Shown here: piece by piece, positions 1 to 64,000 of the stretch
How positions within the stretch are numbered: the stretch's first letter is position 1
Layout of the letters: each line of letters begins with the position of its first letter
NCBI GenBank assembly: GCA_963649415.1
Contig: CAVJHI010000004.1
Location: 2,497-66,496 of the forward strand
Origin: a bacterium
GTDB taxonomy: Bacteria > Bacteroidota > Bacteroidia > Bacteroidales > UBA932
Length of the DNA: 64,000 nucleotides
Direction: 5' to 3'
Notes under the pieces: generated by a model
Database searches by the model: none
Seen by the model: only the letters and a program-made list of their open reading frames with translations
What the model was told of the DNA's origin: nothing
Made by a program: the position numbers and the translations under genes

Positions 1-249
1 CACATTGCCCTTGGCGAGGTAGTGGGCTTCAAGTTCATTGGCCTTGAGGGTCAGTCCGGCCTTGGTGCCGGTGATCATCGCCATCACGATGGTGTGCGGG
101 TTGACTCCCCTCCAGCGCATCAGAACGAGCTGAAGCAGAGACACATACACTCCGGAGAGCACGGCCTGGAACCACAGTGCCACCGGGAAGAACCAGAGCA
201 CGATGATGAGCGCTACGATGATTATCGCAGCAAGAAGGATTGGATTCAT
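1..249 (-). CDS. floA: Flotillin-like protein FloA (YqfA/UPF0365 family), N-terminal part; the gene runs off the left edge
   Basis: Manual reverse translation from the ATG at 249 gives MNPILLAAIIIVALIIVLWFFPVALWFQAVLSGVYVSLLQLVLMRWRGVNPHTIVMAMITGTKAGLTLKANELEAHYLAKGNV. This matches the conserved FloA N-terminus (TM helix, then the RRV-P..I and AG..L motif region). It lies directly downstream of an NfeD gene, as in the Bacillus yqeZ-yqfA pair. Confidence 0.8.
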   Translation of the reverse strand, partial: MNPILLAAIIIVALIIVLWFFPVALWFQAVLSGVYVSLLQLVLMRWRGVNPHTIVMAMITGTKAGLTLKANELEAHYLAKGNV

Positions 250-250
250 T

Positions 251-721
251 TTATTCTTGAGTTATTGGTTTGACTATCACTTGGTTGTCTTCAATGGAGA
301 CGATTTCCAGCGGGGTGCCGGCATCGATGAGGGAGTTGTCGTGCGACTTGACTTCGCAGCTGACTTCCCCGAAGCGTCCGGTCCCCATCGGGGCGAGCCT
401 GGTCTGGGCCACGCCTTTCTGCCCTGCGCTGAGGCTGAGGCACTCGTCATTGACCCGCGAATCGACCTCTGTCTTGAGCTCGAATCGCCTCCAGGTACGC
501 GAACGGAGCGCCAGCACCACACAGATGACGAGCATCACGAGCACCGCGACCAGCACCAGCCAGCCTACCGTGTCGCCGATGTAAACGAAACTGTACCAGC
601 ACGCTGCACCCAGCGATGCGAGGCTGAGAATGCCTCCGATGCCGACTCCCGGCACAAGCAGTAGCTCCACAAGCATGAAGAGTATGCCCGCGATGATTAG
701 AGAAACTGTAATCCACCACAT
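251..721 (-). CDS. NfeD-family membrane protein
   Basis: The ORF is 251..769. The likely start is the ATG at 721 (MWWITVSLIIAGILFMLVELLLVPGVGIGG...). It has multi-TM N-terminal helices and a C-terminal OB-like soluble domain typical of NfeD, and lies immediately upstream of floA. Confidence 0.75.
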   Translation of the reverse strand: MWWITVSLIIAGILFMLVELLLVPGVGIGGILSLASLGAACWYSFVYIGDTVGWLVLVAVLVMLVICVVLALRSRTWRRFELKTEVDSRVNDECLSLSAGQKGVAQTRLAPMGTGRFGEVSCEVKSHDNSLIDAGTPLEIVSIEDNQVIVKPITQE

Positions 722-745
722 ATAGATTGAGTTTTGGTTGTTTTG

Positions 746-753
746 CAAATATA
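746..753 (-). promoter_or_regulatory. Bacteroidetes-type -7 box (TATATTTG on the minus strand) upstream of nfeD
   Basis: CAAATATA on the plus strand is TAnnTTTG on the minus strand, 24 nt upstream of the nfeD ATG. Confidence 0.4.
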
Positions 754-843
754 CGAAAAGACTGCACAAAGTCCAGCCGTTTCCAGAACTTGTTTTATTA
801 AAATAATTTCAGCCGGATACCCGATAACTTAAAATAAAAATAC

Positions 844-851
844 TAACTTTG
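844..851 (+). promoter_or_regulatory. -7 box TAACTTTG upstream of secDF
   Basis: Matches the TAnnTTTG consensus of Bacteroides sigma-A promoters, in an AT-rich intergenic region 40 nt upstream of the ATG at 892. Confidence 0.45.
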
Positions 852-891
852 CGGACTATTTGGGATAATTATTTTAAAAACCAATATTTTT

Positions 892-3800
892 ATGCAAAGC
901 AAAGGTGCAATCAGATTTGTGGCTATCTGCCTCATTCTCGCCTGCCTTTGGCAGCTGTCCTTCACTCTCGTGACAAGCATTTGCACGAAGAAGGCCGATG
1001 CTGCAGCGGAAAAGGCTGTCGAGAATGTGATGAAGACCGCCGCATACGCCGAAATTCCGGACGGAGACAAGGCATACTACCTCGACTCCATCAGGAAGAT
1101 CGAGTCCCGCCGCTATACGGACTCCATCTCCACAGAGAAAATCTATTTCGGCTACACTTTCAAGAGTGTACAGAATCAGGAAATCAACCTCGGACTTGAC
1201 CTCAAGGGAGGTATGAACGTGATGCTGCAGGTGCAGCTCGAAGACCTCGTCAAGGCTCTCGCCGGCAACAACGCCACGCCTGAGTTCCAGAAGGCCATCG
1301 CACTCGCCAAGGAGCGCAGCGTCAACTCCCAGTCCGACTTCATCACCCTCTTCGCTGAGGCGTGGAAGGAAGTCGGAAGCGGCCAGAGGCTCGCACAGAT
1401 CTTCGGAACCTACGAGATGCGCGACCGCATCAAGCCTGAGTCCACCGATGACCAGGTGGTCAGCGTCATCCGCGAGGAGTCCGAGAGCGCAATCGCCAAC
1501 TCTTTCAATGTGCTCCGCAACCGTATCGACCGCTTCGGCGTCACCCAGCCTTCCATCCAGAAGCTCGGCAACACCGGACGCATCCTCGTCGAGCTCCCGG
1601 GCGTAAAGGAGCCTGAGCGTGTGCGCAAGCTGCTTCAGGGCACCGCATCCCTCGAATTCTGGACAACATACGCAAGCCAGGAGATTGCTCCGTACCTCGA
1701 GGAGGCCAACTCTCTTCTCGCCCAGCTGCTCGCTGACGACGAGGTAGAGGAGGCTGCAGCCGAGGAAAGCGCCGAGGCTGACGACCTCGTAGCTCAGGAG
1801 ATCAAGGCTCAGGGCGGCGAGGCAGACGAAGCCGATATGGCTGCCTACAGGAAGGCCAACCCTCTCTTCGCCGTGCTCTCTCCTAGCCAGTTCCGCGACA
1901 ACGCCTGCATCGGTCTTGCTGCCGCAGCGGATACCGCTCTCGTCAACAAGTACCTCAATATGCCTGAGGTTGAAGCTCTCTTCCCTGCAGAGTTCCGCCC
2001 TATGTGGTCAGTGAAGCCGACTTCATACATCCAGAACAGCAATGTCTATGAACTCGTAGCCATCAAGGCCTCATCCCGTGACGGCAAGGCTCCGCTCGAC
2101 GGAGGTGTCGTTACCAACGCCCGTGTGGACTACAACGACCGCCGCGGCGGCGAGCCTGGAGTATCTATGACTATGAACGCCGAGGGCGCCAACACCTGGG
2201 CCCGCCTGACCAAGGACAACATCGGCCGCCAGGTTGCCATCGTGCTCGACGGTACCGTATATTCTTACCCGACCGTTCAGACCGAGATCACCGGAGGCCA
2301 GTCCTCCATCACCGGCAACTTCTCCATCGAAGAGGCTACCGACCTTGCCAACGTGCTCAACTCCGGTAAGCTTCCTGCACCTGCCACCATCGTTCAGGAG
2401 CAGGTTGTAGGTCCTTCCCTCGGTGCAGAGTCCATCCACGCAGGTTTCGTATCGTTCATCATAGCGTTCTGCCTCGTCCTCATCTACATGATCTTCTTCT
2501 ACAAGGGAGCGGGTGTAGCTGCAGACGTCGCACTTCTCACCAATGTCGTACTCCTCTTCGGTACCCTCTCAGCCTTCGGAGCCGTGCTCACGCTGCCTGG
2601 TATCGCAGGTCTCGTCCTGACTATGGGTATGGCGGTGGATGCCAACGTTATTATCTATGAGCGCATCAAGGAAGAGCTCAAGGCCGGCAAGGGTCTGGGC
2701 AAGGCTATCCAGGACGGTTACAGCAACGCCTACTCCGCCATCATCGACGGTCAGGTGACCACCCTCCTCACCGGTATCGTGCTCTTCTTCTTCGGCTCAG
2801 GTCCTATCAAGGGCTTCGCCACCACGCTCATCATCGGTATCATCACCTCTGTTCTTACCTCTATCTTCATCACCCGTCTTATCTTTGACGACCGCGTGAA
2901 CAGGGGCAAGAACATCACCTTCGAGACCAAGCTCACCAAGAACTTCCTCAAGAACACCCACATCAACTTCCTCTCAGGAAGGAAGTGGTCTTATACCATC
3001 TCCGGTGCAATCATCGTGCTCGCCATCGTCTCAATGTGCTTCAAGGGCTTCACCTACGGCGTTGACTTCACCGGTGGCCGTACTTATGTAGTACGCTTCG
3101 ACAAGCCTGTGACCGCTGAGGAGGTCCGCGAGGCCACCAACAAGGTATTCGAGGCTGCAGCTGCCGCCGACCCGAACGTCGCCGCTTCTTCAGTCGAGGT
3201 TAAGCAGTTCGGTGGAGACAGCCAGATGAAGATTACCACCGCCTACAAGTTCCAGGACGAGTCTTCAGCAGTGGATACCGAGATTGAGGGCATGCTCTAC
3301 GAGTCCCTCAAGGGTCTCTACGCCGAGGACCTCACCCTCGATGAGTTCACCTCTACCCTCGAGAACCCTAACGGTATCATTTCTTCCGATAAGGTCGGTG
3401 CGTCCATCGCCAACGACATCAAGCGCAACGCATTGATTTCCATCGTTCTCGCCCTGCTCGTAATCTTCGCCTACATCGCGGTTCGATTCAAGGGCTGGAC
3501 CTGGGGTCTCGGCGGCGTGGTTTCACTCGCCCACACGGCCATCATCATCATCGGATTCTTCTCGTTCTTCAGCGGAATACTTCCGTTCAACCTCGATGTT
3601 GACCAGACCTTTATCGCGGCCATCCTGACCATCATCGGTTATGCCATCAACGATACCGTGGTTATCTTCGACCGTATCCGCGAGAACCTCGGTCTGCATC
3701 CTAACGACGACTTCCGCGAGGTTACCAACAAGTCCCTCAACGCAACCCTCACCCGTACCGTCAACACCTCAGTATCCACCCTCCTCCCTATGCTTGCAAT

Positions 3801-3966
3801 TGCAATCTTCGGAGGTGAGTCTATCAGAGGTCTTTCTGTAGCCCTTTGCCTTGGTGTCTGCATCGGTACTTACGCTTCCATCATGATCGCTACCCCTATC
3901 ATGTATGACTGCACGATGAAGGCGCGCAAGAAGGCTGCCGAGAAGGCCGCTGCCAAGAGGAAGTAA
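892..3966 (+). CDS. secDF: Protein translocase subunit SecDF (fused SecD+SecF)
   Basis: 1024 aa. It has a periplasmic domain followed by two 6-TM blocks with the SecD motifs (LDLKGGMNV, LGPSLG) and the SecF half (GVDFTGGR...). The fusion is typical of Bacteroidota. Confidence 0.95.
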   Translation: MQSKGAIRFVAICLILACLWQLSFTLVTSICTKKADAAAEKAVENVMKTAAYAEIPDGDKAYYLDSIRKIESRRYTDSISTEKIYFGYTFKSVQNQEINLGLDLKGGMNVMLQVQLEDLVKALAGNNATPEFQKAIALAKERSVNSQSDFITLFAEAWKEVGSGQRLAQIFGTYEMRDRIKPESTDDQVVSVIREESESAIANSFNVLRNRIDRFGVTQPSIQKLGNTGRILVELPGVKEPERVRKLLQGTASLEFWTTYASQEIAPYLEEANSLLAQLLADDEVEEAAAEESAEADDLVAQEIKAQGGEADEADMAAYRKANPLFAVLSPSQFRDNACIGLAAAADTALVNKYLNMPEVEALFPAEFRPMWSVKPTSYIQNSNVYELVAIKASSRDGKAPLDGGVVTNARVDYNDRRGGEPGVSMTMNAEGANTWARLTKDNIGRQVAIVLDGTVYSYPTVQTEITGGQSSITGNFSIEEATDLANVLNSGKLPAPATIVQEQVVGPSLGAESIHAGFVSFIIAFCLVLIYMIFFYKGAGVAADVALLTNVVLLFGTLSAFGAVLTLPGIAGLVLTMGMAVDANVIIYERIKEELKAGKGLGKAIQDGYSNAYSAIIDGQVTTLLTGIVLFFFGSGPIKGFATTLIIGIITSVLTSIFITRLIFDDRVNRGKNITFETKLTKNFLKNTHINFLSGRKWSYTISGAIIVLAIVSMCFKGFTYGVDFTGGRTYVVRFDKPVTAEEVREATNKVFEAAAAADPNVAASSVEVKQFGGDSQMKITTAYKFQDESSAVDTEIEGMLYESLKGLYAEDLTLDEFTSTLENPNGIISSDKVGASIANDIKRNALISIVLALLVIFAYIAVRFKGWTWGLGGVVSLAHTAIIIIGFFSFFSGILPFNLDVDQTFIAAILTIIGYAINDTVVIFDRIRENLGLHPNDDFREVTNKSLNATLTRTVNTSVSTLLPMLAIAIFGGESIRGLSVALCLGVCIGTYASIMIATPIMYDCTMKARKKAAEKAAAKRK

Positions 3967-3981
3967 TTTTTTCTGAATATC

Positions 3982-4019
3982 AAAACGTCCGACCCGTCAA
4001 AAGGCCGGACGTTTTTTTT
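3982..4019 (+). terminator. Rho-independent terminator after secDF
   Basis: The stem AAAACGTCCG...CGGACGTTTT is followed by a T-tract. Confidence 0.7.
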
Positions 4020-4026
4020 ATCTTTG
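4019..4026 (+). promoter_or_regulatory. -7 box TATCTTTG, 7 nt upstream of the dnaE ATG
   Basis: TAnnTTTG match. Only 7 nt (tgctgct) separate the box from the ATG at 4034. No clear -33 TTTG was seen. Confidence 0.4.
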
Positions 4027-4033
4027 TGCTGCT

Positions 4034-7000
4034 ATGTCTTTTGTACACCTTCACGTCCACACGCAGTACTCTATCCTTGACGGGATGAGCGATATCGAGA
4101 AACTGTTCCGCCGCGCAGAAGAGCTCGGCATGCCCGGCCTTGCCATCACCGACCACGGCAATATGTTCGGTGTCAAGGACTTCAAGGACGTGTCGGCGAA
4201 GCACCCAGGCGTGAAGCCGATCGTGGGCTGCGAAATCTATGTCACGCAGCACTACGACCACACTCTCAAGGATAGCGAGCACAAGAAATACTATCACCTC
4301 ATCCTGCTTGCCAAGAACTACGACGGCTACCGCAACCTGATGAAGATAGTCTCCACGGGGCACATCGAGGGAATGTATTACAAGCCGCGTGTGAGCCACG
4401 AAGTGGTGGAGAAGTACCACGAGGGGCTCATCTGCTGCTCGGCCTGTATGGCGGGAGAAGTCCCGCGCGGGATCCTCGCCGGCGACGCGGAAGGGGTTGA
4501 CAAGGCCATAGAGTGGCACAAGAGGGTGTTCGGCGACGACTATTACCTCGAAGTGATGCTCCACCGCACGGAGGTGCCGGGGCTCTCTACTGAGCTCTAC
4601 GAGAAGCAGAAGGAGTATTGTGCCGAGATTTTCCGCCTCGCGGAGAAGCACGGAGTCAAGGTCGTGGCCACCAACGACGTGCACTTCGTGCGTAAGGAGG
4701 ACGGTCCAGCCCACGACAGGCTCATCTGCCTCACCACCAACTCGATGGTCGATGACCCGAAGAGACTCCGCTACACCCAGCAGGAGTACCTCAAGAGCGA
4801 GGAGGAGATGGCGGCCCTCTTCCCGGACCACCCGGAAGCCCTCGCCAACACGCTGGAGGTACTGGACAAGGTGGAGAACTACGCCATCGACAGGGGCCAC
4901 GTGCTCCCAAAGTTCCAGATAGACCAGGCCTTCCTCGACAATATAGACTTCTACCTCGACAAGTACTCGGATATCATCGAAAACGGGCGCTACGAGGTCA
5001 CTAAAGACCACGATGGTAACATTATAAGCAAGACCGACAGAGGCGACGAATTCCGCCGTTCTGTGGCCTTTCTGTGCCATCTTACCTACGAAGGCGCGCG
5101 CGAGCGCTACGGCGAGACACTCAACGAGGTACAGAGCGAGCGCATCCACTTCGAGCTGATGACCATCTCCAATATGGGATTCCCGGACTACTTCCTCATC
5201 GTCCAGGACTTCATCAACTGGGGCCGCCGAAACGGCGTCTCCGTGGGCCCGGGAAGAGGCTCGGCTGCGGGTTCGTGCGTTGCGTACTGCCTGCACATCA
5301 CCAACCTCGACCCTATCCGCTACGACCTCCTCTTCGAGCGCTTCCTCAACCCGGAGCGAATCTCGATGCCTGATATCGACGTGGACTTCGACGACGAAGG
5401 CCGCTACCGCGTAATCCAGTATGTGCAGGAGCACTACGGCGCCGACCACATCTCGCATGTAATTACCTTCGGAACGATGGCCGCGAAGCTCGCGGTCAAG
5501 GATGTGGCGCGCATCTCCAACATGTCCATCCCGGAGTCCAACCGCCTCACCAAGATGATTCCGGACAAGCCGATAGTGGTCAAGGAGAACGGCGAGGACA
5601 AGGAATACAAGCCGACGCTCGCCAACAGCGTGAAGTATGTCAAGGAGCTGAAGGAAGAATACGAGAACGGCGAGCCGCTGGTCAAGGAAGTACTCAACTA
5701 CGCCCTCCAGCTCGAGGGCTGCATCCGTCAGACCGGCATCCACGCCTGCGCGATGATAATCGGACGCGGCAATCTCACGGACTACATCCCGATTACAATG
5801 GGCGAAGACAAGGCCACGGGCCAGCAGGTCTGGGTGAGCCAGTACGAAGGCACCAAAATCGAGGATGTCGGCATGCTCAAGATGGACTTCCTCGGCCTTA
5901 AGACTCTATCCATCATCGACCGCTGCCTCGCGCTCGTCAAAAAGAGATTCGGGGCGGAAATCGACATAGAGAAAATCCCTATCGACGACCCTGCCGTGTT
6001 TGACCTCTACTCCAGGGGCGACACCAAGAGCATATTCCAGTTTGAATCCGGGGGGATGAAGGAGTGGCTCATCAAGCTGCACCCGGAGCGCTTCGAGGAC
6101 CTCATCGCGATGAACGCGCTCTACCGCCCGGGGCCTATGGACTACATCCCGAACTTCGTGGCCGGCAAGAACGACCCGAGCAAAATCACCTACGACCTGC
6201 CGGAGATGGAGGAATACCTCAAGGAGACCTACGGCGTCACGGTCTATCAGGAGCAGGTGATGCTCCTCTCGCAGAAGCTGGCCGGATTCTCCAAAGGCAA
6301 GGCCGACAAGCTCCGCAAGGCGATGGGCAAGAAGAAAAAGGATGTGCTGGACTCCCTCAAGGCATCCTTTATGGAAGGAGCCGAGAAGAACGGCCACCCG
6401 AAGGAAGTGCTCGAGAAGATATGGAAGGACTGGGAGGCGTTCGCCAAATACGCGTTCAACAAGTCCCACGCGACCTGCTATGCCTGGGTAAGCTACCAGA
6501 CCGCCTGGCTCAAGGCCCACTACCCGTCCGAATTCCAGGCCTCCAACCTCACCCAGAACTCCGCCAATATGGAGGAGATGAAGGACATAATGGCCGACTG
6601 CCGCAAGGGCGGCATCAAGGTGCTGAGCCCCGACATCAACGAGTCTGAGGCGCAGTTCTCAGTCAACCATCAGGGCGACGTGCGCTTCGGCCTGAGCGGA
6701 CTCAAGGGATTCGGTGACAATATGGTCGTGAGCATCCTCAAGGACAGGGAAGCCAATGGGCTCTTCAAAGATATTTATGATTTCGTGGAGAGAATGTCCG
6801 CCACCATCAACCGGCGCGGGCTCGAAACTCTCGTATATTCAGGAGCTTTCGACTCCTTCGGGCTCAAGCGGTCACAGTATTTCCTGCCGTGCAGGAACGG
6901 GGAGCTCTTCATCGACGAGCTGGTCCGCTACGCCAACCTCTACCGCAACGACGAGATGGACAGTGCTTCATCGCTCTTCGGCGATGTGGAGGAGATGAAG

Positions 7001-7732
7001 CCGGTGAGGCCTGAAGCCCCTGTATTCTCAGGTGAAGAGGACACTCTCGCCCTGCTCCAGAAGGAGAAGGAATTCGTGGGGATGTACCTCTCCGCGCATC
7101 CGCTAGACCGCTACCGCTTCGAAATCGAGAACTTCACGAGCTGCCCGCTCACGGGAATCGACGCCCTAGTGGAGGAGCAGGAAGTTAAGGGAAAGTCCTG
7201 CAAGGCCTGCGTGGCCGGCATCGTGACCGATGTTAAGACCATCACCACCAAGAGCGGCTCACCGGGCGCGAAGGTCATAATGGAGGACTTCGACGGCAAC
7301 CACGAGTTCGCCCTCTTCGGCAAGGAGTACCAGGAGTTCCTGCCGTTTATGCAGCCTCACGCCCAGATATTCATCGAAGGTGAAGTTACCGAGAGATACT
7401 TCATAAAGAAGGAGGAGAGAGCTGCCGGGAAGACTTCGCCTTACACATTCAAATTCAAGAAGATATCCCTGCTCGGCAATGTCGGCAACGATATGATTTC
7501 CGAACTCGTGCTGCACATCGACTCCTCCCAGCTCAATCAGGAATTCCGCAAGAGTCTTGTCCGCCTGCTGAAGGATGCCAAGGGCAGCATTCCGCTCACC
7601 ATCAATCTCAGCGATGCCGCGAGCGGCTACAAGATAGATTTCCGATCCAAGAAGTTCTCGGTCGATATCACTCAGGAGCTTATGGACAAGCTGGACAATC
7701 TGAAGATTCTCCACAACTTCGTCAAGAGATAG
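4034..7732 (+). CDS. dnaE: DNA polymerase III subunit alpha
   Basis: 1232 aa. It has an N-terminal PHP domain (FVHLHVHTQYSILDG), the polymerase core (PDIDVDF) and a C-terminal OB fold. Confidence 0.97.
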   Translation: MSFVHLHVHTQYSILDGMSDIEKLFRRAEELGMPGLAITDHGNMFGVKDFKDVSAKHPGVKPIVGCEIYVTQHYDHTLKDSEHKKYYHLILLAKNYDGYRNLMKIVSTGHIEGMYYKPRVSHEVVEKYHEGLICCSACMAGEVPRGILAGDAEGVDKAIEWHKRVFGDDYYLEVMLHRTEVPGLSTELYEKQKEYCAEIFRLAEKHGVKVVATNDVHFVRKEDGPAHDRLICLTTNSMVDDPKRLRYTQQEYLKSEEEMAALFPDHPEALANTLEVLDKVENYAIDRGHVLPKFQIDQAFLDNIDFYLDKYSDIIENGRYEVTKDHDGNIISKTDRGDEFRRSVAFLCHLTYEGARERYGETLNEVQSERIHFELMTISNMGFPDYFLIVQDFINWGRRNGVSVGPGRGSAAGSCVAYCLHITNLDPIRYDLLFERFLNPERISMPDIDVDFDDEGRYRVIQYVQEHYGADHISHVITFGTMAAKLAVKDVARISNMSIPESNRLTKMIPDKPIVVKENGEDKEYKPTLANSVKYVKELKEEYENGEPLVKEVLNYALQLEGCIRQTGIHACAMIIGRGNLTDYIPITMGEDKATGQQVWVSQYEGTKIEDVGMLKMDFLGLKTLSIIDRCLALVKKRFGAEIDIEKIPIDDPAVFDLYSRGDTKSIFQFESGGMKEWLIKLHPERFEDLIAMNALYRPGPMDYIPNFVAGKNDPSKITYDLPEMEEYLKETYGVTVYQEQVMLLSQKLAGFSKGKADKLRKAMGKKKKDVLDSLKASFMEGAEKNGHPKEVLEKIWKDWEAFAKYAFNKSHATCYAWVSYQTAWLKAHYPSEFQASNLTQNSANMEEMKDIMADCRKGGIKVLSPDINESEAQFSVNHQGDVRFGLSGLKGFGDNMVVSILKDREANGLFKDIYDFVERMSATINRRGLETLVYSGAFDSFGLKRSQYFLPCRNGELFIDELVRYANLYRNDEMDSASSLFGDVEEMKPVRPEAPVFSGEEDTLALLQKEKEFVGMYLSAHPLDRYRFEIENFTSCPLTGIDALVEEQEVKGKSCKACVAGIVTDVKTITTKSGSPGAKVIMEDFDGNHEFALFGKEYQEFLPFMQPHAQIFIEGEVTERYFIKKEERAAGKTSPYTFKFKKISLLGNVGNDMISELVLHIDSSQLNQEFRKSLVRLLKDAKGSIPLTINLSDAASGYKIDFRSKKFSVDITQELMDKLDNLKILHNFVKR

Positions 7733-7758
7733 ACTGGTTGTCCTGCACTGAATACTAA

Positions 7759-7792
7759 AAGAGGGCCGCGGCGATGTGCTGCAGCCCTCTCT
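7759..7792. terminator. Bidirectional hairpin between the convergent dnaE and the 7811-8404 gene
   Basis: AAGAGGGC...GCCCTCTCT inverted repeat with an extended GC-rich stem. Confidence 0.5.
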
Positions 7793-7810
7793 TTATCAGG
7801 CAATTGCGGA

Positions 7811-8404
7811 TTATTTGCTGAGGTTGAATCCGGCGTCGATGCTCTTCGCTGAGGCGAGCACTGATGAGAGGCTCTTGAGCGTGGAGTTGGTGGACTTGCT
7901 GGAAGTGGTGGAAATTACCTTCTTTGCGAAAGTGAGGAACTTCTCGCCGTCGAAAAGCAGCTTGCAGCCGTCGGTGGTAGTGCTGACTGTGCCGTCAAGC
8001 TGAAGGTAGGTCAGAGCCTTGCCGAACTTGATGGTCACTGCGGTGCCGTCCTGTGTCCAGGTGCCGGTGAGAGGAACTTTACCGAAAGTCATTGTGAAAT
8101 CTCCGTCCTCCTCGAACTCGAGGGTGGCGGAACCGGCCTTGATGCCGACCTTGGTGAAGGCTTTGTTGATCTTGGTCTCGACTGTGCTGAGGGCTGCGGT
8201 GCCGGCTGCAGAAGTCAGGACGTTGTCGCTGCGGAGAGCGGTCGCCACTCCCTGATATGTCCAGGTGGTTCCCTTGAGATCCGTGGTCACGGCGGATGAT
8301 ACTACGCTGGAAGCTACGCTCTTGAGCGCATTGAGGATGTCGCTCTGGGCGCTGAGTGACACTGTCATAAGTGACAGAGCCGCGATAATGATGATTCTTT
8401 TCAT
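7811..8404 (-). CDS. Secreted lipocalin-like protein (DUF4923-like)
   Basis: The real start is the ATG at 8404 (MKRIIIIAALSLMTVSLSAQS, a signal peptide). The mature part (LKGTTWTYQGVATALRSDNVL...GKVPLTGTWTQDGTAVTIKFG) resembles the Bacteroidales DUF4923 family. The longer ORF up to 8593 overlaps thiL and is rejected. Confidence 0.5.
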   Translation of the reverse strand: MKRIIIIAALSLMTVSLSAQSDILNALKSVASSVVSSAVTTDLKGTTWTYQGVATALRSDNVLTSAAGTAALSTVETKINKAFTKVGIKAGSATLEFEEDGDFTMTFGKVPLTGTWTQDGTAVTIKFGKALTYLQLDGTVSTTTDGCKLLFDGEKFLTFAKKVISTTSSKSTNSTLKSLSSVLASAKSIDAGFNLSK

Positions 8405-8429
8405 TTTATGGATGATATAAAGTTGATTG

Positions 8430-9392
8430 CTACCAACCCTGAGCCGACACAGCGTGCTCCAGACCATCTGGGGTGACAAGCACCGTGCCAACTTCCGGGA
8501 GTGCGAGATGTCCGATGATATCGAAGCCCCCGAATTCCTTGCGGAACTCTTCGTAGCGGGAGATAGGGACAACGAAGAGCAGACGGAAGTCATCTCCGCC
8601 GTTCATCGCGGCTGAGACCGGGTCGATATCTAGTTCCTTGCCGAGGGCGAAACTGTTGCCCTCGAAAGGCATCTTGTCGGCATAGACCTTAACTCCGAGA
8701 GAGCTGTCGCGGGAGAGCCTCAGAAGCGCGTCCGAGAGGCCTCTGGTGACGAAATATGAGTACGAAGGCACTATCCCGGTCTGCTCTACGACGGCCACGA
8801 CATCCGAAGGAAGCTCCGGCTTGAGGTAGGCCGCCACGAGCATTTTGTATTTCTCGAGGTCGTCCGGGCGGTGCTCCAGGGCCTGCTGCCCGAGATATGC
8901 CGCTCCGAGGCTCCCGCTCACGCAGACGAGGTCCTTGCTCTGCGCCCCGGGACGCTTCACATCCTTGGCTTCTCCACTCGCATTGAGGCTGATTGCCAGA
9001 CCGTTGCGTGAAGGCACGAGATCGAGGCCGAGGGAGGTGTAGCCCTGCTCTTTGGCGGCATAGACCACTCCGTCCCAGACTTCCTTTATCTGCTCGAAGT
9101 CGAGCTTTGCGGAGACTCCTAGGGTAAGCGACAGGCTGCGCGGGTGCGCGAGGGCGGCGTAGAGTTCTCCGGTAACGGAGATTACGCTCTTATAACCCAG
9201 ATGCTTGAGCGGGAAATAGACCAGGTTGAAGTCGGTCCCCTCCAGCAGCAGGCGGCTCGCCGTTACGGTACTGCTTTCCGCTTCAGAAGTGAAGCGGAGC
9301 GGCTCCGCGAACGGGGCGTATCCGCTGCCTTCGAAGAGCTGTCTGATGGCCTCGACACGGCCAAGTTCTGCGAATGTCCTGCTCTTGCCCAT
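8430..9392 (-). CDS. thiL: Thiamine-monophosphate kinase-like protein (AIR synthase-related, ThiL family)
   Basis: PurM/ThiL-like two-domain layout (LLLEGTDFNL..., GGDDFRLLFVVP). The start at the ATG at 9392 lies 1 nt from the glyQS stop. Confidence 0.6.
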   Translation of the reverse strand: MGKSRTFAELGRVEAIRQLFEGSGYAPFAEPLRFTSEAESSTVTASRLLLEGTDFNLVYFPLKHLGYKSVISVTGELYAALAHPRSLSLTLGVSAKLDFEQIKEVWDGVVYAAKEQGYTSLGLDLVPSRNGLAISLNASGEAKDVKRPGAQSKDLVCVSGSLGAAYLGQQALEHRPDDLEKYKMLVAAYLKPELPSDVVAVVEQTGIVPSYSYFVTRGLSDALLRLSRDSSLGVKVYADKMPFEGNSFALGKELDIDPVSAAMNGGDDFRLLFVVPISRYEEFRKEFGGFDIIGHLALPEVGTVLVTPDGLEHAVSAQGW

Positions 9393-9393
9393 T

Positions 9394-10932
9394 CTAGAGA
9401 TTGCGGAGCAGGTTGTTGAGATTGACCTTCTTGTCAATCAGCGCCTTGAGCTCAGCTACCGGCACCCTCTCCTGCTGCATCGTGTCGCGGTCGCGCACGG
9501 TGACGCAGTTGTCGACGATTGAGTCGTGGTCAATGGTGATGCAGTATGGCGTTCCGATGGCGTCCTGACGGCGATAGCGCTTGCCTATGGAGTCTTTCTC
9601 GTCGTACTGGCAGTTGAAGTCGAATTTGAGTTCGTTCATCACCTTCTGGGCGAATTCAGGCAGGCCATCCTTCTTTACGAGAGGAAGCACTGCGGCCTTG
9701 ACCGGTGCGAGCGGTGCTGGGAGGCTGAGGACCGTGCGGGTTTCGCCGTTCTCCAGAGTCTCGACCTTGTAGGAGTGGCTGAGCACTGCAAGGAACATTC
9801 GGTCCACGCCGATGGAAGTCTCCACGCAGTATGGTACATAGCTCTCATTGGTCTCAGGATCAAAGTATTGCAGCTTTTTGCCGGAGAGTTTCTGATGGTT
9901 GCCGAGGTCGAAGTCGGTGCGGCTATGGATACCCTCGAGCTCCTTGAAACCGAACGGGAAGTTGAACTCGATGTCGGTGGCAGCGTTGGCATAGTGGGCC
10001 AGTTTCTCGTGGTCGTGGAAACGGTAGTTATCGGCACCCATACCGAGGTTGACATGCCACTTCATACGGTTCTCCTTCCACTTCTTGAACCATTCCATCT
10101 CAGTGCCCGGGCGGACGAAGAATTCCATCTCCATCTGCTCGAACTCCCTCATTCTGAATATGAACTGACGGGCTACCACCTCGTTGCGGAAAGCCTTGCC
10201 GATCTGTGCGATGCCGAAAGGAATCTTCATGCGGCCGGTTTTCTGCACATTGATGTAGTCCACAAATATGCCCTGAGCCGTCTCCGGACGGAGGTAGATG
10301 GTGCTGGAGTCATCGCCGACTGAGCCGAACTGGGTGGAGAACATCAGGTTGAATTGACGCACATCGGTCCAGTTCTTGGTACCGCTAATCGGGCAGACGA
10401 TGCCGCAGTCGAGGATAATCTGCTTGTATTCAGCGAGGTCATTGGCCTGCTCCGCTGCTACATAGCGATTGTGAACCTGCTCGTAATGAGCCTTTTCGCG
10501 AAGCACATTAGGGTTGGTCTCGCGGAACTTGGCCTCATCGAAGGAGTCGCCGAACTTCTTGCGGCCCTTCTCGACTTCCTTATTGATTTTCTCCTCTATC
10601 TTGGCGAGATAATCCTCAATAAGCACATCGGCGCGGTATCTCTTCTTGGAGTCCTTATTGTCGATGAGCGGGTCGTTGAAAGCGGCCACATGGCCTGAAG
10701 CGACCCAGGTCTTCGGGTGCATGAAGATGCAGGCGTCGATACCCACGATATTCTCGTTGAGGCGGGTCATCGCGTTCCACCAGTACTGCTTTATGTTGTT
10801 CTTGAGTTCCACGCCCAGCTGGCCGTAGTCATAGACGGCAGCCAGTCCGTCATAGATTTCACTTGACGGGAAGATGAAACCGTACTCCTTGCAGTGTGCT
10901 ACAAGCACCTTGAATAATTCTTCTTGTGTCAT
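9394..10932 (-). CDS. glyQS: Glycine--tRNA ligase (class II, homodimeric type)
   Basis: 512 aa. The N-terminus (VAHCKEYGFIFPSSEIYDGLAAVYDYGQLGVELKNNIK), the class II motifs and the C-terminal anticodon-binding domain are all present. Confidence 0.95.
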   Translation of the reverse strand: MTQEELFKVLVAHCKEYGFIFPSSEIYDGLAAVYDYGQLGVELKNNIKQYWWNAMTRLNENIVGIDACIFMHPKTWVASGHVAAFNDPLIDNKDSKKRYRADVLIEDYLAKIEEKINKEVEKGRKKFGDSFDEAKFRETNPNVLREKAHYEQVHNRYVAAEQANDLAEYKQIILDCGIVCPISGTKNWTDVRQFNLMFSTQFGSVGDDSSTIYLRPETAQGIFVDYINVQKTGRMKIPFGIAQIGKAFRNEVVARQFIFRMREFEQMEMEFFVRPGTEMEWFKKWKENRMKWHVNLGMGADNYRFHDHEKLAHYANAATDIEFNFPFGFKELEGIHSRTDFDLGNHQKLSGKKLQYFDPETNESYVPYCVETSIGVDRMFLAVLSHSYKVETLENGETRTVLSLPAPLAPVKAAVLPLVKKDGLPEFAQKVMNELKFDFNCQYDEKDSIGKRYRRQDAIGTPYCITIDHDSIVDNCVTVRDRDTMQQERVPVAELKALIDKKVNLNNLLRNL

Positions 10933-10950
10933 ATCTTATTTATTTCTGAG

Positions 10951-11403
10951 TCAATCGTGCAAAGTTAACTTTTTTCGGTCAAATATCTCCATCAGCGGAC
11001 CCATAATGAACTCTCTTTCGCGCATTTTGGGGTGCGGAATCTTGAGGTCCGGCTCGTCGAGGGTCAGGTCGCCGTAGAGGATAATGTCTATGTCGATGAT
11101 GCGGTCGTGGTAGATGCGGCTGCCGTCCGGGGCGAACTCCAGCTTCTCGCGGCGGCCCATCCCGTATTCTATGTCTTTGCAGAGCCTGAGCAGCTCGCGG
11201 GGAGAGAGGGTGCAGTCGTAGCAGACCGCGCAGTTGAGAAAATCCCCTCCCTCGAAGCCCCAGGATTTGGATTCAATAATCGTGGAAAGGGCATACCAAT
11301 GCACTCCAAGTCCTTCGTCGAGAAGTTTCAAGGCCTGCTCGAGGTTATGGCGGCGGTCTCCTGTATTGGTGCCTAGCGAAAGATATACCTTACTGCTCTT
11401 CAT
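10951..11403 (-). CDS. folK: 2-amino-4-hydroxy-6-hydroxymethyldihydropteridine diphosphokinase (HPPK)
   Basis: VYLSLGTNTGDRRHNLEQALKLL and IIDIDIILYGD...LKIPHPKMREREF are HPPK signatures. The start was chosen at the ATG at 11403, overlapping the upstream gene by 14 nt. Confidence 0.85.
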   Translation of the reverse strand: MKSSKVYLSLGTNTGDRRHNLEQALKLLDEGLGVHWYALSTIIESKSWGFEGGDFLNCAVCYDCTLSPRELLRLCKDIEYGMGRREKLEFAPDGSRIYHDRIIDIDIILYGDLTLDEPDLKIPHPKMREREFIMGPLMEIFDRKKLTLHD

Positions 11404-11770
11404 CGTCCATCTCGGGATCCATACCGAGCGCGACTCTCGCCTCGTCGGAGAGAAGACTCTGGTCCCATACAGGCTCAAAGACGAGCTCGATGTCGCAGCC
11501 GCTGATGCCCGGAGTATCCTCCACTACCCTCTTGACATCCGCCATCACCTCGTCCGCCATCGGGCAGTTAGGGGCGGTGAAAGTCATCTTGATATAGACC
11601 CTATGTTCTTTATTGATAGTGAGTTCGTAGATAAGTCCGAGATCATAGATATTGACCGGAATCTCCGGATCATAGACCTGCTTCAGCGCCAGCACGACAT
11701 CCTCGTAGAGGGGTGCGAGCGCCTTGACATCCTCCGGAGTCAGCACATCGTTATTGTTGGTTTCACTCAT
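11390..11770 (-). CDS. DUF59 / SufT-like Fe-S cluster assembly protein
   Basis: 126 aa, with VYDPEIPVNIYDLGLIY...TFTAPNCPMADEV typical of the MIP18/DUF59 family. It overlaps sufE by 4 nt. Confidence 0.75.
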   Translation of the reverse strand: MSETNNNDVLTPEDVKALAPLYEDVVLALKQVYDPEIPVNIYDLGLIYELTINKEHRVYIKMTFTAPNCPMADEVMADVKRVVEDTPGISGCDIELVFEPVWDQSLLSDEARVALGMDPEMDDEEQ

Positions 11771-12189
11771 TTCTGAATATTCTTTTCAGCTATGTTTCTG
11801 ATTGTGGCAATCATAGATATCAGACCGTTTGTCCTGGTCGGGGAAAGGTTTTCCTTGAGACCGAGCTTCTCCACAAAGGAAAAATCATCGCCGGCAATCT
11901 CTTCCGCCGTCCTGCCGGAATATACCGTAATCAGCAGGGAAATGATGCCTTTGGTAATAATTGCGTCGCTGTCGGCGCTGAACACAATCTTGCCGTCCAC
12001 CATCGTGGCATCAAGCCAAACTCTTGACTGGCAACCTTTTATCAATCTATCCTCGGTCTTCAGCTCCTCGGGGAACTCTTCCAGCGAGTTGCCGAGTTCT
12101 ATAAGGTACTGATACTTGTCGAGCCAGTCATCGTACATCGAGAATTCCTCGATAATGTCGGCCTGGACTTCCTGTAATGTTTTCATCAT
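11767..12189 (-). CDS. sufE: SufE-like cysteine desulfuration (sulfur acceptor) protein
   Basis: 140 aa with the SufE hallmark (IKGCQSRVWL). It overlaps sufS by 4 nt. Confidence 0.85.
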   Translation of the reverse strand: MMKTLQEVQADIIEEFSMYDDWLDKYQYLIELGNSLEEFPEELKTEDRLIKGCQSRVWLDATMVDGKIVFSADSDAIITKGIISLLITVYSGRTAEEIAGDDFSFVEKLGLKENLSPTRTNGLISMIATIRNIAEKNIQK

Positions 12190-13412
12190 TGTTGAAGCAT
12201 TTTAATCGCCCTGTCGAGCGACTTCATCAAATAACGGGCCTCCTCCACGGTATTGTACGGGGCGAAAGATGCCCTCAGCATACCCGTAACCCCGAAACGG
12301 TCCATCAGCGGCTCGGCGCACATCTGCCCGGAACGCACGGCGATACCCATCTTGTCGAGGATGAGGGCGAGGTCTTCGTGGTGGAAATGTTCCACGGAGA
12401 ACGAAAACAGCGGAATCTTCTCGTAGCCATCCCCAGGCAGTCCGTAAAGGTGGAAACGGGAGTCGGATGTAAGCGCATTCAGCATATAATCAACGACTTC
12501 CGCCATATTATTTTCAATTTCGGGAGAATGCATCGCTTCAGCCATCTCCAGTGCCTGGACGAGGGTCGGAGTACCGGAAATGTTCTGGGTACCGGCCTCG
12601 AACTTGCGCGGCAGCGGCGCGTAGGTCGTCCCGCTCCACTTCACACTCTCAATCATTTCCCCTCCTCCCATATACGGAGGCATCCTGTCGAGCCACTCCC
12701 GCTTTCCGTAGAGTACGCCCGTGCCCGGAGCAGCGTAAATCTTATGTCCGGAGAAGGCATAGAAGTCGCATCCCATCTCCCGGACATCGATCCTGGAGTG
12801 CACAACCCCCTGTGCACCATCGATTAGAACAGGGCAATTTATTGAGTGACAAATATTTACAATCTCCTTTACAGGGTTTTTGAGACCCAGGACATTGGAG
12901 ATCTGTGCCACGCAGACGAGTTTTGTGCGCGGGCTTAGCAGGGACTTAAGTTCTGAAAGATTGAGATGCCCATTATCATCGACATGCAGCACTTTGAGCA
13001 CGGCCTTGCGACGCGCGCACATCATCTGCCAGGGAACGATATTGGAGTGATGCTCGCACTCAGTCACGATGACCTCGTCACCCTCCCCCACGAAAGCCTC
13101 GCCGAAGCTGAACGCTACCAGATTGATGGAAGCGGTCGTGCCGGAAGTAAAAACAATCTCATCGCTAGAGGAGGCGTTGATGTATTTGGCTACAGACTCA
13201 CGGGCACGCTCATATCGCTCTGTAGCGACTGCGGCGATATGGTGCACGGCGCGATGAAGATTGGCTGTGTATTTCGTGGAGATTTCGTTCCACTCGCTCA
13301 CAACCGAAACGGGCCTGAGGGCAGTCGCAGCGTTGTCCAGATAGACAAGCTGCTTGCCATAGACCTGCTGCGAAAGCTGCGGGAACTCTTTTCTCAATTC
13401 ATCTATGTTCAT
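12186..13412 (-). CDS. sufS: Cysteine desulfurase, SufS subfamily (class V aminotransferase)
   Basis: 408 aa, with the PLP lysine region (FSGHKIYAAPGTG) and the active-site loop (RSGQMCAEPL). Confidence 0.92.
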   Translation of the reverse strand: MNIDELRKEFPQLSQQVYGKQLVYLDNAATALRPVSVVSEWNEISTKYTANLHRAVHHIAAVATERYERARESVAKYINASSSDEIVFTSGTTASINLVAFSFGEAFVGEGDEVIVTECEHHSNIVPWQMMCARRKAVLKVLHVDDNGHLNLSELKSLLSPRTKLVCVAQISNVLGLKNPVKEIVNICHSINCPVLIDGAQGVVHSRIDVREMGCDFYAFSGHKIYAAPGTGVLYGKREWLDRMPPYMGGGEMIESVKWSGTTYAPLPRKFEAGTQNISGTPTLVQALEMAEAMHSPEIENNMAEVVDYMLNALTSDSRFHLYGLPGDGYEKIPLFSFSVEHFHHEDLALILDKMGIAVRSGQMCAEPLMDRFGVTGMLRASFAPYNTVEEARYLMKSLDRAIKMLQQ

Positions 13413-13420
13413 AGCGAGCG

Positions 13421-13428
13421 CAAAATTA
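13421..13428 (-). promoter_or_regulatory. -7 box (TAATTTTG on the minus strand), 8 nt upstream of the sufS ATG
   Basis: CAAAATTA on the plus strand. It lies in the short divergent sufS/ruvA intergenic region. Confidence 0.4.
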
Positions 13429-13477
13429 CGAATTTATGACTATTTTTGGAATTGCTTTTAGAAAATTCAAAAGGATC

Positions 13478-14071
13478 ATGATTGACTATATTTCAGGTAA
13501 ACTCGCAGAACTCACTCCAACTTCAGCTGTAGTGGACAACGGCGGCATCGGATACGCCATGGAGATTTCGCTTCAGACCTACGATGTCCTCGACGGCAAG
13601 ACCGAGGCCACCCTCTATATCCAGCGCCAGGTAAACCAGAGGGACGGTCAGGAAGTGGACTACGGATTCGCGACCAAGGAGGAGCGAAACCTCTTCCGGA
13701 GCATCACAGGTGTCTCAGGAATGGGCGCAGCTTCCGCAAGGATGATACTTTCCTCGCTCTCCCCTGCCGAACTCAACGAAGCCATACTTTCTGAAGACAT
13801 CAACCGACTGAAATCCGTCAAAGGCATCGGTCTCAAGAGCGCGCAGCGACTCGTGCTGGAGCTCAAAGATAAGATTGTCAAGGACGAGAATGCAAGTTTC
13901 GACACACTGATCAAGGCGGAATCCAACAAGAGCGCGGACGAGGCCGCATCAGCTCTGCTCAACCTCGGATTCGCCAAGCCTAACATATCAAAGGCTATCC
14001 AGGAAATACTCAAGAATAACCCTGGAGCAAGTCTCGAAGAGATTATCAAGGCTGCGCTGAAGATGCTCTAG
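13478..14071 (+). CDS. ruvA: Holliday junction branch migration complex subunit RuvA
   Basis: MIDYISGKLAELTPTSAVVDNGGIGY... plus HhH motifs (VKGIGLKSAQRLVLELK). The ATG at 13478 is preferred over the upstream ATG at 13436 listed in the ORF track. A TATTTTTG box lies at 13441-13448. Confidence 0.92.
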   Translation: MIDYISGKLAELTPTSAVVDNGGIGYAMEISLQTYDVLDGKTEATLYIQRQVNQRDGQEVDYGFATKEERNLFRSITGVSGMGAASARMILSSLSPAELNEAILSEDINRLKSVKGIGLKSAQRLVLELKDKIVKDENASFDTLIKAESNKSADEAASALLNLGFAKPNISKAIQEILKNNPGASLEEIIKAALKML

Positions 14072-14077
14072 CGAGTT

Positions 14078-15937
14078 TTAGCGTCCGAAATATACAAGCA
14101 GGACAGAGATGTCCGCAGGAGATACGCCCGAGATTCTCATAGCCTGAGCTATGGTTCTCGGAGCGTATTTTTTCAGCTTCTGACGGCACTCTATCGAGAG
14201 TCCTGAAAGCCTGTCGAAGTCGAAATTCTCAGGAATTTTCAGGTTCTCGAGCCTGTGGAGTTTCTCGGCATTCTGGATTTCCCTATCGATATATCCGCTG
14301 TATTTTATCGAGATTTCCACACTCTCCATTACCTCTTCACTAAACGTTCCACGTGGAACAACTTTTAGCAATTCCGGGAGAGAAACTTCAGGCCTGGTAG
14401 CGATATCCGAGATTTTGCGTGACTCGCTTATCTGGCTAGAGCCGCATTCTGAAAGGAAAGGATTGGCTACAGCTGGAGTTATATTGTGACTGTCACAGTA
14501 AGTCTTGAGATTGTAGATTTCATCGTATTTGCGCATCATTCGGGAGTACCTCTCTTCGCTTGCAAGACCCAGTTTATGAGACAGTCCGGTAAGTCTCTGG
14601 TCGGCATTGTCCTGGCGTAGAAGTATCCTGTACTCAGCGCGGGAAGTGAACATTCTGTAAGGTTCATCCACGCCTTTAGTGACTAGATCGTCGATGAGCA
14701 CGCCGATGTAAGATTCATCCCTGTTAAGGATAAACGGAGCCTTGTCGTTAATCTTGAGATGGGCATTGATGCCGGCGATGATTCCCTGCCCAGCCGCCTC
14801 TTCATAACCGGTAGTTCCGTTGACCTGACCGGCAAGGAAAAGGTTTTCGATTGGCTTGGTTTCGAGATTTTGTTTAAGCAGAGTCGGGTCGAAATAATCA
14901 TATTCGACTGCATAGGCCGGACGGTAGATTTTAACATTCTCTAGACCCTCTATAGCATGCAGGGCGTCAACCTGGACCTGCAAAGGAAGCGAGGACGAGA
15001 ATCCCTGAAGGTAGTATTCATTGGTAGTACGGCCCTCCGGCTCAAGGAAAAGCTGGTGTGCCGGATTGTCGGGGAACACTCTCAACTTATCTTCAATGCT
15101 CGGACAGTAGCGCGGACCCTTACCGCTGATAAGCCCGGTAAAGAGCGGCGACTCGTTGAAACCGGAGCGAAGAATCTCGTGTACCCTCTCGTTGGTGTGG
15201 AGGATAAAGCAAGGCATCTGCTCCTGACCTGCCTGGATACTTGAGGGAACATCGAGGAAGGAGAAGCGGGAAGGCTGCTCATCACCGAACTGTTTCGGAA
15301 GCCGCGAAATATCTACGGAAGAAATGTCGATGCGAGGAGGAGTCCCGGTCTTCATCCTGCCAGAAACGAGACCTCTTTCGACAAGCTGTCCTGTCAGACC
15401 TTCGGATGACTTCTCCCCTATCCTTCCGCCGGTCATCACAGTCTGGCCGATAAAAATTTTGCCGGAAAGGAAGGTTCCAGAGGTCAGAATAAGCGCGCGA
15501 GAGTTAAAAATTGCCCCGGTGGATGTGCGGACACCGCAGATTTTTGAATTCTCAAAGAGAAAAGAAGTCGCAAAATCGACGTAAATATCTAAGTTAGAAG
15601 TAGTTTCGAGGATTCGGCGCCAGTTCAGCGAAAACTGTATTTTATCGCACTGGGCGCGAGGACTCCACATTGCCGGTCCCTTGGACTTGTTAAGCATCCT
15701 GAACTGCAGCGTGGCGCTGTCAGTAACCAGTCCAGTATAACCTCCAAGGGCATCTATCTCTCTGACTATCTGACCTTTGGCTATACCTCCGACGGCAGGA
15801 TTACAGGACATCTTAGCGAAGAGAGTCATATCTCCGCTGATGAGCAGCACACTGGAACCAAGATTTGCGGCTGCCATCGCAGCCTCGCAGCCGGCGTGGC
15901 CTCCCCCGACCACTATAATGTCATACTGTCTGCTCAT
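14078..15937 (-). CDS. mnmG: tRNA uridine 5-carboxymethylaminomethyl modification enzyme MnmG (GidA)
   Basis: 619 aa, with the FAD motif YDIIVVGGGHAGCEAA and conserved GidA blocks throughout. Confidence 0.97.
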   Translation of the reverse strand: MSRQYDIIVVGGGHAGCEAAMAAANLGSSVLLISGDMTLFAKMSCNPAVGGIAKGQIVREIDALGGYTGLVTDSATLQFRMLNKSKGPAMWSPRAQCDKIQFSLNWRRILETTSNLDIYVDFATSFLFENSKICGVRTSTGAIFNSRALILTSGTFLSGKIFIGQTVMTGGRIGEKSSEGLTGQLVERGLVSGRMKTGTPPRIDISSVDISRLPKQFGDEQPSRFSFLDVPSSIQAGQEQMPCFILHTNERVHEILRSGFNESPLFTGLISGKGPRYCPSIEDKLRVFPDNPAHQLFLEPEGRTTNEYYLQGFSSSLPLQVQVDALHAIEGLENVKIYRPAYAVEYDYFDPTLLKQNLETKPIENLFLAGQVNGTTGYEEAAGQGIIAGINAHLKINDKAPFILNRDESYIGVLIDDLVTKGVDEPYRMFTSRAEYRILLRQDNADQRLTGLSHKLGLASEERYSRMMRKYDEIYNLKTYCDSHNITPAVANPFLSECGSSQISESRKISDIATRPEVSLPELLKVVPRGTFSEEVMESVEISIKYSGYIDREIQNAEKLHRLENLKIPENFDFDRLSGLSIECRQKLKKYAPRTIAQAMRISGVSPADISVLLVYFGR

Positions 15938-16359
15938 CCGAGAAGCGAGCGGCGAAGCTCGAGATAATAATTCTCCTTGGCACGCATCTGAGCGATGTCG
16001 CTTTCGCTGTGGTCATCATAACCTATAAGGTGAAGCAGGCCGTGCACCATCACCCTGTTGAGCTCGTCCTCAAACTCGGTCCCATAGAAGACAGAGTTCT
16101 CGCGAACAGAGTCTATACTGATGAAAAGGTCTCCCGACAATTTATCGCCCTCGCAGTAGTCGAAGGTGATGATATCGGTAAAATAATCGTGCTGAAGATA
16201 TTTTAAATTGACCTCAAGGATGTACGAATCGGAGCAAAAGATTATGTTGATGTCTCCAAGACGCTTCATCTCACTCCCCGCAACAGTCTTTAACCAACTA
16301 TTATTGAAGAGTTTATGCTTCAATTCAAACTTTATGTCTTCGTTAAAATAACGTATCAT
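15934..16359 (-). CDS. ybeY: rRNA maturation RNase YbeY
   Basis: 141 aa, with the metal-binding motif HGLLHLIGYDD. It overlaps mnmG by 4 nt. Confidence 0.9.
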   Translation of the reverse strand: MIRYFNEDIKFELKHKLFNNSWLKTVAGSEMKRLGDINIIFCSDSYILEVNLKYLQHDYFTDIITFDYCEGDKLSGDLFISIDSVRENSVFYGTEFEDELNRVMVHGLLHLIGYDDHSESDIAQMRAKENYYLELRRSLLG

Positions 16360-16483
16360 CGCGGCAGTTGCTGAAATTTTTGCAAATCTACTATTTAAAT
16401 CAAAATTTTAGAAATGAATTGGAAATGAGTTTAAAGTTTTTTATCTTTGGAGCGCCAATTGAATATTTAAAGAAACTGATAAA

Positions 16484-17173
16484 ATGGAAGTAAAGAAATC
16501 ACCTAAAGCTGATCTCAGCAACAGGAAACTGCTGTTCATTGAGATTGGTTTTGTATTCTCTCTTCTATGTGTATTCGCTGCGTTTGAGTGGACAAGTTCC
16601 GAGACGCAGGAGTCAGTCTTTGTGGCTGAGAACATAGAAGTAGCAGAGGAGGAAATCATCCCTATCACCCAGGAGACCCCTCCACCACCACCAGAGGTTC
16701 CTAAGACCGTGGTTCTCTCTGACCAGATTGATATCGTTGACGATGATATCCAGGTAGAGGACAACATTCTCAACCTCGAGGATGACAGCAGCCTCGGTGT
16801 AGAGATTATGGACTATGTAGAGGAAGTTCAGGAGGAAGAGGTAGAAGAAGAGGCCATTCCGTTCCAGATTGTAGAGGTTAAGCCTACATTCCAGGGCGGC
16901 GATGCCAACACTTTCTCAAAGTGGGTTGCCCAGAACCTCGTATATCCTGAAATCGCAAAGGAGAACGGCGTGAGCGGTCGTGTAATGCTTCAGTTCACCG
17001 TCAATCCTAACGGCAAGATTTCAGATGTCAAGGTGCTCAGAGGTGTGGATGCATCTCTCGACAAGGAGGCCGTCCGCGTCGTTTCCAGCTCACCGAAGTG
17101 GGAGCCGGGCCGTCAGAGAGACCGCGCAGTTAAGGTTACCTACACCTTCCCTGTTATATTCCAGTTGAGATAA
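16484..17173 (+). CDS. Energy transducer TonB family protein
   Basis: It has an N-terminal TM anchor, a Pro-rich linker (ETPPPPPEVPK), an acidic spacer and a C-terminal TonB domain (KPTFQGGD...GRVMLQFTV...). A TATCTTTG -7 box lies at 16442-16449. Confidence 0.8.
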   Translation: MEVKKSPKADLSNRKLLFIEIGFVFSLLCVFAAFEWTSSETQESVFVAENIEVAEEEIIPITQETPPPPPEVPKTVVLSDQIDIVDDDIQVEDNILNLEDDSSLGVEIMDYVEEVQEEEVEEEAIPFQIVEVKPTFQGGDANTFSKWVAQNLVYPEIAKENGVSGRVMLQFTVNPNGKISDVKVLRGVDASLDKEAVRVVSSSPKWEPGRQRDRAVKVTYTFPVIFQLR

Positions 17174-17191
17174 TATCTGCAACACTATATT

Positions 17192-17223
17192 AAAAGGCTG
17201 TCCCGAAAGGATAGCCTTTTTTT
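17192..17223 (+). terminator. Rho-independent terminator after tonB
   Basis: 12-bp stem (AAAAGGCTGTCC / GGATAGCCTTTT, one G-U pair) followed by T residues. Confidence 0.7.
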
Positions 17224-17245
17224 GTATATTTGCCGCGTAAGAATA

Positions 17246-18436
17246 ATGACAATGGAGAACAAGAAAGAAGATAAGGCCATATTTGTAGGCATAATAAGGC
17301 AGGGAGACGATGACCGCAAGGTGAATGAATACCTTGAGGAGCTGGAATTCCTTGCCGAAACTGCCGGCGCAACCGGCGACCGCAAATTCGTCCAGAGACT
17401 AGACAAACCGGAGAAATCCACTTACATAAGAAGCGGCAAACTTGAAGAGATTGCCCAGTATTGCGAGGATAACTGCATCAGCTATGTAATTTTTGATGAT
17501 GAACTTACGGGGATGCAGCAGCGCAATATCGAGAAAATCATCAAGACTGCGGCGGTAATAGATAGGACCAGTCTGATACTTGAAATCTTCTCGCAGAGGG
17601 CGAAGACTGCCTACGCCAAGATGCAGGTGGAACTTGCCCGCTACAACTATATGCTGCCTCGTCTGGCCGGTATGTGGACCCATCTTGAGAGGCAGAGAGG
17701 CGGAGTCGGAACTCGCGGAGGAATGGGTGAAACCCAGATAGAAATCGACCGCCGAATCGTGCGCGAGAGGATTGCCAGGCTCAAGGAGCAGCTCAAGAAA
17801 GTGGACCGCCAGATGGCCACACAGCGCGGCAACAGGGGCCAGCTGGTAAGGCTGTCGCTGGTCGGATACACCAATGTGGGCAAATCCACTCTGATGAATC
17901 TGCTTGCCAAGTCGGATGTTTTTGCCGAAAATAAGCTCTTCGCCACCCTCGACACCACAGTCCGCAAGGTCGTAATAGGTAATGTGCCGTTTCTGCTGAG
18001 CGACACCGTAGGATTCATCCGCAAACTGCCTACACAGCTCATAGAAGCCTTTAAGAGCACCCTTGACGAGGTGCGCGAGGCAGATGTGCTGATACACGTA
18101 GTCGATGTGTCACATCCAGACTATAGGGAGCAGATAGAAGTGGTGGAGAAAACTCTTAAGGACATATCGGCCGCAGATAAGCCTATCTACCTGGTATTCA
18201 ATAAGACAGATGCCTACACCCACGAGCCGTATGACGAATTCTCACTAGAGCCGAAGTCTGAAAAGAACTTTACTCTGGATGAAGTCAAATACGAGTGGAT
18301 CAATGAGAAGAAGGTGCCGTGCATATTCATCTCTGCTCTCAAGAAAGAGGGCATCGACAAGCTGAAGGACGACATCTACAAAATGGTGGCTGAAATCCAC
18401 GCGGGACGCTACCCATTCAACAACTTCCTCTGGTAA
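17246..18436 (+). CDS. hflX: GTPase HflX
   Basis: HflX N-domain plus G-domain (GYTNVGKSTLMN, DTVGF, NKTD). The TTG start at 17222 lies inside the terminator T-tract, so the ATG at 17246 is preferred. A TATATTTG box lies at 17225-17232. Confidence 0.93.
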   Translation: MTMENKKEDKAIFVGIIRQGDDDRKVNEYLEELEFLAETAGATGDRKFVQRLDKPEKSTYIRSGKLEEIAQYCEDNCISYVIFDDELTGMQQRNIEKIIKTAAVIDRTSLILEIFSQRAKTAYAKMQVELARYNYMLPRLAGMWTHLERQRGGVGTRGGMGETQIEIDRRIVRERIARLKEQLKKVDRQMATQRGNRGQLVRLSLVGYTNVGKSTLMNLLAKSDVFAENKLFATLDTTVRKVVIGNVPFLLSDTVGFIRKLPTQLIEAFKSTLDEVREADVLIHVVDVSHPDYREQIEVVEKTLKDISAADKPIYLVFNKTDAYTHEPYDEFSLEPKSEKNFTLDEVKYEWINEKKVPCIFISALKKEGIDKLKDDIYKMVAEIHAGRYPFNNFLW

Positions 18437-18441
18437 AAAAA

Positions 18442-18475
18442 TTAAGGCTCGCCTCCAAACGGAAGCGAGCCTTAA
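18442..18475. terminator. Bidirectional terminator hairpin between the convergent hflX and frdB
   Basis: Perfect 11-bp inverted repeat TTAAGGCTCGC...GCGAGCCTTAA, flanked by A-rich and T-containing runs. Confidence 0.65.
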
Positions 18476-18492
18476 ATCTGAATATAAGTCCT

Positions 18493-19272
18493 TTAGTCTG
18501 AGAACTTTGCCTTAAGGAACTCACGGTTGAGACGGGCGATGTGAGCGACGGTGATGCCCTTAGGGCACTCGAGCTCGCAGGCGCGGGTGTTGGTGCAGTT
18601 ACCGAATCCGAGTTCGTCCATCTTCGCAACCATTGCCTTTGCCCTTTTCGCAGCCTCTGGACGGCCCTGAGGAAGCAGTGCGAGGGAACTAACCCTAGCA
18701 GCCACAAAGAGCATTGCAGAGCCGTTTTTACAGGTCGCAACGCAGGCGCCGCAACCGACGCAGGCGGCAGCATCCATACTCTCCTCTGCCTTATCGTGAG
18801 GAATGAGGATATTATTAGCATCCTGGGCAGCTCCGGTGCGTACTGAGATAAATCCGCCGGCCTGGAGAATCTTATCGAACGCACGGCGGTCAACGACGAG
18901 GTCCTTGATTACAGGGAAAGCAGCGCTTCTCCACGGCTCCACGGTGATGGTGGCTCCGTCCTTAAAATGCCTCATAAAGAGCTGACAGGTAGTCACATGG
19001 TCATCTGGGCCATGGGCGCGTCCGTCAATATAGAGCGAGCAGGCGCCGCAGATACCCTCGCGGCAGTCGTGGTCGAAAGACACAGGACCGCTGCTCTGGC
19101 AGCCTCTCTCCACTGCTACAGGGTCGTTGCCCTCGCGGATGAGCTGTTCGTTGAGAATATCGAGCATCTCAAGGAAGGAAGCGTCCTCCTCGATACCTGA
19201 GATATGGTATGTTTCAAAATGGCCTTTGGCCTTGGCGTTCTTCTGACGCCATATCTTTAAATTGAATTCCAT
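18493..19272 (-). CDS. frdB: Succinate dehydrogenase/fumarate reductase iron-sulfur subunit
   Basis: It has the 2Fe-2S Cys pattern ([10 protein letters not shown]) and the 4Fe-4S/3Fe-4S motifs ([23 protein letters not shown]). The start at the ATG at 19272 ([10 protein letters not shown]) is 1 nt from the frdA stop. Confidence 0.93.
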
Positions 19273-19273
19273 C

Positions 19274-21220
19274 TTAGTCTTTGTAGTTTCGTGTCGCAAC
19301 CTTGATAAACTCGTACTTGAGAGGCTCTTTATGAAGCTCAGGCTCAACGCCTTCGCCCTTGTACTCCCAAGCTGCTACATACATATAGTTCTCGTCGTCG
19401 CGCTTTGCCTCTCCCTCTTCGGTCTGGCTCTCCACGCGGAAATGACCGCCGCAAGACTCCTTTCGGTTGAGTGCGTCGCGCGCCATAAGCTCGCCGATTT
19501 CGAAAAAGTCCTCGAGTCTGAGGGCCTTTTCAAGCTCCTGATTGAACTCATACTGGCTTCCCGGAACCTTTACATTCTCATAGAAGCTCTTCTTGAGCTC
19601 GCCGATCTCCTTGATGGCTTTCTTGAGGCCTTCCTCGTCGCGCGCCATTCCGACATACTCCCACATGATGTGCCCGAGCTTCTTGTGGATAGAATCCACG
19701 GTCTCGGTGCCGTTGATGGCGAAAAGCTTGTCTATACGAGCCTGTACGGCCTTTTCGGCATCGATGAACTCCTTGGTGTTGACATCGGTCTTAGGCTCAG
19801 CGAATTTCTTGGAAAGATAGTCGCCGATGGTGACAGGCAGGATGAAATATCCGTCCGCAAGACCCTGCATAAGGGCTGAAGCGCCGAGGCGGTTTCCGCC
19901 GTGGTCGGAGAAGTTAGCTTCTCCGATGGCATAGAGGCCAGGGATGGTAGTCTGGAGGTCGTAGTCAACCCATATACCGCCCATAGTGTAGTGGATGGCA
20001 GGATATATCATCATAGGCTCCTTCCAAGGGGAGGAAGCGGTGATTTTCTCATACATATCGAAGAGGTTTCCGTAGCGCTCCGCTACCCTCTTGTGTCCGA
20101 GGCGCTGGATGGCGTCGGCAAAGTCGAGGAAGACGGCCTTACCGGTCTCGTTGACACCATAGCCGGCATCGCATCTCTCTTTTGCGGCGCGGGAAGCCAC
20201 GTCGCGAGGCACGAGGTTGCCGAATGCCGGATAGCGACGCTCAAGATAGTAGTCGCGGTCCTCTTCAGCTATCTGTGAAGGCTTTATCTCGCCCTTGCGG
20301 AGCTTGAGCACATCTTCCATCTTCTTAGGCACCCAGATACGGCCATCGTTACGCAGAGACTCGCTCATAAGGGTGAGCTTGCACTGCTGGTCGCCGTGTA
20401 CAGGGATGCAGGTAGGGTGGATCTGCGCAAAGCAAGGGTTTGCGAAATATGCACCCTTCTTATAGCACTGCAGAGCCGCTGAACCGTTGCTGTTCATCGC
20501 GTTGGTTGAGAGGAAATAGGTATTTCCATAACCTCCGGTAGCGATTACGACTGCATGAGCACCAAACCTTTCGAGCTGTCCGGTCACGAGGTTGCGGGCG
20601 ATGATACCCTTGGCCTGGCCGTTGACGATGACGAGGTCAAGCATCTCGTGACGAGGATATGACTTGACGGTACCGGCTGCAATCTCCTTATTCAGAGATG
20701 CATACGCACCGAGGAGAAGCTGCTGTCCGGTTTGTCCGCGGGCATAGAAGGTACGGCTTACCTGCACGCCGCCGAAGGAGCGGTTGGCAAGGTATCCGCC
20801 GTATTCGCGAGCGAACGGAATACCCTGGGCTACGCACTGGTCGATGATGGATGCGCTGACCTCGGCCAGACGATATACATTGGCCTCGCGGCTGCGGTAG
20901 TCACCTCCCTTGATGGTGTCGTAGAACAGACGGTAGATGGAGTCGTTGTCGTTCTGGTAGTTCTTGGCGGCATTGATACCTCCCTGCGCTGCGATGGAGT
21001 GCGCGCGGCGAGGTGAGTCGCTGATGCAGAAGATCTTGACATTGTAGCCGAGTTCACCGAGGGAAGCAGCTGCAGATGCACCGCCGAGTCCGGTACCTAC
21101 CACAATGATTTCAAGCTTTCTCTTGTTGTTGGGACTCACGAGATGGATTTCAGACTTGCGCTTGGTCCACTTGCTTTCGAGAGGTCCTTCCGGAATTTTG
21201 GAAATTAACTTGTCAGACAT
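19274..21220 (-). CDS. frdA: Succinate dehydrogenase/fumarate reductase flavoprotein subunit (type B enzyme)
   Basis: 648 aa, with the FAD dinucleotide fold ([14 protein letters not shown]), the covalent-FAD His region ([13 protein letters not shown]) and the active site HYTMGG. Confidence 0.95.
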
Positions 21221-21247
21221 TGTAATTATAGTATATTGTTATCTATA

Positions 21248-22273
21248 TCAAAATAACGTAGCGTTCGCATCACTGTCCGCCGCTCGCTCAAGTCCGAGGT
21301 GGCGGTACGAGAGGTCAGTGGCGATTCGGCCCCTCTGGGTGCGCACGATAAATCCTTCCTTGATGAGGAAAGGCTCGTAAACTTCCTCGTATGTACCCTG
21401 GTCCTCCCCTATCGCAGTGGCTATAGTATTGGCACCAACCGGCCCTCCCTTGAAGGTGCTGATGATGGTGCGGAGTATCTTGTTGTCCACGGAATCCAGT
21501 CCGCGGGTATCTATCTTGAGCTTGTCAAGCGCAAATTTAGCTATTTTGAGGTCAATGTGCCCGTCACCTTCGACCTGAGCGAAGTCCCTGACCCTGCGGA
21601 GCAGAGAGTTGGCTATACGAGGTGTGCCGCGGCTGCGGAGAGCTATTTCGGTGGCGGCCTCGTCCTCTATATCGACCTTAAGGATGCCGGCGCTGCGTCT
21701 TACGATGCGCACCAGGTCAGCGGTGTCGTAGTACTCCAGCCCGCAATTGATGCCAAAGCGCGCCCTAAGCGGAGCGGTAAGCAGACCCGCGCGGGTAGTG
21801 GCACCGACGAGGGTGAACGGATTGAGGGAAATCCTCACGGACCTCGCTCCCGGCCCCTTGTCTATCATTATGTCTATCACGAAGTCCTCCATCGCTGAAT
21901 AGAGGTATTCCTCCACCTCAGGCGAGAGCCTGTGAATTTCGTCTATAAAGAGCACATCCCCGGTGTCGAGCGAAGTCAGCAGACCGGCAAGGTCTCCCGG
22001 ACGGTCAAGCACCGGACCTGAAGTTATCTTGATGTTGACTCCCATCTCGTTGGCGATAATGTGCGCGAGGGTGGTCTTTCCAAGTCCCGGAGGACCGTGG
22101 AACAGGGTATGGTCCAGGGTCTCCCCTCTCATCTTCGCCGCCTTGATGTACACCCGCAGATTGGACACGATTTCACCCTGTCCGGTAAAATCTTCCAGTT
22201 CGTGAGGCCTGATAATTCCTTCTAAATCCTTATCTTTGCCTTCACTTGTATTGTGCGGGTCGAAGTCTGACAT
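21248..22273 (-). CDS. ruvB: Holliday junction branch migration DNA helicase RuvB
   Basis: 341 aa, AAA+ Walker A ([11 protein letters not shown]), Walker B (LFIDEIHRL) and a winged-helix C-terminal domain. A -7 box (CAAATATA on the plus strand) lies at 22296-22303. Confidence 0.97.
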
Positions 22274-22340
22274 CTCGAATAATCAATACAGGATACAAAT
22301 ATAGTTCTTTTATTTAGATAATTTGATGATTATTATTCCT

Positions 22341-22540
22341 TGTTGATATTGTTGATAACTATATCAAGGCTTTGATTATCAGATTTTTAGATAGGAGTAA
22401 AAAAGTTGAAAAGCTTGTTGAAATACTGTGTTGCAAGCTGTTGACAACTTCAGGACTGAAGATTTCAACACTGCGACACCGACTTATCAACAGGGTTATC
22501 AACAACTTTTCAACAGCAAAACGGCACTCGATGTTGATAA
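22341..22540. promoter_or_regulatory. Array of ten TCAACA-core 9-mers (DnaA-box-like, one mismatch from TTATNCACA) in an AT-rich spacer; candidate oriC or other regulator array
   Basis: Exact TTATCAACA occurs at 22350-58 (rc), 22484-92, 22496-504 and 22532-40 (rc). Variants are ATATCAACA 22341-49 (rc), TTTTCAACT 22404-12 (rc), ATTTCAACA 22416-24 (rc) and 22462-70, TTGTCAACA 22439-47 (rc) and TTTTCAACA 22507-15. The motif cluster itself is certain. Its function is inferred. Confidence 0.45.
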
Positions 22541-25500
22541 GTTCAAATTCCTGCGAAAAACTCAGGGCGAGCCTGAAATCGGGCAGGAAAAATATCTATT
22601 GCCGCGGGCTTTTCCTGTCCGCGCGCTGGGTCGTGCTCTCTTCCGTGGCAGACAAAGCTACGCATTTTATACTGCTTCCCAACAAGGAGGCGGCCGAATA
22701 TTGCACCTCCGACCTCTACAGTTTTATCGCTGGGGACAGCGTATTCTTCCTCCCGGAGTCGGGCAAGAGCGTGGAGCGTAGCAACTACAAGTCTTCCCTT
22801 GCCGTCCAGAGGACCGCTGCGATAGGCAAGATTCTCTCCAATGACGGCGACAGCCTTAAAATAATAGTCTCCTACCCCGAGGCGGTAAACGAACTCGTCC
22901 CTTCCCTCCCCACCATCTCCGATTCCCTGCTCAGCATCTCGAAGAGCGATGAGATTTCCCACGAGAAGATAGTCGAGATACTCTCTTCAAAGGGCTTCGA
23001 ACGGGTGGATTTCGTCTCCGCTCCGGGGCAGTACGCCATAAGGGGTTCGCTCGTGGATATATTCTCATATTCATTCAACCACCCTTACCGTATCTCATTC
23101 TGGGGCAATGAGGTAGAGAAGATAAACACCTTCGACTGCAATACGCAGCTCTCCCTCGGCGAGGTGGAGCGGGCGGAGATAGTTTCCGATGCGCTCTCCT
23201 CCGAGGCGGCCGAGGGGCAGAGCGTGCTCGACATACTGCCTCCGGACAGCATCCTCTGGCTCGATTCTTCCGATATGTATTCCAAGGAAGAATTTTTCCC
23301 GCTCACTTCCCGCTTCAGCCGGGTATTCATCGACACTCCCCTATCCGCTCAGACAGAGGACTATATACAGTTCAGCATCAGCCCGCAGCCGTCGTTCAAC
23401 AAGAACTTCGAACTCCTCACCGAGGACATCCGCAGCCGTATTGAGAACGGGTACAAGGTCCAGATTTACGGTGACAAGGAGTCCCAGCTCGAGCGAATCA
23501 GGTCCATCCTGTCCCAGAACGGTGGACTCATCCCAGAGTTCATCAAGGGTAAGAACCTTCATAACGGATTCATAGACAATGAGAACAAGGTCTGCTGCTA
23601 CACCGACCACGAAATCTTCGACCGCTTCCAGAGGGTCAGTCTGCGCCGCAGCGTGGAGAAGAGCGAGCAGCTTACCATCAACGACCTCAATTCCTTCAAT
23701 ATAGGGGACTATGTCGTGCATATAGACCACGGAGTCGGCGTGTTCGGCGGTCTGGTCAGGATGCGGGATGACAAGGGCAGGATGCGCGAGGTAGTCAAAA
23801 TCACCTACAAGGACGGCGATGTGGTCTTCGTGTCTGTGCACTCGCTCAATAAAATCTCCCGTTTCCGTTCGCGGGACGGGGAGCCTCCGCGTATCAACAA
23901 GCTCGGTTCCAAGACTTGGGGCGCCCTGAAGACCAGCGCCAAATCTAAGGTCAAGGACATTGCGAAGCAACTCATCCAGCTCTATGCTAAGCGTCGCGCC
24001 TCCAAGGGCTTTGCTTTCTCTGCCGACACCTATCTCCAGCAGGAGCTCGAGTCTTCATTTATGTACGAAGACACTCCGGATCAGGAACTTGCCACCTCCG
24101 CCGTCAAGCGCGACATGGAGGACGACTGCCCGATGGACAGGCTCGTCTGCGGCGATGTGGGCTTCGGAAAGACGGAGATAGCCATCCGCGCCGCGTTCAA
24201 GGCTGTGGCTGACAGCAAGCAGGTGGCGGTGCTCGTGCCTACGACCATACTTTCCCTCCAGCACTACAACACCTTCAGGCAGCGCCTGCAGAACCTGCCG
24301 TGCAATATAGATTATGTGAGCCGCCTGCGCAGCGCCAAGGAGATTGCCGACATCAAGCGCCGCCTTGCCGCAGGGCAGATCGATGTGCTGATAGGTACCC
24401 ACAAAATACTAAGCAAGGAGTTTGTATTCAAGGACTTGGGCCTGCTTATAATAGACGAGGAGCAGAAGTTCGGAGTCTCCGCCAAGGAGAAGCTCCGCGA
24501 AATTAAGGCATCCGTCGATACCCTCACCCTCACAGCCACCCCTATTCCGAGGACGCTGCAGTTCTCCCTGCTCGGCGCGAGGGATTTAAGTATAATCAAC
24601 ACCCCGCCGCCCAACAGAATACCTGTGCAGACCGAAATCATCCTCTTCGACGAGAAGGAGATACGCAGCATCATCAATTACGAGCTCAACCGCGGCGGCC
24701 AGCTCTTCTTCCTCCACAACAAGGTCGAGGAGCTCCAGTCTATCTACGAGATACTCCACCGCCTCGTGCCGGATATGAAAATCTGCGTGGCGCACGGGCA
24801 GATGGAAGCCGGAAAACTGGAGAACATAATGCTCGACTTTATGCGCGGAGACTACGATATGTTGCTCTGTACCACCATTATAGAGAACGGACTCGACATC
24901 CCTAACGCCAATACCATCATCATCAACCAGGCGCAGAATTTCGGCCTCAGCGACCTGCACCAGCTGCGGGGCAGGGTAGGGCGCTCCAACAAAAAGGCAT
25001 TCTGCTATCTGATAGTGCCGCCGCTCGTCAGCATCACCGACGATGCGCGCCGCCGCCTCAAGGCGATAGAGGAGTTCTCCGACCTCGGAAGCGGCTTCAA
25101 CATAGCGATGCAGGACCTCGACATCCGCGGAGCCGGCAACCTGCTCGGCGCGGAGCAGAGCGGATTCATCACCGAGATGGGCTTCGAGACCTATCAGAAA
25201 ATCCTTGCCGAGGCGATGGACGAACTCGGGGTGGAGACCGGCATAGATGTGCGCGGCGAGCGGAGCGCGTTCGTCACCGAGTGCACGATAGAAACCGACC
25301 AGCCGGCGCTCATCCCGGATGAATACATAAGCATAACCGCCGAAAAGATAAGGATTTACCGCGACATCGACTCTATGTCCTCAGATAAGGAGATAGACAA
25401 TTACGCCAAGCGGCTCGAAGACCGTTTCGGCGCCCTCCCTGAGGAGCTGCAGAACCTCTTCCTCGTAGTGAAGATACGCAACCGCGGCGCCGCCCTCGGC

Positions 25501-25722
25501 TTCGAAAAGGTTATTATCAAGAACGGAATAATGATTGCGTTCTTCGTGGCGAACCAGATGTCAGGCTACTATAAGTCTTCAGTTTTCGAGAAGGTTCTCT
25601 CGCGGCTTGGCGATATGCAGGGCAGGGTGGAGATGAAGCAGAGCGACGGCAAACTCAAGATTGTAGCCCGCAGTGTGCCTTCGCTTGCGGTGGCCTTCAA
25701 GATATTGAATACCCTCAGTTGA
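22531..25722 (+). CDS. mfd: Transcription-repair coupling factor Mfd
   Basis: It has a UvrB-homology N-terminus, the RNAP-interacting domain (IGDYVVHIDHGVG), superfamily-2 translocase motifs (GDVGFGKTE, DEEQKFG) and the TRG/C-terminal domain. The start at the ATG at 22531 is preferred over the 53-aa low-complexity extension from 22372. Confidence 0.95.
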   Translation: MLISSNSCEKLRASLKSGRKNIYCRGLFLSARWVVLSSVADKATHFILLPNKEAAEYCTSDLYSFIAGDSVFFLPESGKSVERSNYKSSLAVQRTAAIGKILSNDGDSLKIIVSYPEAVNELVPSLPTISDSLLSISKSDEISHEKIVEILSSKGFERVDFVSAPGQYAIRGSLVDIFSYSFNHPYRISFWGNEVEKINTFDCNTQLSLGEVERAEIVSDALSSEAAEGQSVLDILPPDSILWLDSSDMYSKEEFFPLTSRFSRVFIDTPLSAQTEDYIQFSISPQPSFNKNFELLTEDIRSRIENGYKVQIYGDKESQLERIRSILSQNGGLIPEFIKGKNLHNGFIDNENKVCCYTDHEIFDRFQRVSLRRSVEKSEQLTINDLNSFNIGDYVVHIDHGVGVFGGLVRMRDDKGRMREVVKITYKDGDVVFVSVHSLNKISRFRSRDGEPPRINKLGSKTWGALKTSAKSKVKDIAKQLIQLYAKRRASKGFAFSADTYLQQELESSFMYEDTPDQELATSAVKRDMEDDCPMDRLVCGDVGFGKTEIAIRAAFKAVADSKQVAVLVPTTILSLQHYNTFRQRLQNLPCNIDYVSRLRSAKEIADIKRRLAAGQIDVLIGTHKILSKEFVFKDLGLLIIDEEQKFGVSAKEKLREIKASVDTLTLTATPIPRTLQFSLLGARDLSIINTPPPNRIPVQTEIILFDEKEIRSIINYELNRGGQLFFLHNKVEELQSIYEILHRLVPDMKICVAHGQMEAGKLENIMLDFMRGDYDMLLCTTIIENGLDIPNANTIIINQAQNFGLSDLHQLRGRVGRSNKKAFCYLIVPPLVSITDDARRRLKAIEEFSDLGSGFNIAMQDLDIRGAGNLLGAEQSGFITEMGFETYQKILAEAMDELGVETGIDVRGERSAFVTECTIETDQPALIPDEYISITAEKIRIYRDIDSMSSDKEIDNYAKRLEDRFGALPEELQNLFLVVKIRNRGAALGFEKVIIKNGIMIAFFVANQMSGYYKSSVFEKVLSRLGDMQGRVEMKQSDGKLKIVARSVPSLAVAFKILNTLS

Positions 25723-25743
25723 CAGGTATTCAGAAATAATCAT

Positions 25744-25751
25744 TAAATTTG
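25744..25751 (+). promoter_or_regulatory. -7 box TAAATTTG upstream of coaX
   Basis: TAnnTTTG match 14 nt upstream of the ATG at 25766. Confidence 0.4.
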
Positions 25752-25765
25752 CAGGCTTTGCACTT

Positions 25766-26494
25766 ATGGCAAATCTTTTGGTAATAACGGGAAACACCGC
25801 GCTCAAGGCGGCCTGGTCCGATGGTACGACCATCGGAAAGACTTTCCGTTACCAGGGGGAGAAGATGCTCGACTATCTTCTGAGCCTGACCGAAAAGGAT
25901 AAGCCGGAAGTGCTTACCATCGCTTCGGTGTCCGGTGTGCTGCCCGAGGAGGAGGCCATCCTGCGTAAGGAATGCTCCCACCTGATAATCCTCGACCGCA
26001 ACCACACATACTACCTTCTGAAGAACGATTTCCCGGAGTACCTCTCCTGCGACAGGGCCGCCGGGCTCGTGGCCGCGAGGTTCCTCTTCAAGGGCAAGGA
26101 CTGCACCGTTTTCGACTTCGGAACCACTCTGACCATTGATTTCCTGGGTGCTGACGGCCGTTATCTAGGCGGCAATATTTCCCCGGGATGCCGTACCAGA
26201 TTCAAGGCTCTCAACCGTTATTCCAAGAATCTTCCGCTCGTTGATACACCCGACAAGATAACCCCTGAGGGGGGCTCTGTCGTGTCCTCGATAGAGGCGG
26301 GGGTCGTTTTAGGCATAATGTTTGAAATAGAGGGCTACATCAGGTCCCGTCAGGACAATATTGTGATTTTTACCGGTGGAGATGCAATTTATTTTGCCAA
26401 GAAAATGAAAAGTTCCATCTTTGTGGTTTGCAATCTTGAACTGATGGGCTTGGCCATTATTACAGAAGATTATGTCAGCAAGAATATCAAATAG
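25766..26494 (+). CDS. coaX: Type III pantothenate kinase
   Basis: 242 aa with an ASKHA fold, an N-terminal LLVITGNTALK and the DFGTTLTID phosphate-binding motif. Confidence 0.85.
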   Translation: MANLLVITGNTALKAAWSDGTTIGKTFRYQGEKMLDYLLSLTEKDKPEVLTIASVSGVLPEEEAILRKECSHLIILDRNHTYYLLKNDFPEYLSCDRAAGLVAARFLFKGKDCTVFDFGTTLTIDFLGADGRYLGGNISPGCRTRFKALNRYSKNLPLVDTPDKITPEGGSVVSSIEAGVVLGIMFEIEGYIRSRQDNIVIFTGGDAIYFAKKMKSSIFVVCNLELMGLAIITEDYVSKNIK

Positions 26495-27785
26495 GCTTCT
26501 GTCGCTTTCGGCTCTGCTGCTGTGTGTCTCCTTTGCTGCGCAAGGGCAGGCAAATAGCGGTTATTCTCCGTACTCCATCTTCGGAGTGGGGGACCTCAGC
26601 CGTCAGGGCACTGCCTACAATAGGACTATGGGCGGAGTAGGTGTGGCCACAAGGAGCAACAGGTTCATCAATATAATGAACCCGGCTGCCGTCACGGCGA
26701 GGGATTCCCTTGCCTTTATGGCTGACTTCTCCCTCTACGGCGACAACAAGATCTTCACTCAGGACGGAGTCAAGTCAGTCAACAATGTATTCAATATCAA
26801 CGACTGCGCAATCTCTTTCCCGCTCTGGAACACTTCCGCGATGATGCTCGGCATCTCTCCTTACAGTGACACGGGATTCGGATATTCATTCAACTACACC
26901 GACCCGGATGTCATAGGCAGGACGGGCAACATCTCCTATAGCGCCTCAGGCAGCGGAAGCATCTACAAGTTCTTCACTGCCGCGGGCATCACCCTTTGGG
27001 ACAGGCTCTCTCTGGGCGCCGAGTTCGACTACTACTTCGGTAACCTCAGCAAGAGTTTCTCCACTGCCCTCACTGACAACTCCTACAATAGCATCTCCAG
27101 CAGTACATCTCTGCAGGCCAATGCGATAGGAGGAAAGTTCGGACTTCAGTACGAGCAGCCTATCGGCTCCAAGCTCAAGCTTGTCCTGGGTGCCACCTAC
27201 TCAACAGGAGCCACGATGAAGGGCTATTATGAAGAGCTCGCGCTCTCCGGAAGTTCCGCCGCGGTAGATACCCTCTACCACAAGTCCGATACCCTAGCTA
27301 GCAGCCGCGATGTCAGGCTCGCTTCTGAGATAGGTGTAGGATTCTCGCTCCGCTATGGCGACAAGTGGATGGTAGCCTTAGACTACACCCGCGCCGACTG
27401 GAGAAACTCCGGCATTGAGAACATCAGCGGATTCACCACCTCGTCCTCGCCTTTCGCCACCTCGCTTTCGGAGGCGTACAGGCTCGGATTCGAGCTGGTG
27501 CCTAACAGGAACGACATCCGCTACTACTTCAACAATGTCACCTACCGTGCCGGAGCATACTACAAAAAGGAGAATTTCCTACTGAACGGCAAGCAGATAG
27601 CGTCCACGGGCATCACGCTCGGAGTGACGCTCCCTATCTACAGATGGTACAACGGGCTCACTCTCGGCGTGGAGCTGGGACAGAGGGGGTCGCTCTCAGA
27701 CGGTATGATTCGCGAGCGATACTTCAACTTCTCCATCGGAGTGAACATCTTTGACATCTGGTTCCAGCAACCACATTACGAATAA
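26472..27785 (+). CDS. Predicted outer-membrane beta-barrel protein of unknown function
   Basis: It has a signal peptide (LLSLSALLLCVSFAAQGQ) followed by alternating amphipathic beta-strand-like segments rich in Y/G/S/N. It overlaps coaX by 23 nt and sits upstream of lptC. Confidence 0.5.
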   Translation: MSARISNRLLSLSALLLCVSFAAQGQANSGYSPYSIFGVGDLSRQGTAYNRTMGGVGVATRSNRFINIMNPAAVTARDSLAFMADFSLYGDNKIFTQDGVKSVNNVFNINDCAISFPLWNTSAMMLGISPYSDTGFGYSFNYTDPDVIGRTGNISYSASGSGSIYKFFTAAGITLWDRLSLGAEFDYYFGNLSKSFSTALTDNSYNSISSSTSLQANAIGGKFGLQYEQPIGSKLKLVLGATYSTGATMKGYYEELALSGSSAAVDTLYHKSDTLASSRDVRLASEIGVGFSLRYGDKWMVALDYTRADWRNSGIENISGFTTSSSPFATSLSEAYRLGFELVPNRNDIRYYFNNVTYRAGAYYKKENFLLNGKQIASTGITLGVTLPIYRWYNGLTLGVELGQRGSLSDGMIRERYFNFSIGVNIFDIWFQQPHYE

Positions 27786-27803
27786 TCAAATCAACTTGCT
27801 ATA

Positions 27804-29132
27804 ATGAAAAGAATAACACTTGCTATCGTATCTGCAGCCGCACTGCTGATGTGCGGCCAGGATGTTTTCGCCCAGGGAAAATGGGGCGCGGACAGTGCTG
27901 AATGTATTAAGTACATGTCCTATTACAAAGAGTACTACAAGCAGAAGGCTTACGATGAAGCCATCCCTAACTGGAGAATGGCCTACAAGCTCTGCCCTGC
28001 TACCGCCAGCCAGAATATGCTCATCGACGGTACTTCGCTTCTGCGCAGACTTATCTCCAAGAACGCTGCCAACGCCCAGTACCGCAACGCCCTCGTGGAC
28101 TCACTCCTCACTCTGCACGACACCCGCGCGCAGTACTATCCTAAGTATGCGGTGACCGCCCTCAACAACAAGGGCCTCGATATGTCCAACTATATCAAGT
28201 CAGACCCGCAGAAGCTCTATGACGGATATGAGGGCATCATCGCCAGCAACAAGGAGCAGACCAAGGTTCAGATATTCCTCTTCGACCTTCAGGCAGCCAT
28301 CGACCTTTACCAGTCAGGCGCCCTCGACGCTGAGCAGGTTATCAACATCTACCAGCGCAACGGCGATTATGTCGAGAAGGCTCCGATAAGGAACGACATC
28401 GAGCGCGAGCAGAACGACAATGTCAAGGGCGATATGGGCAACCTCTTCGCTGCCAGCAAGGTTGCAAGCTGCGACCACCTTGTCAACATCTACACTCCGC
28501 GCTTCGACGCAGATCCTGACAACCTCGACCTCGCGACCAGCATCGTAAGGACCATGAGCCTTGCAGAGGACTGCACCGGCAACGACCTCTTCCTCAAGGC
28601 CGTCACCACGATGAACAAGCTCGCCCCTTCAGCCAACTCCGCATACTACCTCTTCAAGCTTCACTCAGCAAAGGGTGATACCAACGAGGCTATCATGTAT
28701 ATGGAAGAGGCTATCGCAAGCGAGGATTCAGATGCCAAGACCGACATCGACTGGACCTACGAGCTTGCCACATTCTGCTTCAAGAGCGGACTCAACTCCA
28801 AGGCTGTGGAGCTCGCCTCAAAGGTTGCTTCCAACTCCGAGGAGCTCGCGGGCAAGGCATACTTCCTGATGGGTACCATCTGGGCTTCCACCCGCTGCGG
28901 CGGCGACGAAATCTCCAGCCGTGCACCGTTCTGGGTAGCCTGCGACTATATGAACAAGGCAAAGAACGCCGACCCGTCACTTGCTGACGCCGCTTCCGAG
29001 CACATCAGGTCATATAGCGCCTACTTCCCTCAGGCAGCCGAGGCGTTTATGTACGACATTACCAACGGCCAGTCCTACACTGTCGTATGCGGCGGTATGA
29101 GGGCCACTACGACCGTGCGGACCACCAAGTAG
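27804..29132 (+). CDS. Secreted all-alpha, TPR-like protein of unknown function
   Basis: It has a signal peptide (MKRITLAIVSAAALLMCGQDVFAQ). The helical repeat character (AYDEAIPNWRMAYKLCP..., GDTNEAIMYMEEAIA...) suggests a TPR-like fold. Confidence 0.5.
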   Translation: MKRITLAIVSAAALLMCGQDVFAQGKWGADSAECIKYMSYYKEYYKQKAYDEAIPNWRMAYKLCPATASQNMLIDGTSLLRRLISKNAANAQYRNALVDSLLTLHDTRAQYYPKYAVTALNNKGLDMSNYIKSDPQKLYDGYEGIIASNKEQTKVQIFLFDLQAAIDLYQSGALDAEQVINIYQRNGDYVEKAPIRNDIEREQNDNVKGDMGNLFAASKVASCDHLVNIYTPRFDADPDNLDLATSIVRTMSLAEDCTGNDLFLKAVTTMNKLAPSANSAYYLFKLHSAKGDTNEAIMYMEEAIASEDSDAKTDIDWTYELATFCFKSGLNSKAVELASKVASNSEELAGKAYFLMGTIWASTRCGGDEISSRAPFWVACDYMNKAKNADPSLADAASEHIRSYSAYFPQAAEAFMYDITNGQSYTVVCGGMRATTTVRTTK

Positions 29133-29761
29133 ATTTGGGCAATAAGCCGAATATCATAGATGTACTGGCAATCACCGCCGTGGTTGCCAGTACTTTCGTT
29201 TCCTGCGGCAAGTCGCTAGGCGAGGCTGAGAAGCTCAATCTCGACGAGACTCCTGTACAGAGGGTGGACGATGTCTTCGCCGTGCAAAGCAAGAACGGCG
29301 AGATGGAGATGCGTCTCGAAGCCGGGGTGATGGAGCGCTACAGCAGAGATGGCAACGGCAGGGACTACTTTCCGAAAGGCATATCCGTCTTCAGCTACAC
29401 CGAGGACGGACTGCTGGAGTCGGTGATAATTGCCGACGAGGCGGAGCATGTAGTGCCTTCTTCCGGAGACGAAGTCTGGAAGGCCTACGGCAATGTAATC
29501 CTGCACAATGTCATCAAGCAGGAGACGATGGAGACCGATACCATATTCTGGGACAGCGGCAAAAAGGAAATCTACACCGACTGCTATGTCAAGATGTACT
29601 CCCGCGACGCCTTTGCCCAGGGCTACGGAATGCGCTCCGACGACCGAATGCGCAACTCCAAGCTATTCAAGCCATTCAACAACTTCGTGGTCGTGCAGCG
29701 TGATACTACGGCAGTAATTATTGATTCTGTGAATTTTATTGGTCCATTTCCGAAAAAATAG
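29087..29761 (+). CDS. lptC: LPS export system protein LptC-like (OstA-like fold), probable lipoprotein
   Basis: LAITAVVASTFVSCGKS is a lipobox, followed by an LptC-like beta-jellyroll region (MEMRLEAGVMERY...VILHNVIKQETMETDTIFWD...). The true start may be the TTG at 29135, just after the upstream stop codon. Confidence 0.65.
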   Translation: MRRYEGHYDRADHQVDLGNKPNIIDVLAITAVVASTFVSCGKSLGEAEKLNLDETPVQRVDDVFAVQSKNGEMEMRLEAGVMERYSRDGNGRDYFPKGISVFSYTEDGLLESVIIADEAEHVVPSSGDEVWKAYGNVILHNVIKQETMETDTIFWDSGKKEIYTDCYVKMYSRDAFAQGYGMRSDDRMRNSKLFKPFNNFVVVQRDTTAVIIDSVNFIGPFPKK

Positions 29762-29805
29762 TTAAATTCGCAGCCCTATTGGAAAATTTTAAATAAAGCT
29801 ATAAA

Positions 29806-31893
29806 ATGGCGGTACTTGAAAAAATACGCGTTAAGTTCGGCCTCGTGATATCAATCATCATCGCGCTGGCCCTTCTGTCATTTATCATTGACCCGAGCAC
29901 TCTCGAGTCTGCATTGAATTCAATGTCATCGAAGTACGATGTAGGCCAGATTGCCGGCAAGAGCATTTCCTATACTGATTTCCAGGAGGAAGTGGACAGA
30001 TACACTCAGATCAACGAGATGCTTTCAGGCTCTTCAGCACAGAACGAGCAGACCCAGAAGCAGATCAGAAACACAGCATGGCAGGGTCTTCTCGACAAGT
30101 ATATGTTTGTCAAGAATGCCAAGGCCGCGGGCATCACCGTGGGCGAGGATGAGATGGTGGACCTCGTGTCAGGAGAGTCAATCTCACCTGTGATGGCGCA
30201 GAATCCGGTATTCCTCGACGAGTCCGGCAACTTCTCCTCCGACATGCTCAAGGCATTCATCGAGAATGTAGGCTCTGACCAGTCCGGCCAGCTCCGCACC
30301 TATTGGAACTATCTCCAGACAGCGATATACAACCAGCAGTTCTACCTCAAGTACGGCGCCCTCTTTAACGCCGCCAACTATGAGAATGCGCTGCAGCTCA
30401 AGGACGATGTAGCCGCAGGCAACACCACCGCCGACGTGGAGTACTGCATGACCTATTATCCGATGACCACGGACTCCACCGTCACCGTTAGCTCCGACGA
30501 GATCCGCAAGTACTACAACGCCCACAAGAACTTCTTCAAGCAGAACGCCAACCGCGATGTGGAGTATGTAGTGTTCGAGGTTGTACCGTCAGCTGACGAT
30601 ATCGCCGAGACCAGCGCCGAGATGGATGAGGCTTATGCCGAGTTCACCAAGACCGACAATATGAAGACTTTCCTTCTGAAGAACTCCGACCGCCAGCTCT
30701 CAAACTACTGGTACAAGGACGGAGAGCTCAATACAGTCAATTCTGAGCTCAACTCCCAGATTTTCGGCGGCCAGAAGGTATCCCAGATTGTAAAATCCGG
30801 CAACACTTTCTACGCTGCCCGCGAAATCGAGAGCGCGAATGTCCCTGACTCAGTATATGTAAAGCACATCCTTCTTCAGGGCACAGGCGCAGCGGTTCAG
30901 AACACCGCCGACAGCCTCGTGAATGTGCTCCGCAAGCCGGGCGTCAACTTCTCCAACCTCGCATCACAGTATTCAGCTGACCAGGGCTCAGCTGCTGACG
31001 GCGAGCTCGGAAGCATCGGCTGGATGACCCAGACCTATATGATTCCAGGCTTAGAGTCTGTGATGACCGCACAGATTAACAAGCCTTTCGTCCTCAAGAC
31101 CCAGTACGGCACTCATGTAGTGCTCGTTTCCAAGACCACCAAGGCTATCGCAAAGAAGCAGGTTGCCATCCTCGAGAAGACCGCTCTTGCAAGCAAGGAA
31201 ACATTCAACAGGTACTACTCCGAGGCCAATAACTTCGCCACCCTTGCAGGCGGCTCATATGAGGGCTACAAGAAGGCCATCGACTCCACCAAGGTTTACT
31301 CACACTCCCTCAAGGTCACCGAGGCCACATCTTCTTATGGCGCAGTTGACCAGGCAAAGGAAGTGACGAGGTGGATATTCGACAACAAGGCCGGCAAGGC
31401 TTCCGACATCATCACCGTCAATAACAACTACTTCTTCATCGCAGCCGTCAAGGCCATCCATAAGGAAGGCTATGCTCCGGTCAAGGAAGTTTCATCAGTT
31501 ATCCACGACAGGCTCTACGCCGATAAGATTCAGGCCAAGACTCTCAGCGAGGTTGCAGCCAAGATTGAGGGCGCTGCCGACATCAACGCCGTAGCTACCG
31601 CTCTCGGTACTTCCGTTGACCGCAACGAGGGCCTCTCATTCGCCGCTACGACCGTTGACCCGGCCCTTATCGGAGCCGCTTCAGCAGCAGCTGACGGAGC
31701 CGTTTACGGACCTGTTCCGGGCTCTATGGGAGTATATGTAGTGAATGTAAGCAACAGGCAGGTCGGCTCATTCTACACTGAAGACGATGCCAAGAACCTC
31801 GCTGCCCAGAAGTCACAGTACATGTCACAACAGATTCTCAGCGTGATGTCCGACTACGACAATGTCAAGGACAACCGCGAGAGGTTCTTCTAG
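29806..31893 (+). CDS. Periplasmic chaperone / peptidyl-prolyl isomerase, PpiD-like
   Basis: 695 aa. It has an N-terminal TM anchor (MAVLEKIRVKFGLVISIIIALALLSFII), a SurA-N-like domain and a parvulin-like segment (VKHILLQG...). Confidence 0.8.
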   Translation: MAVLEKIRVKFGLVISIIIALALLSFIIDPSTLESALNSMSSKYDVGQIAGKSISYTDFQEEVDRYTQINEMLSGSSAQNEQTQKQIRNTAWQGLLDKYMFVKNAKAAGITVGEDEMVDLVSGESISPVMAQNPVFLDESGNFSSDMLKAFIENVGSDQSGQLRTYWNYLQTAIYNQQFYLKYGALFNAANYENALQLKDDVAAGNTTADVEYCMTYYPMTTDSTVTVSSDEIRKYYNAHKNFFKQNANRDVEYVVFEVVPSADDIAETSAEMDEAYAEFTKTDNMKTFLLKNSDRQLSNYWYKDGELNTVNSELNSQIFGGQKVSQIVKSGNTFYAAREIESANVPDSVYVKHILLQGTGAAVQNTADSLVNVLRKPGVNFSNLASQYSADQGSAADGELGSIGWMTQTYMIPGLESVMTAQINKPFVLKTQYGTHVVLVSKTTKAIAKKQVAILEKTALASKETFNRYYSEANNFATLAGGSYEGYKKAIDSTKVYSHSLKVTEATSSYGAVDQAKEVTRWIFDNKAGKASDIITVNNNYFFIAAVKAIHKEGYAPVKEVSSVIHDRLYADKIQAKTLSEVAAKIEGAADINAVATALGTSVDRNEGLSFAATTVDPALIGAASAAADGAVYGPVPGSMGVYVVNVSNRQVGSFYTEDDAKNLAAQKSQYMSQQILSVMSDYDNVKDNRERFF

Positions 31894-31913
31894 CAGACAC
31901 ACTCACACCATAC

Positions 31914-31950
31914 AAGAAGCCGTCCCGCCCAGGGTCGGCTTCTTTTTTAT
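31914..31950 (+). terminator. Rho-independent terminator after the ppiD-like gene
   Basis: The stem AAGAAGCCG...CGGCTTCTT is followed by TTTTT. Confidence 0.7.
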
Positions 31951-31953
31951 TTG

Positions 31954-31961
31954 TATATTTG
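31954..31961 (+). promoter_or_regulatory. -7 box TATATTTG, 7 nt upstream of the ATG at 31969
   Basis: TAnnTTTG match immediately after the terminator. Confidence 0.45.
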
Positions 31962-31968
31962 CAGCCGT

Positions 31969-32559
31969 ATGGCTCAATCTGTAATTGAAGAAAAATGCGC
32001 CCGTTGCGGCGAAGCTCACAGGATGGAGTTCGCCGGGAGCGTGAATGCTCTCGTATCTCCTGAACTCAAGGAGAGGGTAAAGAGCGGTGAGCACTTCGTC
32101 TGGACCTGTCCGCACTGCGGCTGCGTCAACCTGCTCCGCAGACCTTTCCTCTACAACGACCCGCAGGAGCGGGTGATGATACTGCTTACCGATGCCGACC
32201 TCAAGGTTGACGGCCTTCCGGAAGGCTATACCGGCAGAGTGGTCAGCACCACGGGAGAGCTTATCGAGAAGATAAAAATTTTCGATGCAGGGCTTGACGA
32301 CATCGTGATGGAGATGTGCAAATTCGTTACCGTCAGAGAGATGCATAAAGAAGTGTCGCTGCGCTTCTACAAGATTGACGGGGCCGACTCCGAGATGACT
32401 TTCACCTACCCGCAGGACGGCAGGATGGAGATGATTTCAGTCGGGTTCAATGTCTATGAAGACTGCGCCGGCATTCTCCAGCGCAACCCGGCCATAAAAG
32501 ACGCAGTCCGGGGACTCGTGCGAATCGACCCGGACTGGCTCTCAAAATATTTCGGATAG
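31969..32559 (+). CDS. CpXC domain-containing protein
   Basis: Two CxxC pairs (CARCGE ... CPHCGC) are spaced as in the CpXC zinc-ribbon family. Function is unknown. Confidence 0.7.
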   Translation: MAQSVIEEKCARCGEAHRMEFAGSVNALVSPELKERVKSGEHFVWTCPHCGCVNLLRRPFLYNDPQERVMILLTDADLKVDGLPEGYTGRVVSTTGELIEKIKIFDAGLDDIVMEMCKFVTVREMHKEVSLRFYKIDGADSEMTFTYPQDGRMEMISVGFNVYEDCAGILQRNPAIKDAVRGLVRIDPDWLSKYFG

Positions 32560-32566
32560 GGGAGCG

Positions 32567-33715
32567 CTACAGCTTCCTTGCGCCGTCGGAGATTACTACA
32601 TCGTAAATCTTCGGCTCGTGTCCGAACTTCTCTGCAAACTGCTTCCTGGCCGCGCTTACGAACGGCTCATAAAGCTCGTCCTTCACGAGGTTGATGGTGC
32701 ATCCGCCGAAGCCTCCGCCCATCACGCGTGAGCCGGTCACATCCATCTTGCGGGCGAGACGGTTAAGGAAGTCAAGCTCCTCGCAGCTAACCTCATACAG
32801 ACGGCTGAGTCCGAAGTGGGTCTGATACATCAGCTCTCCCACGGTCTCGTAGTCGCCCCTCTCGAGAGCGTCGCAGACATCGAGCACCCTCTGCACCTCT
32901 CCGATCACATACTCGGCCCTGAGGAAATCCTCTTCAGGAATCTCGCCTCTCACCTCGTCGAGCCATACCCTCTTGCAGTCGCTCAGGAAGTCGATTTCAG
33001 GGTGGTTCTTCTTGATGGCCGCAGCAGCGTTCTCGCAGGACTGGCGGCGCTTGTTGTAGGCTGAGGATGCGAGCTCATGCTTTACGCAGGAGTCCACGAG
33101 TACCAGTCTGAACCCTTCCGGATTAAATGGGAAGTATTTGTATTCCAGAGTCTTGCAGTTGAGGCGGATAAGGCTGCCCTTCTTGCCGAAGCAGGAAGCG
33201 AACTGGTCCATGATGCCGCAGTTGACTCCGCAGTAGTTGTGCTCGGTGCTCTGGCCGATCTTGGCGAGCTCGAACTTGTCGATTCCATTGCCGAAGAGGT
33301 CGTTGATTGCATAGGCAAAGCAGCTCTCGAGCGCTGCGGAAGATGAAAGGCCCGCCCCGAGAGGCACATCGCCTGCAAATACAGCATCGAATCCGCCTAC
33401 CTTGCCGCCTCTCTTGGCGGTCTCGCGGCATACGCCGAAGATATATCTGGCCCAGGCTTCCTCGGGCTTGTCCTCCTCCTTGAGTCCGAAAGAGGTAGAG
33501 TTGTCATAGTCCAGAGAGTAGAGGTTGACCTTGTCCGTGCCGTTGAGGCGAATTTCAGCCATTATTCCCTTGTCGATGGCCCCCGGGAAGACATAGCCTC
33601 CGTTGTAGTCCGTGTGCTCGCCGATAAGGTTGATTCTGCCTGCAGCGGCATAGAAGATGCCGTCGTTTCCGTAAAGTTCAGTGAACTTGCCGTGGATTTT
33701 GTTTTTCATTTCCAT
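32567..33715 (-). CDS. galK: Galactokinase
   Basis: GHMP kinase with the galactokinase signature GRINLIGEHTDYNGG, the ATP motif PLGAGLSSSAA and GGGFGGC. The start is the ATG at 33715, and a -7 box lies at 33744-33751 (minus strand). Confidence 0.95.
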   Translation of the reverse strand: MEMKNKIHGKFTELYGNDGIFYAAAGRINLIGEHTDYNGGYVFPGAIDKGIMAEIRLNGTDKVNLYSLDYDNSTSFGLKEEDKPEEAWARYIFGVCRETAKRGGKVGGFDAVFAGDVPLGAGLSSSAALESCFAYAINDLFGNGIDKFELAKIGQSTEHNYCGVNCGIMDQFASCFGKKGSLIRLNCKTLEYKYFPFNPEGFRLVLVDSCVKHELASSAYNKRRQSCENAAAAIKKNHPEIDFLSDCKRVWLDEVRGEIPEEDFLRAEYVIGEVQRVLDVCDALERGDYETVGELMYQTHFGLSRLYEVSCEELDFLNRLARKMDVTGSRVMGGGFGGCTINLVKDELYEPFVSAARKQFAEKFGHEPKIYDVVISDGARKL

Positions 33716-33752
33716 TGTATGTGGTATATAATTGTTGCTATCCGCAAATTTA

Positions 33753-34604
33753 TCAAAAATACACAAAACACGCAACGGGAAGATGGTCACTTACTCCGCC
33801 TTCGTACCTCGGGCCGATGAATGTGCGCCGCGGCTTCTGGCCCCCGAATTTACGGTCCTCCGTTAGCAGGGCCGGATCGTCGAATACCTCCTCCCGCAGC
33901 TGTATGTCCCCATAGGAGAAGCAACCGTCAATCTTTTCCCATTTTCCGTTGTATTTAATGGTTCCGGGGCAATTTTCGGGCCATATACTGTCGTTAAAGT
34001 CTCCGATGCACACCACACTCTTCGTGCCCGCGCAAAGCAGCGAATCGACCGTTTCCTCCATTTTTGCGAATGCCGCCCTGCGCCGGTCGGATTTGCCCCC
34101 TATTTTGGATGGGTGGTGGTTGACGAGCACAGCAATCCCTTCCTTGAACTGCACGGAGAGTATGTCGCGGGTCGCAATCACCGCTCCGCTGCTGTCGCGG
34201 ATATGCACGGGGCGGCTCTCCTCGGGGCTCAAGGCCGAGCGGCGGTAGAGCAGCGCGCAGTCGATGCCGCGATGGTCGGGGGAGTCGAAGTGCACATAGG
34301 AGTAGTCCAGCTTGCGAAGGGGAGTTTCCTTTAGGAGGCTGCGGAGCACGAAAGCATTCTCCACCTCGGCGAGCGCCACGATATCGGGCAGTTTACCATA
34401 ACGGTCTGCAAATCTGAGAATTATCTTAGCAAGCGCGTCGCACTTGGAGTAGAATCTCCGCTTCGTCCAGTATTCCGGGCGGGCAGGGGAGCGGTAGTCG
34501 AAAAAATTCTCCACATTCCAGAACATTACGGAAATTGAATCCCTCTGCGCGTGTAGCGACAGCGGCAGCAGGATGGCGAGAAGTATTATCATAGTCCGTT
34601 TCAT
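33753..34604 (-). CDS. Secreted endonuclease/exonuclease/phosphatase (EEP) family protein
   Basis: It has a signal peptide (MKRTMIILLAILLPLSLHAQ) and EEP motifs (VMFWNVENFF, LAEVEN, GDFND, SDHLPV). Confidence 0.75.
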   Translation of the reverse strand: MKRTMIILLAILLPLSLHAQRDSISVMFWNVENFFDYRSPARPEYWTKRRFYSKCDALAKIILRFADRYGKLPDIVALAEVENAFVLRSLLKETPLRKLDYSYVHFDSPDHRGIDCALLYRRSALSPEESRPVHIRDSSGAVIATRDILSVQFKEGIAVLVNHHPSKIGGKSDRRRAAFAKMEETVDSLLCAGTKSVVCIGDFNDSIWPENCPGTIKYNGKWEKIDGCFSYGDIQLREEVFDDPALLTEDRKFGGQKPRRTFIGPRYEGGVSDHLPVACFVYF

Positions 34605-34768
34605 ACTGCTAATATGGTGATTTTTTGAGTATGTCCTCATCATTTTTATGAAAATTCAAATTATTTGTTTGATTTATTCCGGAATTTGCATATCTTGCCA
34701 CGGAACCAAGATTTACACATCGATAAACTCTCGAGACTGATGCCGTATTTTTTTTCTATTCATAGCTT

Positions 34769-34800
34769 CACTAGTGGCCAAATTTATTTGGCCACTAGTG
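34769..34800. repeat. Perfect palindrome CACTAGTGGCCAAA-TTTA-TTTGGCCACTAGTG (left copy)
   Basis: 14-bp arms with a 4-nt spacer, 15 nt upstream of the ATG at 34816. A second copy lies at 36426-36463. Confidence 0.9.
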
Positions 34801-34815
34801 ATAAAATATCTATTT

Positions 34816-35118
34816 ATGAAATCAAAACATCTTTTCATTTCAAGCATCGTCTTGCTTATTATGTCTGCTGCCATTTGCGGCTTGACGCTAACCCAAAACG
34901 ACCTTTCTTTAGGATTATTGTTTGAAGACCTGGAAGCATTGGCTTATTCGAATGAGCCACCAGGAGAGCAGGGATACCGACATTCCCAAGCCGTGTGGTG
35001 TGCCGGTGGAGGCTGGTCAATAAGAGCGGGATGTTGCTATGGTTCAGAGAATTGCTATAATATGGATCCGTGTGATGGACGAATGTATTCTTGTGACGGA
35101 AATAGCTGGTATAATTAA
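34816..35118 (+). CDS. NVEALA-family-like small Cys-rich secreted or membrane-anchored peptide (100 aa)
   Basis: MKSKHLFISSIVLLIMSAAICGLTL is a hydrophobic leader or anchor. LLFEDLEALA resembles the NVEALA motif of the Bacteroidales small-protein family. The C-terminal 56 aa contain 6 Cys and many G/W/Y/N. The ATG at 34816 is preferred over the GTG at 34774, which lies inside the palindrome. Confidence 0.65.
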   Translation: MKSKHLFISSIVLLIMSAAICGLTLTQNDLSLGLLFEDLEALAYSNEPPGEQGYRHSQAVWCAGGGWSIRAGCCYGSENCYNMDPCDGRMYSCDGNSWYN

Positions 35119-35135
35119 AATAAAAACATTTGACC

Positions 35136-36290
35136 ATGAAATATTTTTATATTTTATTCTTCGTTACCATTTGTCTCTCATGTTCTACTGTTGTTAACAA
35201 TGACTCTGCGGCTCCGACCGTTGATATAATCAAGGAAACAACGGAGGTGAAGACATTAGATAAATATATTTCTGATATTGATATAATTAGACTCAGCTCC
35301 GACTCTCTAACCATAATGTCTCCAAATAAACTTATCATTAATGGAGATAGATTAATAATCCTCTTTGCCGGAAGAGTATCCGAGTTTTCTTCTACCGGAG
35401 CTTTTGTCCGCAATATAGGGCGTGTTGGAAATGGCCCAGGAGAGTATCTTCACATTCAAGATTGTTGTTTGAATCACTCTGGAGATGAACTGCTTTGTTT
35501 AAATCACATGAATGAAGTTTTAATTTATTCTTTACGGAATGGACAGTTCTTAAATAAAATTCCAGCAGGCAATAGAGGTGTCACAGCTACTGCGGTACTG
35601 CCTCTTTCGGATGGAAAATTTGCATTGTTCTATCCTAATCCACCACAGGCGGACATAATGGATTTTGATAAAGAATTCAATTGTGTTAGAATTTATGACA
35701 AGTCTGGAAAGGAAATAGAAGCTTTGTCTCCACGAGAAGACTTTAATATCAGTATGGGCTTCACATCTCCTTCTGTTCAATCGTTCAAGGATTCTTATGT
35801 GCTTTCATATAAGCCAGGAGATGGTTTGTGTTATGTGGTAAAAGACGGAACAATAGCGCCTTTACTTAACATTACATTCGGAAACCATGGAATTCCAAAT
35901 AAAGAAGCGGTAACAGGAGTCGATGATCCATGGATGAAAATTTCTGAAATATTTGAGGCGGATTACTACAAATGCCCATCCTCCGTTTGCGAAACTGAGA
36001 AGGTCTTATATTGTTCAGCTTTTGGGAAGGGATCATCAGTATGGAATTTCGCACTTGATAAATCCTTAAAGCATGGAATTAGATGGCGTTCCATAGGTGG
36101 TTATAATCCCCCGATGCGAGCGTTGGCAGCCGACAAAGATTATTTGTATTTTTGCTTTGGTGAAATTGGTTTTGCCGACCCTTCGAAGACAGAGGACCTC
36201 TTACAGAAAATCATCATAGAGAGGTCGGGGCTTGTTCTTGGAGAGGAAGATAATCCTGTCCTTGTTAAAGTAAAATTCAAGCGATTATGA
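35136..36290 (+). CDS. 6-bladed beta-propeller lipoprotein (BF3164 / DUF5128-like family)
   Basis: MKYFYILFFVTICLSCS is a lipobox. The body is about 370 aa with repeated strand-rich blades (RLIILFAGRVSEFS, GNGPGEY..., FALFYPNP..., VLSYKPGD...), as in the Bacteroidales propeller family that usually neighbours NVEALA genes. It starts 17 nt after the peptide gene. Confidence 0.6.
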   Translation: MKYFYILFFVTICLSCSTVVNNDSAAPTVDIIKETTEVKTLDKYISDIDIIRLSSDSLTIMSPNKLIINGDRLIILFAGRVSEFSSTGAFVRNIGRVGNGPGEYLHIQDCCLNHSGDELLCLNHMNEVLIYSLRNGQFLNKIPAGNRGVTATAVLPLSDGKFALFYPNPPQADIMDFDKEFNCVRIYDKSGKEIEALSPREDFNISMGFTSPSVQSFKDSYVLSYKPGDGLCYVVKDGTIAPLLNITFGNHGIPNKEAVTGVDDPWMKISEIFEADYYKCPSSVCETEKVLYCSAFGKGSSVWNFALDKSLKHGIRWRSIGGYNPPMRALAADKDYLYFCFGEIGFADPSKTEDLLQKIIIERSGLVLGEEDNPVLVKVKFKRL

Positions 36291-36439
36291 ATAGCTTCTC
36301 AAGGAATAAGTGGACTGTGGCTCTGTGTGGAGTGGCCGTGAGTGTCCTTTTTTTCGTTATCGCTCTGCAATTCAGAGCGATAACGAAATTTAAAACGATG
36401 GAGCCCAGAGATAGATATATAAAATCACTAGTGGTCTAA
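36287..36439 (+). CDS. Possible 50-codon micro-ORF with one TM helix (MNSFSRNKWTVALCGVAVSVLFFVIALQFRAITKFKTMEPRDRYIKSLVV)
   Basis: It has an ATGA start/stop overlap with the propeller gene and is below the ORF-track cutoff. It contains a perfect 15-bp hairpin and ends inside the right palindrome, so it may be non-coding. Confidence 0.2.
   Translation: MNSFSRNKWTVALCGVAVSVLFFVIALQFRAITKFKTMEPRDRYIKSLVV
36353..36387 (+). terminator. 15-bp perfect hairpin downstream of the propeller gene (possible terminator)
   Basis: TTCGTTATCGCTCTG-caatt-CAGAGCGATAACGAA, followed by an A/T-rich sequence but no clean T-tract. Confidence 0.4.
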
Positions 36440-36463
36440 AATGATTTTATTTGGCCACTAGTG
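36426..36463. repeat. Second copy of the CACTAGTGG...TTTGGCCACTAGTG palindrome (imperfect left arm, longer spacer)
   Basis: CACTAGTGGtCtAAA-ATGATTTTA-TTTGGCCACTAGTG. The right arm plus 4 nt (TTTATTTGGCCACTAGTG, 18 nt) is identical to the left copy. Confidence 0.9.
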
Positions 36464-36918
36464 TAATATTAATCATTTTCACAACATGTGCTATACACTT
36501 TAATTCGGTATACTATTCGCTTGTGATTATTCTGACAATCCCTATATCTATGATTGGAGTCTTTCTTGCATTCGGACTCACTGACTTGATATTCGATAAA
36601 GGCGGATTTGCATCGTTGGTGCTGCTATGCGGAATTACTGTCAATTCCGGCATATATCTTGTTTCTGAATGGAAGCGTAGAAGTGGCCGAAAAAAATCCA
36701 AAGATTATATCCGAATGTTCAACAAGAAAATATGGCCTATCTCACTGACGATAGTTTCCTCAATTATCGGTTTGGCCCCATTTCTCATTGATGGACCTTT
36801 AGAGGTGTTTTGGTTTAATTTTGCTGTAGGGACAATTACTGGGCTGATATTTTCGGGGATCGCAATGCTTCTCTTTATTCCACCTTTCCTTTTGAATACA
36901 CCGAAACATCGTAATTAG
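36451..36918 (+). pseudogene. C-terminal remnant (about 155 aa) of an RND/AcrB-family efflux permease
   Basis: The sequence SLVIILTIPISMIGVFLAFGLTD...LLCGITVNSGIYLVSEW...PISLTIVSSIIGLAPFL...GLIFSGIAMLLFIPPFL aligns by eye with TM10-12 of RND pumps. The roughly 850 N-terminal residues are absent. The frame opens at a TTG inside the palindrome, just after a stop at 36442. Confidence 0.7.
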
Positions 36919-36938
36919 GGCTATCCGCTTTTTTTGAG

Positions 36939-36946
36939 TACATTTG
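36939..36946 (+). promoter_or_regulatory. -7 box TACATTTG upstream of ychF
   Basis: TAnnTTTG match 20 nt upstream of the ATG at 36967. Confidence 0.4.
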
Positions 36947-36966
36947 CACACTAATTTTTGAATTTT

Positions 36967-38067
36967 ATGTCTCTCAAGTGCGGCATCGTAGGACTCCCTA
37001 ATGTGGGCAAGTCCACTCTTTTCAACTGCGTGAGCTCAGGCAAGGCCCAGAGCGCCAATTTTCCATTCTGTACCATCGAGCCTAATCTCGGCTCCACCAA
37101 TGTGCCGGACCGCAGGCTCGACACCCTTTCCGAAATCTGTCACCCGCAGCGGACAATCCCCGCTACCGTGGATATAGTGGATATCGCCGGCCTCGTGAAG
37201 GGTGCGAGCAGGGGAGAGGGCCTCGGCAACCAGTTTCTCGCCAACATCCGCGAATGCGACGCCATACTGCATGTGCTCCGCTGCTTTGATGACGGCAATG
37301 TGGTGCACGTGGACGGCAGCGTGGACCCTGTCAGGGACAAGGAAGTCGTGGATATGGAGCTGCAGATAAAGGACCTCGAGACCGTGGAGGCCCGCCTCGG
37401 CAAGGCGGAGAAGGCCGGCAAGGCAGGGGACAAGGAGGCGAAGAAGCTTGCCGACCTGCTCACCCGCTACAAGGCCGCCCTCGAGCAGGGACGCTCCTGC
37501 AGAAGCGTTGCCCTTCTCAACGAGGAGGAAGTCGCCATCGCGCACGACCTCTTCCTGCTCACCAACAAGCCGGTGATGTATGTCTGCAATGTGGATGACG
37601 CTTCGGCCGTGAACGGCAACGCCTATGTGGATGCCGTACGCGAGGCTGTCAAGGACGAGAACGCCGAGATACTTGTAATCTCCGCCAGGACCGAGTCCGA
37701 GATTGCGGAGATGGAGGACTATGAGGATAGGAAGATGTTCCTCGAGGAAATGGGGTTGGAAGAGTCCGGAGTGGTCCGTCTCATCCAGAGCGCCTACCGC
37801 CTGCTCGGACTTCAGACTTTCTTCACCGCCGGAGCCGACGAGTGCCGCGCCTGGACCATCAAGGTCGGCGACAAGGCCCCTAAGGCTGCCGGAGTGATAC
37901 ATTCCGACTTCGAGAAGGGCTTCATCCGCGCCGAGGTCATCAAGTACGACGACTTCGTCAAATACAAGACGGAAGCTGCCGTGCGCGCCGCCGGCAAGAT
38001 GGGCATCGAGGGCAAGGACTACACCGTCCAGGACGGCGACATAATGCATTTCCTTTTTAATGTTTAA
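36967..38067 (+). CDS. ychF: Redox-regulated ATPase YchF (Obg-like)
   Basis: MSLKCGIVGLPNVGKSTLFN is the G1 motif, with a TGS-like C-terminus (DGDIMHFLFNV). Confidence 0.95.
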   Translation: MSLKCGIVGLPNVGKSTLFNCVSSGKAQSANFPFCTIEPNLGSTNVPDRRLDTLSEICHPQRTIPATVDIVDIAGLVKGASRGEGLGNQFLANIRECDAILHVLRCFDDGNVVHVDGSVDPVRDKEVVDMELQIKDLETVEARLGKAEKAGKAGDKEAKKLADLLTRYKAALEQGRSCRSVALLNEEEVAIAHDLFLLTNKPVMYVCNVDDASAVNGNAYVDAVREAVKDENAEILVISARTESEIAEMEDYEDRKMFLEEMGLEESGVVRLIQSAYRLLGLQTFFTAGADECRAWTIKVGDKAPKAAGVIHSDFEKGFIRAEVIKYDDFVKYKTEAAVRAAGKMGIEGKDYTVQDGDIMHFLFNV

Positions 38068-38071
38068 TACC

Positions 38072-39190
38072 ATGAAACGCTTTACTTTACTCTTTTGTGC
38101 CGCCCTGCTGACGCTCGGCGCCTGCGGACAAAAGGAAAATCCCGGAGCCAAGGAAGAAGAGAAGAAAGACGATGTCACTTTCTACAAGGGAGCCGACATC
38201 TCCTGGGTGACGGAAATGGAGAGCAAGGGCAGCAAGTTCTACAACTCTCAAGGTCAGGAGCGGGACTGCTTTGTCCTGATGAAAGACTTGGGTCTCAATG
38301 CGGTACGCCTCCGCGTCTGGGTTAATCCGTCAGACGGCTGGTGCGGCAAGAGCGACTTCCTCGCAAAGGCCAAGAGAGCCGCTGCGCAGGGGCTTGACAT
38401 AATGGTGGACTTCCACTACAGCGACTCCTGGGCCGACCCGCAGAAACAGTACAAACCTGCAGCCTGGGAGGGTAAGAGCCTCAAAGAACTGATGATAGCA
38501 CTTCGCGACCACACAAGCGAGATAATGAACGACCTCAAGTCGGCGGGCATTACCCCGAAATGGGTGCAGATAGGCAACGAAATCCGTCCCGGGATGCTCT
38601 GGGACAGCGATGCGAGCATCAGCGGCGCAGCCTACGATGTGACCCAGGGCGGCAAGACCTACAAGGCTAACTTCACCAATCTAGTCAGCTTCCTCAATAC
38701 CGGCTACGCGGCAGTCAAGGCAGTATTCCCTGATACGATAGTCATTATCCATCTCGACAACGGCTACGACAACTCCCTCTACACCTATTTCTTTGACAAG
38801 GTCAAGAGCCTCGGCGGTAAGTGGGATATGATTGGAATGTCCATCTACCCTTACTGGACGAAGCAGTCCAAGCCGGAATACGAAGCCGATCAGGTCATAA
38901 CCGACTGCATCAACAACATTAAACTCGTCAGCACCCGCTACGACTGCGACGTGATGATAGTCGAGACTGGAGTGGAGTGTGCCGACGGCAACGGCAACCT
39001 AGCTTCCGAGAGCGTGCTCAAGGAGGGTTACCGCCAGATGAACCGCATCATCCAGGAGAGCCTCAACGAGACCTCGGGCCGCTGCAAGGGCGTATTCTAC
39101 TGGGAGCCGGAGTGCAAGCCGGGGCAGTACAGGCTCGGAGCCTTCACCGCCGACGGCCGCCCGACAGTGATAATGGACGCATTCAAATAG
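38072..39190 (+). CDS. Arabinogalactan endo-beta-1,4-galactanase (GH53), lipoprotein
   Basis: Lipobox LLTLGACG, then GH53 blocks (FYKGADISW, NAVRLRVWVNP, VQIGNEI, MIVETG). Confidence 0.88.
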   Translation: MKRFTLLFCAALLTLGACGQKENPGAKEEEKKDDVTFYKGADISWVTEMESKGSKFYNSQGQERDCFVLMKDLGLNAVRLRVWVNPSDGWCGKSDFLAKAKRAAAQGLDIMVDFHYSDSWADPQKQYKPAAWEGKSLKELMIALRDHTSEIMNDLKSAGITPKWVQIGNEIRPGMLWDSDASISGAAYDVTQGGKTYKANFTNLVSFLNTGYAAVKAVFPDTIVIIHLDNGYDNSLYTYFFDKVKSLGGKWDMIGMSIYPYWTKQSKPEYEADQVITDCINNIKLVSTRYDCDVMIVETGVECADGNGNLASESVLKEGYRQMNRIIQESLNETSGRCKGVFYWEPECKPGQYRLGAFTADGRPTVIMDAFK

Positions 39191-39191
39191 T

Positions 39192-40370
39192 ATGGAAAAG
39201 ACCTGGAGATGGTTTGGCCGCAAGGACAGGATAAGCCTGGAAATGCTGCGGCAGATAGGAGTGGAGGGCATAGTGACAGCGCTCCACGAAGTGCCTAACG
39301 GAGAAGTCTGGAGCGAGGAGAACATCCGCTCGCTCAAGGAGTACATAGAAGCCGCTGGCCTGAGATGGTCGGTGGTGGAGAGCCTGCCGGTGAGCGAGGC
39401 CATCAAATACGCAGGACCGCAGCGCGACCGCCTGATAGACAACTACATAGTCAGTTTGCGCAACCTCGGCCGCTGCGGGGTCAAGACTGTCTGCTACAAC
39501 TTTATGCCGGTCATCGACTGGGTGCGCACGGAGCTTGAGCGCCCTATGCCGGACGGCACGACCTCCCTCTACTTCGACTACTCGCATTTCGCATATTTCG
39601 ACCTGAGAATCCTGAAGCGCGAGGGCGCGGAGCGGGACTACCCGGCCTCTGTGCTCGCCAAGGTGGAGCAGCTCGACAAGACATTTACCGATGAGGACCG
39701 TCACCGTCTGGTGGACACTATCATCGTCAAGACGCAGGGCTTCATCAACGGCAACATCTCCGAGGGAGACGCTGCTCCGGTGCAGCACTTCAAGTCCCTG
39801 ATGAGGCCTTACGACGGCCTCGGCAAGCAGGACCTGCTCGACAATCTGACATATTTCCTTAAGGCCATAATGCCGGTCTGCGGCGAATACGGCATCAATA
39901 TGTGCATCCATCCCGACGACCCGCCTATGCCGGTGTTCGGTATGCCGCGCATCGCAGGCAGCGCCGAGGATATACGCAATATTCTCTCTGCCGTAGATGA
40001 TTTCCACAACGGGCTTACCTTCTGCGCCGGTTCGCTCTCCGCGGGGGCGCATAACGATGTGGAGGCGATGGCCCGTGAATTTGCGCCGCGCACCCATTTC
40101 GTGCACCTGCGCTCCTGCAACATCCTGCCGGGCGGCGACTTCATCGAAGCCCCGCATACCGCGGGCAGGGTCAACCTGGTGGAGCTCATCCGCATCTTCG
40201 AGCGCGAGGGCCGCAATCTCCCGATGAGGGTTGACCACGGCAAGAATATGCTCGGCGACGAAAAGATGGGTTACAATCCCGGCTACAGCTTCCACGGACG
40301 CATGCTCGCCCTCGGACAGGTGGAGGGAATGATGGCCGCGGTAGCGGACGAATTTAAAAATCAAAAATAA
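39192..40370 (+). CDS. uxuA: Mannonate dehydratase
   Basis: 392 aa. MEKTWRWFG...GIVTALH is the classic UxuA N-terminus, and conserved xylose-isomerase-like TIM-barrel blocks are present. Confidence 0.95.
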   Translation: MEKTWRWFGRKDRISLEMLRQIGVEGIVTALHEVPNGEVWSEENIRSLKEYIEAAGLRWSVVESLPVSEAIKYAGPQRDRLIDNYIVSLRNLGRCGVKTVCYNFMPVIDWVRTELERPMPDGTTSLYFDYSHFAYFDLRILKREGAERDYPASVLAKVEQLDKTFTDEDRHRLVDTIIVKTQGFINGNISEGDAAPVQHFKSLMRPYDGLGKQDLLDNLTYFLKAIMPVCGEYGINMCIHPDDPPMPVFGMPRIAGSAEDIRNILSAVDDFHNGLTFCAGSLSAGAHNDVEAMAREFAPRTHFVHLRSCNILPGGDFIEAPHTAGRVNLVELIRIFEREGRNLPMRVDHGKNMLGDEKMGYNPGYSFHGRMLALGQVEGMMAAVADEFKNQK

Positions 40371-40371
40371 T

Positions 40372-41187
40372 ATGAACGAACTTTATTCTGTAAAGGGCAA
40401 GGTCGCTGTCATCAGCGGCGCCGCAGGAGCCTTGGGCGGCTCTCTCGCCCGCCATTTCGCATCTCAAGGGGCCGATGTGGTCGCCCTCGTGCACAGGGAG
40501 GAGCAGCTCGCTCCGACAGTGGAGACCCTCCGTCAGCTGGGCGGTAATCCTTGCGGCTATGCCTGCAATGTGATGGACACCGTAGAGCTTAAGAAAATCG
40601 CCGACGAGGTGGTGAAGAAATATTCCCGCGTCGATATTCTCATCAATGTGGCCGGCGGCAATGTGGCCGGGGCCAATGTGATGCCTGACCAGAACTTCTG
40701 GGACATGAAGCTGGAGGATTGGACCAAGGTGCTCGACCTCAACCTCAACGGCACTGTCTATCCTTGCCATGTATTCACGGAAATATTTGCAGCACAGGGA
40801 TATGGCTGCATTCTCAACATCTCGTCCATGGCCGCTTATGACGCGCTTACCAGAGTTGCCGGATACGGCGCGGCTAAGGAGGGAGTGTCCAACTTCACGC
40901 GCTGGCTCGCTGCCGAGATGGCCATCAAATACGGGGAGAAAATCAGGGTCAACGCCCTCGCTCCGGGCTTCTTCATCGGCAAGCAGAACCGTGCCGCCCT
41001 GCTCAATGAGGACGGCTCTCTGACCGAGAGGTCCGTCAAGGTCATCGCCAAGACCCCTATGAGGCGTTTCGGCGACCTTACCGAGCTCAACGGCGCCGCG
41101 CAGTTCCTCTGCAGCGAGGCCGCAAGTTTCGTTACCGGAGTGGTGCTTCCGGTGGACGGCGGATTCAGCTCTTTCAGCGGCGTATAG
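40372..41187 (+). CDS. uxuB: SDR-family oxidoreductase, D-mannonate oxidoreductase-like
   Basis: Rossmann motif (VISGAAGALG) and catalytic YGAAK. Its position directly after uxuA matches Bacteroides hexuronate loci. Confidence 0.75.
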   Translation: MNELYSVKGKVAVISGAAGALGGSLARHFASQGADVVALVHREEQLAPTVETLRQLGGNPCGYACNVMDTVELKKIADEVVKKYSRVDILINVAGGNVAGANVMPDQNFWDMKLEDWTKVLDLNLNGTVYPCHVFTEIFAAQGYGCILNISSMAAYDALTRVAGYGAAKEGVSNFTRWLAAEMAIKYGEKIRVNALAPGFFIGKQNRAALLNEDGSLTERSVKVIAKTPMRRFGDLTELNGAAQFLCSEAASFVTGVVLPVDGGFSSFSGV

Positions 41188-44121
41188 CTACATATCCACA
41201 CTGAATACGAATCCCAGGCTATGCCTCTGTACGAAGCTGCCCTGGGATTCTATCGTATTGTATAGGCTTCCGCAGTTGTAGTTGTAGCTAAGACCCACTC
41301 TGGTCGGGTAAGGCACCCAGAAGAAATTTTCAAGTCTGGCGCAGAAGTTGGCACCGACACTGCAGAGGCTGCCTGTCCCGCGGCTAATCGGGATGAGGGT
41401 GAGGTCTGCGTGCGGGGTGAGTTCGAAATTGCGGATATAGGCCACCGGCGAGAGCCACGACCAGTCCACAGGGAAGATAGGCATCACATAGTCGGCGCTC
41501 AGCTTTACCTTGGTGTCCAGTGAGGCCAGAAGATTGCTGACGCTCGTTGAGGTAAATCCGCGCGGGGCAGTATTGGCAAAAGCTTCGCTGAACATCCCCT
41601 CGCCCAGTTTGCCTGAATACAAAGCACTGAGTTTCAAGCCGTGAGTCCGGTATAAGCCCGGCATATAGCCGTAGATGCAGAGATATGACTCCGGACAGAT
41701 AAGCCCTTTCAGGGCCGGTCTTGTGCTGATGCCGGCCTCTGCTCCCAGTCCCCAGCGCGGATAGACTCTCGACGACGGGGTATTCTCAAGTACATATCCT
41801 CTCAGCCCGGCGGTGATCCGGCTGAAATAGCCTTCATATCCTTGTGCAATGCTCCTGTCGTTGGTGAATCCATAACGCAACTGCGGGATGAGGCCGGCTG
41901 TGAGCCCTCCCTTGGTGGTGCTGATCGGGATGTAGAGTTTGATCTGAGCCGACACCAATGGCTTCAGAGCACTGCTGCCTTTGAGCTGAGTCACGCCTTC
42001 TTCGGTGAGGAGGTCATAATTTCTTGCGTCCCTCTCGTTGAAGTAAACATTCGTCTCGATGACCGGATAGAAGCCCTTGTAGGTGTATTTCAGCTGCCCC
42101 GAATGTCTCCATCCGTCCTCCTGAGAGTAACCTGCCTTGTAGGCCGCCGAGCCATAGGCGTTGCCGAGCTCGTTCTGGAAGAACGCCGTAGCTCCCAGCC
42201 AGGCATCGGAAGAAAGGCTCGAGGAGCTGATGGTCGCCAGCTCGTCATAGTCCGTGTACATCGGAATCCAGGAGTGGATCTTTATTAGATTGAGCAGTTT
42301 GTTGTAGTTTTTCGGCTCGCTCATCTCCACTTCCGCGCTATAATCCACAGGCCGCTTCTCGCTCTCGCTCATCTCCTCGGCAAAAGGGAAACGAGGCTTA
42401 AGCCCGAAGTCCGCTGCAACGCACACAAGCGAGTCCGCCGAAGTCCTGTAGACCAGCCGCCCCTTGGTGGTGAGGGCGCTGTAGTAGAGGGTTCGGCCAT
42501 CCTTGTCGAACTGGAAATCGCCTGCACCCAGGCGGGTGGAAGTCAGTCTGACAAGTGCCCTGCTTGCAGTATCCAAAGCATAGAGTTCGTTTACTCCGCT
42601 CAGGTCGGAGGTAAACATCAGCTTCCCGTCGTGCTCCCATAGGCGCTTGATTTTGACGCTCTGCGGCCCGAGTACGCACTCGAGAGTGTCAAGCTTCCAG
42701 ATGCCGTAGCCCTTTTCTCCGAGGATGCTTGCATAGAGCTCATCTCCCATCCAGACGGTCTCGATGACCTGCATCCCGCCAGGAAGACTGCGCTCCTGCA
42801 GAATGTCTCCGTTGTGAGCGTTGAGTATCAGCACATTGCAACTGCCGTCAGCAGAATACTCCGTCACCGACAGATACTTGCCGTCAGCGGATGGTGCCGG
42901 GTGATAGAGGCGGCGCGAATGCGTGAGGGTGTGCCTGACTCCAAGGCTGTCGAGGCAGCGGACATCGTAATATGACACCTGCTCCCAGCGAGGGTCTTTC
43001 GAATATTCGCTCCAGTATAGCATACCGCTCTCCTCGCAGTAGCTGAGACCGGTGTAGCTGGCACTGAATGTGCCGAGAGTCTTCACGGTGCCGTCGGGGT
43101 AGATCCTCACAAGCTCGTTGGGGCTGGTAAGGCTTTCACGCACGGCGAAGAACGAATCGCCCGCCGCGACCATGGACTTGTATTCTGTAAATATCTTCGG
43201 CGTTCCGACCGTCTGAGTAGATTTGATAAACGGGGCGCGCGCCTGCTCGTCGGAGCGCCACTGCGCGGCAAGGCTGTCGCTGACCTCCCGGAACGCGGCG
43301 TTGAAGCGCTTGCCGGTGATTTCCTTAATGGCCGGGTTGAGGAACGAGAATCCCCGCTTCCTTGCAATCCTCCCGTAATATTTGGCTGTAAAGTCCGGCT
43401 CATCATATACAGTGCGGAAACCTGCCGTGGCGACATAGCCCGCGCGGTAGTAGTCAGGAGTGTATTTTTTCAGAGAGCCGTAGCGCCACTGCCAGAAATT
43501 ACGGTAATCCCCTTCCGCGAAGCTGGCGCGGTAGTACTCAAGGAAATCCGCCGTCCGGCCGCGACCTCCCTCGCTAAGCGCTGTCTCCGCTACCACTGCA
43601 TCGCCTTCCATAAACGCCTGTCCCCCATAGACGGAAGCCGCCGCTCCGGGGGCAAGTTCTCCCAGAAGCAAGTTCCAGAATCTGAACGGCCGCGTCGCTC
43701 CGGGCTGCATCTGCGATACGTGTCTGGACTCGTGCAGTGTGAGCTGCCTCTCCCACGGGGTCGGCTCCGGGTAGTTGGGATCCGGCAAGGTCTGAAGTTC
43801 CATCCTGCGCGGAATCCACATCACCATTCCGTTGGCGAGGGATGTGTAGGTGTGAAGCACCACGGGCATCCTGTGCCTGTAGCACTGGTTAGGTTCGAAT
43901 CCCGCACTGCTCCCCACAGCCGGCGCCACCTGCTCGAGCGTCCGGGCATAGACCCGCGCCAGCGAATCCAATCCCCTCGGATAGATTACTTTATAGCGTG
44001 CGGTCTCTATCTGGCTCCACTTCACGGAATATGGTTCGTTGCCGCTGGTGTAGAATTGTGCCCTTGCGCAGAGAGCAGTCAGGCAGCACAGTGCTGCAGA
44101 AATTATCAGTTTGGACTTCAT
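41188..44121 (-). CDS. Large (977 aa) outer-membrane protein with an N-terminal HExxH region, a TolB-like beta-propeller region and a C-terminal beta-barrel-like region; function unknown
   Basis: It has a signal peptide (MKSKLIISAALCCLTALCARAQ), an HESRH motif, propeller-like repeats (YPDGTVKTLG, SADGKYLSVTEYSADGS, KDGRTLYYSAL) and a Y/G-rich amphipathic C-terminal third. The 1321-aa ORF in the track is an artefactual upstream extension antisense to 44176-45132. A -7 box at 44128-44135 (minus strand) supports the ATG at 44121. Confidence 0.6.
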   Translation of the reverse strand: MKSKLIISAALCCLTALCARAQFYTSGNEPYSVKWSQIETARYKVIYPRGLDSLARVYARTLEQVAPAVGSSAGFEPNQCYRHRMPVVLHTYTSLANGMVMWIPRRMELQTLPDPNYPEPTPWERQLTLHESRHVSQMQPGATRPFRFWNLLLGELAPGAAASVYGGQAFMEGDAVVAETALSEGGRGRTADFLEYYRASFAEGDYRNFWQWRYGSLKKYTPDYYRAGYVATAGFRTVYDEPDFTAKYYGRIARKRGFSFLNPAIKEITGKRFNAAFREVSDSLAAQWRSDEQARAPFIKSTQTVGTPKIFTEYKSMVAAGDSFFAVRESLTSPNELVRIYPDGTVKTLGTFSASYTGLSYCEESGMLYWSEYSKDPRWEQVSYYDVRCLDSLGVRHTLTHSRRLYHPAPSADGKYLSVTEYSADGSCNVLILNAHNGDILQERSLPGGMQVIETVWMGDELYASILGEKGYGIWKLDTLECVLGPQSVKIKRLWEHDGKLMFTSDLSGVNELYALDTASRALVRLTSTRLGAGDFQFDKDGRTLYYSALTTKGRLVYRTSADSLVCVAADFGLKPRFPFAEEMSESEKRPVDYSAEVEMSEPKNYNKLLNLIKIHSWIPMYTDYDELATISSSSLSSDAWLGATAFFQNELGNAYGSAAYKAGYSQEDGWRHSGQLKYTYKGFYPVIETNVYFNERDARNYDLLTEEGVTQLKGSSALKPLVSAQIKLYIPISTTKGGLTAGLIPQLRYGFTNDRSIAQGYEGYFSRITAGLRGYVLENTPSSRVYPRWGLGAEAGISTRPALKGLICPESYLCIYGYMPGLYRTHGLKLSALYSGKLGEGMFSEAFANTAPRGFTSTSVSNLLASLDTKVKLSADYVMPIFPVDWSWLSPVAYIRNFELTPHADLTLIPISRGTGSLCSVGANFCARLENFFWVPYPTRVGLSYNYNCGSLYNTIESQGSFVQRHSLGFVFSVDM

Positions 44122-44175
44122 ATTGAGCAAAGCTAACATTTTTTTGCCTAACTTTAAAGGCTTTTTGGAATACAG

Positions 44176-45132
44176 ATGAAAAAGACGCTCATCACCATAC
44201 TTTCTCTCCTGTCTCTGCTGCTCTCCTGCGGGCAGCGGGGCGGCACTGCGCAGAAAGATGCCACGCGACCTTTCCCGGCAGTTGAGGTGCCAAGCATGTT
44301 CTCCGACGGGACGGAGCGGATTGAATACATCCTCGACCACTACTGGGACGGCTTCTTTGCCGGCGACGGTCCGACCGATTCGGGGCGGGTGCTCGGCGTG
44401 CAGAACGCTGAGATTGAGAAGAATACGGGCACATTCATAGGACTTCTGGACTATGTTCCGATGCCTAAGGCCCAGGCTAAGGTGAGGCAGGTATTCTCCC
44501 AGATCGAGGCGCGGCAGGAGCGCGATACCGCGTCCCTGGTCTATCCGCTGATGACGGAAATATTCGCCTCCTACCTCTATGACCCGAATTCCCCGCTTCG
44601 CAGCGAGGACTATTATCTCCCGTTCGTGGAGGGAATGGTCGGATCCCGTTTCACCTCCGAAGAGCGGCGCGCGGGCTACCGTTTCGAGCTGGAGAAATGC
44701 CGTCTCAACCCCTACGGTACCCGGGTCCCGGACTTCAGTTTCAAGGATATACACGAGCGCAGGCATAGCCTCTACGAAGTGCAGGCGGCCTACACGATGC
44801 TGTTTTTCAGCAACCCGGGCTGTCACTCCTGCAAGGAAATCATAGACCAGATCGGCTCCCGCAGCTACATCGACTCGATGATCTCCTACGGCACCCTCGC
44901 CATCGTCAATATCTATATCGACAGCGAGGTGGACAAGTGGCGCGAATACGAGCCGGTCTATCCGCGGAACTGGTACAACGGCTATGATTATAAAGGAGTT
45001 ATCAACAGCGACCAGCTCTACTATGTGCGCGCCATCCCGTCCCTCTATCTGCTCGACTCGCAGAAGCGCGTGATCTACAAGGACGCGCCGGTGGATAAGG
45101 TGCTGTCTTTCCTCGACAAATTGGTAAAATAG
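44176..45132 (+). CDS. Thioredoxin-fold lipoprotein (DUF5106 N-domain plus TlpA-like domain)
   Basis: Lipobox LLLSCGQ and a CxxC motif (FFSNPGCHSCKE) in a thioredoxin-like C-terminal half. Confidence 0.65.
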   Translation: MKKTLITILSLLSLLLSCGQRGGTAQKDATRPFPAVEVPSMFSDGTERIEYILDHYWDGFFAGDGPTDSGRVLGVQNAEIEKNTGTFIGLLDYVPMPKAQAKVRQVFSQIEARQERDTASLVYPLMTEIFASYLYDPNSPLRSEDYYLPFVEGMVGSRFTSEERRAGYRFELEKCRLNPYGTRVPDFSFKDIHERRHSLYEVQAAYTMLFFSNPGCHSCKEIIDQIGSRSYIDSMISYGTLAIVNIYIDSEVDKWREYEPVYPRNWYNGYDYKGVINSDQLYYVRAIPSLYLLDSQKRVIYKDAPVDKVLSFLDKLVK

Positions 45133-45142
45133 ACATAAGATT

Positions 45143-46189
45143 ATGGAAATCAAGAGAAAACTCTGGGGTAGGTCCGAGTGCGGACTTCCGATCTACAAGT
45201 ACACCATCATCAACGGCAGCGGCGCTTCAGTTACCCTGTGCAACATCGGTGCGGGCATCGTGTCCGTTAATGTGCCTGACAAGGACGGCAAGCTGGGCGA
45301 CGTGGTCTTGAGCTACGGAAAGCCGGAAAGCTACTTCGGCGACGGCCCATGCCTGGGCAAGTGCCCGGGACGCTTCGCCAACCGCATCGCCGCGGGCAAG
45401 TTCACCCTCGACGGCAAGGAGTACAATCTCCCTATCAACAACGGCCCTAACCACCTGCACGGCGGCCCGGAGGGTTTCCACAACAAGGTCTGGGAATCCC
45501 GCAAGCACAAAGGCGGCGTGGAGTTCAAATACAGCGCAGCCGACGGCGAAATGGGCTACCCCGGCAATCTGACAGTCGTGGCTCGGTACGAGTGGAGCGA
45601 AGACAATGAGCTTAGACTCACCTTCTCCGCCAAGTGCGACGCCAAGACCGTGGTCAACCTGACCAATCACTGCTACTTCAACCTCAACGGCAAGGGTTCC
45701 GTGCTCCGTCACTATCTTAAGCTCAACGCGACCCAGTACCTCCCGACCGACTCCACCCTCATCCCGCTCGGCGAGCCTGAACCGGTGGTCGGCACCCCGA
45801 TGAACTTCATCACCCCCAAGACCCTCCGTCGCGACATCCGCAAGGACTTCCCTGCGCTCAACTACGGCAAGGGCTACGATGCCTGCTGGGTGCTCGACGA
45901 CTATATCCCGGGGCAGATCCAGGAGGCAGCCGAACTCTATTCCAAGGAGAGCGGCCGCGAGCTCAAGGTCTATACGACTCAGCCCGGTATTCAGGTCTAT
46001 ACGGGCAACTGGCTCGAAGGCTGCCCGACCGGCAAGCGCGGACGCAAATATCACGACTATTACGGAGTGGCCCTGGAGTGCCAGCACTTCCCGGACAGCC
46101 CTAACCGCCCCGAATATCCTAGCACCGTCCTCAAGCCGGGCAAGGTGATGCACGAGGCGATAATCTTTGCATTCTCAGTCAAGAAATGA
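45143..46189 (+). CDS. galM: Aldose 1-epimerase (galactose mutarotase)
   Basis: [23 protein letters not shown] and conserved catalytic His/Glu blocks. Confidence 0.9.
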
Positions 46190-46980
46190 AGCAGTACCTC
46201 GACCTCCTTCAGACTATAATGGATACCGGTACGGTCCGTCACGACCGTACCGGTGTCGGTACAAAGAGCATATTCGGGCATCAGATGCGCTTCGACCTCA
46301 GCGAGGGCTTCCCTCTGCTCACCACCAAGAAAGTTCACCTGAAGTCCATCATCTACGAGCTTCTCTGGTTTATAAGCGGCGACACCAACATCCGCTACCT
46401 CAAGGAGCACGGGGTTTCCATCTGGGACGAGTGGGCCGACGAGAACGGCGATCTGGGCCCGGTCTATGGGCATCAGTGGCGTTCTTGGCCGGCTCCGGAC
46501 GGGAGAGTTATAGACCAGCTTTCCGATGTCATCGAGACCATCCGGCACAACCCCGACTCTCGCCGCATGCTTGTCTGCGCCTGGAATCCGGGCGAGGTGG
46601 ACAAGATGGCTCTGCCTCCTTGCCACTGCCTCTTCCAGTTCTATGTGGCCGACGGGCGGCTGTCCTGCCAGCTCTACCAGCGCAGCGCTGACACATTCCT
46701 CGGCGTGCCGTTCAACATAGCCTCCTATGCCCTGCTGACGATGATGATTGCCCAGACCTGCGGACTGCAGCCGGGCGAATTCATCCACACCACCGGCGAC
46801 ACGCACATCTACCTCAATCATTTCGACCAGGTGCGCGAGCAGCTTTCCCGCACTCCGCGTCCGCTCCCGACGATGAAGCTGAACCCGGATGTGAAGAGCG
46901 TGTTCGACTTCAAATACGAGGATTTTACCCTTGAGGGCTATGACCCGTGGCCGGCCATCAAGGCGCCTGTGGCGGTGTAG
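46186..46980 (+). CDS. thyA: Thymidylate synthase (ThyA type)
   Basis: 264 aa: MKQYLDLL..., DRTGVGT, and the active-site PPCH in [13 protein letters not shown]. It has an ATGA overlap with galM. Confidence 0.97.
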
Positions 46981-46982
46981 TT

Positions 46983-47468
46983 ATGGAGAAATGTATCATA
47001 GTCGCCGCGTCCGACAATGACGCGATAGGGCGCGGGGGAGTGATGCCCTGGCACTTGAGCGAAGACCTCAAGTACTTCAAGCGGGTCACTCTCGGCTGCC
47101 CCGTTATAATGGGCCGCACTACCTTCGAATCTATCGGCAGGCCTCTGCCCGGCAGGAAGAACATAGTTCTCACCAGCCGTCCGGGGCTGCCGGAGGGGGT
47201 GTGCCGGGTATCTTCCATCGAGGAGGCCTACTCGGCTGCAGAGCCGGCGGAGAGGTGTTTCGTGATCGGCGGGGCGCGGGTCTATGCCCAGGTCATCGGC
47301 ACGATGGACCGGATTTACCTTACCCGCATCCACACCGCTGTCTCCGACGCCGATGCGTTCTTCCCGCATATCGACCCTGCCCTCTGGGCAGAAGAATCCC
47401 GCTCCGACCTCCTTACGGACGCGCAGAGCGGGCTCGAATTCGAATTTATCATCTATCGCAGGAGGTAG
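46983..47468 (+). CDS. folA: Dihydrofolate reductase
   Basis: IIVAASDNDAIGRGGVMPWHLSEDLKYFKRVT, VIMGRTTFESIG and IGGARVY. The start is the ATG at 46983, just after the thyA stop. Confidence 0.92.
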   Translation: MEKCIIVAASDNDAIGRGGVMPWHLSEDLKYFKRVTLGCPVIMGRTTFESIGRPLPGRKNIVLTSRPGLPEGVCRVSSIEEAYSAAEPAERCFVIGGARVYAQVIGTMDRIYLTRIHTAVSDADAFFPHIDPALWAEESRSDLLTDAQSGLEFEFIIYRRR

Positions 47469-47523
47469 CCCCGGCTCCAGGGAGCAGCATCGCCGCGACG
47501 GCTATAAATATTTTCATCATCGA

Positions 47524-48816
47524 TTATAAATACAGTTTGATGAAATCGAGATAGTATTTCCAATCCTGGGGGAGTACGCCGTGGCCGCCATCGTGCATCA
47601 CATAGCCGAGGGTGTTGTAGATAGGCTTTTCCGCCGCCGGCATCACATTGGTGCCGAGGTCGTACTTGCCGAGCAGTTCATATACGGGACCGGCTTCCAC
47701 TGCGGCGTAGAACTCGCCTTTCGGGTCAGACCAGTTGTCGGTGCTGCCGGTGGAGAGCAGCAGCGGCCTGGGGGCAATCAGGGCAACCAGCAGATTGGCA
47801 TCGACCGGTGACTTGGTCACATCGGCGGCATACTTGCCGTAATTGGCGGCGAACTGGTAAGGGTAGCGGGATGGCTCGGTGAGGTGCGCTACCGTCTCGC
47901 CGAAATTGCGGCGGCTCAGGGCTGCACCGCCCTCGCCGGAACAGCTGGCTATTACCACTGCGATGCGGCTCTCGCGGGCACCGGCCCACATCGTGGTCTT
48001 GCCGAGACGAGAGCAGCCGGTAAGCGCTATACGGGTGGCATCGATATCCGGGTCCTTCTCGAAGTAGTCAATCACATTGCTTACTCCCCAGGCCCAGGCG
48101 GAGATGGCGCCCCACTCGTCATCTGCAGGACTGGTCTGGCCGTCCTTGAGATAGAGGGAGCGTACGCCGTATTTGACGCCGTCCTTGAAGTCGGGCTCGA
48201 TGTCGGTGTAGCAGAGGGTCGCGAATCCGTAGCCCTCCTTAATGAACTCCTTGACTGTGGCGTCGAGGCCGTACCCTGCCATCTCCGGATTGGACTTGAC
48301 GATGCTGAGATTGCCTTGCTTGTCCCATCTGCGGCCGTCCTTCACGCCGGGATCGGCCACGGTAAGGCAGTTGGGCGAGAAGCTGAGGTTGAGCAGCAGC
48401 GGCACAGGGCCGTTTGCATCCTTAGGCAGGTAGATGAGCACATCCACGCGCGGTCCACCGTTGTCCTTGGAGAAGTAGATGGTAACCTGCTTGCGCACTG
48501 CGCTGCCCTCCAGGCCGTAATCCTGACTGACATCGTAGCGGAGCTTCGGCTTCTTTGCCGGCCATTTGCCGTACTGGTTCTCCTCGAAAAGCTTCAGGAT
48601 TTCCGGGCGGCGCTTCCTGTACCACTCTTTGGCGTTTTGGACCTTCTTTCCGTTCTGGAGGGTAAGCGCGTCAGGCAGAGTGGCTTTGTAGTCTCCAACC
48701 TTCGACTCGTCATAGTTGACAGGGATGCCTGCGACAGTGTCTTTATTCTGTGCAGACGCGCTGCCTGCAACCATGAGGCAGCAGGCGACGCTTACAGTTA
48801 ATATTAAATGCTTCAT
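47524..48816 (-). CDS. Carbohydrate esterase family 15 (glucuronoyl methylesterase-like), secreted
   Basis: It has a signal peptide and the CE15 catalytic-Ser motif GCSRLGKT with surrounding conserved blocks. A -7 box lies at 48844-48851 (minus strand). Confidence 0.8.
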   Translation of the reverse strand: MKHLILTVSVACCLMVAGSASAQNKDTVAGIPVNYDESKVGDYKATLPDALTLQNGKKVQNAKEWYRKRRPEILKLFEENQYGKWPAKKPKLRYDVSQDYGLEGSAVRKQVTIYFSKDNGGPRVDVLIYLPKDANGPVPLLLNLSFSPNCLTVADPGVKDGRRWDKQGNLSIVKSNPEMAGYGLDATVKEFIKEGYGFATLCYTDIEPDFKDGVKYGVRSLYLKDGQTSPADDEWGAISAWAWGVSNVIDYFEKDPDIDATRIALTGCSRLGKTTMWAGARESRIAVVIASCSGEGGAALSRRNFGETVAHLTEPSRYPYQFAANYGKYAADVTKSPVDANLLVALIAPRPLLLSTGSTDNWSDPKGEFYAAVEAGPVYELLGKYDLGTNVMPAAEKPIYNTLGYVMHDGGHGVLPQDWKYYLDFIKLYL

Positions 48817-48918
48817 TTATGTGGCGGTTTTTACGGATTCCTACAAATGTAGTAAAAACTTCCGGCAAAACCCAGCAGCGTCTCGCAGGCAGCAGGAGCA
48901 CAATGAAAGGGTTCTGGA

Positions 48919-48957
48919 CCAAAAGCTGCGGAGTAACTCGGCCAAAAGCTGCGGAGT
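48919..48957. repeat. Two direct copies of CCAAAAGCTGCGGAGT, starts spaced 23 nt apart
   Basis: The copies are at 48919-48934 and 48942-48957, in the divergent CE15/gpsA intergenic region. This is a possible regulator binding site. Confidence 0.6.
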
Positions 48958-48961
48958 TTCT

Positions 48962-48993
48962 TTTGAAAACTTCAATACAAAGCGGTATATTTG
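48962..48993 (+). promoter_or_regulatory. Putative promoter: -33 TTTG (48962-65) and -7 TATATTTG (48986-93)
   Basis: The two elements are 20 nt apart, close to the Bacteroides consensus architecture. This implies a leader of about 170 nt before the gpsA ATG. Confidence 0.45.
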
Positions 48994-49167
48994 CCCCATT
49001 GAACTTTTGACCTTTTGAGAGATGAGGGGCAGTCAATTCCTCTGGACTCGAGTGTGATGCTGTGCTTCATCTGCGCGACGGTCGCTATGCATTGACCGAA
49101 ATTAAGCTTGGAGGGTAGGAAATCACACTCAACAGGTGCTGCTAAGCACTGATTAAAAGATAGTTAT

Positions 49168-50148
49168 ATGACTTGTGCACTTATAGGATACGGCAGCTGG
49201 GCCACGGCGATTGCGGGGCTGATAACTGCCAACGGAAATGAACTTAACTGGTATGTCCGCAACGCGGAAGTCCTCGAAGGACTTGCCTGCGACGGGCATA
49301 ACCCCAAGTACATAAGCGAGCTGGAGTTTGACCGTGCGCTGATTCATCCGTTTGCTGATATCAACGATGCCGTAAGGAACGCCTCCGTGGTTTTCATTGC
49401 CGTGCCGGCGGCCTTCCTTAAGACTTTTCTGGCCGGTCTGCGGGAGCCGCTCAAAGACAGGATTGTAGTCTCCGCAATTAAGGGCATAATCCCGGACGAG
49501 TGCAAGACCGTTTCCGAATACCTGCGTGACAGTTACGGAATATCATTCTCCGATATCTGCATGATTGCAGGGCCTTCCCACGCGGAAGAGGTGTCGCAGG
49601 GGCAGCTTACATATCTCACGGCCGTGTGCCCGAATGAGGAGAATGCCGCCGCGGTACGGTCCCTAATTGCATCCCGGTCTGTCATAACTTCATATTCTGC
49701 AGACCTTTACGGTGTGGAGTATGCCGCTGTCCTGAAGAATATCTACGGCATAGCGGCCGGGCTCAGCGACGGACTGGGCTATGGTGACAATTTCAAGGCT
49801 ATGCTGGTCTCAAAATGTGCGCGGGAGATGACTCATTTCATAGAACTGACCTGTGCCGCAGACCGCGACACATTGGAGCCCGCCTACCTTGGAGACCTTC
49901 TGGTGACGAGCTATTCATCGTTTAGCCGCAACCACCGTCTGGGCCAGATGATCGGCCGCGGAGTTACGGTGGCGTCAGCCCTCAATGAGATGACGATGAT
50001 TGCCGAAGGCTATTACGGAGTAGAGTGCGTACATAGGCTCAATGAGAATCACGGGGTGAATATGCCGATTCTCAATGCTGTTTACGATATTCTCTACCGC
50101 TCCGCCCCGGCCCGCCGCACATTCTGGAAACTCGCCCGTAGCCTCTGA
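49168..50148 (+). CDS. gpsA: NAD(P)H-dependent glycerol-3-phosphate dehydrogenase
   Basis: 326 aa, with an N-terminal Rossmann motif (IGYGSWATA), GPSHAEEV and NHRLGQ motifs. Confidence 0.93.
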   Translation: MTCALIGYGSWATAIAGLITANGNELNWYVRNAEVLEGLACDGHNPKYISELEFDRALIHPFADINDAVRNASVVFIAVPAAFLKTFLAGLREPLKDRIVVSAIKGIIPDECKTVSEYLRDSYGISFSDICMIAGPSHAEEVSQGQLTYLTAVCPNEENAAAVRSLIASRSVITSYSADLYGVEYAAVLKNIYGIAAGLSDGLGYGDNFKAMLVSKCAREMTHFIELTCAADRDTLEPAYLGDLLVTSYSSFSRNHRLGQMIGRGVTVASALNEMTMIAEGYYGVECVHRLNENHGVNMPILNAVYDILYRSAPARRTFWKLARSL

Positions 50149-50180
50149 CGGGAGCATAGTCGTTGTACCTTTTCCACAAT

Positions 50181-50211
50181 TTTGCAATCTCGGAGATTAT
50201 AGATACCTTTG
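50181..50211 (+). promoter_or_regulatory. Putative promoter: -33 TTTG (50181-84) and -7 TACCTTTG (50204-11)
   Basis: 19-nt spacing. It lies about 220 nt upstream of the lipoprotein ATG at 50433. Confidence 0.4.
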
Positions 50212-50432
50212 CCGGCTGAATTTTTAGTTGTTTCAAAACTGCTTCTAAGCTTTAGTAGTACAAACTGAAAAATATCATTGACGGCAATATAATTCACTTA
50301 AATAAATGATAAGAAATCAAATGACAAGCGGCATCTATGTGCCGCCGTTTTGCGAGATTATCCCTGTATGGTCTGAAAGTCCGCTGTGCGGCAGTAATGA
50401 AAAGGTTGAAGATGAAGATGGAGAATGGTAAA

Positions 50433-53042
50433 ATGAAAAAAGTATTGACATTCGGTATTCTGGCGGGTCTTTTGTTCTGCGGCTGCCAGAAAGAAGAGTT
50501 CCGGACGGACACCGTGTCTGAACAGGAGATATTTACTGCAGTAATTGAGGATATCGATCCAGCCTCTACCAGGACTTCTCTGGACGGAAGCGGCAATGTG
50601 CTTTGGAAGAAAGGGGATGAGATAAGCATATTCGCCGGCAGTACTCTCAATGTGGAGTACAAGGTTTCAGACGAGTCCGACGGCAAGACCTCCGCGGTTA
50701 TGACAAAGGTAAGTTCTGAATCATTCACGGCAGGCACTGAACTTGAGTGCAATGTCGCTTATTACCCTTATACATCCTGCGCTTCCATCGCCAGAAGCAG
50801 CAAAGATAGCGAAAGCCCTGTCACATACACCATAAGCGATATCAGTCTTCCTGCCACGCAGATCTACGCTGAAGACAGTTTCGGCAACGGCTCATTTCCG
50901 ATGGCGGCTGTAACGTCCTCGACTGAGGACAAGAACCTCAAGTTCAAGAATATCCTCGGCGGTCTGAAGCTTCAGCTGAAGGGCAGTTCCAAAATCAAAT
51001 CCGTAAGCGTTCGCGGCAATGCCGGCGAGATTCTCTGCGGCTCGGGGAGTGTTACCGTATCCTCGACAGCTGTACCGGCCATTAGCCTGACCGATGCCGC
51101 CGCTACGACCGTGACTCTGGACTGCGGCACGGAAGGCGTCCAGCTGAATGCCGAGACTGCGACCTGCTTCATCATCTCCCTTCCTCCTATGACAATGGCC
51201 TCCGGCTTCACCGTCACCGTAAGGGACACCGACGGCAAGGCTATGGAGATTAAGACCACAAAATCCCAGACCATCAACCGCTCCAAACTGCGCAAGATGC
51301 CATCTGTGGACTATGTGGGAACGGAGGATTATACCCAGCAGCCGCTTACCTTTACTTCTATGGGAGAAACAGTCGTATCGATCACACAAAATGGTAGCCC
51401 TGAAGACATTACGCTTCAGTACAGAACTGATGCCATTGATTGGACTGCCTATACTGTCGGAAAGGAAATTACCCTGACTGATGGCGCTGAACTTCAGTTC
51501 AGAGCGGGAGAAGACGGAAACACTACATTCTCTTCATCCGATGGTACTTATAATATCGTTATGAGCGGAGACGGCACAGTCAAGGTCTCCGGGAACATTA
51601 TGTCTCTGCTGGACAACAAAATGTCCAGGACAGATGTGCCGGAGTATTGTTTCGGATCGCTGTTCCGTTACTGTGGGAATCTCACGGATGCCGCCGATCT
51701 GAAATTGCCGGCTATGACATTGGCGGGATGGTGTTATTCCTCTATGTTCCTTGGATGCACAAGTCTGACCACTGCACCTGACCTGCCTGCAGCTGACTTG
51801 GCAGTGGGTTGTTATACTGCAATGTTCAGCTACTGCACAAATCTGAAATCTGCTCCGGCACTTGAGGCGACAAAATTGTTTAACCAGTGCTATAATTATA
51901 TGTTTGAGAACTGCACAAGTCTGACCACTGCACCTGACTTGCCTGCAACTGACTTGGCAGACTATTGTTATTATGGAATGTTCAGCGGCTGCAGCAGTCT
52001 GGAAACCGCTCCGGAGCTTTGGGCCACCACCTTGGCTAATTATTGTTATGAGGAAATGTTCAGCGGATGCAGCGCTCTGACCACAGCCCCTGAACTTCGG
52101 GCCGAAACACTATCTAAAGGATGTTATACGAATATGTTCAAGGGATGCGCAGCTTTAACCGCAGCTCCGGATCTCCCAGCTAAGGCCTTGGCGAATTATT
52201 GCTATAGCTATATGTTCGCGGAATGTACCAGTTTGCTCACCACTCCTTCTGAACTCCCGGCTACGACCTTGGCGGACAATTGCTATGAGTGTATGTTCCA
52301 GTATTGCAGCGCTTTAGCTGCTGCCCCGGCGCTTCCTGCCGAAGAAATGACGGCTCTCTGCTATTCCAATATGTTCGCCGGCTGCAGCAGTTTGACTCAA
52401 GCTCCCGAACTCAAGGCTAAGATATTGGCAAGGTGTTGTTATCAAAGTATGTTCCAGGACTGCACAGCTTTAACTTCAGCTCCGAAGGTTCTTCCTGCCG
52501 AAGAATTGACAGCCAACTGCTATTCAAAAATGTTCAAGGGCTGCAGCAAATTGACACAGGCGCCGGAACTTCCTGCTATGACTATGAACGAGTATAGTTA
52601 TCAGTGTATGTTCCAGAACTGCACCAGTCTGGAGACGGCTCCGACACTCCCGGCTACCACCTTGGCCAAGTATTGTTATACGGAAATGTTCAGCGGCTGC
52701 AGCGCTCTGACCACTGCGCCGGCACTTTCGGCTACAACAATGTCAACGGGATGTTATTCGAAAATGTTCCAGAACTGCACCAGCCTTAAGTCCGCTCCGG
52801 TTCTCCCGGCTACGGCTTTGACCTCAGACTGTTATTGGGGAATGTTCAGCGGCTGCAGCAGTTTGAACTACATAAAAGCCCTTTTCACAAACAGACCGAG
52901 TGAAGCTCTTACATCCGGCTGGGTTTCAGGAGTTGCCCAGGAGGGAACTTTTGTGATGAGTAATTCAGTATCGTGGAAAGCAGATGATTTTAGAGGAGCC
53001 AACGGCATCCCTGAAGGCTGGACGGTACAAACGACGGAATAA
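50433..53042 (+). CDS. Surface lipoprotein: fimbrillin-like N-terminal domains fused to sixteen BspA-type (LRR_5-like) Cys-containing repeats
   Basis: Lipobox (MKKVLTFGILAGLLFCGCQ) and an N-terminal region like Bacteroidales fimbrillin/Mfa-like lipoproteins. It is followed by 16 repeats of consensus CYxxMFxGCxSLTxAPxLPAxxLAxx and a conserved tail (GWVSGVAQEGTFV...IPEGWTV). Confidence 0.75.
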   Translation: MKKVLTFGILAGLLFCGCQKEEFRTDTVSEQEIFTAVIEDIDPASTRTSLDGSGNVLWKKGDEISIFAGSTLNVEYKVSDESDGKTSAVMTKVSSESFTAGTELECNVAYYPYTSCASIARSSKDSESPVTYTISDISLPATQIYAEDSFGNGSFPMAAVTSSTEDKNLKFKNILGGLKLQLKGSSKIKSVSVRGNAGEILCGSGSVTVSSTAVPAISLTDAAATTVTLDCGTEGVQLNAETATCFIISLPPMTMASGFTVTVRDTDGKAMEIKTTKSQTINRSKLRKMPSVDYVGTEDYTQQPLTFTSMGETVVSITQNGSPEDITLQYRTDAIDWTAYTVGKEITLTDGAELQFRAGEDGNTTFSSSDGTYNIVMSGDGTVKVSGNIMSLLDNKMSRTDVPEYCFGSLFRYCGNLTDAADLKLPAMTLAGWCYSSMFLGCTSLTTAPDLPAADLAVGCYTAMFSYCTNLKSAPALEATKLFNQCYNYMFENCTSLTTAPDLPATDLADYCYYGMFSGCSSLETAPELWATTLANYCYEEMFSGCSALTTAPELRAETLSKGCYTNMFKGCAALTAAPDLPAKALANYCYSYMFAECTSLLTTPSELPATTLADNCYECMFQYCSALAAAPALPAEEMTALCYSNMFAGCSSLTQAPELKAKILARCCYQSMFQDCTALTSAPKVLPAEELTANCYSKMFKGCSKLTQAPELPAMTMNEYSYQCMFQNCTSLETAPTLPATTLAKYCYTEMFSGCSALTTAPALSATTMSTGCYSKMFQNCTSLKSAPVLPATALTSDCYWGMFSGCSSLNYIKALFTNRPSEALTSGWVSGVAQEGTFVMSNSVSWKADDFRGANGIPEGWTVQTTE
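51648..52886 (+). repeat. In-frame tandem repeat array, 16 units of 78-84 nt (26-28 aa)
   Basis: The first Cys codons of successive units are spaced 78 nt apart (81 nt twice, 84 nt once). Some segments are nearly identical at the DNA level, for example CTGCACAAGTCTGACCACTGCACCTGAC at about 51757 and about 51911, and ATGTTCAGCGGCTGCAGC occurs several times. Confidence 0.9.
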
Positions 53043-53103
53043 GACGAAGTCTGCAAGATCCTGCTTCATGCTGCTTGACGAAACTGGTGCAAAAAATAAT
53101 CAT

Positions 53104-53111
53104 TAACTTTG
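53104..53111 (+). promoter_or_regulatory. -7 box TAACTTTG, 7 nt upstream of the mutS ATG
   Basis: TAnnTTTG match. The ATG is at 53119. Confidence 0.45.
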
Positions 53112-53118
53112 CATCAAT

Positions 53119-55713
53119 ATGGCAAAGAGCGGAGAAGACACACCACTGATCAAGCAGTATTTCAGCATCAAGGCACAACATCCCGAAGCGATACTTCTGT
53201 ACCGCGTCGGAGACTTTTACGAGACATATTCCGACGACGCGGTCCTGACGAGCAAGGTGCTTGGCATCGTGCTGACGCGTAAGTCCAACGGCGAGAAAGG
53301 CGACACGCCGATGGCGGGCTTCCCCTACCACGCGATGGATTCGTACCTGCCGAAGCTGGTGCGCGCCGGCTACAAGGTTGCTGTCTGCGACCAACTGGAA
53401 GACCCCGCTCTGGTCAAGAACAAGCTGGTAAAGCGCGGTGTGACGGAGATTCTCACTCCGGGCATCGCGTTTGGGGAGGGGATGCTGGAGCAGAAGGAGC
53501 ACAATTTCCTCGCCGGGCTCAGCTTGAGCGGCGCCGAGTGCGGGGTGGCGTTCCTCGATGTGTCCACGGGCACATTCCAGCTCGCGCAGGGTTCTACCGA
53601 CTATGTCGGGGCACTGCTGTCCTCGTTCTCCCCAAAGGAACTGGTGGTCTGCAGGGACGATGCCCGCAGGGTCAGGGAGCTCTTCGGGGAGCACTATATC
53701 ACCACGCTCGACGAGTGGGCGTTCGTGCAGGAAGCCGCCGAGGAGAAGCTGCGCGCTCAGCTTAAAGTCAAGAGCCTCAAGGGATTCGCGGTTGAGCAGT
53801 ACCCGCTTGCAGTTTGCTCCGCAGGGGCGCTGCTCGTCTATCTCGAGCAGACCTGCCACTCCGGGCTCGGCAACATCTGCTCGGTTTCGCGCATAGACAG
53901 CGACCGCTTCGTGTGGATGGACAAGTTTACCTTCCGCAACCTCGAAATCTTCCAGAGCAACGCCGGCAAGGACGGGGTCAGCCTCGTGGACACGATAGAC
54001 CGCTGCTGCTCGAGCATGGGCTCCAGGCTGCTGAGGCAGTGGCTTGCGATGCCGATAATGGATATCAAGAGCCTCAACGCGCGCTATGACATAGTGCAAT
54101 ATTTCCGCGACAACGAGGAGGCCCTGCGCGCCATACAGGTGAATATCAGTGAGATAGGCGACCTGGAGAGAATAGTCTCCCGCGCCGCCACTGGCAAGAT
54201 TCTCCCGCGTGAAGTACTGCAGCTGGGTCGCTCCCTGCGACGGATGACTCCGGTGCTCGAGAGCTGCCTTGCGAGCGGGGTGGAAGCCCTGCAGAAGCTC
54301 GCCGGCGAAATGCGCAATACCGACAGCGCCCTCGAGCGCATCGACTCTACGCTCTGCGAAAACCCGGCGGCGCAGCTCGGCAAGGGGGACATCATCGCCC
54401 CAGGAGTCAGCCGTGAACTGGACGAACTCAGGGAAATCTCCCGCGGAGGAAAGGACTACCTGCTCAAGATGCAGGAACGCGAAATCGAGGCCACCGGCAT
54501 CACGGGGCTCAAGATAGGCTACAACAATGTCTTCGGCTACTATATCGAGGTACGCAACACCGCGCGCGACAAAGTGCCCTCAGAGTGGGTGCGCAAGCAG
54601 ACTCTGGTCAATGCGGAGCGCTACATCACGGCCGAACTCAAGGAATACGAGGAGCGCATCCTCAACGCGGAGGCAGAGATTTACGGCATCGAGAGCCGGC
54701 TCTACGGCGAGCTAATTTCCGACATCCAGAAGTCCATACGCGACATCCAGACCAACTGCCGGGTCATCTCTCAAATCGATGTCCTGCAGGGCTTTGCGCA
54801 GCAGGCACTGGACCGCGGCTACTGCCGTCCGGAGATAGACAAATCCACCTCGCTGGATATCAAGGCGGGCCGCCATCCTGTAATCGAGACCCTGATGGCA
54901 CCGGGCGAGGAGTATGTGCCCAACGACATCAGCCTCGACAGCAAGGGCGAGCAGATCATAATTCTTACCGGTCCGAATATGGCCGGTAAATCCGCCCTCC
55001 TGCGCCAGACGGCGCTTATCGTGCTGATGGCCCAGACGGGCTCGTTCGTGCCGGCGGCATCGGCTCGTTTCGGCTACTTCGACAAGATATTCACGCGCGT
55101 AGGCGCGACCGACAACATCTCCCGGGGCGAGTCCACTTTTATGGTGGAGATGACCGAGACGGCGATGATTATGCACAATCTCTCGGCGCGCTCGCTGGTG
55201 CTGCTCGACGAGATAGGCCGCGGCACCTCAACCTACGACGGAATGTCCATTGCAAGGGCGCTGGTGGAATATATCCATACCTACGGCAAGGGGGCCAAGA
55301 CCCTGTTCGCCACGCACTACCACGAGCTCAACGACCTGGAGGCACAGTACCCGAGGGTAAAGAATTACCATATTGCGGTCAAGGAGGAGGGCAAGAATGT
55401 AATCTTCCTGCGCAAGCTGGAGAAAGGCGGCGTGGCGCACAGTTTCGGTATCCACGTGGCCCGGCTCGCAGGTATGCCGCGCGAGGTGGTGGAGTCGGCC
55501 GAGAAGACCCTTCGCACACTGGAGACGCGCGAGAAGCACGCGAACAATATGGCTCTGGAGGACGACGGCAGCGTGCAGCTCTCGTTCTTCCAGCTCGACG
55601 ACCCGACCCTCTCCTCCCTCAAGGAGAAGCTGGAAGCCGCCGACCTCAACAATATGACCCCGATGCAGGCCTTCGATCTGCTCCGCAGCATGAAGGCAGA
55701 GCTGGGGGTGTAG
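53119..55713 (+). CDS. mutS: DNA mismatch repair protein MutS
   Basis: 864 aa, with the mismatch-binding N-terminus (TPLIKQYFSIKAQHPEAILLYRVGDFYE), Walker A (GPNMAGKS) and Walker B (LVLLDEIGRGTST). Confidence 0.97.
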   Translation: MAKSGEDTPLIKQYFSIKAQHPEAILLYRVGDFYETYSDDAVLTSKVLGIVLTRKSNGEKGDTPMAGFPYHAMDSYLPKLVRAGYKVAVCDQLEDPALVKNKLVKRGVTEILTPGIAFGEGMLEQKEHNFLAGLSLSGAECGVAFLDVSTGTFQLAQGSTDYVGALLSSFSPKELVVCRDDARRVRELFGEHYITTLDEWAFVQEAAEEKLRAQLKVKSLKGFAVEQYPLAVCSAGALLVYLEQTCHSGLGNICSVSRIDSDRFVWMDKFTFRNLEIFQSNAGKDGVSLVDTIDRCCSSMGSRLLRQWLAMPIMDIKSLNARYDIVQYFRDNEEALRAIQVNISEIGDLERIVSRAATGKILPREVLQLGRSLRRMTPVLESCLASGVEALQKLAGEMRNTDSALERIDSTLCENPAAQLGKGDIIAPGVSRELDELREISRGGKDYLLKMQEREIEATGITGLKIGYNNVFGYYIEVRNTARDKVPSEWVRKQTLVNAERYITAELKEYEERILNAEAEIYGIESRLYGELISDIQKSIRDIQTNCRVISQIDVLQGFAQQALDRGYCRPEIDKSTSLDIKAGRHPVIETLMAPGEEYVPNDISLDSKGEQIIILTGPNMAGKSALLRQTALIVLMAQTGSFVPAASARFGYFDKIFTRVGATDNISRGESTFMVEMTETAMIMHNLSARSLVLLDEIGRGTSTYDGMSIARALVEYIHTYGKGAKTLFATHYHELNDLEAQYPRVKNYHIAVKEEGKNVIFLRKLEKGGVAHSFGIHVARLAGMPREVVESAEKTLRTLETREKHANNMALEDDGSVQLSFFQLDDPTLSSLKEKLEAADLNNMTPMQAFDLLRSMKAELGV

Positions 55714-55723
55714 GGACGATTAT

Positions 55724-56983
55724 ATGAAAATGAAACGTCTGCTGATCATCACTTATTACTGGCCACCGACAGGCGGCTCGGGCGTGCAGCGCTGGGTGAA
55801 ATTCAGCAAATACCTCCCGCAGTTCGGCTGGCAGCCGGTCATCTATACTCCGGAGAACCCGGAGCAGCTGGCCGTTGACGAGAGTCTGCTCTCCGACATC
55901 CCCGACTGCGCGGAAATCATAAAGACCCATATATCAGAGCCATACGAGATTTACCGCAGGCTCGCCGGCTCCAAGGGCAAGGCTCAGGAAGTCAATCCTC
56001 TGAACGCCCAGAAGAAGTCCCTCGGCAAGAGGATATCCCTCTGGCTGCGGGGCAACCTTTTCATCCCCGACCCGCGCATCTGGTGGGTCCGCCCATCGCT
56101 GCGCTTCCTTGTGAAGTACCTCCGCGAGCACCCGGTAGATGCCGTGGTAACGACCGGACCTCCCCAGTCTATGCACCTGATAGGCAGGGGATTGAAGCGC
56201 CGGCTTGGAGTGAAATGGATAGCTGATTTTCGCGATCCGTGGACGGAGATGTTCTACTATAAGCACCTTTCACTCTCCCGGCTATCGGACCGCAGGCATC
56301 ACCGCCTGGAGCAGAGCGTGCTGGACGAGGCCGACCTCGTGATAGCTGTCTCGCCTCCTGTTGCCCGAGACTTCGCCGCCAAGACCACGACTCCTGTGAA
56401 GCTGATTACCAACGGGTTCGATGAGGATGACTTCGCTGCCCCGGCACCGAAGCGCAGTGATGGCAAATTCACCCTCGTGCACACCGGCCTTTTCGCCTCC
56501 GACGGCAACCCGCTCAATCTCTGGGATGCCCTTGCCGGGAAGTGCCGGGATGACAGTGAGTTTCGCTCCCGCCTGCAGATCAGACTCGCCGGCAAGACCG
56601 ACCCCGAAATCATCTCCGCCATCCGCGAACGAGGCCTTGGCGACAATCTGGTGAATCTTGGCTATCTGCCTCACGAGCAGACCGTTGCGGAGCAGCGCGG
56701 TGCCGACATCCTCCTGCTCCCTCTCCGCCAGGAGCCGGAATACGCCAAGGTGCTGCCGGGCAAGATATTCGAGTACATCGCAGCGCGCCGTCCAGTGCTC
56801 GGAATCGGGCAGAGTGACGGGGCCGCAGCCGCAGTGCTGCGCGACGCCGGGGCGGGGGAGATGTTCGGCTGGGACGAGAAGGAAGCCTTGATGGAATTCA
56901 TCCTCACATCCCACCCGGAGACGTCCGGTGCCGAAAAATACTCACGCCGCCGCTTGACGGAAAAATTGGTTGAACTGTTATGA
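55724..56983 (+). CDS. Glycosyltransferase, GT4-like (GT-B fold)
   Basis: MKRLLIITYYWPPTGGSGVQRW... is the N-terminus, with a C-terminal E-x7-E-like region (PGKIFEYIAARRPVLG). Confidence 0.8.
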   Translation: MKMKRLLIITYYWPPTGGSGVQRWVKFSKYLPQFGWQPVIYTPENPEQLAVDESLLSDIPDCAEIIKTHISEPYEIYRRLAGSKGKAQEVNPLNAQKKSLGKRISLWLRGNLFIPDPRIWWVRPSLRFLVKYLREHPVDAVVTTGPPQSMHLIGRGLKRRLGVKWIADFRDPWTEMFYYKHLSLSRLSDRRHHRLEQSVLDEADLVIAVSPPVARDFAAKTTTPVKLITNGFDEDDFAAPAPKRSDGKFTLVHTGLFASDGNPLNLWDALAGKCRDDSEFRSRLQIRLAGKTDPEIISAIRERGLGDNLVNLGYLPHEQTVAEQRGADILLLPLRQEPEYAKVLPGKIFEYIAARRPVLGIGQSDGAAAAVLRDAGAGEMFGWDEKEALMEFILTSHPETSGAEKYSRRRLTEKLVELL

Positions 56984-59421
56984 AAAAGAAACTGATATAC
57001 TGCATCTGCACCGTCATAGGCCTGCTGGTGCTCTCGTATGCCTATGTACCAGAGGTACTTGGCGGGAAAATCGTCAACCAGAGCGACATCTCCGGCTGGC
57101 AGGGAATGTCCAAGGAAATGATGGACTGGAACGCAGCGCACCCCGACGACCAGACCGCCTGGACGGGCTCGATGTTCGGAGGCATGCCGACGGCATCCAT
57201 CCACGCCTCCACAAAGGGTGACTGGACCCAGGCCATCTACGACTTCCTGCTCACCGGCCGCCGCCCGGCCACATATCTATTCATCTCGCTGCTCGGCGCC
57301 TGGCTGCTGATGCTCTCGCTCGGCATCCACCCGCTCATAGCCATCGGCGGCGCGATTGCCGTCACTTTCTGCTCCTATAATATGCAGATTATCCAGGTCG
57401 GGCACAACACCAAGATGCAGGCGATAGCCTTCCTGCCGTGGGTGCTCGCCGCGCTGATATATACCTACCGCAAGGCGGTGCAGGGCGGGAAACGCTGGCT
57501 CGTATGGTCCGGACTCGGAGCTGCGCTCTTCGCACTTGCGCTGAGCTTCCAGGTCAAGGCCAACCACCCGCAGATTACCTACTACCTCGCGCTTGCGATA
57601 CTTCTCTACGCCATCGTCCTGCTGGTGTGGATACTGAAAGATAAAGAGCGCCGCAAGGCGATGACAGGGCGCTTCTTCGCGGCATCGGCGCTGCTGCTCG
57701 TGCTGGGCTGCACCGGCATCGCCACCAACGCCATCAAGCTGCTCCCGACCTACGAATACACCCCGTACTCTATGCGCGGCGGCTCCTCCGCAGCGAGCGA
57801 AGACGGCAGCGGCACCAAGGGGCTCGACATCGACTATGCCACGGCCTGGTCGTACGGCTGGGAAGAATTGCCTAACCTCCTGATACCTAACTTCAACGGA
57901 GGCTCCTCCGCCGGTGCGGTCAACCCGAGACACTCGCAGACCGTAGAGCTGCTGCGCTCCGCCGGACAGAGCAATCTGCGCGAGACCGCCAAGAACCTGC
58001 CGCTCTACTGGGGACCGCAGCCGTTCACTGCAGGGCCTATGTATATGGGCGCCATCACCGTTTTCCTCTTCATCCTCGGCCTGTTTTGCTACCGCGGCAA
58101 GGAGAAATGGTGGGTGGTCGCAGCAAGCATCCTCGCGGTATTTCTCGCCCTCGGCAGCCATTTCCTCTGGTTTACGAAGCTATTCTACGACTATGTGCCG
58201 TTCTACAATAAGTTCAGGACCGTATCGATGGCCCTCGTGCTGCTGCAGTTCACCCTGCCGGTACTAGCTTTCCTCGTGCTGGACAGGATAGTCCGCAGCG
58301 AGGAGGGGGTCGCGGCATTCCGCAGGCGGGGCTGGATCGCCCTTGCGATTACGGGCGGATTCTGCTTAATCTGTGCGGCGTTCCCGGGGATTGCCGGAGC
58401 CTTTGTCGGGGCTTCCGATGCGAGCTACCCGGACGCTCTCGTGGATGCGCTGGCGGCTGACAGACGCTACCTGCTTGCCACCGATGCACTGCGCTCCGCC
58501 CTGCTGATCGGCGCCGCATATCTCCTGCTGCTCTGGGGTTGCAGTGTGCCCAAGTCGGCGCAGAAGACCTTCGCCACGCAGCCCGAGATGGGATTCAGCC
58601 GACGCAGGACAGCCGCCCTGCTGGTGTGCGTGCTCGTGCTCGGCGACCTTTTCCTCGTGGACAAGAGGTACCTCAGTTCCGAGGACTTCACCACCCCGCG
58701 CAATTTCCAGAGCCAGTTCAACAAACGCCCAGTGGATGAATACATACTCGCCGACACCGACCCGTCCTACCGCGTGCTCGACCTCACGGTCAATGTGTTC
58801 AACGACTCGCACCCGTCCTACTGGCACAAGAACATAGGCGGCTACTCGCCGGCGAAGCTCCAGCGCTATCAGGAATTTATCACCGACACCCTCAGCGGAG
58901 AGATTTCCAGGCTCTACAAAGCCCTCCAGGGCAAGAATACCATAGAGGAAATGGAGGCCGCCCTGCCTTATCTGCCGGGGCTTGCCGAGATGAACTGCCG
59001 CTACATAATCGTGAGCGCGCAGCACCCGCCGCTCCGCTATAGGTATGCACGGGGCAATGCCTGGTTTGCGCTCGGAGCCGAAGGGAGCGCAGAGCTGACC
59101 CATTACGCCCCTAACGAGCTGAAATACAATTACTCATCTGCCACTGGCGGGAAGCTGGTATTCAGCGAAGTATATTATCCGGCTGGATGGAAGCTGACCC
59201 TCGACGACGGAGCCGAGACCCTCGAAATCAAACCTGAAGGCAAGGTGCTCCGCGCAGCCGATGTGCCTGCAGGCGAGCACTGCCTCACTATGCGCTTCGA
59301 CCCTCCGTCCTATGCGATAGGAGAGAGGGTCTCACGTGCAAGTTCTATACTTATACTGCTGGTGGTGCTGGCCGCGGCCGTTATTGCCGTGCTGCCGAAA
59401 TTGTCTGCGTCAAAGCGATAA
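56980..59421 (+). CDS. YfhO-family polytopic membrane protein (GT-C-like glycosyltransferase family)
   Basis: 813 aa, with more than 10 predicted TM segments in the N-terminal 550 aa, a large extracytoplasmic C-terminal domain and a final TM helix. It has an ATGA overlap with the GT4 gene. Confidence 0.75.
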   Translation: MKKKLIYCICTVIGLLVLSYAYVPEVLGGKIVNQSDISGWQGMSKEMMDWNAAHPDDQTAWTGSMFGGMPTASIHASTKGDWTQAIYDFLLTGRRPATYLFISLLGAWLLMLSLGIHPLIAIGGAIAVTFCSYNMQIIQVGHNTKMQAIAFLPWVLAALIYTYRKAVQGGKRWLVWSGLGAALFALALSFQVKANHPQITYYLALAILLYAIVLLVWILKDKERRKAMTGRFFAASALLLVLGCTGIATNAIKLLPTYEYTPYSMRGGSSAASEDGSGTKGLDIDYATAWSYGWEELPNLLIPNFNGGSSAGAVNPRHSQTVELLRSAGQSNLRETAKNLPLYWGPQPFTAGPMYMGAITVFLFILGLFCYRGKEKWWVVAASILAVFLALGSHFLWFTKLFYDYVPFYNKFRTVSMALVLLQFTLPVLAFLVLDRIVRSEEGVAAFRRRGWIALAITGGFCLICAAFPGIAGAFVGASDASYPDALVDALAADRRYLLATDALRSALLIGAAYLLLLWGCSVPKSAQKTFATQPEMGFSRRRTAALLVCVLVLGDLFLVDKRYLSSEDFTTPRNFQSQFNKRPVDEYILADTDPSYRVLDLTVNVFNDSHPSYWHKNIGGYSPAKLQRYQEFITDTLSGEISRLYKALQGKNTIEEMEAALPYLPGLAEMNCRYIIVSAQHPPLRYRYARGNAWFALGAEGSAELTHYAPNELKYNYSSATGGKLVFSEVYYPAGWKLTLDDGAETLEIKPEGKVLRAADVPAGEHCLTMRFDPPSYAIGERVSRASSILILLVVLAAAVIAVLPKLSASKR

Positions 59422-60157
59422 AGTCCTCCACCGAGAGCCGCTCGGCCCTCAGCTCAAACAGCTCCGACGACGTGTCGAAGCCCTCCGGAAGGATGGGCTT
59501 CAGAGCGTTGCGCAGCGTCTTGCGGCGCTGGTTGAACGCGGTCTTGACCACCTGCCTGAAGAGCCTCTCGTCGCAGCCGAGTTCGCTGCGGGAGTTGCGT
59601 CTGAGGCGGATTACTGCCGACTGCACCTTGGGAGGCGGGCAGAATGCCCCCGAGCCCACAGAGAAGAGGTATTCGATGTCGTACCAGGCCTGAAGCAGCA
59701 CTGAGAGTATGCCGTAGGTCTTGGAGCCCGGCTTCTCCGCGATGCGCTCCGCGACCTCCTTCTGTATCATGCACACGACTTCCGGCACGAGGTCCTTGTC
59801 GTCCAGTATCTTGAAGAATATCTGCGAAGAGATGTTGTAGGGGAAATTGCCTATCACGCGGTAGCTGCCGCTGAATAGCTGACGGATATCAAGTTTCAGA
59901 TAGTCAGCCATATAGAGCTTCCCTTCTATGCCGGGGAAGTGAGTAAGAAGGTAGTCCACTGACTCCTGGTCGATCTCCACGAGCCGCAGGTCGATGTCCT
60001 CCCGTTGAAGCAGATACTGCGAGAGCACTCCCATTCCGGGGCCTATCTCCAGCACATCGCGGACTCCGCCGGCGGTGAGCGCGTCCACAATGCCGCGGGC
60101 TATGCTCTGATCGGTCAGGAAGTGCTGTCCGAGGGCTTTCTTTGCGCGAACTTCCAT
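59381..60157 (-). CDS. rsmA: 16S rRNA (adenine1518/1519-N6)-dimethyltransferase
   Basis: KALGQHFL, the SAM motif VLEIGPGMG and NFPYNISS. Confidence 0.95.
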   Translation of the reverse strand: MEVRAKKALGQHFLTDQSIARGIVDALTAGGVRDVLEIGPGMGVLSQYLLQREDIDLRLVEIDQESVDYLLTHFPGIEGKLYMADYLKLDIRQLFSGSYRVIGNFPYNISSQIFFKILDDKDLVPEVVCMIQKEVAERIAEKPGSKTYGILSVLLQAWYDIEYLFSVGSGAFCPPPKVQSAVIRLRRNSRSELGCDERLFRQVVKTAFNQRRKTLRNALKPILPEGFDTSSELFELRAERLSVEDFIALTQTISAARQ

Positions 60158-60161
60158 AGGC

Positions 60162-61235
60162 TTATCCGAGCTTCTCGGCGAGTCGCGAGGCGAGTTCCAC
60201 GAAAGCCACTCCGTCCGGGCGTGAGCTCAGCGCGGCAGGTTCGCCGCAGTCTCCGCTCTCGCGTATGCCCTGCACGAGAGGAATCCTTCCCAGCAGGTCG
60301 ATGCCGAGTTCTTCCGCCATCTTTGCTCCTCCGTCCTTGCCGAAGATGAAATATTTCTCGTCAGGATGCTCTTCCGGAGTAAACCAGGCCATGTTTTCCA
60401 CGAGCCCGTAGATAGGGCGGTTGATACTCTGGTTGCGGAACATGTTCACTCCCTTTTCCACATCGGCGAGCGCCACATTCTGCGGGGTGGTGACTATCAC
60501 CGCTCCCTCCATCGGGATCTCCTGCACAAGGCTGATATGGATGTCCCCCGTTCCAGGAGGCATATCGATGAGCAGGAAGTCGAGCTCTCCCCATTTTACC
60601 TGCAAAATCATCTGTTTGAGGGCGTTGCAAGCCATTGGTCCCCTCCATATGAGGGCCTGCCCCTTCTGTGCGAAGTAGCCAATGGACATCCACTTCACCC
60701 CGTATTTCTCCAGCGGGACAATTACTTCCTTGCCGTCGATTTCCTCGGCATCCGGGGTCATTCCCTCGGTCGCCGTCATCACCGGCACTGACGGGCCATA
60801 GACATCTGCGTCGGCGAGCCCGACCTTGTAGCCGAGCCGTGCGAGGGCGCAGGCGAGGTTGACCGCGACCGTGGATTTGCCGACCCCTCCCTTGCCGGAG
60901 GCCACGCCTATTATGTGCCTGACATTGGTGAGCTGCTCCATTCCGAGCTCGCGTATGTCGTTCTTTTTCTTGGGTTTAACCTCGTCCAACACGACCGTCT
61001 TGACCTCGGACTTGACTTCCGCCGGCAGGTGGCGTATCAGGGCCGCGCGGGCGCTGCCGATGAGGTATTCCGCTAGCGGGTCACGGCGCTTCGGAAAGGC
61101 GAGAGTCACGCAGACTCCGTCCCCGCTGATTGCGATGTCATTGACCATTCCGAGCGAGACGATGTCCTCATCCCTCTTGCCGGGATGGTGCACCTCGCTC
61201 AGAGCCTTGAGTATTTCTTCTTTGCTTATCATCAT
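60162..61235 (-). CDS. apbC: Mrp/NBP35-family Fe-S cluster carrier ATPase (ApbC)
   Basis: It has an N-terminal DUF59 domain, the deviant Walker A (SGKGGVGKST) and a CxxC-like region. Confidence 0.92.
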   Translation of the reverse strand: MMISKEEILKALSEVHHPGKRDEDIVSLGMVNDIAISGDGVCVTLAFPKRRDPLAEYLIGSARAALIRHLPAEVKSEVKTVVLDEVKPKKKNDIRELGMEQLTNVRHIIGVASGKGGVGKSTVAVNLACALARLGYKVGLADADVYGPSVPVMTATEGMTPDAEEIDGKEVIVPLEKYGVKWMSIGYFAQKGQALIWRGPMACNALKQMILQVKWGELDFLLIDMPPGTGDIHISLVQEIPMEGAVIVTTPQNVALADVEKGVNMFRNQSINRPIYGLVENMAWFTPEEHPDEKYFIFGKDGGAKMAEELGIDLLGRIPLVQGIRESGDCGEPAALSSRPDGVAFVELASRLAEKLG

Positions 61236-63217
61236 TTCACGAGATTCATTTCGTCGAGCAGCCAGCCGGCCCCGCCGAATTTATCCATCATAAAAAGTAC
61301 ATATCTGATATCCACGCAGATGCATCTCTGGAGCTCCGGCTCGAAGATTACATCTCCGCTCATCGCCTCCCAGTTGCCGTCGAAGGCGAGGCCGATGAGG
61401 TTGCCGTCGGCATCCATCACCGGGCTGCCGGAGTTGCCTCCGGTGATGTCGAGGTTGGTGAGGAAGCAGGTCACGATTTCACCCTTGCCGTTGGCGTACT
61501 GGCCATAGTCCTTCGCATTGTAGAGCTCCTTGAGCTTCGCGGGCACGCGGAATTCGTAGTTGCCCGGGTCTTCCTTTTCCATCACGCCCTTGAGGGTAGT
61601 GTAGTATTTGTAGATGACTCCGTCCTTAGGCTCGTAGCCCTTGACCGTGCCGTAGGTGAGGCGGCAGGTCATATTGGCGTCCGGGTAGCTCGGGGAGTCC
61701 TTCTGCCACTCCAGCAGGGCGGCAGCGTAGGCCTTGGACGGGGCTTCGAGCTCGTCGGACATCTTCTGGAGATTGGCCGCGAGAGGGGCTATCCTGTCGA
61801 TGTAGGCGTTCCTGAGCACCACTGCCGGGTCGTTCTCAAGATTGACGCCGGCGGCGCGGGCGGCCTCAAGCCTCTCCGCGGAGGTAAAGGCGCTCCCGTC
61901 GAACATCTTGTCTATCATCTCGTCATTGATTTCCAGCCTGCCTTCCGGGGCGGCGTTCTCCAGGTAGTGGCTGACCATTGCGTGCGCCACCTTCCTGTCC
62001 ACTTCGGAATTGTAGTCTTTGTAAACGCCCCCGTCCTTGGCCTTTACGAGGCCGAGCAGCTCGATGCGCCCGATGGTCTCGGAGAGCAGAGTGTAGGCAC
62101 TGTAGCTCGCGGAGCGGCCCTCGGTCACGGCGGCGATGTCGGCCATCGGGTCGCCGTATTTCTTCTCGCGCTTCTTTTTGCCGGCAATCCACGCGCCGAG
62201 TTCGGCTTCCTTCTCCTTTTCCCGCCCGATTACGTCGAGCTTGCCGAAGGCTTCCTTCATCCCTATCCACTTCTTCCATCCGTTGGAGGAGGAGGCATAT
62301 TTGTTGGCGTATTGCAGGCCAACCTTGTCGTCGGCGCGCATTTCCTTCCAGAGCACATCCTGGCGCACCCCGCGGGCTGCGATGCGTATGTCGTTGATGG
62401 CGAGCATCTCCTCCAGCTGGGAGGCGGTCTGGTAGCGCTGCGTGCGTCCAGGGTAGCCCATAATCATCGCAAAGTCACCCTCTTCGACGCCCTTGAGCGA
62501 CACGCTGAGAAACTGCTTCGGAGTCATCGGCACATTGTCCGCGGAGTAGTCCGCAGGCTCGTTGTCGGCTCCGGCATAGACCCTGAACATCGAGAAGTCG
62601 CAGGTGTGGCGTGGCCACATCCAGTTGTCGGTGTCGCCGCCGAATTTGCCGCTGGCTGCAGGCGGAGCGCCCACGAAGCGCACGTCGCGGTAAATTTTGG
62701 AGATGACCAGATATTGCACATTGTCGTTGAAGAAGCTGACAATCTCCGCCACGCAGTTTGGGTTGTCCTTCACGGCCTTTGCAATCAGCGCCTCGCGCGA
62801 CTTCTCATCGTCCGCCTTGCCGCTAACTTCCGTCATTTTCTGCAGGAACTTCACCGTCAGTCCCGGCACAGGGATTTCCTGACTGCGGTCAGCGGCCCAG
62901 TAGCCGTCCTCGAGGTAGTTGTGCTCTTCGGAGGAGAGGGCCTGGATGGAGGCATAGCCGCAGTGGTGGTTGGTCACGAGCAGACCGCTCCCGGAGATGA
63001 GTTCCCCGGTGCAACCCCCGCCGAACTGCACGACGGCATCTTTGATGGACGAATGGTTGATGCTGTAAATCTGGTCCGGAGTGAGCCTGGAGCCCAGATT
63101 GCGCATTGCGTCCGCATTGATTTTCTCAAGCAGCGGCAGCATCCACATACCCTCGTCGGCCCGTGCCGACGGCAGCAGCGCCGCAATCGCGGCGAGCGTA
63201 AGGAGAAACTTCTTCAT
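61232..63217 (-). CDS. S46-family dipeptidyl-peptidase (DPP7/DPP11-like)
   Basis: A signal peptide is followed by the mature N-terminus DEGMWML, the catalytic His region (TNHHCGY) and the Ser region (TGGNSGSPV). The start is the ATG at 63217. The ORF-track extension overlaps rnhB. Confidence 0.9.
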   Translation of the reverse strand: MKKFLLTLAAIAALLPSARADEGMWMLPLLEKINADAMRNLGSRLTPDQIYSINHSSIKDAVVQFGGGCTGELISGSGLLVTNHHCGYASIQALSSEEHNYLEDGYWAADRSQEIPVPGLTVKFLQKMTEVSGKADDEKSREALIAKAVKDNPNCVAEIVSFFNDNVQYLVISKIYRDVRFVGAPPAASGKFGGDTDNWMWPRHTCDFSMFRVYAGADNEPADYSADNVPMTPKQFLSVSLKGVEEGDFAMIMGYPGRTQRYQTASQLEEMLAINDIRIAARGVRQDVLWKEMRADDKVGLQYANKYASSSNGWKKWIGMKEAFGKLDVIGREKEKEAELGAWIAGKKKREKKYGDPMADIAAVTEGRSASYSAYTLLSETIGRIELLGLVKAKDGGVYKDYNSEVDRKVAHAMVSHYLENAAPEGRLEINDEMIDKMFDGSAFTSAERLEAARAAGVNLENDPAVVLRNAYIDRIAPLAANLQKMSDELEAPSKAYAAALLEWQKDSPSYPDANMTCRLTYGTVKGYEPKDGVIYKYYTTLKGVMEKEDPGNYEFRVPAKLKELYNAKDYGQYANGKGEIVTCFLTNLDITGGNSGSPVMDADGNLIGLAFDGNWEAMSGDVIFEPELQRCICVDIRYVLFMMDKFGGAGWLLDEMNLVK

Positions 63218-63221
63218 ATCT

Positions 63222-63839
63222 TTATACATCAAATAAACTCGGTTCCAATGCCTTGGGGTGGAAGGAGCGCCGGTGCTCCGGGGTAAGCCCAAAGCGGCGT
63301 ATCGCCTCGATGTGCTCCGCGGTTGGGTAGCCCATATTCCGCGCCCACCCGTACTCGGGGTAGAGCCTGTCCAGCTCCCTCATCTTCTCGTCCCGGTGGG
63401 TCTTGGCGAGCACCGAAGCGGCGGCGATGGAGGCGTAGGTCGCATCCCCGTGCACGACGGTCGCGTAGCCGTAGCCCTCCATCGGGCGGAAACGGTTGCC
63501 GTCGATGAGCAGGAAGTCCGGCTTCACCGCCAGCCTGTGCACCGCCCTCTGCATCCCCTCCACCGAGGCCCAGAGGATGTTGAGAGAGTCAATCTCTTCC
63601 GCACCCACTTCCTCCACTGCCCAGGCAACGGCCTCTCTCTCAATTACTTCGCGCAGCGTGTCGCGAGCCTTTTCGCTCATCTGCTTGGAGTCGTTGAGCA
63701 GGGGATGGCTGAAGTCCCGGGGAAGTATCACCGCGGCGGCAAAGACCGGTCCGGCAAGCGGCCCGCGTCCCGCCTCGTCGCACCCGGCCTCGATGAGTTC
63801 GGGGTGCATATTCCTCAGTAGATGAATTTCCCGTGGCAT
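63222..63839 (-). CDS. rnhB: Ribonuclease HII
   Basis: AGCDEAGRGPLAGPVFAAAVIL is the catalytic DEDD N-motif. The start may be M1 (63839) or M11 (63809). Confidence 0.93.
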   Translation of the reverse strand: MPREIHLLRNMHPELIEAGCDEAGRGPLAGPVFAAAVILPRDFSHPLLNDSKQMSEKARDTLREVIEREAVAWAVEEVGAEEIDSLNILWASVEGMQRAVHRLAVKPDFLLIDGNRFRPMEGYGYATVVHGDATYASIAAASVLAKTHRDEKMRELDRLYPEYGWARNMGYPTAEHIEAIRRFGLTPEHRRSFHPKALEPSLFDV

Positions 63840-64000
63840 CTAGAAGTTGTAGGAATACAGAACTTCAAATACCTGAGGGGAATAGCTGACCGAAGCGTCG
63901 CTGTCCCCCTTTTCGTTTACGCTCACCCTGCCGCAGCCGAGGTCCAGATACCTCAGGGTGATGCTGCTGTGAGAGCTAAACTTGAGCCCTGCTCCGGCGG
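63840..64000 (-). CDS. 3' end of an outer-membrane beta-barrel-type protein (partial; runs off the right edge)
   Basis: Manual reverse translation ends ...VSYSPQVFEVLYSYNF-stop. Alternating aromatic residues and a terminal Phe are typical of OMP C-termini. The stop is adjacent to the rnhB start. Confidence 0.4.
   Translation of the reverse strand, partial: AGAGLKFSSHSSITLRYLDLGCGRVSVNEKGDSDASVSYSPQVFEVLYSYNF

Follow-up and report, generated by a model that had tools for sequence, protein, structure and literature searches.

A previously unannotated family of cysteine-rich leader/core peptides encoded beside propeller lipoproteins in Bacteroidales

The window analyzed here, a stretch of 64,000 nucleotides of Bacteroidales DNA, contains a small gene for a 100-residue protein with a hydrophobic leader and a core carrying six cysteines. 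We find that this open reading frame (ORF) is a real gene under strong constraint and that its product, as judged by profile comparisons, belongs to a previously unannotated family with a new type of core that is represented by no database model. The gene stands an even chance of encoding the precursor of a small secreted, disulfide-bonded mini-protein, a bacteriocin-like antagonist in the style of microcins that is paired with an immunity protein. The function as a toxin or bacteriocin is suggested by gene context, which we describe below together with the readings that compete with it.

The peptide gene and its low-G+C island

The ORF lies on the forward strand at 34816-35118, from an ATG at 34816 to a TAA at 35116-35118, and the coordinates and the 100-aa sequence given for it in a first-pass annotation of the same DNA were reproduced exactly. 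The conserved start is the ATG at 34816, the gene of a 90% identical relative (locus L007) beginning at the equivalent ATG. An in-frame upstream GTG at 34774, which would yield a 114-aa product, was rejected as start since it lies within a palindrome and upstream of the point, 34803, at which homology to L007 begins. The two peptide genes differ by 20 synonymous and three non-synonymous substitutions, corresponding to a dN/dS of 0.03 at a dS of 0.4. This ratio, together with the retention of the cysteine pattern in about 30 clusters of homologues, indicates that the ORF is more than a chance reading frame.

As the first-pass annotation had proposed, the gene is part of a foreign, low-G+C island (approximately 34550-36950) in which G+C falls to 0.31-0.44, compared to 0.54-0.58 in the flanks. 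With a whole-window value of 0.547, the island is the lowest stretch and has sharp edges. A milder dip (0.434) occurs at 16-17 kb. The region homologous to L007 is delimited on both sides by a hairpin-forming palindrome. The first copy, at 34768-34801, is a perfect 16-2-16 palindrome (TCACTAGTGGCCAAAT TT ATTTGGCCACTAGTGA; hairpin z-score -7.5) that ends 15 nt 5' of the peptide ATG and coincides with the left edge of homology. The second, imperfect copy at 36425-36464 forms the right edge and exactly fills the junction between a truncated third gene and a fragment of a resistance-nodulation-division (RND) efflux gene. The palindrome was absent from JGI metagenome contigs, and IMG/VR returned one single-arm chance match inside a phage gene. 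Other family loci lack it as well, except for a related hairpin in L001. Because of this absence elsewhere, we rejected a role for the palindrome as an operator or RNA element conserved with the module. For L023, the 51 nt 3' of the palindrome were found nowhere else. Rfam models gave no match in the window or the island, and a comparison of the island with plasmids gave none either. A side reading is that the 1.7-kb segment of peptide and propeller between the two palindromes would be a mobile cassette.

Homologues of the peptide are rare. An exhaustive HMMER search of 1.84e9 representative proteins returned 32 matches at E<1e-3, of which about 29 are small proteins of 76-159 aa, i.e., about 30 clusters among 1.84 billion representatives. 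Two matches, P0024 and P0027, are eukaryotic repeat proteins that we removed as artefacts of summed repeats. A word-indexed protein search with the peptide found a single homologue, and the exhaustive search was needed for the rest. Related loci were collected with an alignment of the adjoining propeller protein and a degenerate DNA pattern for GCC[YF]GxxxCxxM[ND]PC. The family occurs in uncultured gut and rumen Bacteroidales and shares an architecture of a Sec-type hydrophobic N-terminus, a variable linker, in many cases with [DN]VEAL[AT] at its end, and a conserved core of 56-70 aa. Neither NCBIfam nor PADLOC contained a match, Pfam gave none above threshold, and a comparison of the family profile with PDB sequences yielded nothing significant (E >= 0.65).

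Leader, core and relation to NVEALA-type peptides

Three parts, already recognized in the first-pass annotation, make up the protein: its N-terminus is hydrophobic, a linker of the EALA type follows, and a Cys-rich core completes it. The leader (residues 1-43; 34816-34944, forward strand) opens with an MKSK n-region, continues with a hydrophobic helix (approximately residues 6-25), and closes with the linker TQNDLSLGLLFEDLEALA, whose last residues are an A-L-A of the signal-peptidase-I type. The core (residues 44-100 with the stop codon; 34945-35118, forward strand) comprises 57 aa, 40% of which are G, W, Y or N, and has a calculated pI of 4.6 and a net charge of about -3. Its six cysteines (C62, C73, C74, C80, C86, and C93) are embedded in the motifs PGxQGxRxxQxVxC and GCCxGxxxC..(N/D)PCxGxxFxC. 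Positions P49, G50, R55, Q58, V60, C62, G72, C73, G76, and C80 are invariant or near-invariant in the family, Gln58 being near-invariant and Gln52 common. The idea that EALA marks the boundary between leader and core agrees with the alignment, as all invariant or near-invariant columns lie at or after P49 and the residues that precede the core are mostly A-x-A followed by Y. This A-x-A↓Y arrangement is present in most members, and linker-less members carry an ordinary signal-peptidase site that abuts the core N-terminally, e.g., at YSNE (ASA↓YSNE; also VNA↓AE).

The first-pass annotation had made its case dependent on a conserved Cys pattern. All six cysteines are conserved among homologues, and they covary in pairs. 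C74 and C93 are absent together in exactly four family members, and an extra Cys at position 48 is accompanied by an extra C-terminal Cys in 9/9 carriers and 0/20 non-carriers. Such paired gain and loss points to disulfides. In an AF2 model of the peptide (mean pLDDT 80), a transmembrane (TM) helix spans residues 2-27, the linker is disordered, and the core is built on a hairpin and predicted with confidence; a fold search of the PDB with this model returned nothing significant (E >= 4). We also considered the peptide as a lipoprotein based on AAIC at residues 18-21 and discarded this assignment because the Cys is not conserved in homologues.

PF14055 (NVEALA) comprises uncharacterised small Bacteroidetes proteins of 77-91 aa. 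A relationship to this group, which the first-pass annotation had proposed from the LLFEDLEALA stretch, appears to hold for the leader, is seen in the gene context, and fails for the Pfam match and for the core as compared with one NVEALA-motif subfamily. The first-pass annotation had made its case dependent on a significant match to the Pfam model as well, and on this count it is not borne out: the peptide scored 14.9 bits (E 0.022) against a gathering score of 27, and just 2 of the 29 family members touched the model at E<1. The model itself seems narrow, since a neighboring peptide with an exact NVEALA motif also reached just 17.9 bits. The DLEALA of the window peptide (residues 38-43) is identical to NVEALA in four of six positions, and homologues carry variants or no motif. 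In hhalign comparisons, the leader matched the NVEALA-motif subfamily A5 with 93.8% probability (E 1.7e-7), whereas other N-terminal signal or TM profiles, used as controls, gave 2-6%. The alignment with A5 ends at EAL and contains no core columns; the 57-aa core (PGxQGxRxxQxVxC...GCCxG...) is unrelated to that of the subfamily. As in PF14055, a hydrophobic N-terminus and a motif resembling (N/D)VEALA precede a short, Cys-containing C-terminal part, and the genes adjoin those for DUF5128 six-bladed propellers. Unlike PF14055, our family has longer proteins (88-117 aa) and includes members without any such motif, in which a linker rich in Gly or a plain signal peptide takes its place. At locus L003, pairs of NVEALA-motif peptides and propellers even share a locus with members of the new family. 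With regard to leader and gene context, a kinship with NVEALA-type peptides appears real. A full-text search across 8 million papers returned nothing on NVEALA or DUF5128 in such a context, the matches being unrelated uses of these strings.

The propeller lipoprotein and the other module genes

The most constant partner of the peptide is a propeller. Its gene (35136-36290, forward strand) starts 17 nt past the peptide stop codon and encodes a 384-aa, six-bladed, NHL-like beta-propeller lipoprotein that matches PF17170 (DUF5128) above threshold (87.5 bits, cut-off 22.9) and has a dN/dS of 0.11 relative to L007. By sequence, it resembles PDB 4RAA, a 'putative exported protein', and NHL-repeat structures such as the NHL domains of TRIM proteins. 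The lipobox Cys16 is invariant, and the protein has a lipid anchor only, i.e., neither a transmembrane nor a cytoplasmic domain. Among its invariant residues, no obvious catalytic or metal site was found. The propeller gene adjoins the peptide gene in 9/9 lineages, usually immediately downstream (L001-L011, L014-L021). L003 encodes several peptide-propeller pairs with differing cores at one locus, and both L003 and L006 have additional propellers that lack a peptide. Such multi-pair arrays and peptide-less propellers are patterns typical of antagonism loci. By analogy, the propeller is most likely an immunity or holding partner; in Tsi1, a partial beta-propeller serves as periplasmic immunity protein (PMC3391265). 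A protein of 384 aa would be unusually large as an immunity protein for a 57-aa peptide, and alternative roles would be those of a chaperone, a receptor, or an enzyme.

A third gene encodes a membrane-anchored protein with a CxxC motif, present in eight of nine lineages, while the contig of the ninth is too short to tell. The motif (C84, C87) is invariant. An AF2 model built from three sequences (pLDDT 74) predicts a TM anchor and, after it, the order beta-CxxC-alpha-beta-alpha-beta-beta-beta-alpha, a topology compatible with the beta-alpha-beta-alpha-beta-beta-alpha fold of thioredoxin-like oxidoreductases, in which CxxC stands at the start of helix 1. Pfam and PDB sequence searches gave no match, and the best Foldseek matches, mostly TlpA/ResA/CcmG-type thiol:disulfide oxidoreductases, were non-significant (E 0.03-0.5, TM 0.3-0.4); a thioredoxin fold is suggested by the model. 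In the window, just a remnant of this gene is left (36287-36439, forward strand). Its first ~46 codons, covering the TM anchor, are the only homologous part (70% identity to L007 over 46 aa, dN/dS 0.40), and the CxxC domain has been lost; the second palindrome copy supplies the stop and the codons just before it.

Further genes recur in several lineages. Those for an S26 signal peptidase and a transglutaminase-like protein are found at L007, where the two are fused, and at L006, L011, and L017; L003 and L004 have the transglutaminase-like gene only, without S26. The S26 assignment of the accessory gene is based on a Pfam match (PF10502, E 6.5e-20 and 2.4e-28) and on the characteristic SM.P, KR..G.PGD, and GDN..S.DSRY boxes, which are readable in a 699-aa protein of L007 as GDSMEPTL, AKRCAACPGD, and GDNLVESVDSRY. 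Matches to the transglutaminase core in Pfam stayed below threshold (E 0.0004-0.04). Genes for TolC, a membrane fusion protein (MFP), and an RND pump are present at L007, L016/L018, and L015, with remnants in L006 and the window. CBM9 and F5-8-type-C proteins are also encoded at related loci. The window contains no S26 gene, and its RND remnant (36451-36918, forward strand) is a 155-aa ORF that corresponds to the C-terminus of an AcrB-type efflux permease (model positions 872-1016 of 1021). We rejected this ORF as a stand-alone small gene, as the L015 homologue lies within a long RND gene and that of L006 is a broken fragment adjoining an IS21 element. From these sequence comparisons, the window module is a cut-down copy in which peptide and propeller are intact and constrained, while oxidoreductase, peptidase, and pump have been lost. 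Neither the conserved multi-gene module nor its truncation here had been noticed in the first-pass annotation.

A proposed secreted antagonist and competing readings

Based on this gene content, the proposed antagonist would mature in the periplasm. The precursor would be inserted and translocated by Sec, and a type I signal peptidase would cut the leader after the A-x-A that closes the EALA motif, a leader peptidase being putatively cluster-encoded in several lineages and in one fused to the transglutaminase-like domain. The thioredoxin-like CxxC protein of the cluster may then oxidize the periplasmic 57-aa core, forming three disulfides. Since Bacteroides have no general disulfide-forming machinery, a thiol oxidoreductase is encoded at bacteroidetocin loci (PMC6671954), and a dedicated oxidizing enzyme would be needed here for the same reason. 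The folded, anionic peptide of about 6.4 kDa would be bound by its cognate, periplasm-facing propeller lipoprotein and would leave the cell via, or be kept out by, the TolC-MFP-RND pump found at several loci. In the window, the oxidoreductase is truncated and the peptide is still under purifying selection, which implies either that another oxidoreductase is encoded elsewhere in the genome or that the proposed dependence is wrong. Further observations count against the model: EALA lies ~18 residues past the hydrophobic segment, farther than a usual signal-peptidase-I site; the cores, with net charges of -6 to +2 across the family and described as anionic, do not look like classic membrane-active peptides; and genes for S26, transglutaminase-like, and RND proteins occur in only about half of the lineages.

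Known peptide toxins share parts of this layout. Class II microcins are Gly-rich, anionic peptides of <10 kDa with a cleaved leader, sometimes disulfides, TolC-dependent export, and an adjacent immunity gene, and the peptide described here is likewise small, Gly-rich, and anionic, with a leader, an adjoining putative immunity gene, and TolC genes at several loci. Microcins, however, have double-glycine leaders, ABC-MFP-TolC export, and small inner-membrane immunity proteins, whereas our loci combine a Sec-looking leader, an RND pump where present, and a 384-aa lipoprotein propeller as putative immunity partner. Like bacteroidetocins, the family consists of small Bacteroidales peptides with a cleaved leader (here predicted) and intramolecular disulfides (here deduced from covariation), encoded in patchy accessory loci beside a dedicated thiol oxidoreductase (here a candidate, the CxxC protein, with a fold that is only suggested). 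Mature bacteroidetocins have 42 aa and four Cys. Their double-glycine leader of 15-16 aa is removed during export by an ABC transporter that bears a C39 peptidase domain, and a 5-TM protein is encoded at the same loci (PMC6671954). The window leader differs in being 43 aa long, hydrophobic, and Sec-type, with an EALA/AxA boundary, and the partners differ as well, comprising a propeller lipoprotein, an S26 peptidase, a transglutaminase-like protein, and RND-TolC. Neither the gene tables nor the Pfam scans of the examined loci showed an ABC/C39 gene, and the peptide has no sequence similarity to bacteroidetocins.

A different fate of the same precursor, which we regard as unlikely and yet the most serious competitor, is that it stays uncleaved as a small membrane protein whose signal anchor displays the disulfide-rich domain in the periplasm, where it would serve a non-antagonistic envelope role with the propeller, such as sensing, tethering, or as a transport accessory. 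The long, confident helix in the AF2 model and the position of EALA, which in many members follows the hydrophobic segment at a distance of about 18-25 residues, are consistent with such an anchor, as are anionic cores that are conserved rather than hypervariable and module partners that are all extracytoplasmic and membrane- or lipid-anchored. Linker-less members, whose textbook cleavable signal peptides lead straight into the core, argue for processing instead, and so do the S26 signal peptidases encoded in clusters of several lineages. A rare, patchy distribution, the low-G+C island, and multi-pair arrays are also easier to reconcile with an accessory or competitive function than with a housekeeping one.

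Modification of the core beyond disulfides is improbable. [quoted passage not shown] The leader/core layout, with a leader motif common to families with unrelated cores as in RiPPs, lends itself to this interpretation, as do the recurrence of the transglutaminase-like protein, once fused to an S26 peptidase, and the conservation of Gln58 and Gln52. However, radical-SAM, YcaO, lanthipeptide, cyclodehydratase, and methyltransferase genes were all missing among the genes examined at ~20 loci, the paired Cys covariation indicates disulfides, the transglutaminase matches are sub-threshold, and the propeller has no obvious active site among its invariant residues. The 'RiPP-like' label of the first-pass annotation finds no support among these genes, and the Cys pairs point to plain disulfides.

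It is more doubtful still that the peptide is a secreted signal or cue with the propeller lipoprotein as its receptor. Peptide and propeller are paired 1:1, the core is conserved, and its strongly conserved N-terminal motif could be a docking epitope, yet the loci examined encode no histidine kinase, response regulator, sigma/anti-sigma factor, or other signal-transduction protein, and a propeller held by lipid alone reaches neither through the membrane nor into the cytoplasm. Finally, the concern that the ORF is degenerate, i.e., that it is decaying or has lost its function as part of a degraded island, draws on the truncated module, with a third gene ending at about codon 46 and just the RND tail remaining, and on gene callers having missed or mis-started the ORF in near-identical contigs, but is very improbable and effectively refuted by the dN/dS comparison (0.03 for the peptide gene, which has accumulated 20 synonymous changes since it and the L007 copy diverged, against 0.40 for the truncated neighbor), by an intact frame that retains the six Cys and every family-invariant residue, and by a dS of 0.4 that speaks against recent transfer of both copies from one donor.

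Returning to the antagonist, we tentatively extend it to a broader proposal that we consider unlikely at present: the NVEALA-type leader might be the processing tag of an undescribed Sec-dependent, periplasm-maturing Bacteroidales bacteriocin system that employs S26 cleavage (with or without the transglutaminase-like domain), thioredoxin-like oxidation, propeller immunity, and RND-TolC export, with interchangeable, unrelated Cys-rich cores as warheads. For competition among gut Bacteroidales, few secreted toxins have been characterized, namely BSAPs, bacteroidetocins, BfUbb, and T6SS effectors. Our analysis provides the 'dark' pairing of NVEALA and DUF5128 with a testable model that comprises a leader/core peptide, a cognate lipoprotein, an oxidoreductase, a signal peptidase, and an efflux pump. 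If the peptide is a toxin, it would represent a new class of Gram-negative peptide bacteriocins in which Sec and a private signal peptidase replace the double-glycine ABC exporter, and the family would be a large reservoir of disulfide-rich scaffolds. If it is not, uncultured Bacteroidales of gut and rumen still possess an unexplored envelope system, defined by the strict 1:1 match between peptide and propeller.

A rare family of small cysteine-rich proteins

The 100-aa protein described by the first-pass annotation is the exact product of the plus-strand open reading frame at 34816-35118, and its composition had been read correctly. The C-terminal 57 residues hold six cysteines and are 40% Gly/Trp/Tyr/Asn; this core has a calculated pI of 4.6 and a net charge of -3. 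The gene lies, as had also been remarked, in an island of low G+C content with sharp edges (0.31-0.44 over ~34550-36950 versus 0.54-0.58 on both sides). A word-indexed protein search with the peptide returned one homologue. When 1.84 billion representative proteins were searched exhaustively with HMMER, 32 matched at E<1e-3; ~29 of these are small (76-159 aa), and two, both eukaryotic repeat proteins, were set aside. No model in Pfam or NCBIfam covers the family, and neither sequence search nor fold search revealed a solved structure for it. The family is rare and carries no annotation.

Conservation in the family alignment is confined to the C-terminal part, in which C62, C73, G76 and C80 are invariant and P49, G50, R55, Q58, V60 and G72 are conserved at 90% or above (signature PGxQGxRxxQxVxC...GCCxGxxxC..(M)(N/D)PCxGxxFxC). 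Every member begins with an M-K-K-like N-terminus, after which come a hydrophobic stretch and a freely varying linker of 6 to 46 residues. AlphaFold2, supplied with a 29-sequence alignment, models the peptide at a mean pLDDT of 80. In this model residues 2-27 are helical, the linker has low confidence, and the core, modelled with confidence (85-88), is based on a beta-hairpin of residues 55-62 and 68-75. An acidic C-terminal tail after the core, exemplified by …GGSKDDIIAHP, …GGRGDSDDILDF and …SRDDDLHT, is conserved in one sub-branch (L015 9858-10175, L019, L020 and L021; homologues P0006, P0010 and P0011) and could be a C-terminal propeptide or sorting signal. Another member, P0022, breaks off after its first core cysteine, where the sequence IRSITTQSHGLKSSDFFG cuts it short. 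This sequence, which recurs at locus L006 in a reverse-strand ORF (6497-6823) beside an IS21 element, upstream of the peptide gene, probably represents a small element that is repeated or mobile.

Conserved neighbours, leader and cysteines

Among the ~20 related loci that we collected, representing nine independent lineages, synteny of the peptide gene with two partners is strict. It adjoins a propeller lipoprotein of ~340-400 aa in all nine lineages, usually immediately downstream; that of the window (384 aa, 35136..36290) scores 87.5 bits against Pfam DUF5128 (PF17170), and its relatives include NHL-repeat proteins and PDB 4RAA. In eight lineages, the ninth contig being too short to tell, the pair is followed or preceded by a protein of ~170-205 aa, here termed the CxxC protein. 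This protein has a TM helix at its N-terminus and a P-x(3)-C-x-x-C-x-x-S-L motif that does not vary. It has no Pfam match and no PDB sequence match. A shallow AlphaFold2 model (pLDDT 74) with a thioredoxin-like order of elements and the CxxC at a helix start, together with weak Foldseek matches mostly to TlpA/ResA/CcmG-type thiol:disulfide oxidoreductases, is suggestive, without being proof, of a thioredoxin-like oxidoreductase. Further genes recur: a transglutaminase-like protein is encoded just upstream in four lineages (L007, L006, L003/L004/L011 and L017), and beside it in L007, L006, L011 and L017 lies a type I signal peptidase (S26) whose catalytic boxes are intact. In L007 the peptidase is fused to the transglutaminase-like protein as one 699-aa protein, and in L017 its gene abuts the peptide gene. 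TolC-MFP-RND genes adjoin the module in L007, L016/L018 and L015, with remnants in L006 and the window. Extra propellers without a peptide occur at L003 (10576-11589) and L006 (8968-9999).

The proposed kinship with NVEALA peptides stands for the leader and, judged by the one subfamily compared, not for the core. By the direct check that the first-pass annotation had proposed, the peptide has no significant match to Pfam NVEALA (PF14055; 14.9 bits, E 0.022, versus a gathering score of 27), a model touched at E<1 by just 2 of the 29 family members. Profile-profile comparison of the family with an eight-member subfamily of a peptide from L003 that bears a literal NVEALA motif, by contrast, yields 93.8% probability (E 1.7e-7) over 44 columns, which run from the MKK start through the hydrophobic segment to the (N)VEAL motif and include no core column. 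Two control profiles that also start with a signal peptide or TM anchor gave 6% and 2%, so the match is not a generic hydrophobic artefact. PF14055 itself is narrow, since even the L003 peptide scores just 17.9 bits against it; five of the eight subfamily members match at E<1 (best 8.4e-5). L003 carries three peptide-propeller pairs, one of the present family, one with an NVEALA leader and one with an NVELLTA leader, and their Cys-rich cores are unrelated to each other. The leaders of all three are of NVEALA type, the NVEALA-type pair has its own separate CxxC lipoprotein (CSQC), and this gene set, with the extra propeller, occupies 116-3431 and 9110-11589. In our reading, a shared NVEALA-type leader would precede interchangeable cores, and the window peptide would represent a new core class outside PF14055 as currently defined.

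That EALA marks the leader/core boundary is borne out in most members, where ALA/Y, ASA/Y, SYA/Y, ALT/Y, ALS/Y and similar (slash, boundary) precede the core, a small-x-small pattern typical of type I signal peptidase sites. Where the linker is missing, members resemble ordinary cleavable signal peptides (P0003/L008, …GETKASA, then YSNE; L015, …INVNA, then AE…), and a sub-branch with an extra cysteine pair has a Gly-rich linker instead (GGSGGG, then Y). In the window, A-L-A stands 18 residues beyond the hydrophobic segment, unusually far for the housekeeping enzyme. This distance would suit a periplasmic mini-domain that stays uncleaved on its signal anchor and has some envelope role other than antagonism, a reading we consider unlikely in view of the plain signal peptides of linker-less members and the S26 genes of the clusters.

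Cysteines are gained and lost two at a time in this family. The four members that have replaced C74 are exactly the four that have replaced C93; an extra cysteine at position 48, just before the PG motif, occurs in nine members, all nine of which have an extra C-terminal cysteine, and neither is present in any of the other 20; and both members with an extra cysteine after C62 have a further one in the FSC region. Such covariation is the pattern of disulfide partners, from which we take the core cysteines to be disulfide-bonded. It implies a core that would fold outside the cytoplasm, in agreement with the Sec-type N-terminus, and argues against thioether-type RiPP cross-links. In the sub-branch that gained a covarying pair (CPG plus C-terminal Cys; P0017-P0021, P0025, P0029, P0030 and P0032), the Gly-rich stretch stands in place of the EALA linker or comes after it, and four members have also lost the C74/C93 pair. 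The earlier suggestion of a RiPP-like precursor fared poorly: no classical RiPP-type enzyme and no ABC/C39 exporter was found among the genes examined at the ~20 related loci, which, with the disulfide covariation, makes it improbable that the peptide is a true RiPP with the transglutaminase-like protein or the propeller as its modifying enzyme. A signalling peptide with the propeller as its receptor is most improbable, as signal-transduction genes are absent from every locus examined.

The copy in the window

Locus L007, a MAG contig and the closest relative found, served as the reference for dN/dS. At 90% DNA identity, the peptide ORF differs from it by 20 synonymous and 3 non-synonymous changes (dN/dS 0.03), which rules out a chance reading frame and renders a decaying relic hardly credible; the value for the propeller gene is 0.11. 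The conserved start is the ATG at 34816. A longer version was rejected, its GTG lying inside a palindrome and outside the region homologous to L007. The exact peptide has no match in a 15-billion-protein collection that does contain the neighbouring propeller of the same contig, and of two near-identical contigs one leaves the gene uncalled and the other calls it from the GTG; it is therefore effectively unannotated. The calls at these places are just an overlapping 52-aa one (L023 840-998) and a 114-aa one (L024 1-345). Matches to TAnnTTTG, the -7 promoter motif of Bacteroidetes, are enriched across the whole window (37 versus 16.8 expected; no shuffle reached 37), and one minus-strand copy (34779-34786) sits at the centre of the palindrome at 34768-34801, towards a divergent endonuclease gene. 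No exact plus-strand copy was found upstream of the peptide gene.

Homology to L007 extends from 34803 to 36425 only. The CxxC gene is reduced to a 50-aa ORF (36287-36439) with the TM anchor and no CxxC domain, which corresponds to its first ~46 codons (70% identity, dN/dS 0.40) and takes its stop codon from the palindrome at 36425-36464. Directly after it follows a 155-aa C-terminal RND permease fragment of low G+C content (36451-36918; model positions 872-1016 of 1021), 53% identical to a full-length RND gene that adjoins the module in L015; its identity to a broken fragment at the IS21 element of L006 is 51%, and the high-G+C RND operon of L007 was rejected as its source. S26, transglutaminase-like, TolC and MFP genes are absent from the 64-kb window. 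The window thus holds a cut-down copy of the module. Its peptide and propeller genes are whole and evolve under purifying selection, but the accessory genes are gone; either other parts of the genome provide the accessory functions or the pair can do without them. Within the CxxC-gene remnant lies an 18-1-18 palindrome (TTTCGTTATCGCTCTG C AATTCAGAGCGATAACGAAA, 36352-36388), mostly conserved in L007. L023 lacks 282 nt equivalent to window 34445-34726 (L023 528-530, with an 'act' microhomology at the breakpoint), a stretch with the 5' end of that divergent endonuclease/exonuclease/phosphatase gene (33753-34643, minus strand) and some of the adjoining intergenic sequence.

Exactly at the two ends of the 1.6-kb stretch of L007 homology lie the window's sole two copies of a different palindrome, both folding into a strong hairpin: a perfect 16-2-16 one (TCACTAGTGGCCAAAT..ATTTGGCCACTAGTGA; 34768-34801, hairpin z-score -7.5) and an imperfect one (36425-36464, z-score -5.5) that fills the junction of the truncated CxxC and RND genes. 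Because the sequence immediately after the second copy differs in L023 (99.9% identical) and is colinear with the window in L024, this right-hand palindrome appears to be either a junction varying between strains or a repeat confusing assembly. Neither L007 nor most other family loci have the palindrome, and searches of JGI metagenomes, IMG/VR and plasmids gave no copy of it; in L001 a related hairpin precedes the peptide gene. Possible identities for the palindrome are a recombination site, a REP-like element and one end of a mobile cassette.

Proposed role of the peptide-propeller module

The peptide combines the architecture of an exported protein with the cysteine pattern of disulfide partners. 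Its precursor would be translocated by Sec, lose its leader after A-x-A to a signal peptidase, possibly that of the cluster, and have its core oxidized by the CxxC protein, by the logic of bacteroidetocin loci in Bacteroides without general disulfide machinery (PMC6671954). The folded, anionic 6.4-kDa core would be bound by the cognate propeller, and an RND-TolC pump would provide export or self-protection. The propeller is probably periplasm-facing, since its lipid-anchored cysteine is not followed by the acidic signal that directs lipoproteins to the surface. An antagonism system in which the propeller would serve as immunity protein or holding partner is in keeping with the rarity and patchiness of the family, the low-G+C islands, the multi-pair loci, the extra peptide-less propellers and the precedent of Tsi1, a partial beta-propeller known as a periplasmic immunity protein (PMC3391265). 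The anionic, Gly-rich, disulfide-containing core is closer to class II microcins than to cationic pore-formers. We have high confidence in an exported, disulfide-bonded peptide that works with its propeller; the overall picture, from Sec export through cleavage, oxidation and propeller binding to antagonism, we regard as evenly poised, and a bacteriocin plus immunity specifically as doubtful.

A leader-cleaved, disulfide-bonded secreted Bacteroidales peptide with a dedicated oxidoreductase was already known, and the NVEALA/DUF5128 pairing is present in databases. New are the core family, without a covering model or a structural relative, and a module, without prior description, that joins a propeller lipoprotein and a TM-anchored CxxC protein to RND-TolC and to a private S26 peptidase that may or may not have a transglutaminase-like domain; literature searches for NVEALA or DUF5128 in such a context returned just unrelated uses of those strings. 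The function is putative and the module is truncated in the window; with these reservations, the peptide-propeller module offers a solid and testable way into Bacteroidales envelope or competition systems of an unstudied class.

Follow-up and report, generated by a model that had tools for sequence, protein, structure and literature searches.

Genes and features of the locus

ORF analysis and comparison with relatives show that positions 34816-36439 of the window (the whole 64-kb stretch of DNA under study) contain two complete genes and the 5' stump of another (Table 1). The three belong to a gene module conserved in gut Bacteroidales, which encodes a peptide, a propeller and a CxxC protein and is present here in shortened form. 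The low-GC island around it is the only one revealed by a 1-kb GC scan of the window and contains the peptide and propeller genes, the stump, a stem-loop, both palindromes and the remnant of an RND gene, RND2; the gene for YchF neighbours the module.

Table 1. Features in and around the module in the window
Feature	Position	Strand	Basis and details
EEP-nuclease gene	33753-34643	-	left of the island
Low-GC island	34650..36950	.	composition profile; ~33-44% GC (about 40%) against ~50-64% (about 55%) for the chromosome
Palindrome 1	34768..34801	.	TCACTAGTGGCCAAAT-TT-ATTTGGCCACTAGTGA; perfect 16-bp arms, 34 bp in total
Pre-peptide gene	34816..35118	+	100 aa; ORF, homologue alignment
Propeller gene	35136..36290	+	384 aa; Pfam DUF5128, AF2 model, Foldseek
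Third gene, pseudogene stump	36287..36439	+	codons 1-46, then 4 codons from palindrome 2
Perfect stem-loop	36352..36388	+	16 bp; inside the TM-coding region of the third gene
Palindrome 2	36426..36463	.	CACTAGTGGTCTAAAATGATTTTATTTGGCCACTAGTG; imperfect, at the stop codon of the stump
RND2 3' remnant	36464..36918	+	last ~151 codons; ACR_tran positions 872-1016 of 1021

The original prediction placed here a peptide gene, a lipoprotein gene 17 nt behind it, a 50-codon ORF entered through an ATGA overlap and a perfect hairpin closing the unit. The 17-nt gap before the propeller ATG at 35136 is present, as are the overlap (36287-36290) and the 50-codon ORF with its one hydrophobic helix, but this ORF is not a small gene of its own: it corresponds to the first 46 codons of a gene for a transmembrane CxxC protein, of which the sister lineage L010 has an intact copy. 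The perfect stem also exists and is the only perfect hairpin in the interval, but it sits within the coding sequence of the 50-codon ORF, and hence of the third gene, rather than at the end of the unit, where an imperfect palindrome (palindrome 2) occupies the stop codon of the stump instead. The stem-loop is kept in L010, and in L011 and L013 by way of two compensatory changes; it may act as an intra-operon RNA stem. An Rfam search of 34300-37300 gave no match, and neither did a plasmid DNA search.

The peptide and its family

The pre-peptide has seven cysteines, six of which fall in the C-terminal 57 residues. It starts with positive charges, ahead of a hydrophobic helix that is flanked on its C-terminal side by acidic residues, and residues 1-26 form a signal-anchor. 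The spacer motif DLEALA occupies residues 38-43 (34927-34944), and residues 44-100 (34945-35115) make up the six-Cys core, which reads YSNExPGxQGxRxxQAVxC...GCCYGxxxC...C...SCDGxxW. No double-glycine leader is seen in the peptide alignment. Word-indexed protein searches are almost blind to the peptide and to the third gene, and an exhaustive HMM search was used instead; it recovered about 30 related peptides in which the spacing of the cysteines is invariant, and two of its hits, P0038 and P0041, were rejected as repeat artefacts. The core family is rare: 1.84 billion representatives contain about 30 clusters of it at 50% identity. The peptides of the window and of L010 are 97% identical, and a dN/dS of 0.03 at a dS of about 0.4 indicates strong purifying selection; in representative loci the peptide core is better conserved than the propeller.

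The peptide had been described as NVEALA-type. Its score against the NVEALA family PF14055 (14.9 bits, E 0.022) stays below the gathering cut-off of 27, compared with 47 bits for the protein of the canonical locus L068, and only 2 of 25 members of the peptide family match PF14055 at E<=1. The spacer reads DLDALA in L010 and D/N-V-E-A-L-A, or NVEAAA, in relatives, with the motif missing from others; the shorter EAL[A/S] motif is missing from some members (L009, L014). As the motif occurs in relatives and a canonical NVEALA-propeller pair lies next to the module in L019, kinship of the window peptide with NVEALA proteins is plausible, even though the Pfam cut-off is missed. In both L010 and L019, signal peptidase I (TIGR02227, above cut-off) is encoded upstream of the peptide gene.

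The propeller lipoprotein

The assignment of the second gene to the six-bladed DUF5128-type propellers is borne out by Pfam (PF17170, 87.5 bits, E 1.2e-24, residues 28-296, cut-off 22.9) as well as by an AF2 model (pLDDT 86.5, pTM 0.86) whose best Foldseek match is 4RAA, the B. fragilis protein BF0058 (E 3.5e-17, TM 0.69/0.74). BF0058 is also the best sequence match in a profile search (E 7.6e-15), and the Foldseek matches after it are six-bladed NHL domains and WD40 binding scaffolds, so that the modelled fold is of the NHL type with six blades. The label “BF3164 family” found no confirmation, since the sole NCBIfam match is the ScyF NHL model at 12.3 bits (E 0.069), no NCBIfam model matches beyond it, and the nearest solved protein is BF0058. 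The predicted lipobox was recovered: Cys16 closes the hydrophobic N-terminus (MKYFYILFFVTICLSC|S) and is invariant in nine homologues, consistent with lipidation. The acidic signal for surface export after the lipoprotein Cys is absent from the propeller alignment. With a dN/dS of 0.11 at a dS of about 0.4, the propeller is likewise under strong purifying selection.

An enzymatic role for the propeller, as an amidating lyase or a cyclase, had also been suggested. Bacterial and plant glutaminyl cyclases have five blades, not six. In its general form this explanation makes the propeller a peptide-modifying enzyme, a RiPP-style maturase acting as lyase, cyclase or cross-linker with the CxxC protein as its redox helper, and it can draw on the tight, translationally coupled gene order, on the invariant acidic or amide residues of the subfamily (E103, D109, N126, N168, D202, D333 and E343), which could bind a metal, and on the existence of enzymes among six-bladed propellers (PMC6107167). 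Against it, the 50 listed Foldseek matches include no enzyme and the top match has no assigned function; the subfamily alignment holds no invariant His, nor a Cys, that could build a Zn or redox site; Pfam and NCBIfam give no enzyme family, and neither profile nor structure searches reveal an unrelated enzymatic identity. Propellers of the subfamily also persist without a peptide in six lineages, which would be odd for a dedicated maturase. No modifying enzyme of the RiPP type was detected next to the precursor in the module; signal peptidase I or C39 domains, present in some loci, are the only enzymes seen nearby. A maturase is therefore very unlikely.

The third gene

Relatives show that the real unit includes a third gene, whose product is a single-pass membrane protein of about 175 aa with an invariant CxxC motif placed after a β-strand, and whose start overlaps the stop codon of the propeller gene, usually by 1-11 nt. 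It is present in all eight lineages that could be assessed. L014, L024 and the window keep peptide and propeller, with the CxxC gene absent. The stump in the window is 64% identical to the N-terminus of the homologue P0015 and scores 25.6 bits against the HMM, but the CxxC domain is missing, and its dN/dS of 0.40, from 24 changes in 46 codons, points to relaxed constraint.

The CxxC protein has no trusted match in Pfam, NCBIfam or the PDB; an Atx1-like match in profile searches of the PDB and Pfam (E 0.3-1.1) was not trusted. There is no invariant Pro where the cis-Pro loop of a Trx fold would lie, and a single-sequence AF2 model (pLDDT 50) is unusable. Most of the CxxC proteins carry one or two K/R residues before the transmembrane segment and two to four after it, a distribution that makes the CxxC domain compatible with a cytoplasmic location.

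Conservation of the pair

The pairing had been proposed to recur among Bacteroidales, and this is what the relatives show. Seventeen metagenome loci were fetched through the peptide alone, and in all 16 of those with downstream sequence a propeller of the same subfamily is adjacent. Conversely, four of seven genome loci found through the propeller have the peptide directly upstream. The spacing was measured in 16 representative loci and is operon-like, between -26 and +35 nt, in 15 of them. When genome and contig loci are included, the pair is kept in nine peptide lineages (<=85% peptide-core identity). Peptide-propeller adjacency is thus far beyond chance. A chance arrangement, with a small ORF that is no gene, could be argued from the peptide ORF being uncalled in the protein collection and from the NVEALA match falling under the Pfam cut-off, but the HMM relatives with their invariant Cys spacing, the conserved adjacency and the dN/dS of the peptide refute this reading, which has next to no probability left.

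The relationship is asymmetric. A peptide without a propeller was never found in the assessable loci, whereas six lineages (L001, L005, L008, L015, L016 and L056) have the propeller without the peptide. This shows that pairing is obligatory from the side of the peptide but not from that of the propeller, the kind of distribution that orphan immunity or partner genes would show. No route for export across the outer membrane is conserved among the loci. Some loci have toxin-antitoxin and integrase genes as neighbours, and the distribution of the module is patchy, low-GC and island-like.

The system is uncharacterised, as had been claimed: a search of a literature library returned no papers on NVEALA, DUF5128 or BF3164, and PADLOC at E<=0.1 gave no match for the peptide, the propeller, P0015 or the stump.

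A deletion and two palindromes

The contig of the sister lineage L010 carries the intact third gene at the same chromosomal site, followed by genes for a TolC-like protein, an MFP and two RND proteins. At the palindrome 2 junction in the window 8,676 bp of the sister contig are missing, a loss of about 8.7 kb that removed the rest of the third gene together with the neighbouring TolC-like, MFP and RND genes. Copies of one 34-38-bp palindrome stand at both breakpoints: palindrome 1 marks the left end of the homology with L010, which begins at 34803, and palindrome 2 is its second copy. The arm motif occurs four times, against 0.26 occurrences expected by chance. The arm CACTAGTGGCCAAAT agrees with CATTAGTGTCCGGAG, the outer terminus of an element of the DUF4372 type (L063-L065), at 10 of 15 positions, among them 7 of the 8 terminal ones. 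No full-length element with ends identical to the palindromes was found; the end sequence that such an element would carry is CACTAGTGG. The palindrome is absent from viral contigs, where single-arm matches are isolated single occurrences and were judged to be chance. An integron cassette with attC sites was also considered and dismissed, as the ORF list for 32-40 kb contains no integrase-like ORF and the palindromes measure only 34-38 bp; they also lack the integron core site.

An assembly artefact was rejected, since three assemblies have the same structure. From 36463 to 38584 the window is 91.6% identical at the nucleotide level to the end of RND2 in L062. The RND remnant was considered as a part of the module and rejected, as it belongs to the neighbouring TolC-like/MFP/RND1/RND2 operon. 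A functional tie to RND efflux was discarded as well: where the third gene ends in L010, the GC content rises from 40% to 56%; the operon is chromosomal DNA beside the island, and in the L014 group the RND genes lie on the opposite strand. The dS of the module equals that of the neighbouring ychF, so that the module was inherited vertically although it forms a low-GC island.

These events raise the question of whether the locus in the window is a decaying relic, its peptide and propeller ORFs having fallen out of expression or use. In favour of this, the third gene has been cut short and shows relaxed constraint, both flanks of the module are rearranged with loss of the original upstream region, no perfect Bacteroidetes -7 box (TAnnTTTG) is found upstream on the + strand, and in strains of the same species the site has undergone further deletions and carries an IS. 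On the other hand, the peptide and propeller ORFs are intact and 99.9% identical at the nucleotide level in three independent assemblies, L014 and L024 likewise keep only these two genes, and both were strongly constrained across the lineage split, although this constraint may predate the deletion. On balance a relic is unlikely.

Comparison with known systems

A close parallel is found in the canonical NVEALA (PF14055)/DUF5128 (PF17170) pairs of Bacteroides and Phocaeicola, one of which adjoins the module in L019. As in the window, their peptides combine a signal-anchor, a spacer (xVEALA, against DLEALA in the window) and a six-Cys domain of about 55 aa with a CC doublet, followed by a DUF5128 lipoprotein propeller and then a CxxC (CYPC) protein of about 176 aa; the canonical locus L068 carries such a CYPC protein. 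The window peptide differs in its score below the PF14055 cut-off and in its distinct and rare core (YSNE..PGxQGxR..QAVxC..GCCYG..), and no homology can be detected between the CxxC partner of the module and the partners in canonical loci (hhalign probability 7%, with only the CxxC strand aligned). Some of the canonical CxxC partners are lipoproteins (L019 3810-4343, L060 7601-8038) and would therefore be periplasmic.

Bacteroidetocins, bacteriocins of class IIf, offer a functional parallel in that a small secreted Cys peptide is encoded beside a thiol-redox protein in an accessory, patchily distributed locus. Their loci need a dedicated thiol oxidoreductase thought to form the disulphides, and they include a 15-aa double-glycine leader, a C39-ABC exporter and a 5-TM protein (PMC6671954). 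The module by contrast has a signal-anchor of the Sec type without a GG site and a propeller lipoprotein in their place; the window contains no ABC or C39 gene, and among the loci examined only L009 and L013 have C39 domain-only genes.

In NHLRC2 a Trx-like domain of the CxxC type is fused to a six-bladed NHL propeller, and the motif at the CxxC position lies beside the binding face of the propeller, which suggests a joint ligand site (PMC6107167). The propeller of the module matches NHL domains by both sequence and fold. The module differs in having separate, translationally coupled genes and a CxxC protein that is membrane-anchored and not recognisably Trx-like, whereas NHLRC2 is cytosolic and has no assigned function. 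BF0058, a structural-genomics “putative exported protein”, is only 19% identical to the propeller, and as 4RAA has no assigned function it provides no mechanistic information.

In methylamine dehydrogenase, a small disulphide-rich subunit, a propeller subunit and the membrane-anchored CxxC factor MauD are encoded together. Modelled on this enzyme with MauD, or on quinohemoprotein amine dehydrogenase, peptide and propeller could be two subunits of a stable periplasmic protein with the CxxC protein as assembly factor, serving a metabolic or sensory rather than an antagonistic role. The mau and qhp clusters follow the same three-part plan, and a very strongly conserved peptide core (dN/dS 0.03), more conserved than the propeller, in a module inherited vertically at a fixed chromosomal site would suit such a subunit. 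However, the methylamine dehydrogenase propeller has seven blades, not six, and comes with a Trp-derived quinone and maturation genes, none of which the module has: there is no invariant Trp pair, as a quinone cofactor would require, and no MauG, radical-SAM or other cofactor-maturation gene in any locus. The patchy, low-GC, island-like distribution, with toxin-antitoxin and integrase neighbours in some loci, and the common orphan propellers also argue against this explanation, which appears quite unlikely.

A proposed model for the module

Among the roles originally proposed for the propeller, that of an immunity protein or partner fits the data best. Our preferred and still tentative model, to which we give somewhat less than an even chance, is that the module comprises a Sec-exported, disulphide-rich peptide, a periplasmic propeller as its binding partner (immunity protein or chaperone) and a CxxC helper. 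The pre-peptide would be inserted by Sec with its Cys-rich domain facing the periplasm, where the CxxC protein would help this domain to gain three disulphides, a help needed because Bacteroides lack general disulphide machinery. The propeller lipoprotein, located in the periplasm, would use its top face to bind the peptide; as an obligatory partner it would shield the producer, escort the peptide or do both, and would not act as an enzyme. A cut of the signal-peptidase type after the small-x-small EAL[A/S] motif would then free the peptide to serve as a secreted effector, whose most likely use is in bacterial competition. With the CxxC helper lost, the copy in the window would be at best partly functional.

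Several observations speak for a partner role: the conservation of the pairing, the asymmetric loss, the location signals, the non-enzymatic fold, the selection on both genes, the CxxC precedents and the signal peptidase genes. What speaks against it is the ambiguous topology of the CxxC protein, its unmatched fold and undemonstrated homology to the canonical CxxC partners, the loci without a CxxC gene, the members without the EAL[A/S] motif and the absence of a conserved export route. The higher conservation of the peptide core than of the propeller also counts against it, unlike what is seen in many toxin/immunity arms races.

A broader proposal is that modules of an NVEALA-type peptide, a DUF5128 propeller and a CxxC protein, with the one described here as a rare and divergent subfamily, form an unrecognised class of disulphide-rich peptide systems in the periplasm of Bacteroidota. 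A non-catalytic lipoprotein propeller of the NHL type would be the dedicated receptor of a Sec-exported, leader-tethered peptide, as its immunity protein or chaperone. This is possible but doubtful; if true, it would mean either a new bacteriocin class whose immunity protein is also of a new kind or a new form of peptide signalling among gut commensals. Bacteroidales are dominant in the human and animal gut, and few of their peptide weapons are known. The module is a real lead to a new secreted-peptide system, even if the copy in the window is incomplete. An immunity or escort role of the propeller, if it can be confirmed, would assign a function to a large set of genes that are now hypothetical in gut metagenomes. 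The three-component model is concrete and testable, and natural variants with one part missing, such as the window without the CxxC gene and the six lineages with the propeller only, provide ready-made “knock-outs”.

Relatives of the module come from sequences labelled as Bacteroidales, Rikenellaceae or Bacteroides. Genes with the annotations NVEALA and “6-bladed beta-propeller” co-occur in loci examined here (L019, L068), and a RefSeq-annotated NVEALA-propeller pair is carried by the Phocaeicola vulgatus plasmid pPvulCL10_1 (NZ_CP096966.1).

Gene content and conservation of the pairing

Features of the low-GC island and their positions in the window
Feature	Position	Strand	Description
Low-GC stretch	34650-36950		about 33-44% GC against 50-64% in the flanks; the only such stretch of the window
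Palindrome 1	34768-34801		perfect, 34 bp; directly upstream of the peptide ORF; left limit of homology to the sister-lineage locus L010
Peptide ORF	34816-35118	+	100 codons; MKSKH, hydrophobic helix, ...FEDLEALA, 57-residue C-terminal part with six cysteines
Propeller ORF	35136-36290	+	384 codons; starts 17 nt after the peptide ORF; hydrophobic N-terminus up to Cys16
50-codon ORF	36287-36439	+	start codon and propeller stop overlap as ATGA
Hairpin	36352-36388		16-bp perfect stem
Palindrome 2	36426-36463		imperfect copy of palindrome 1; overlaps the stop of the 50-codon ORF; at the deletion junction

The peptide ORF, the 17-nt gap, the propeller ORF and the ATGA overlap of the original prediction were all found in place. 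Its assignment of a lipoprotein with a six-bladed propeller also holds, as Cys16 ends the hydrophobic N-terminus and a Pfam search returned DUF5128 ("6-bladed beta-propeller") at 87.5 bits against a cut-off of 22.9. The same search placed the peptide below the threshold for NVEALA (14.9 bits, cut-off 27), and among the NCBIfam models the peptide had no match and the propeller only a 12-bit match to NHL (ScyF).

A word-indexed search found one peptide homologue; an HMM run exhaustively against 1.84 billion representatives gave 32 matches, two of which were discarded as repeat artefacts. So few matches in so large a set imply a small and rare peptide family. Its members share a signal-anchor, often (D/N)VEAL(A/S), and then the pattern YSNE-x-PG-x-QG-x-R-xx-QAV-x-C ... 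GCC[YFL]G-xxx-C ... C ... [FY]-x-C, with Cys62, 73, 74, 80 and 93 invariant. A metagenome search based only on the peptide retrieved 17 loci, and in all 16 that have downstream sequence a propeller of the window subfamily follows the peptide, in one case with the third gene between the two. Among the genome loci found via the propeller, four of seven have the peptide directly upstream. The module loci represent nine lineages at ≤85% peptide-core identity, and among 16 representative loci whose spacing was measured, 15 have -26 to +35 nt between peptide and propeller. The pairing is therefore recurrent, as had been predicted, and chance adjacency was excluded. The propeller occurs without the peptide in six lineages (L001, L005, L008, L015, L016 and L056).

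A third gene is present in all eight assessable lineages, its start usually overlapping the propeller stop by 1-11 nt. This shows a conserved, tightly packed three-gene module with export signals on all three products. Comparable layouts exist around canonical NVEALA peptides. Locus L019 has, just upstream of the module, genes for a peptide of 81 aa ("...ANVEALI..."), a DUF5128 propeller and a CSSC-containing lipoprotein. On the P. vulgatus plasmid pPvulCL10_1, a RefSeq-annotated NVEALA protein (47 bits, six-Cys tail with a CC doublet) is followed, in this order, by a 6-bladed beta-propeller, a CYPC protein of 176 aa and another propeller. L060 carries arrays of DUF5128 and DUF4221 propellers, and a CxxC protein of TM or lipoprotein type comes after each. 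This implies that the three-part design is general, and the window appears to hold a divergent subfamily of it. NVEALA/DUF5128 neighbourhoods are already annotated, though uncharacterised; the third component is newly recognised, and its copy in the window is truncated.

Truncation of the third gene

Codons 1-46 of the 50-codon ORF align to the N-terminus of the intact L010 third gene (64% amino acid and ~88% nucleotide identity), and the last four derive from palindrome 2. The micro-ORF, originally proposed as a small gene, is thus a pseudogene stump. On the sister-lineage contig CAVAID010000046.1 (loci L010 and L062), two blocks match window 34803-36425 and 36463-38584 at 89.8% and 91.6% nucleotide identity, the neighbouring YchF protein being identical, and 8,676 bp lie between them. 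These contain the remainder of the third gene (173 aa, P0015), genes for a TolC-like OEP and an HlyD-type MFP, RND1 and the larger part of RND2; in the window, the ORF after palindrome 2 encodes no more than the C-terminal ~150 residues of an AcrB-type RND permease. The alignment shows that the window is the same chromosomal site after a deletion.

Between window and sister lineage, the module has a dS of 0.37-0.41 and the core gene YchF one of 0.37, equal values that place the island at this site already in the common ancestor. The dN/dS values are 0.03 for the peptide, 0.11 for the propeller, 0.40 for the third-gene stump, 0.21 for the RND2 remnant and 0.003 for YchF. Peptide and propeller are under strong constraint. 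That the truncated module has become a silent relic in this genome only, which would be compatible with the family-level model, is doubtful but conceivable.

The only perfect hairpin of the interval, taken at first to end the unit, lies inside the 50-codon ORF, within the sequence coding for the TM helix of the CxxC gene (VIALQxRAIT). The stem is kept in L010 (~5797-5830) with one mismatch, and the third-gene 5' ends of L011 and L013 form 12 perfect pairs via two compensatory changes whose four substitutions include three synonymous ones. Its retention in two independent lineages is suggestive of an RNA stem, ~65 nt past the propeller stop, with a possible role in setting how strongly the operon genes are expressed relative to one another. 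The two other long perfect hairpins of the window, at 46225-46254 (12-bp stem) and 18442-18475 (11-bp stem), share no sequence relation with the island palindromes.

Properties of the three proteins and a possible mechanism

The peptide has a positive N-terminus, a hydrophobic helix and an acidic C-flank, which predicts an N-in, C-out topology with the Cys-rich domain in the periplasm. Ahead of YSNE, a small-x-small motif (A-L-A or A-L-S) is compatible with cleavage by signal peptidase I. In two divergent loci, signal peptidase I paralogues above the TIGR02227 cut-off lie upstream of the peptide (L010 1107-3206, 699 aa; L019 5800-6849, 349 aa) and could be dedicated leader peptidases for the EAL[A/S] site; a Wzy_C/O-antigen-ligase-like gene accompanies both. 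A stand-alone C39 peptidase domain gene and an outer-membrane beta-barrel gene precede the module in L009 (2264-2485 and 3-2264) and L013 (1596-2078 and 3266-5515). The barrel protein is OMP_b-brl_3 in L013; its 753-aa counterpart in L009 has no Pfam match. Together the two genes hint at an alternative processing or export route.

The third protein consists of an N-terminal TM helix and, after a predicted beta-strand, an invariant x-P-xxx-C-x-[AS]-C-x-x-S-L motif, with no match in Pfam, NCBIfam or the PDB; its charge count gives an ambiguous topology.

The AF2 model of the propeller (pLDDT 86.5) has as its best structural neighbour 4RAA (BF0058, no assigned function; TM 0.69/0.74), followed by the NHL domains of TRIM71, Thin and Brat and then by WD40 scaffolds. 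None of the 50 structural matches listed is an enzyme and the propeller has no invariant His; it is thus non-enzyme-like, and its action as a maturase is quite improbable. The original interpretation is thus partly supported: the recurrent pairing stands, and the immunity or partner role that it listed fits the data best; a micro-ORF gene and a hairpin at the end of the unit do not stand, and an enzymatic propeller gained no support. No acidic surface-export motif follows the lipid Cys, so that the propeller probably faces the periplasm.

To our knowledge, Bacteroides has no general disulfide machinery. Bacteroidetocin loci encode their own thiol oxidoreductase (PMC6671954). Because of this lack and this precedent, we infer that the six-Cys domain of the peptide would be oxidised in the periplasm with the aid of the CxxC protein; NHLRC2 offers a structural precedent for a motif at the CxxC position beside an NHL propeller face (PMC6107167). 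The propeller would bind the peptide and be its obligatory partner, serving as chaperone or immunity protein, since the peptide is never alone and the propeller often is, a pattern shown by orphaned immunity or partner genes. A weak point of this partner model is that the propeller is less conserved than the peptide. A stable heteromer of small subunit and propeller, by analogy to methylamine dehydrogenase with MauD, is an unlikely arrangement. Under the partner model, the peptide would be freed by a signal-peptidase-type cut and act outside the cell; no outer-membrane export route is conserved across the module loci.

Some loci have further components. In two lineages (L019 8972-10012; L021 2331-3326), the CxxC gene is followed by one for a ~340-aa lipoprotein without Pfam match, which may be an optional fourth component; in L005 (5216-6241) the CxxC protein itself has 341 aa. 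In one lineage (L028, L031, L032), the module is flanked by AbiEi/AbiEii toxin-antitoxin pairs, an HTH gene and a tyrosine recombinase, a mobile-element context, and in L031 and L032 a frameshift interrupts the CxxC gene.

Palindromes and rearrangement of the site

The palindrome arm motif CACTAGTGGCCAAAT has four occurrences where chance would give 0.26, and such a palindrome is absent from the sister contig. Two further assemblies share the window arrangement at 99.9% identity: L055 matches up to its contig end, while L054 (GCA_963619665.1) has an extra 283-bp deletion (window 34445-34727) that removes the 5' end of the nuclease gene, and its DNA beyond palindrome 2 differs from that of the window. 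In four same-species MAGs (L063-L066), the end of a DUF4372-type (IS4-like) transposase gene lies ~180 bp further right (36645 in window coordinates). This element abuts the same RND remnant, and the contigs of L063-L065 reach its outer terminus, which agrees with the palindrome arm in 10 of 15 positions. The palindromes may be IS ends paired in a minimal, MITE-like form and may have mediated the deletions next to them.

Between the EEP-nuclease and YchF genes lies a hot spot of rearrangement inside a single species, where four or more structural variants exist: the full island with RND operon, the window type, the 283-bp-deletion type and the IS-bearing type. In L062 (4500-6000), the final ~1.5 kb of RND2 are low in GC (38-42%, against 53-60% in the rest of the RND operon) though the gene is intact in the sister lineage, so that the 3' end of RND2 looks mosaic.
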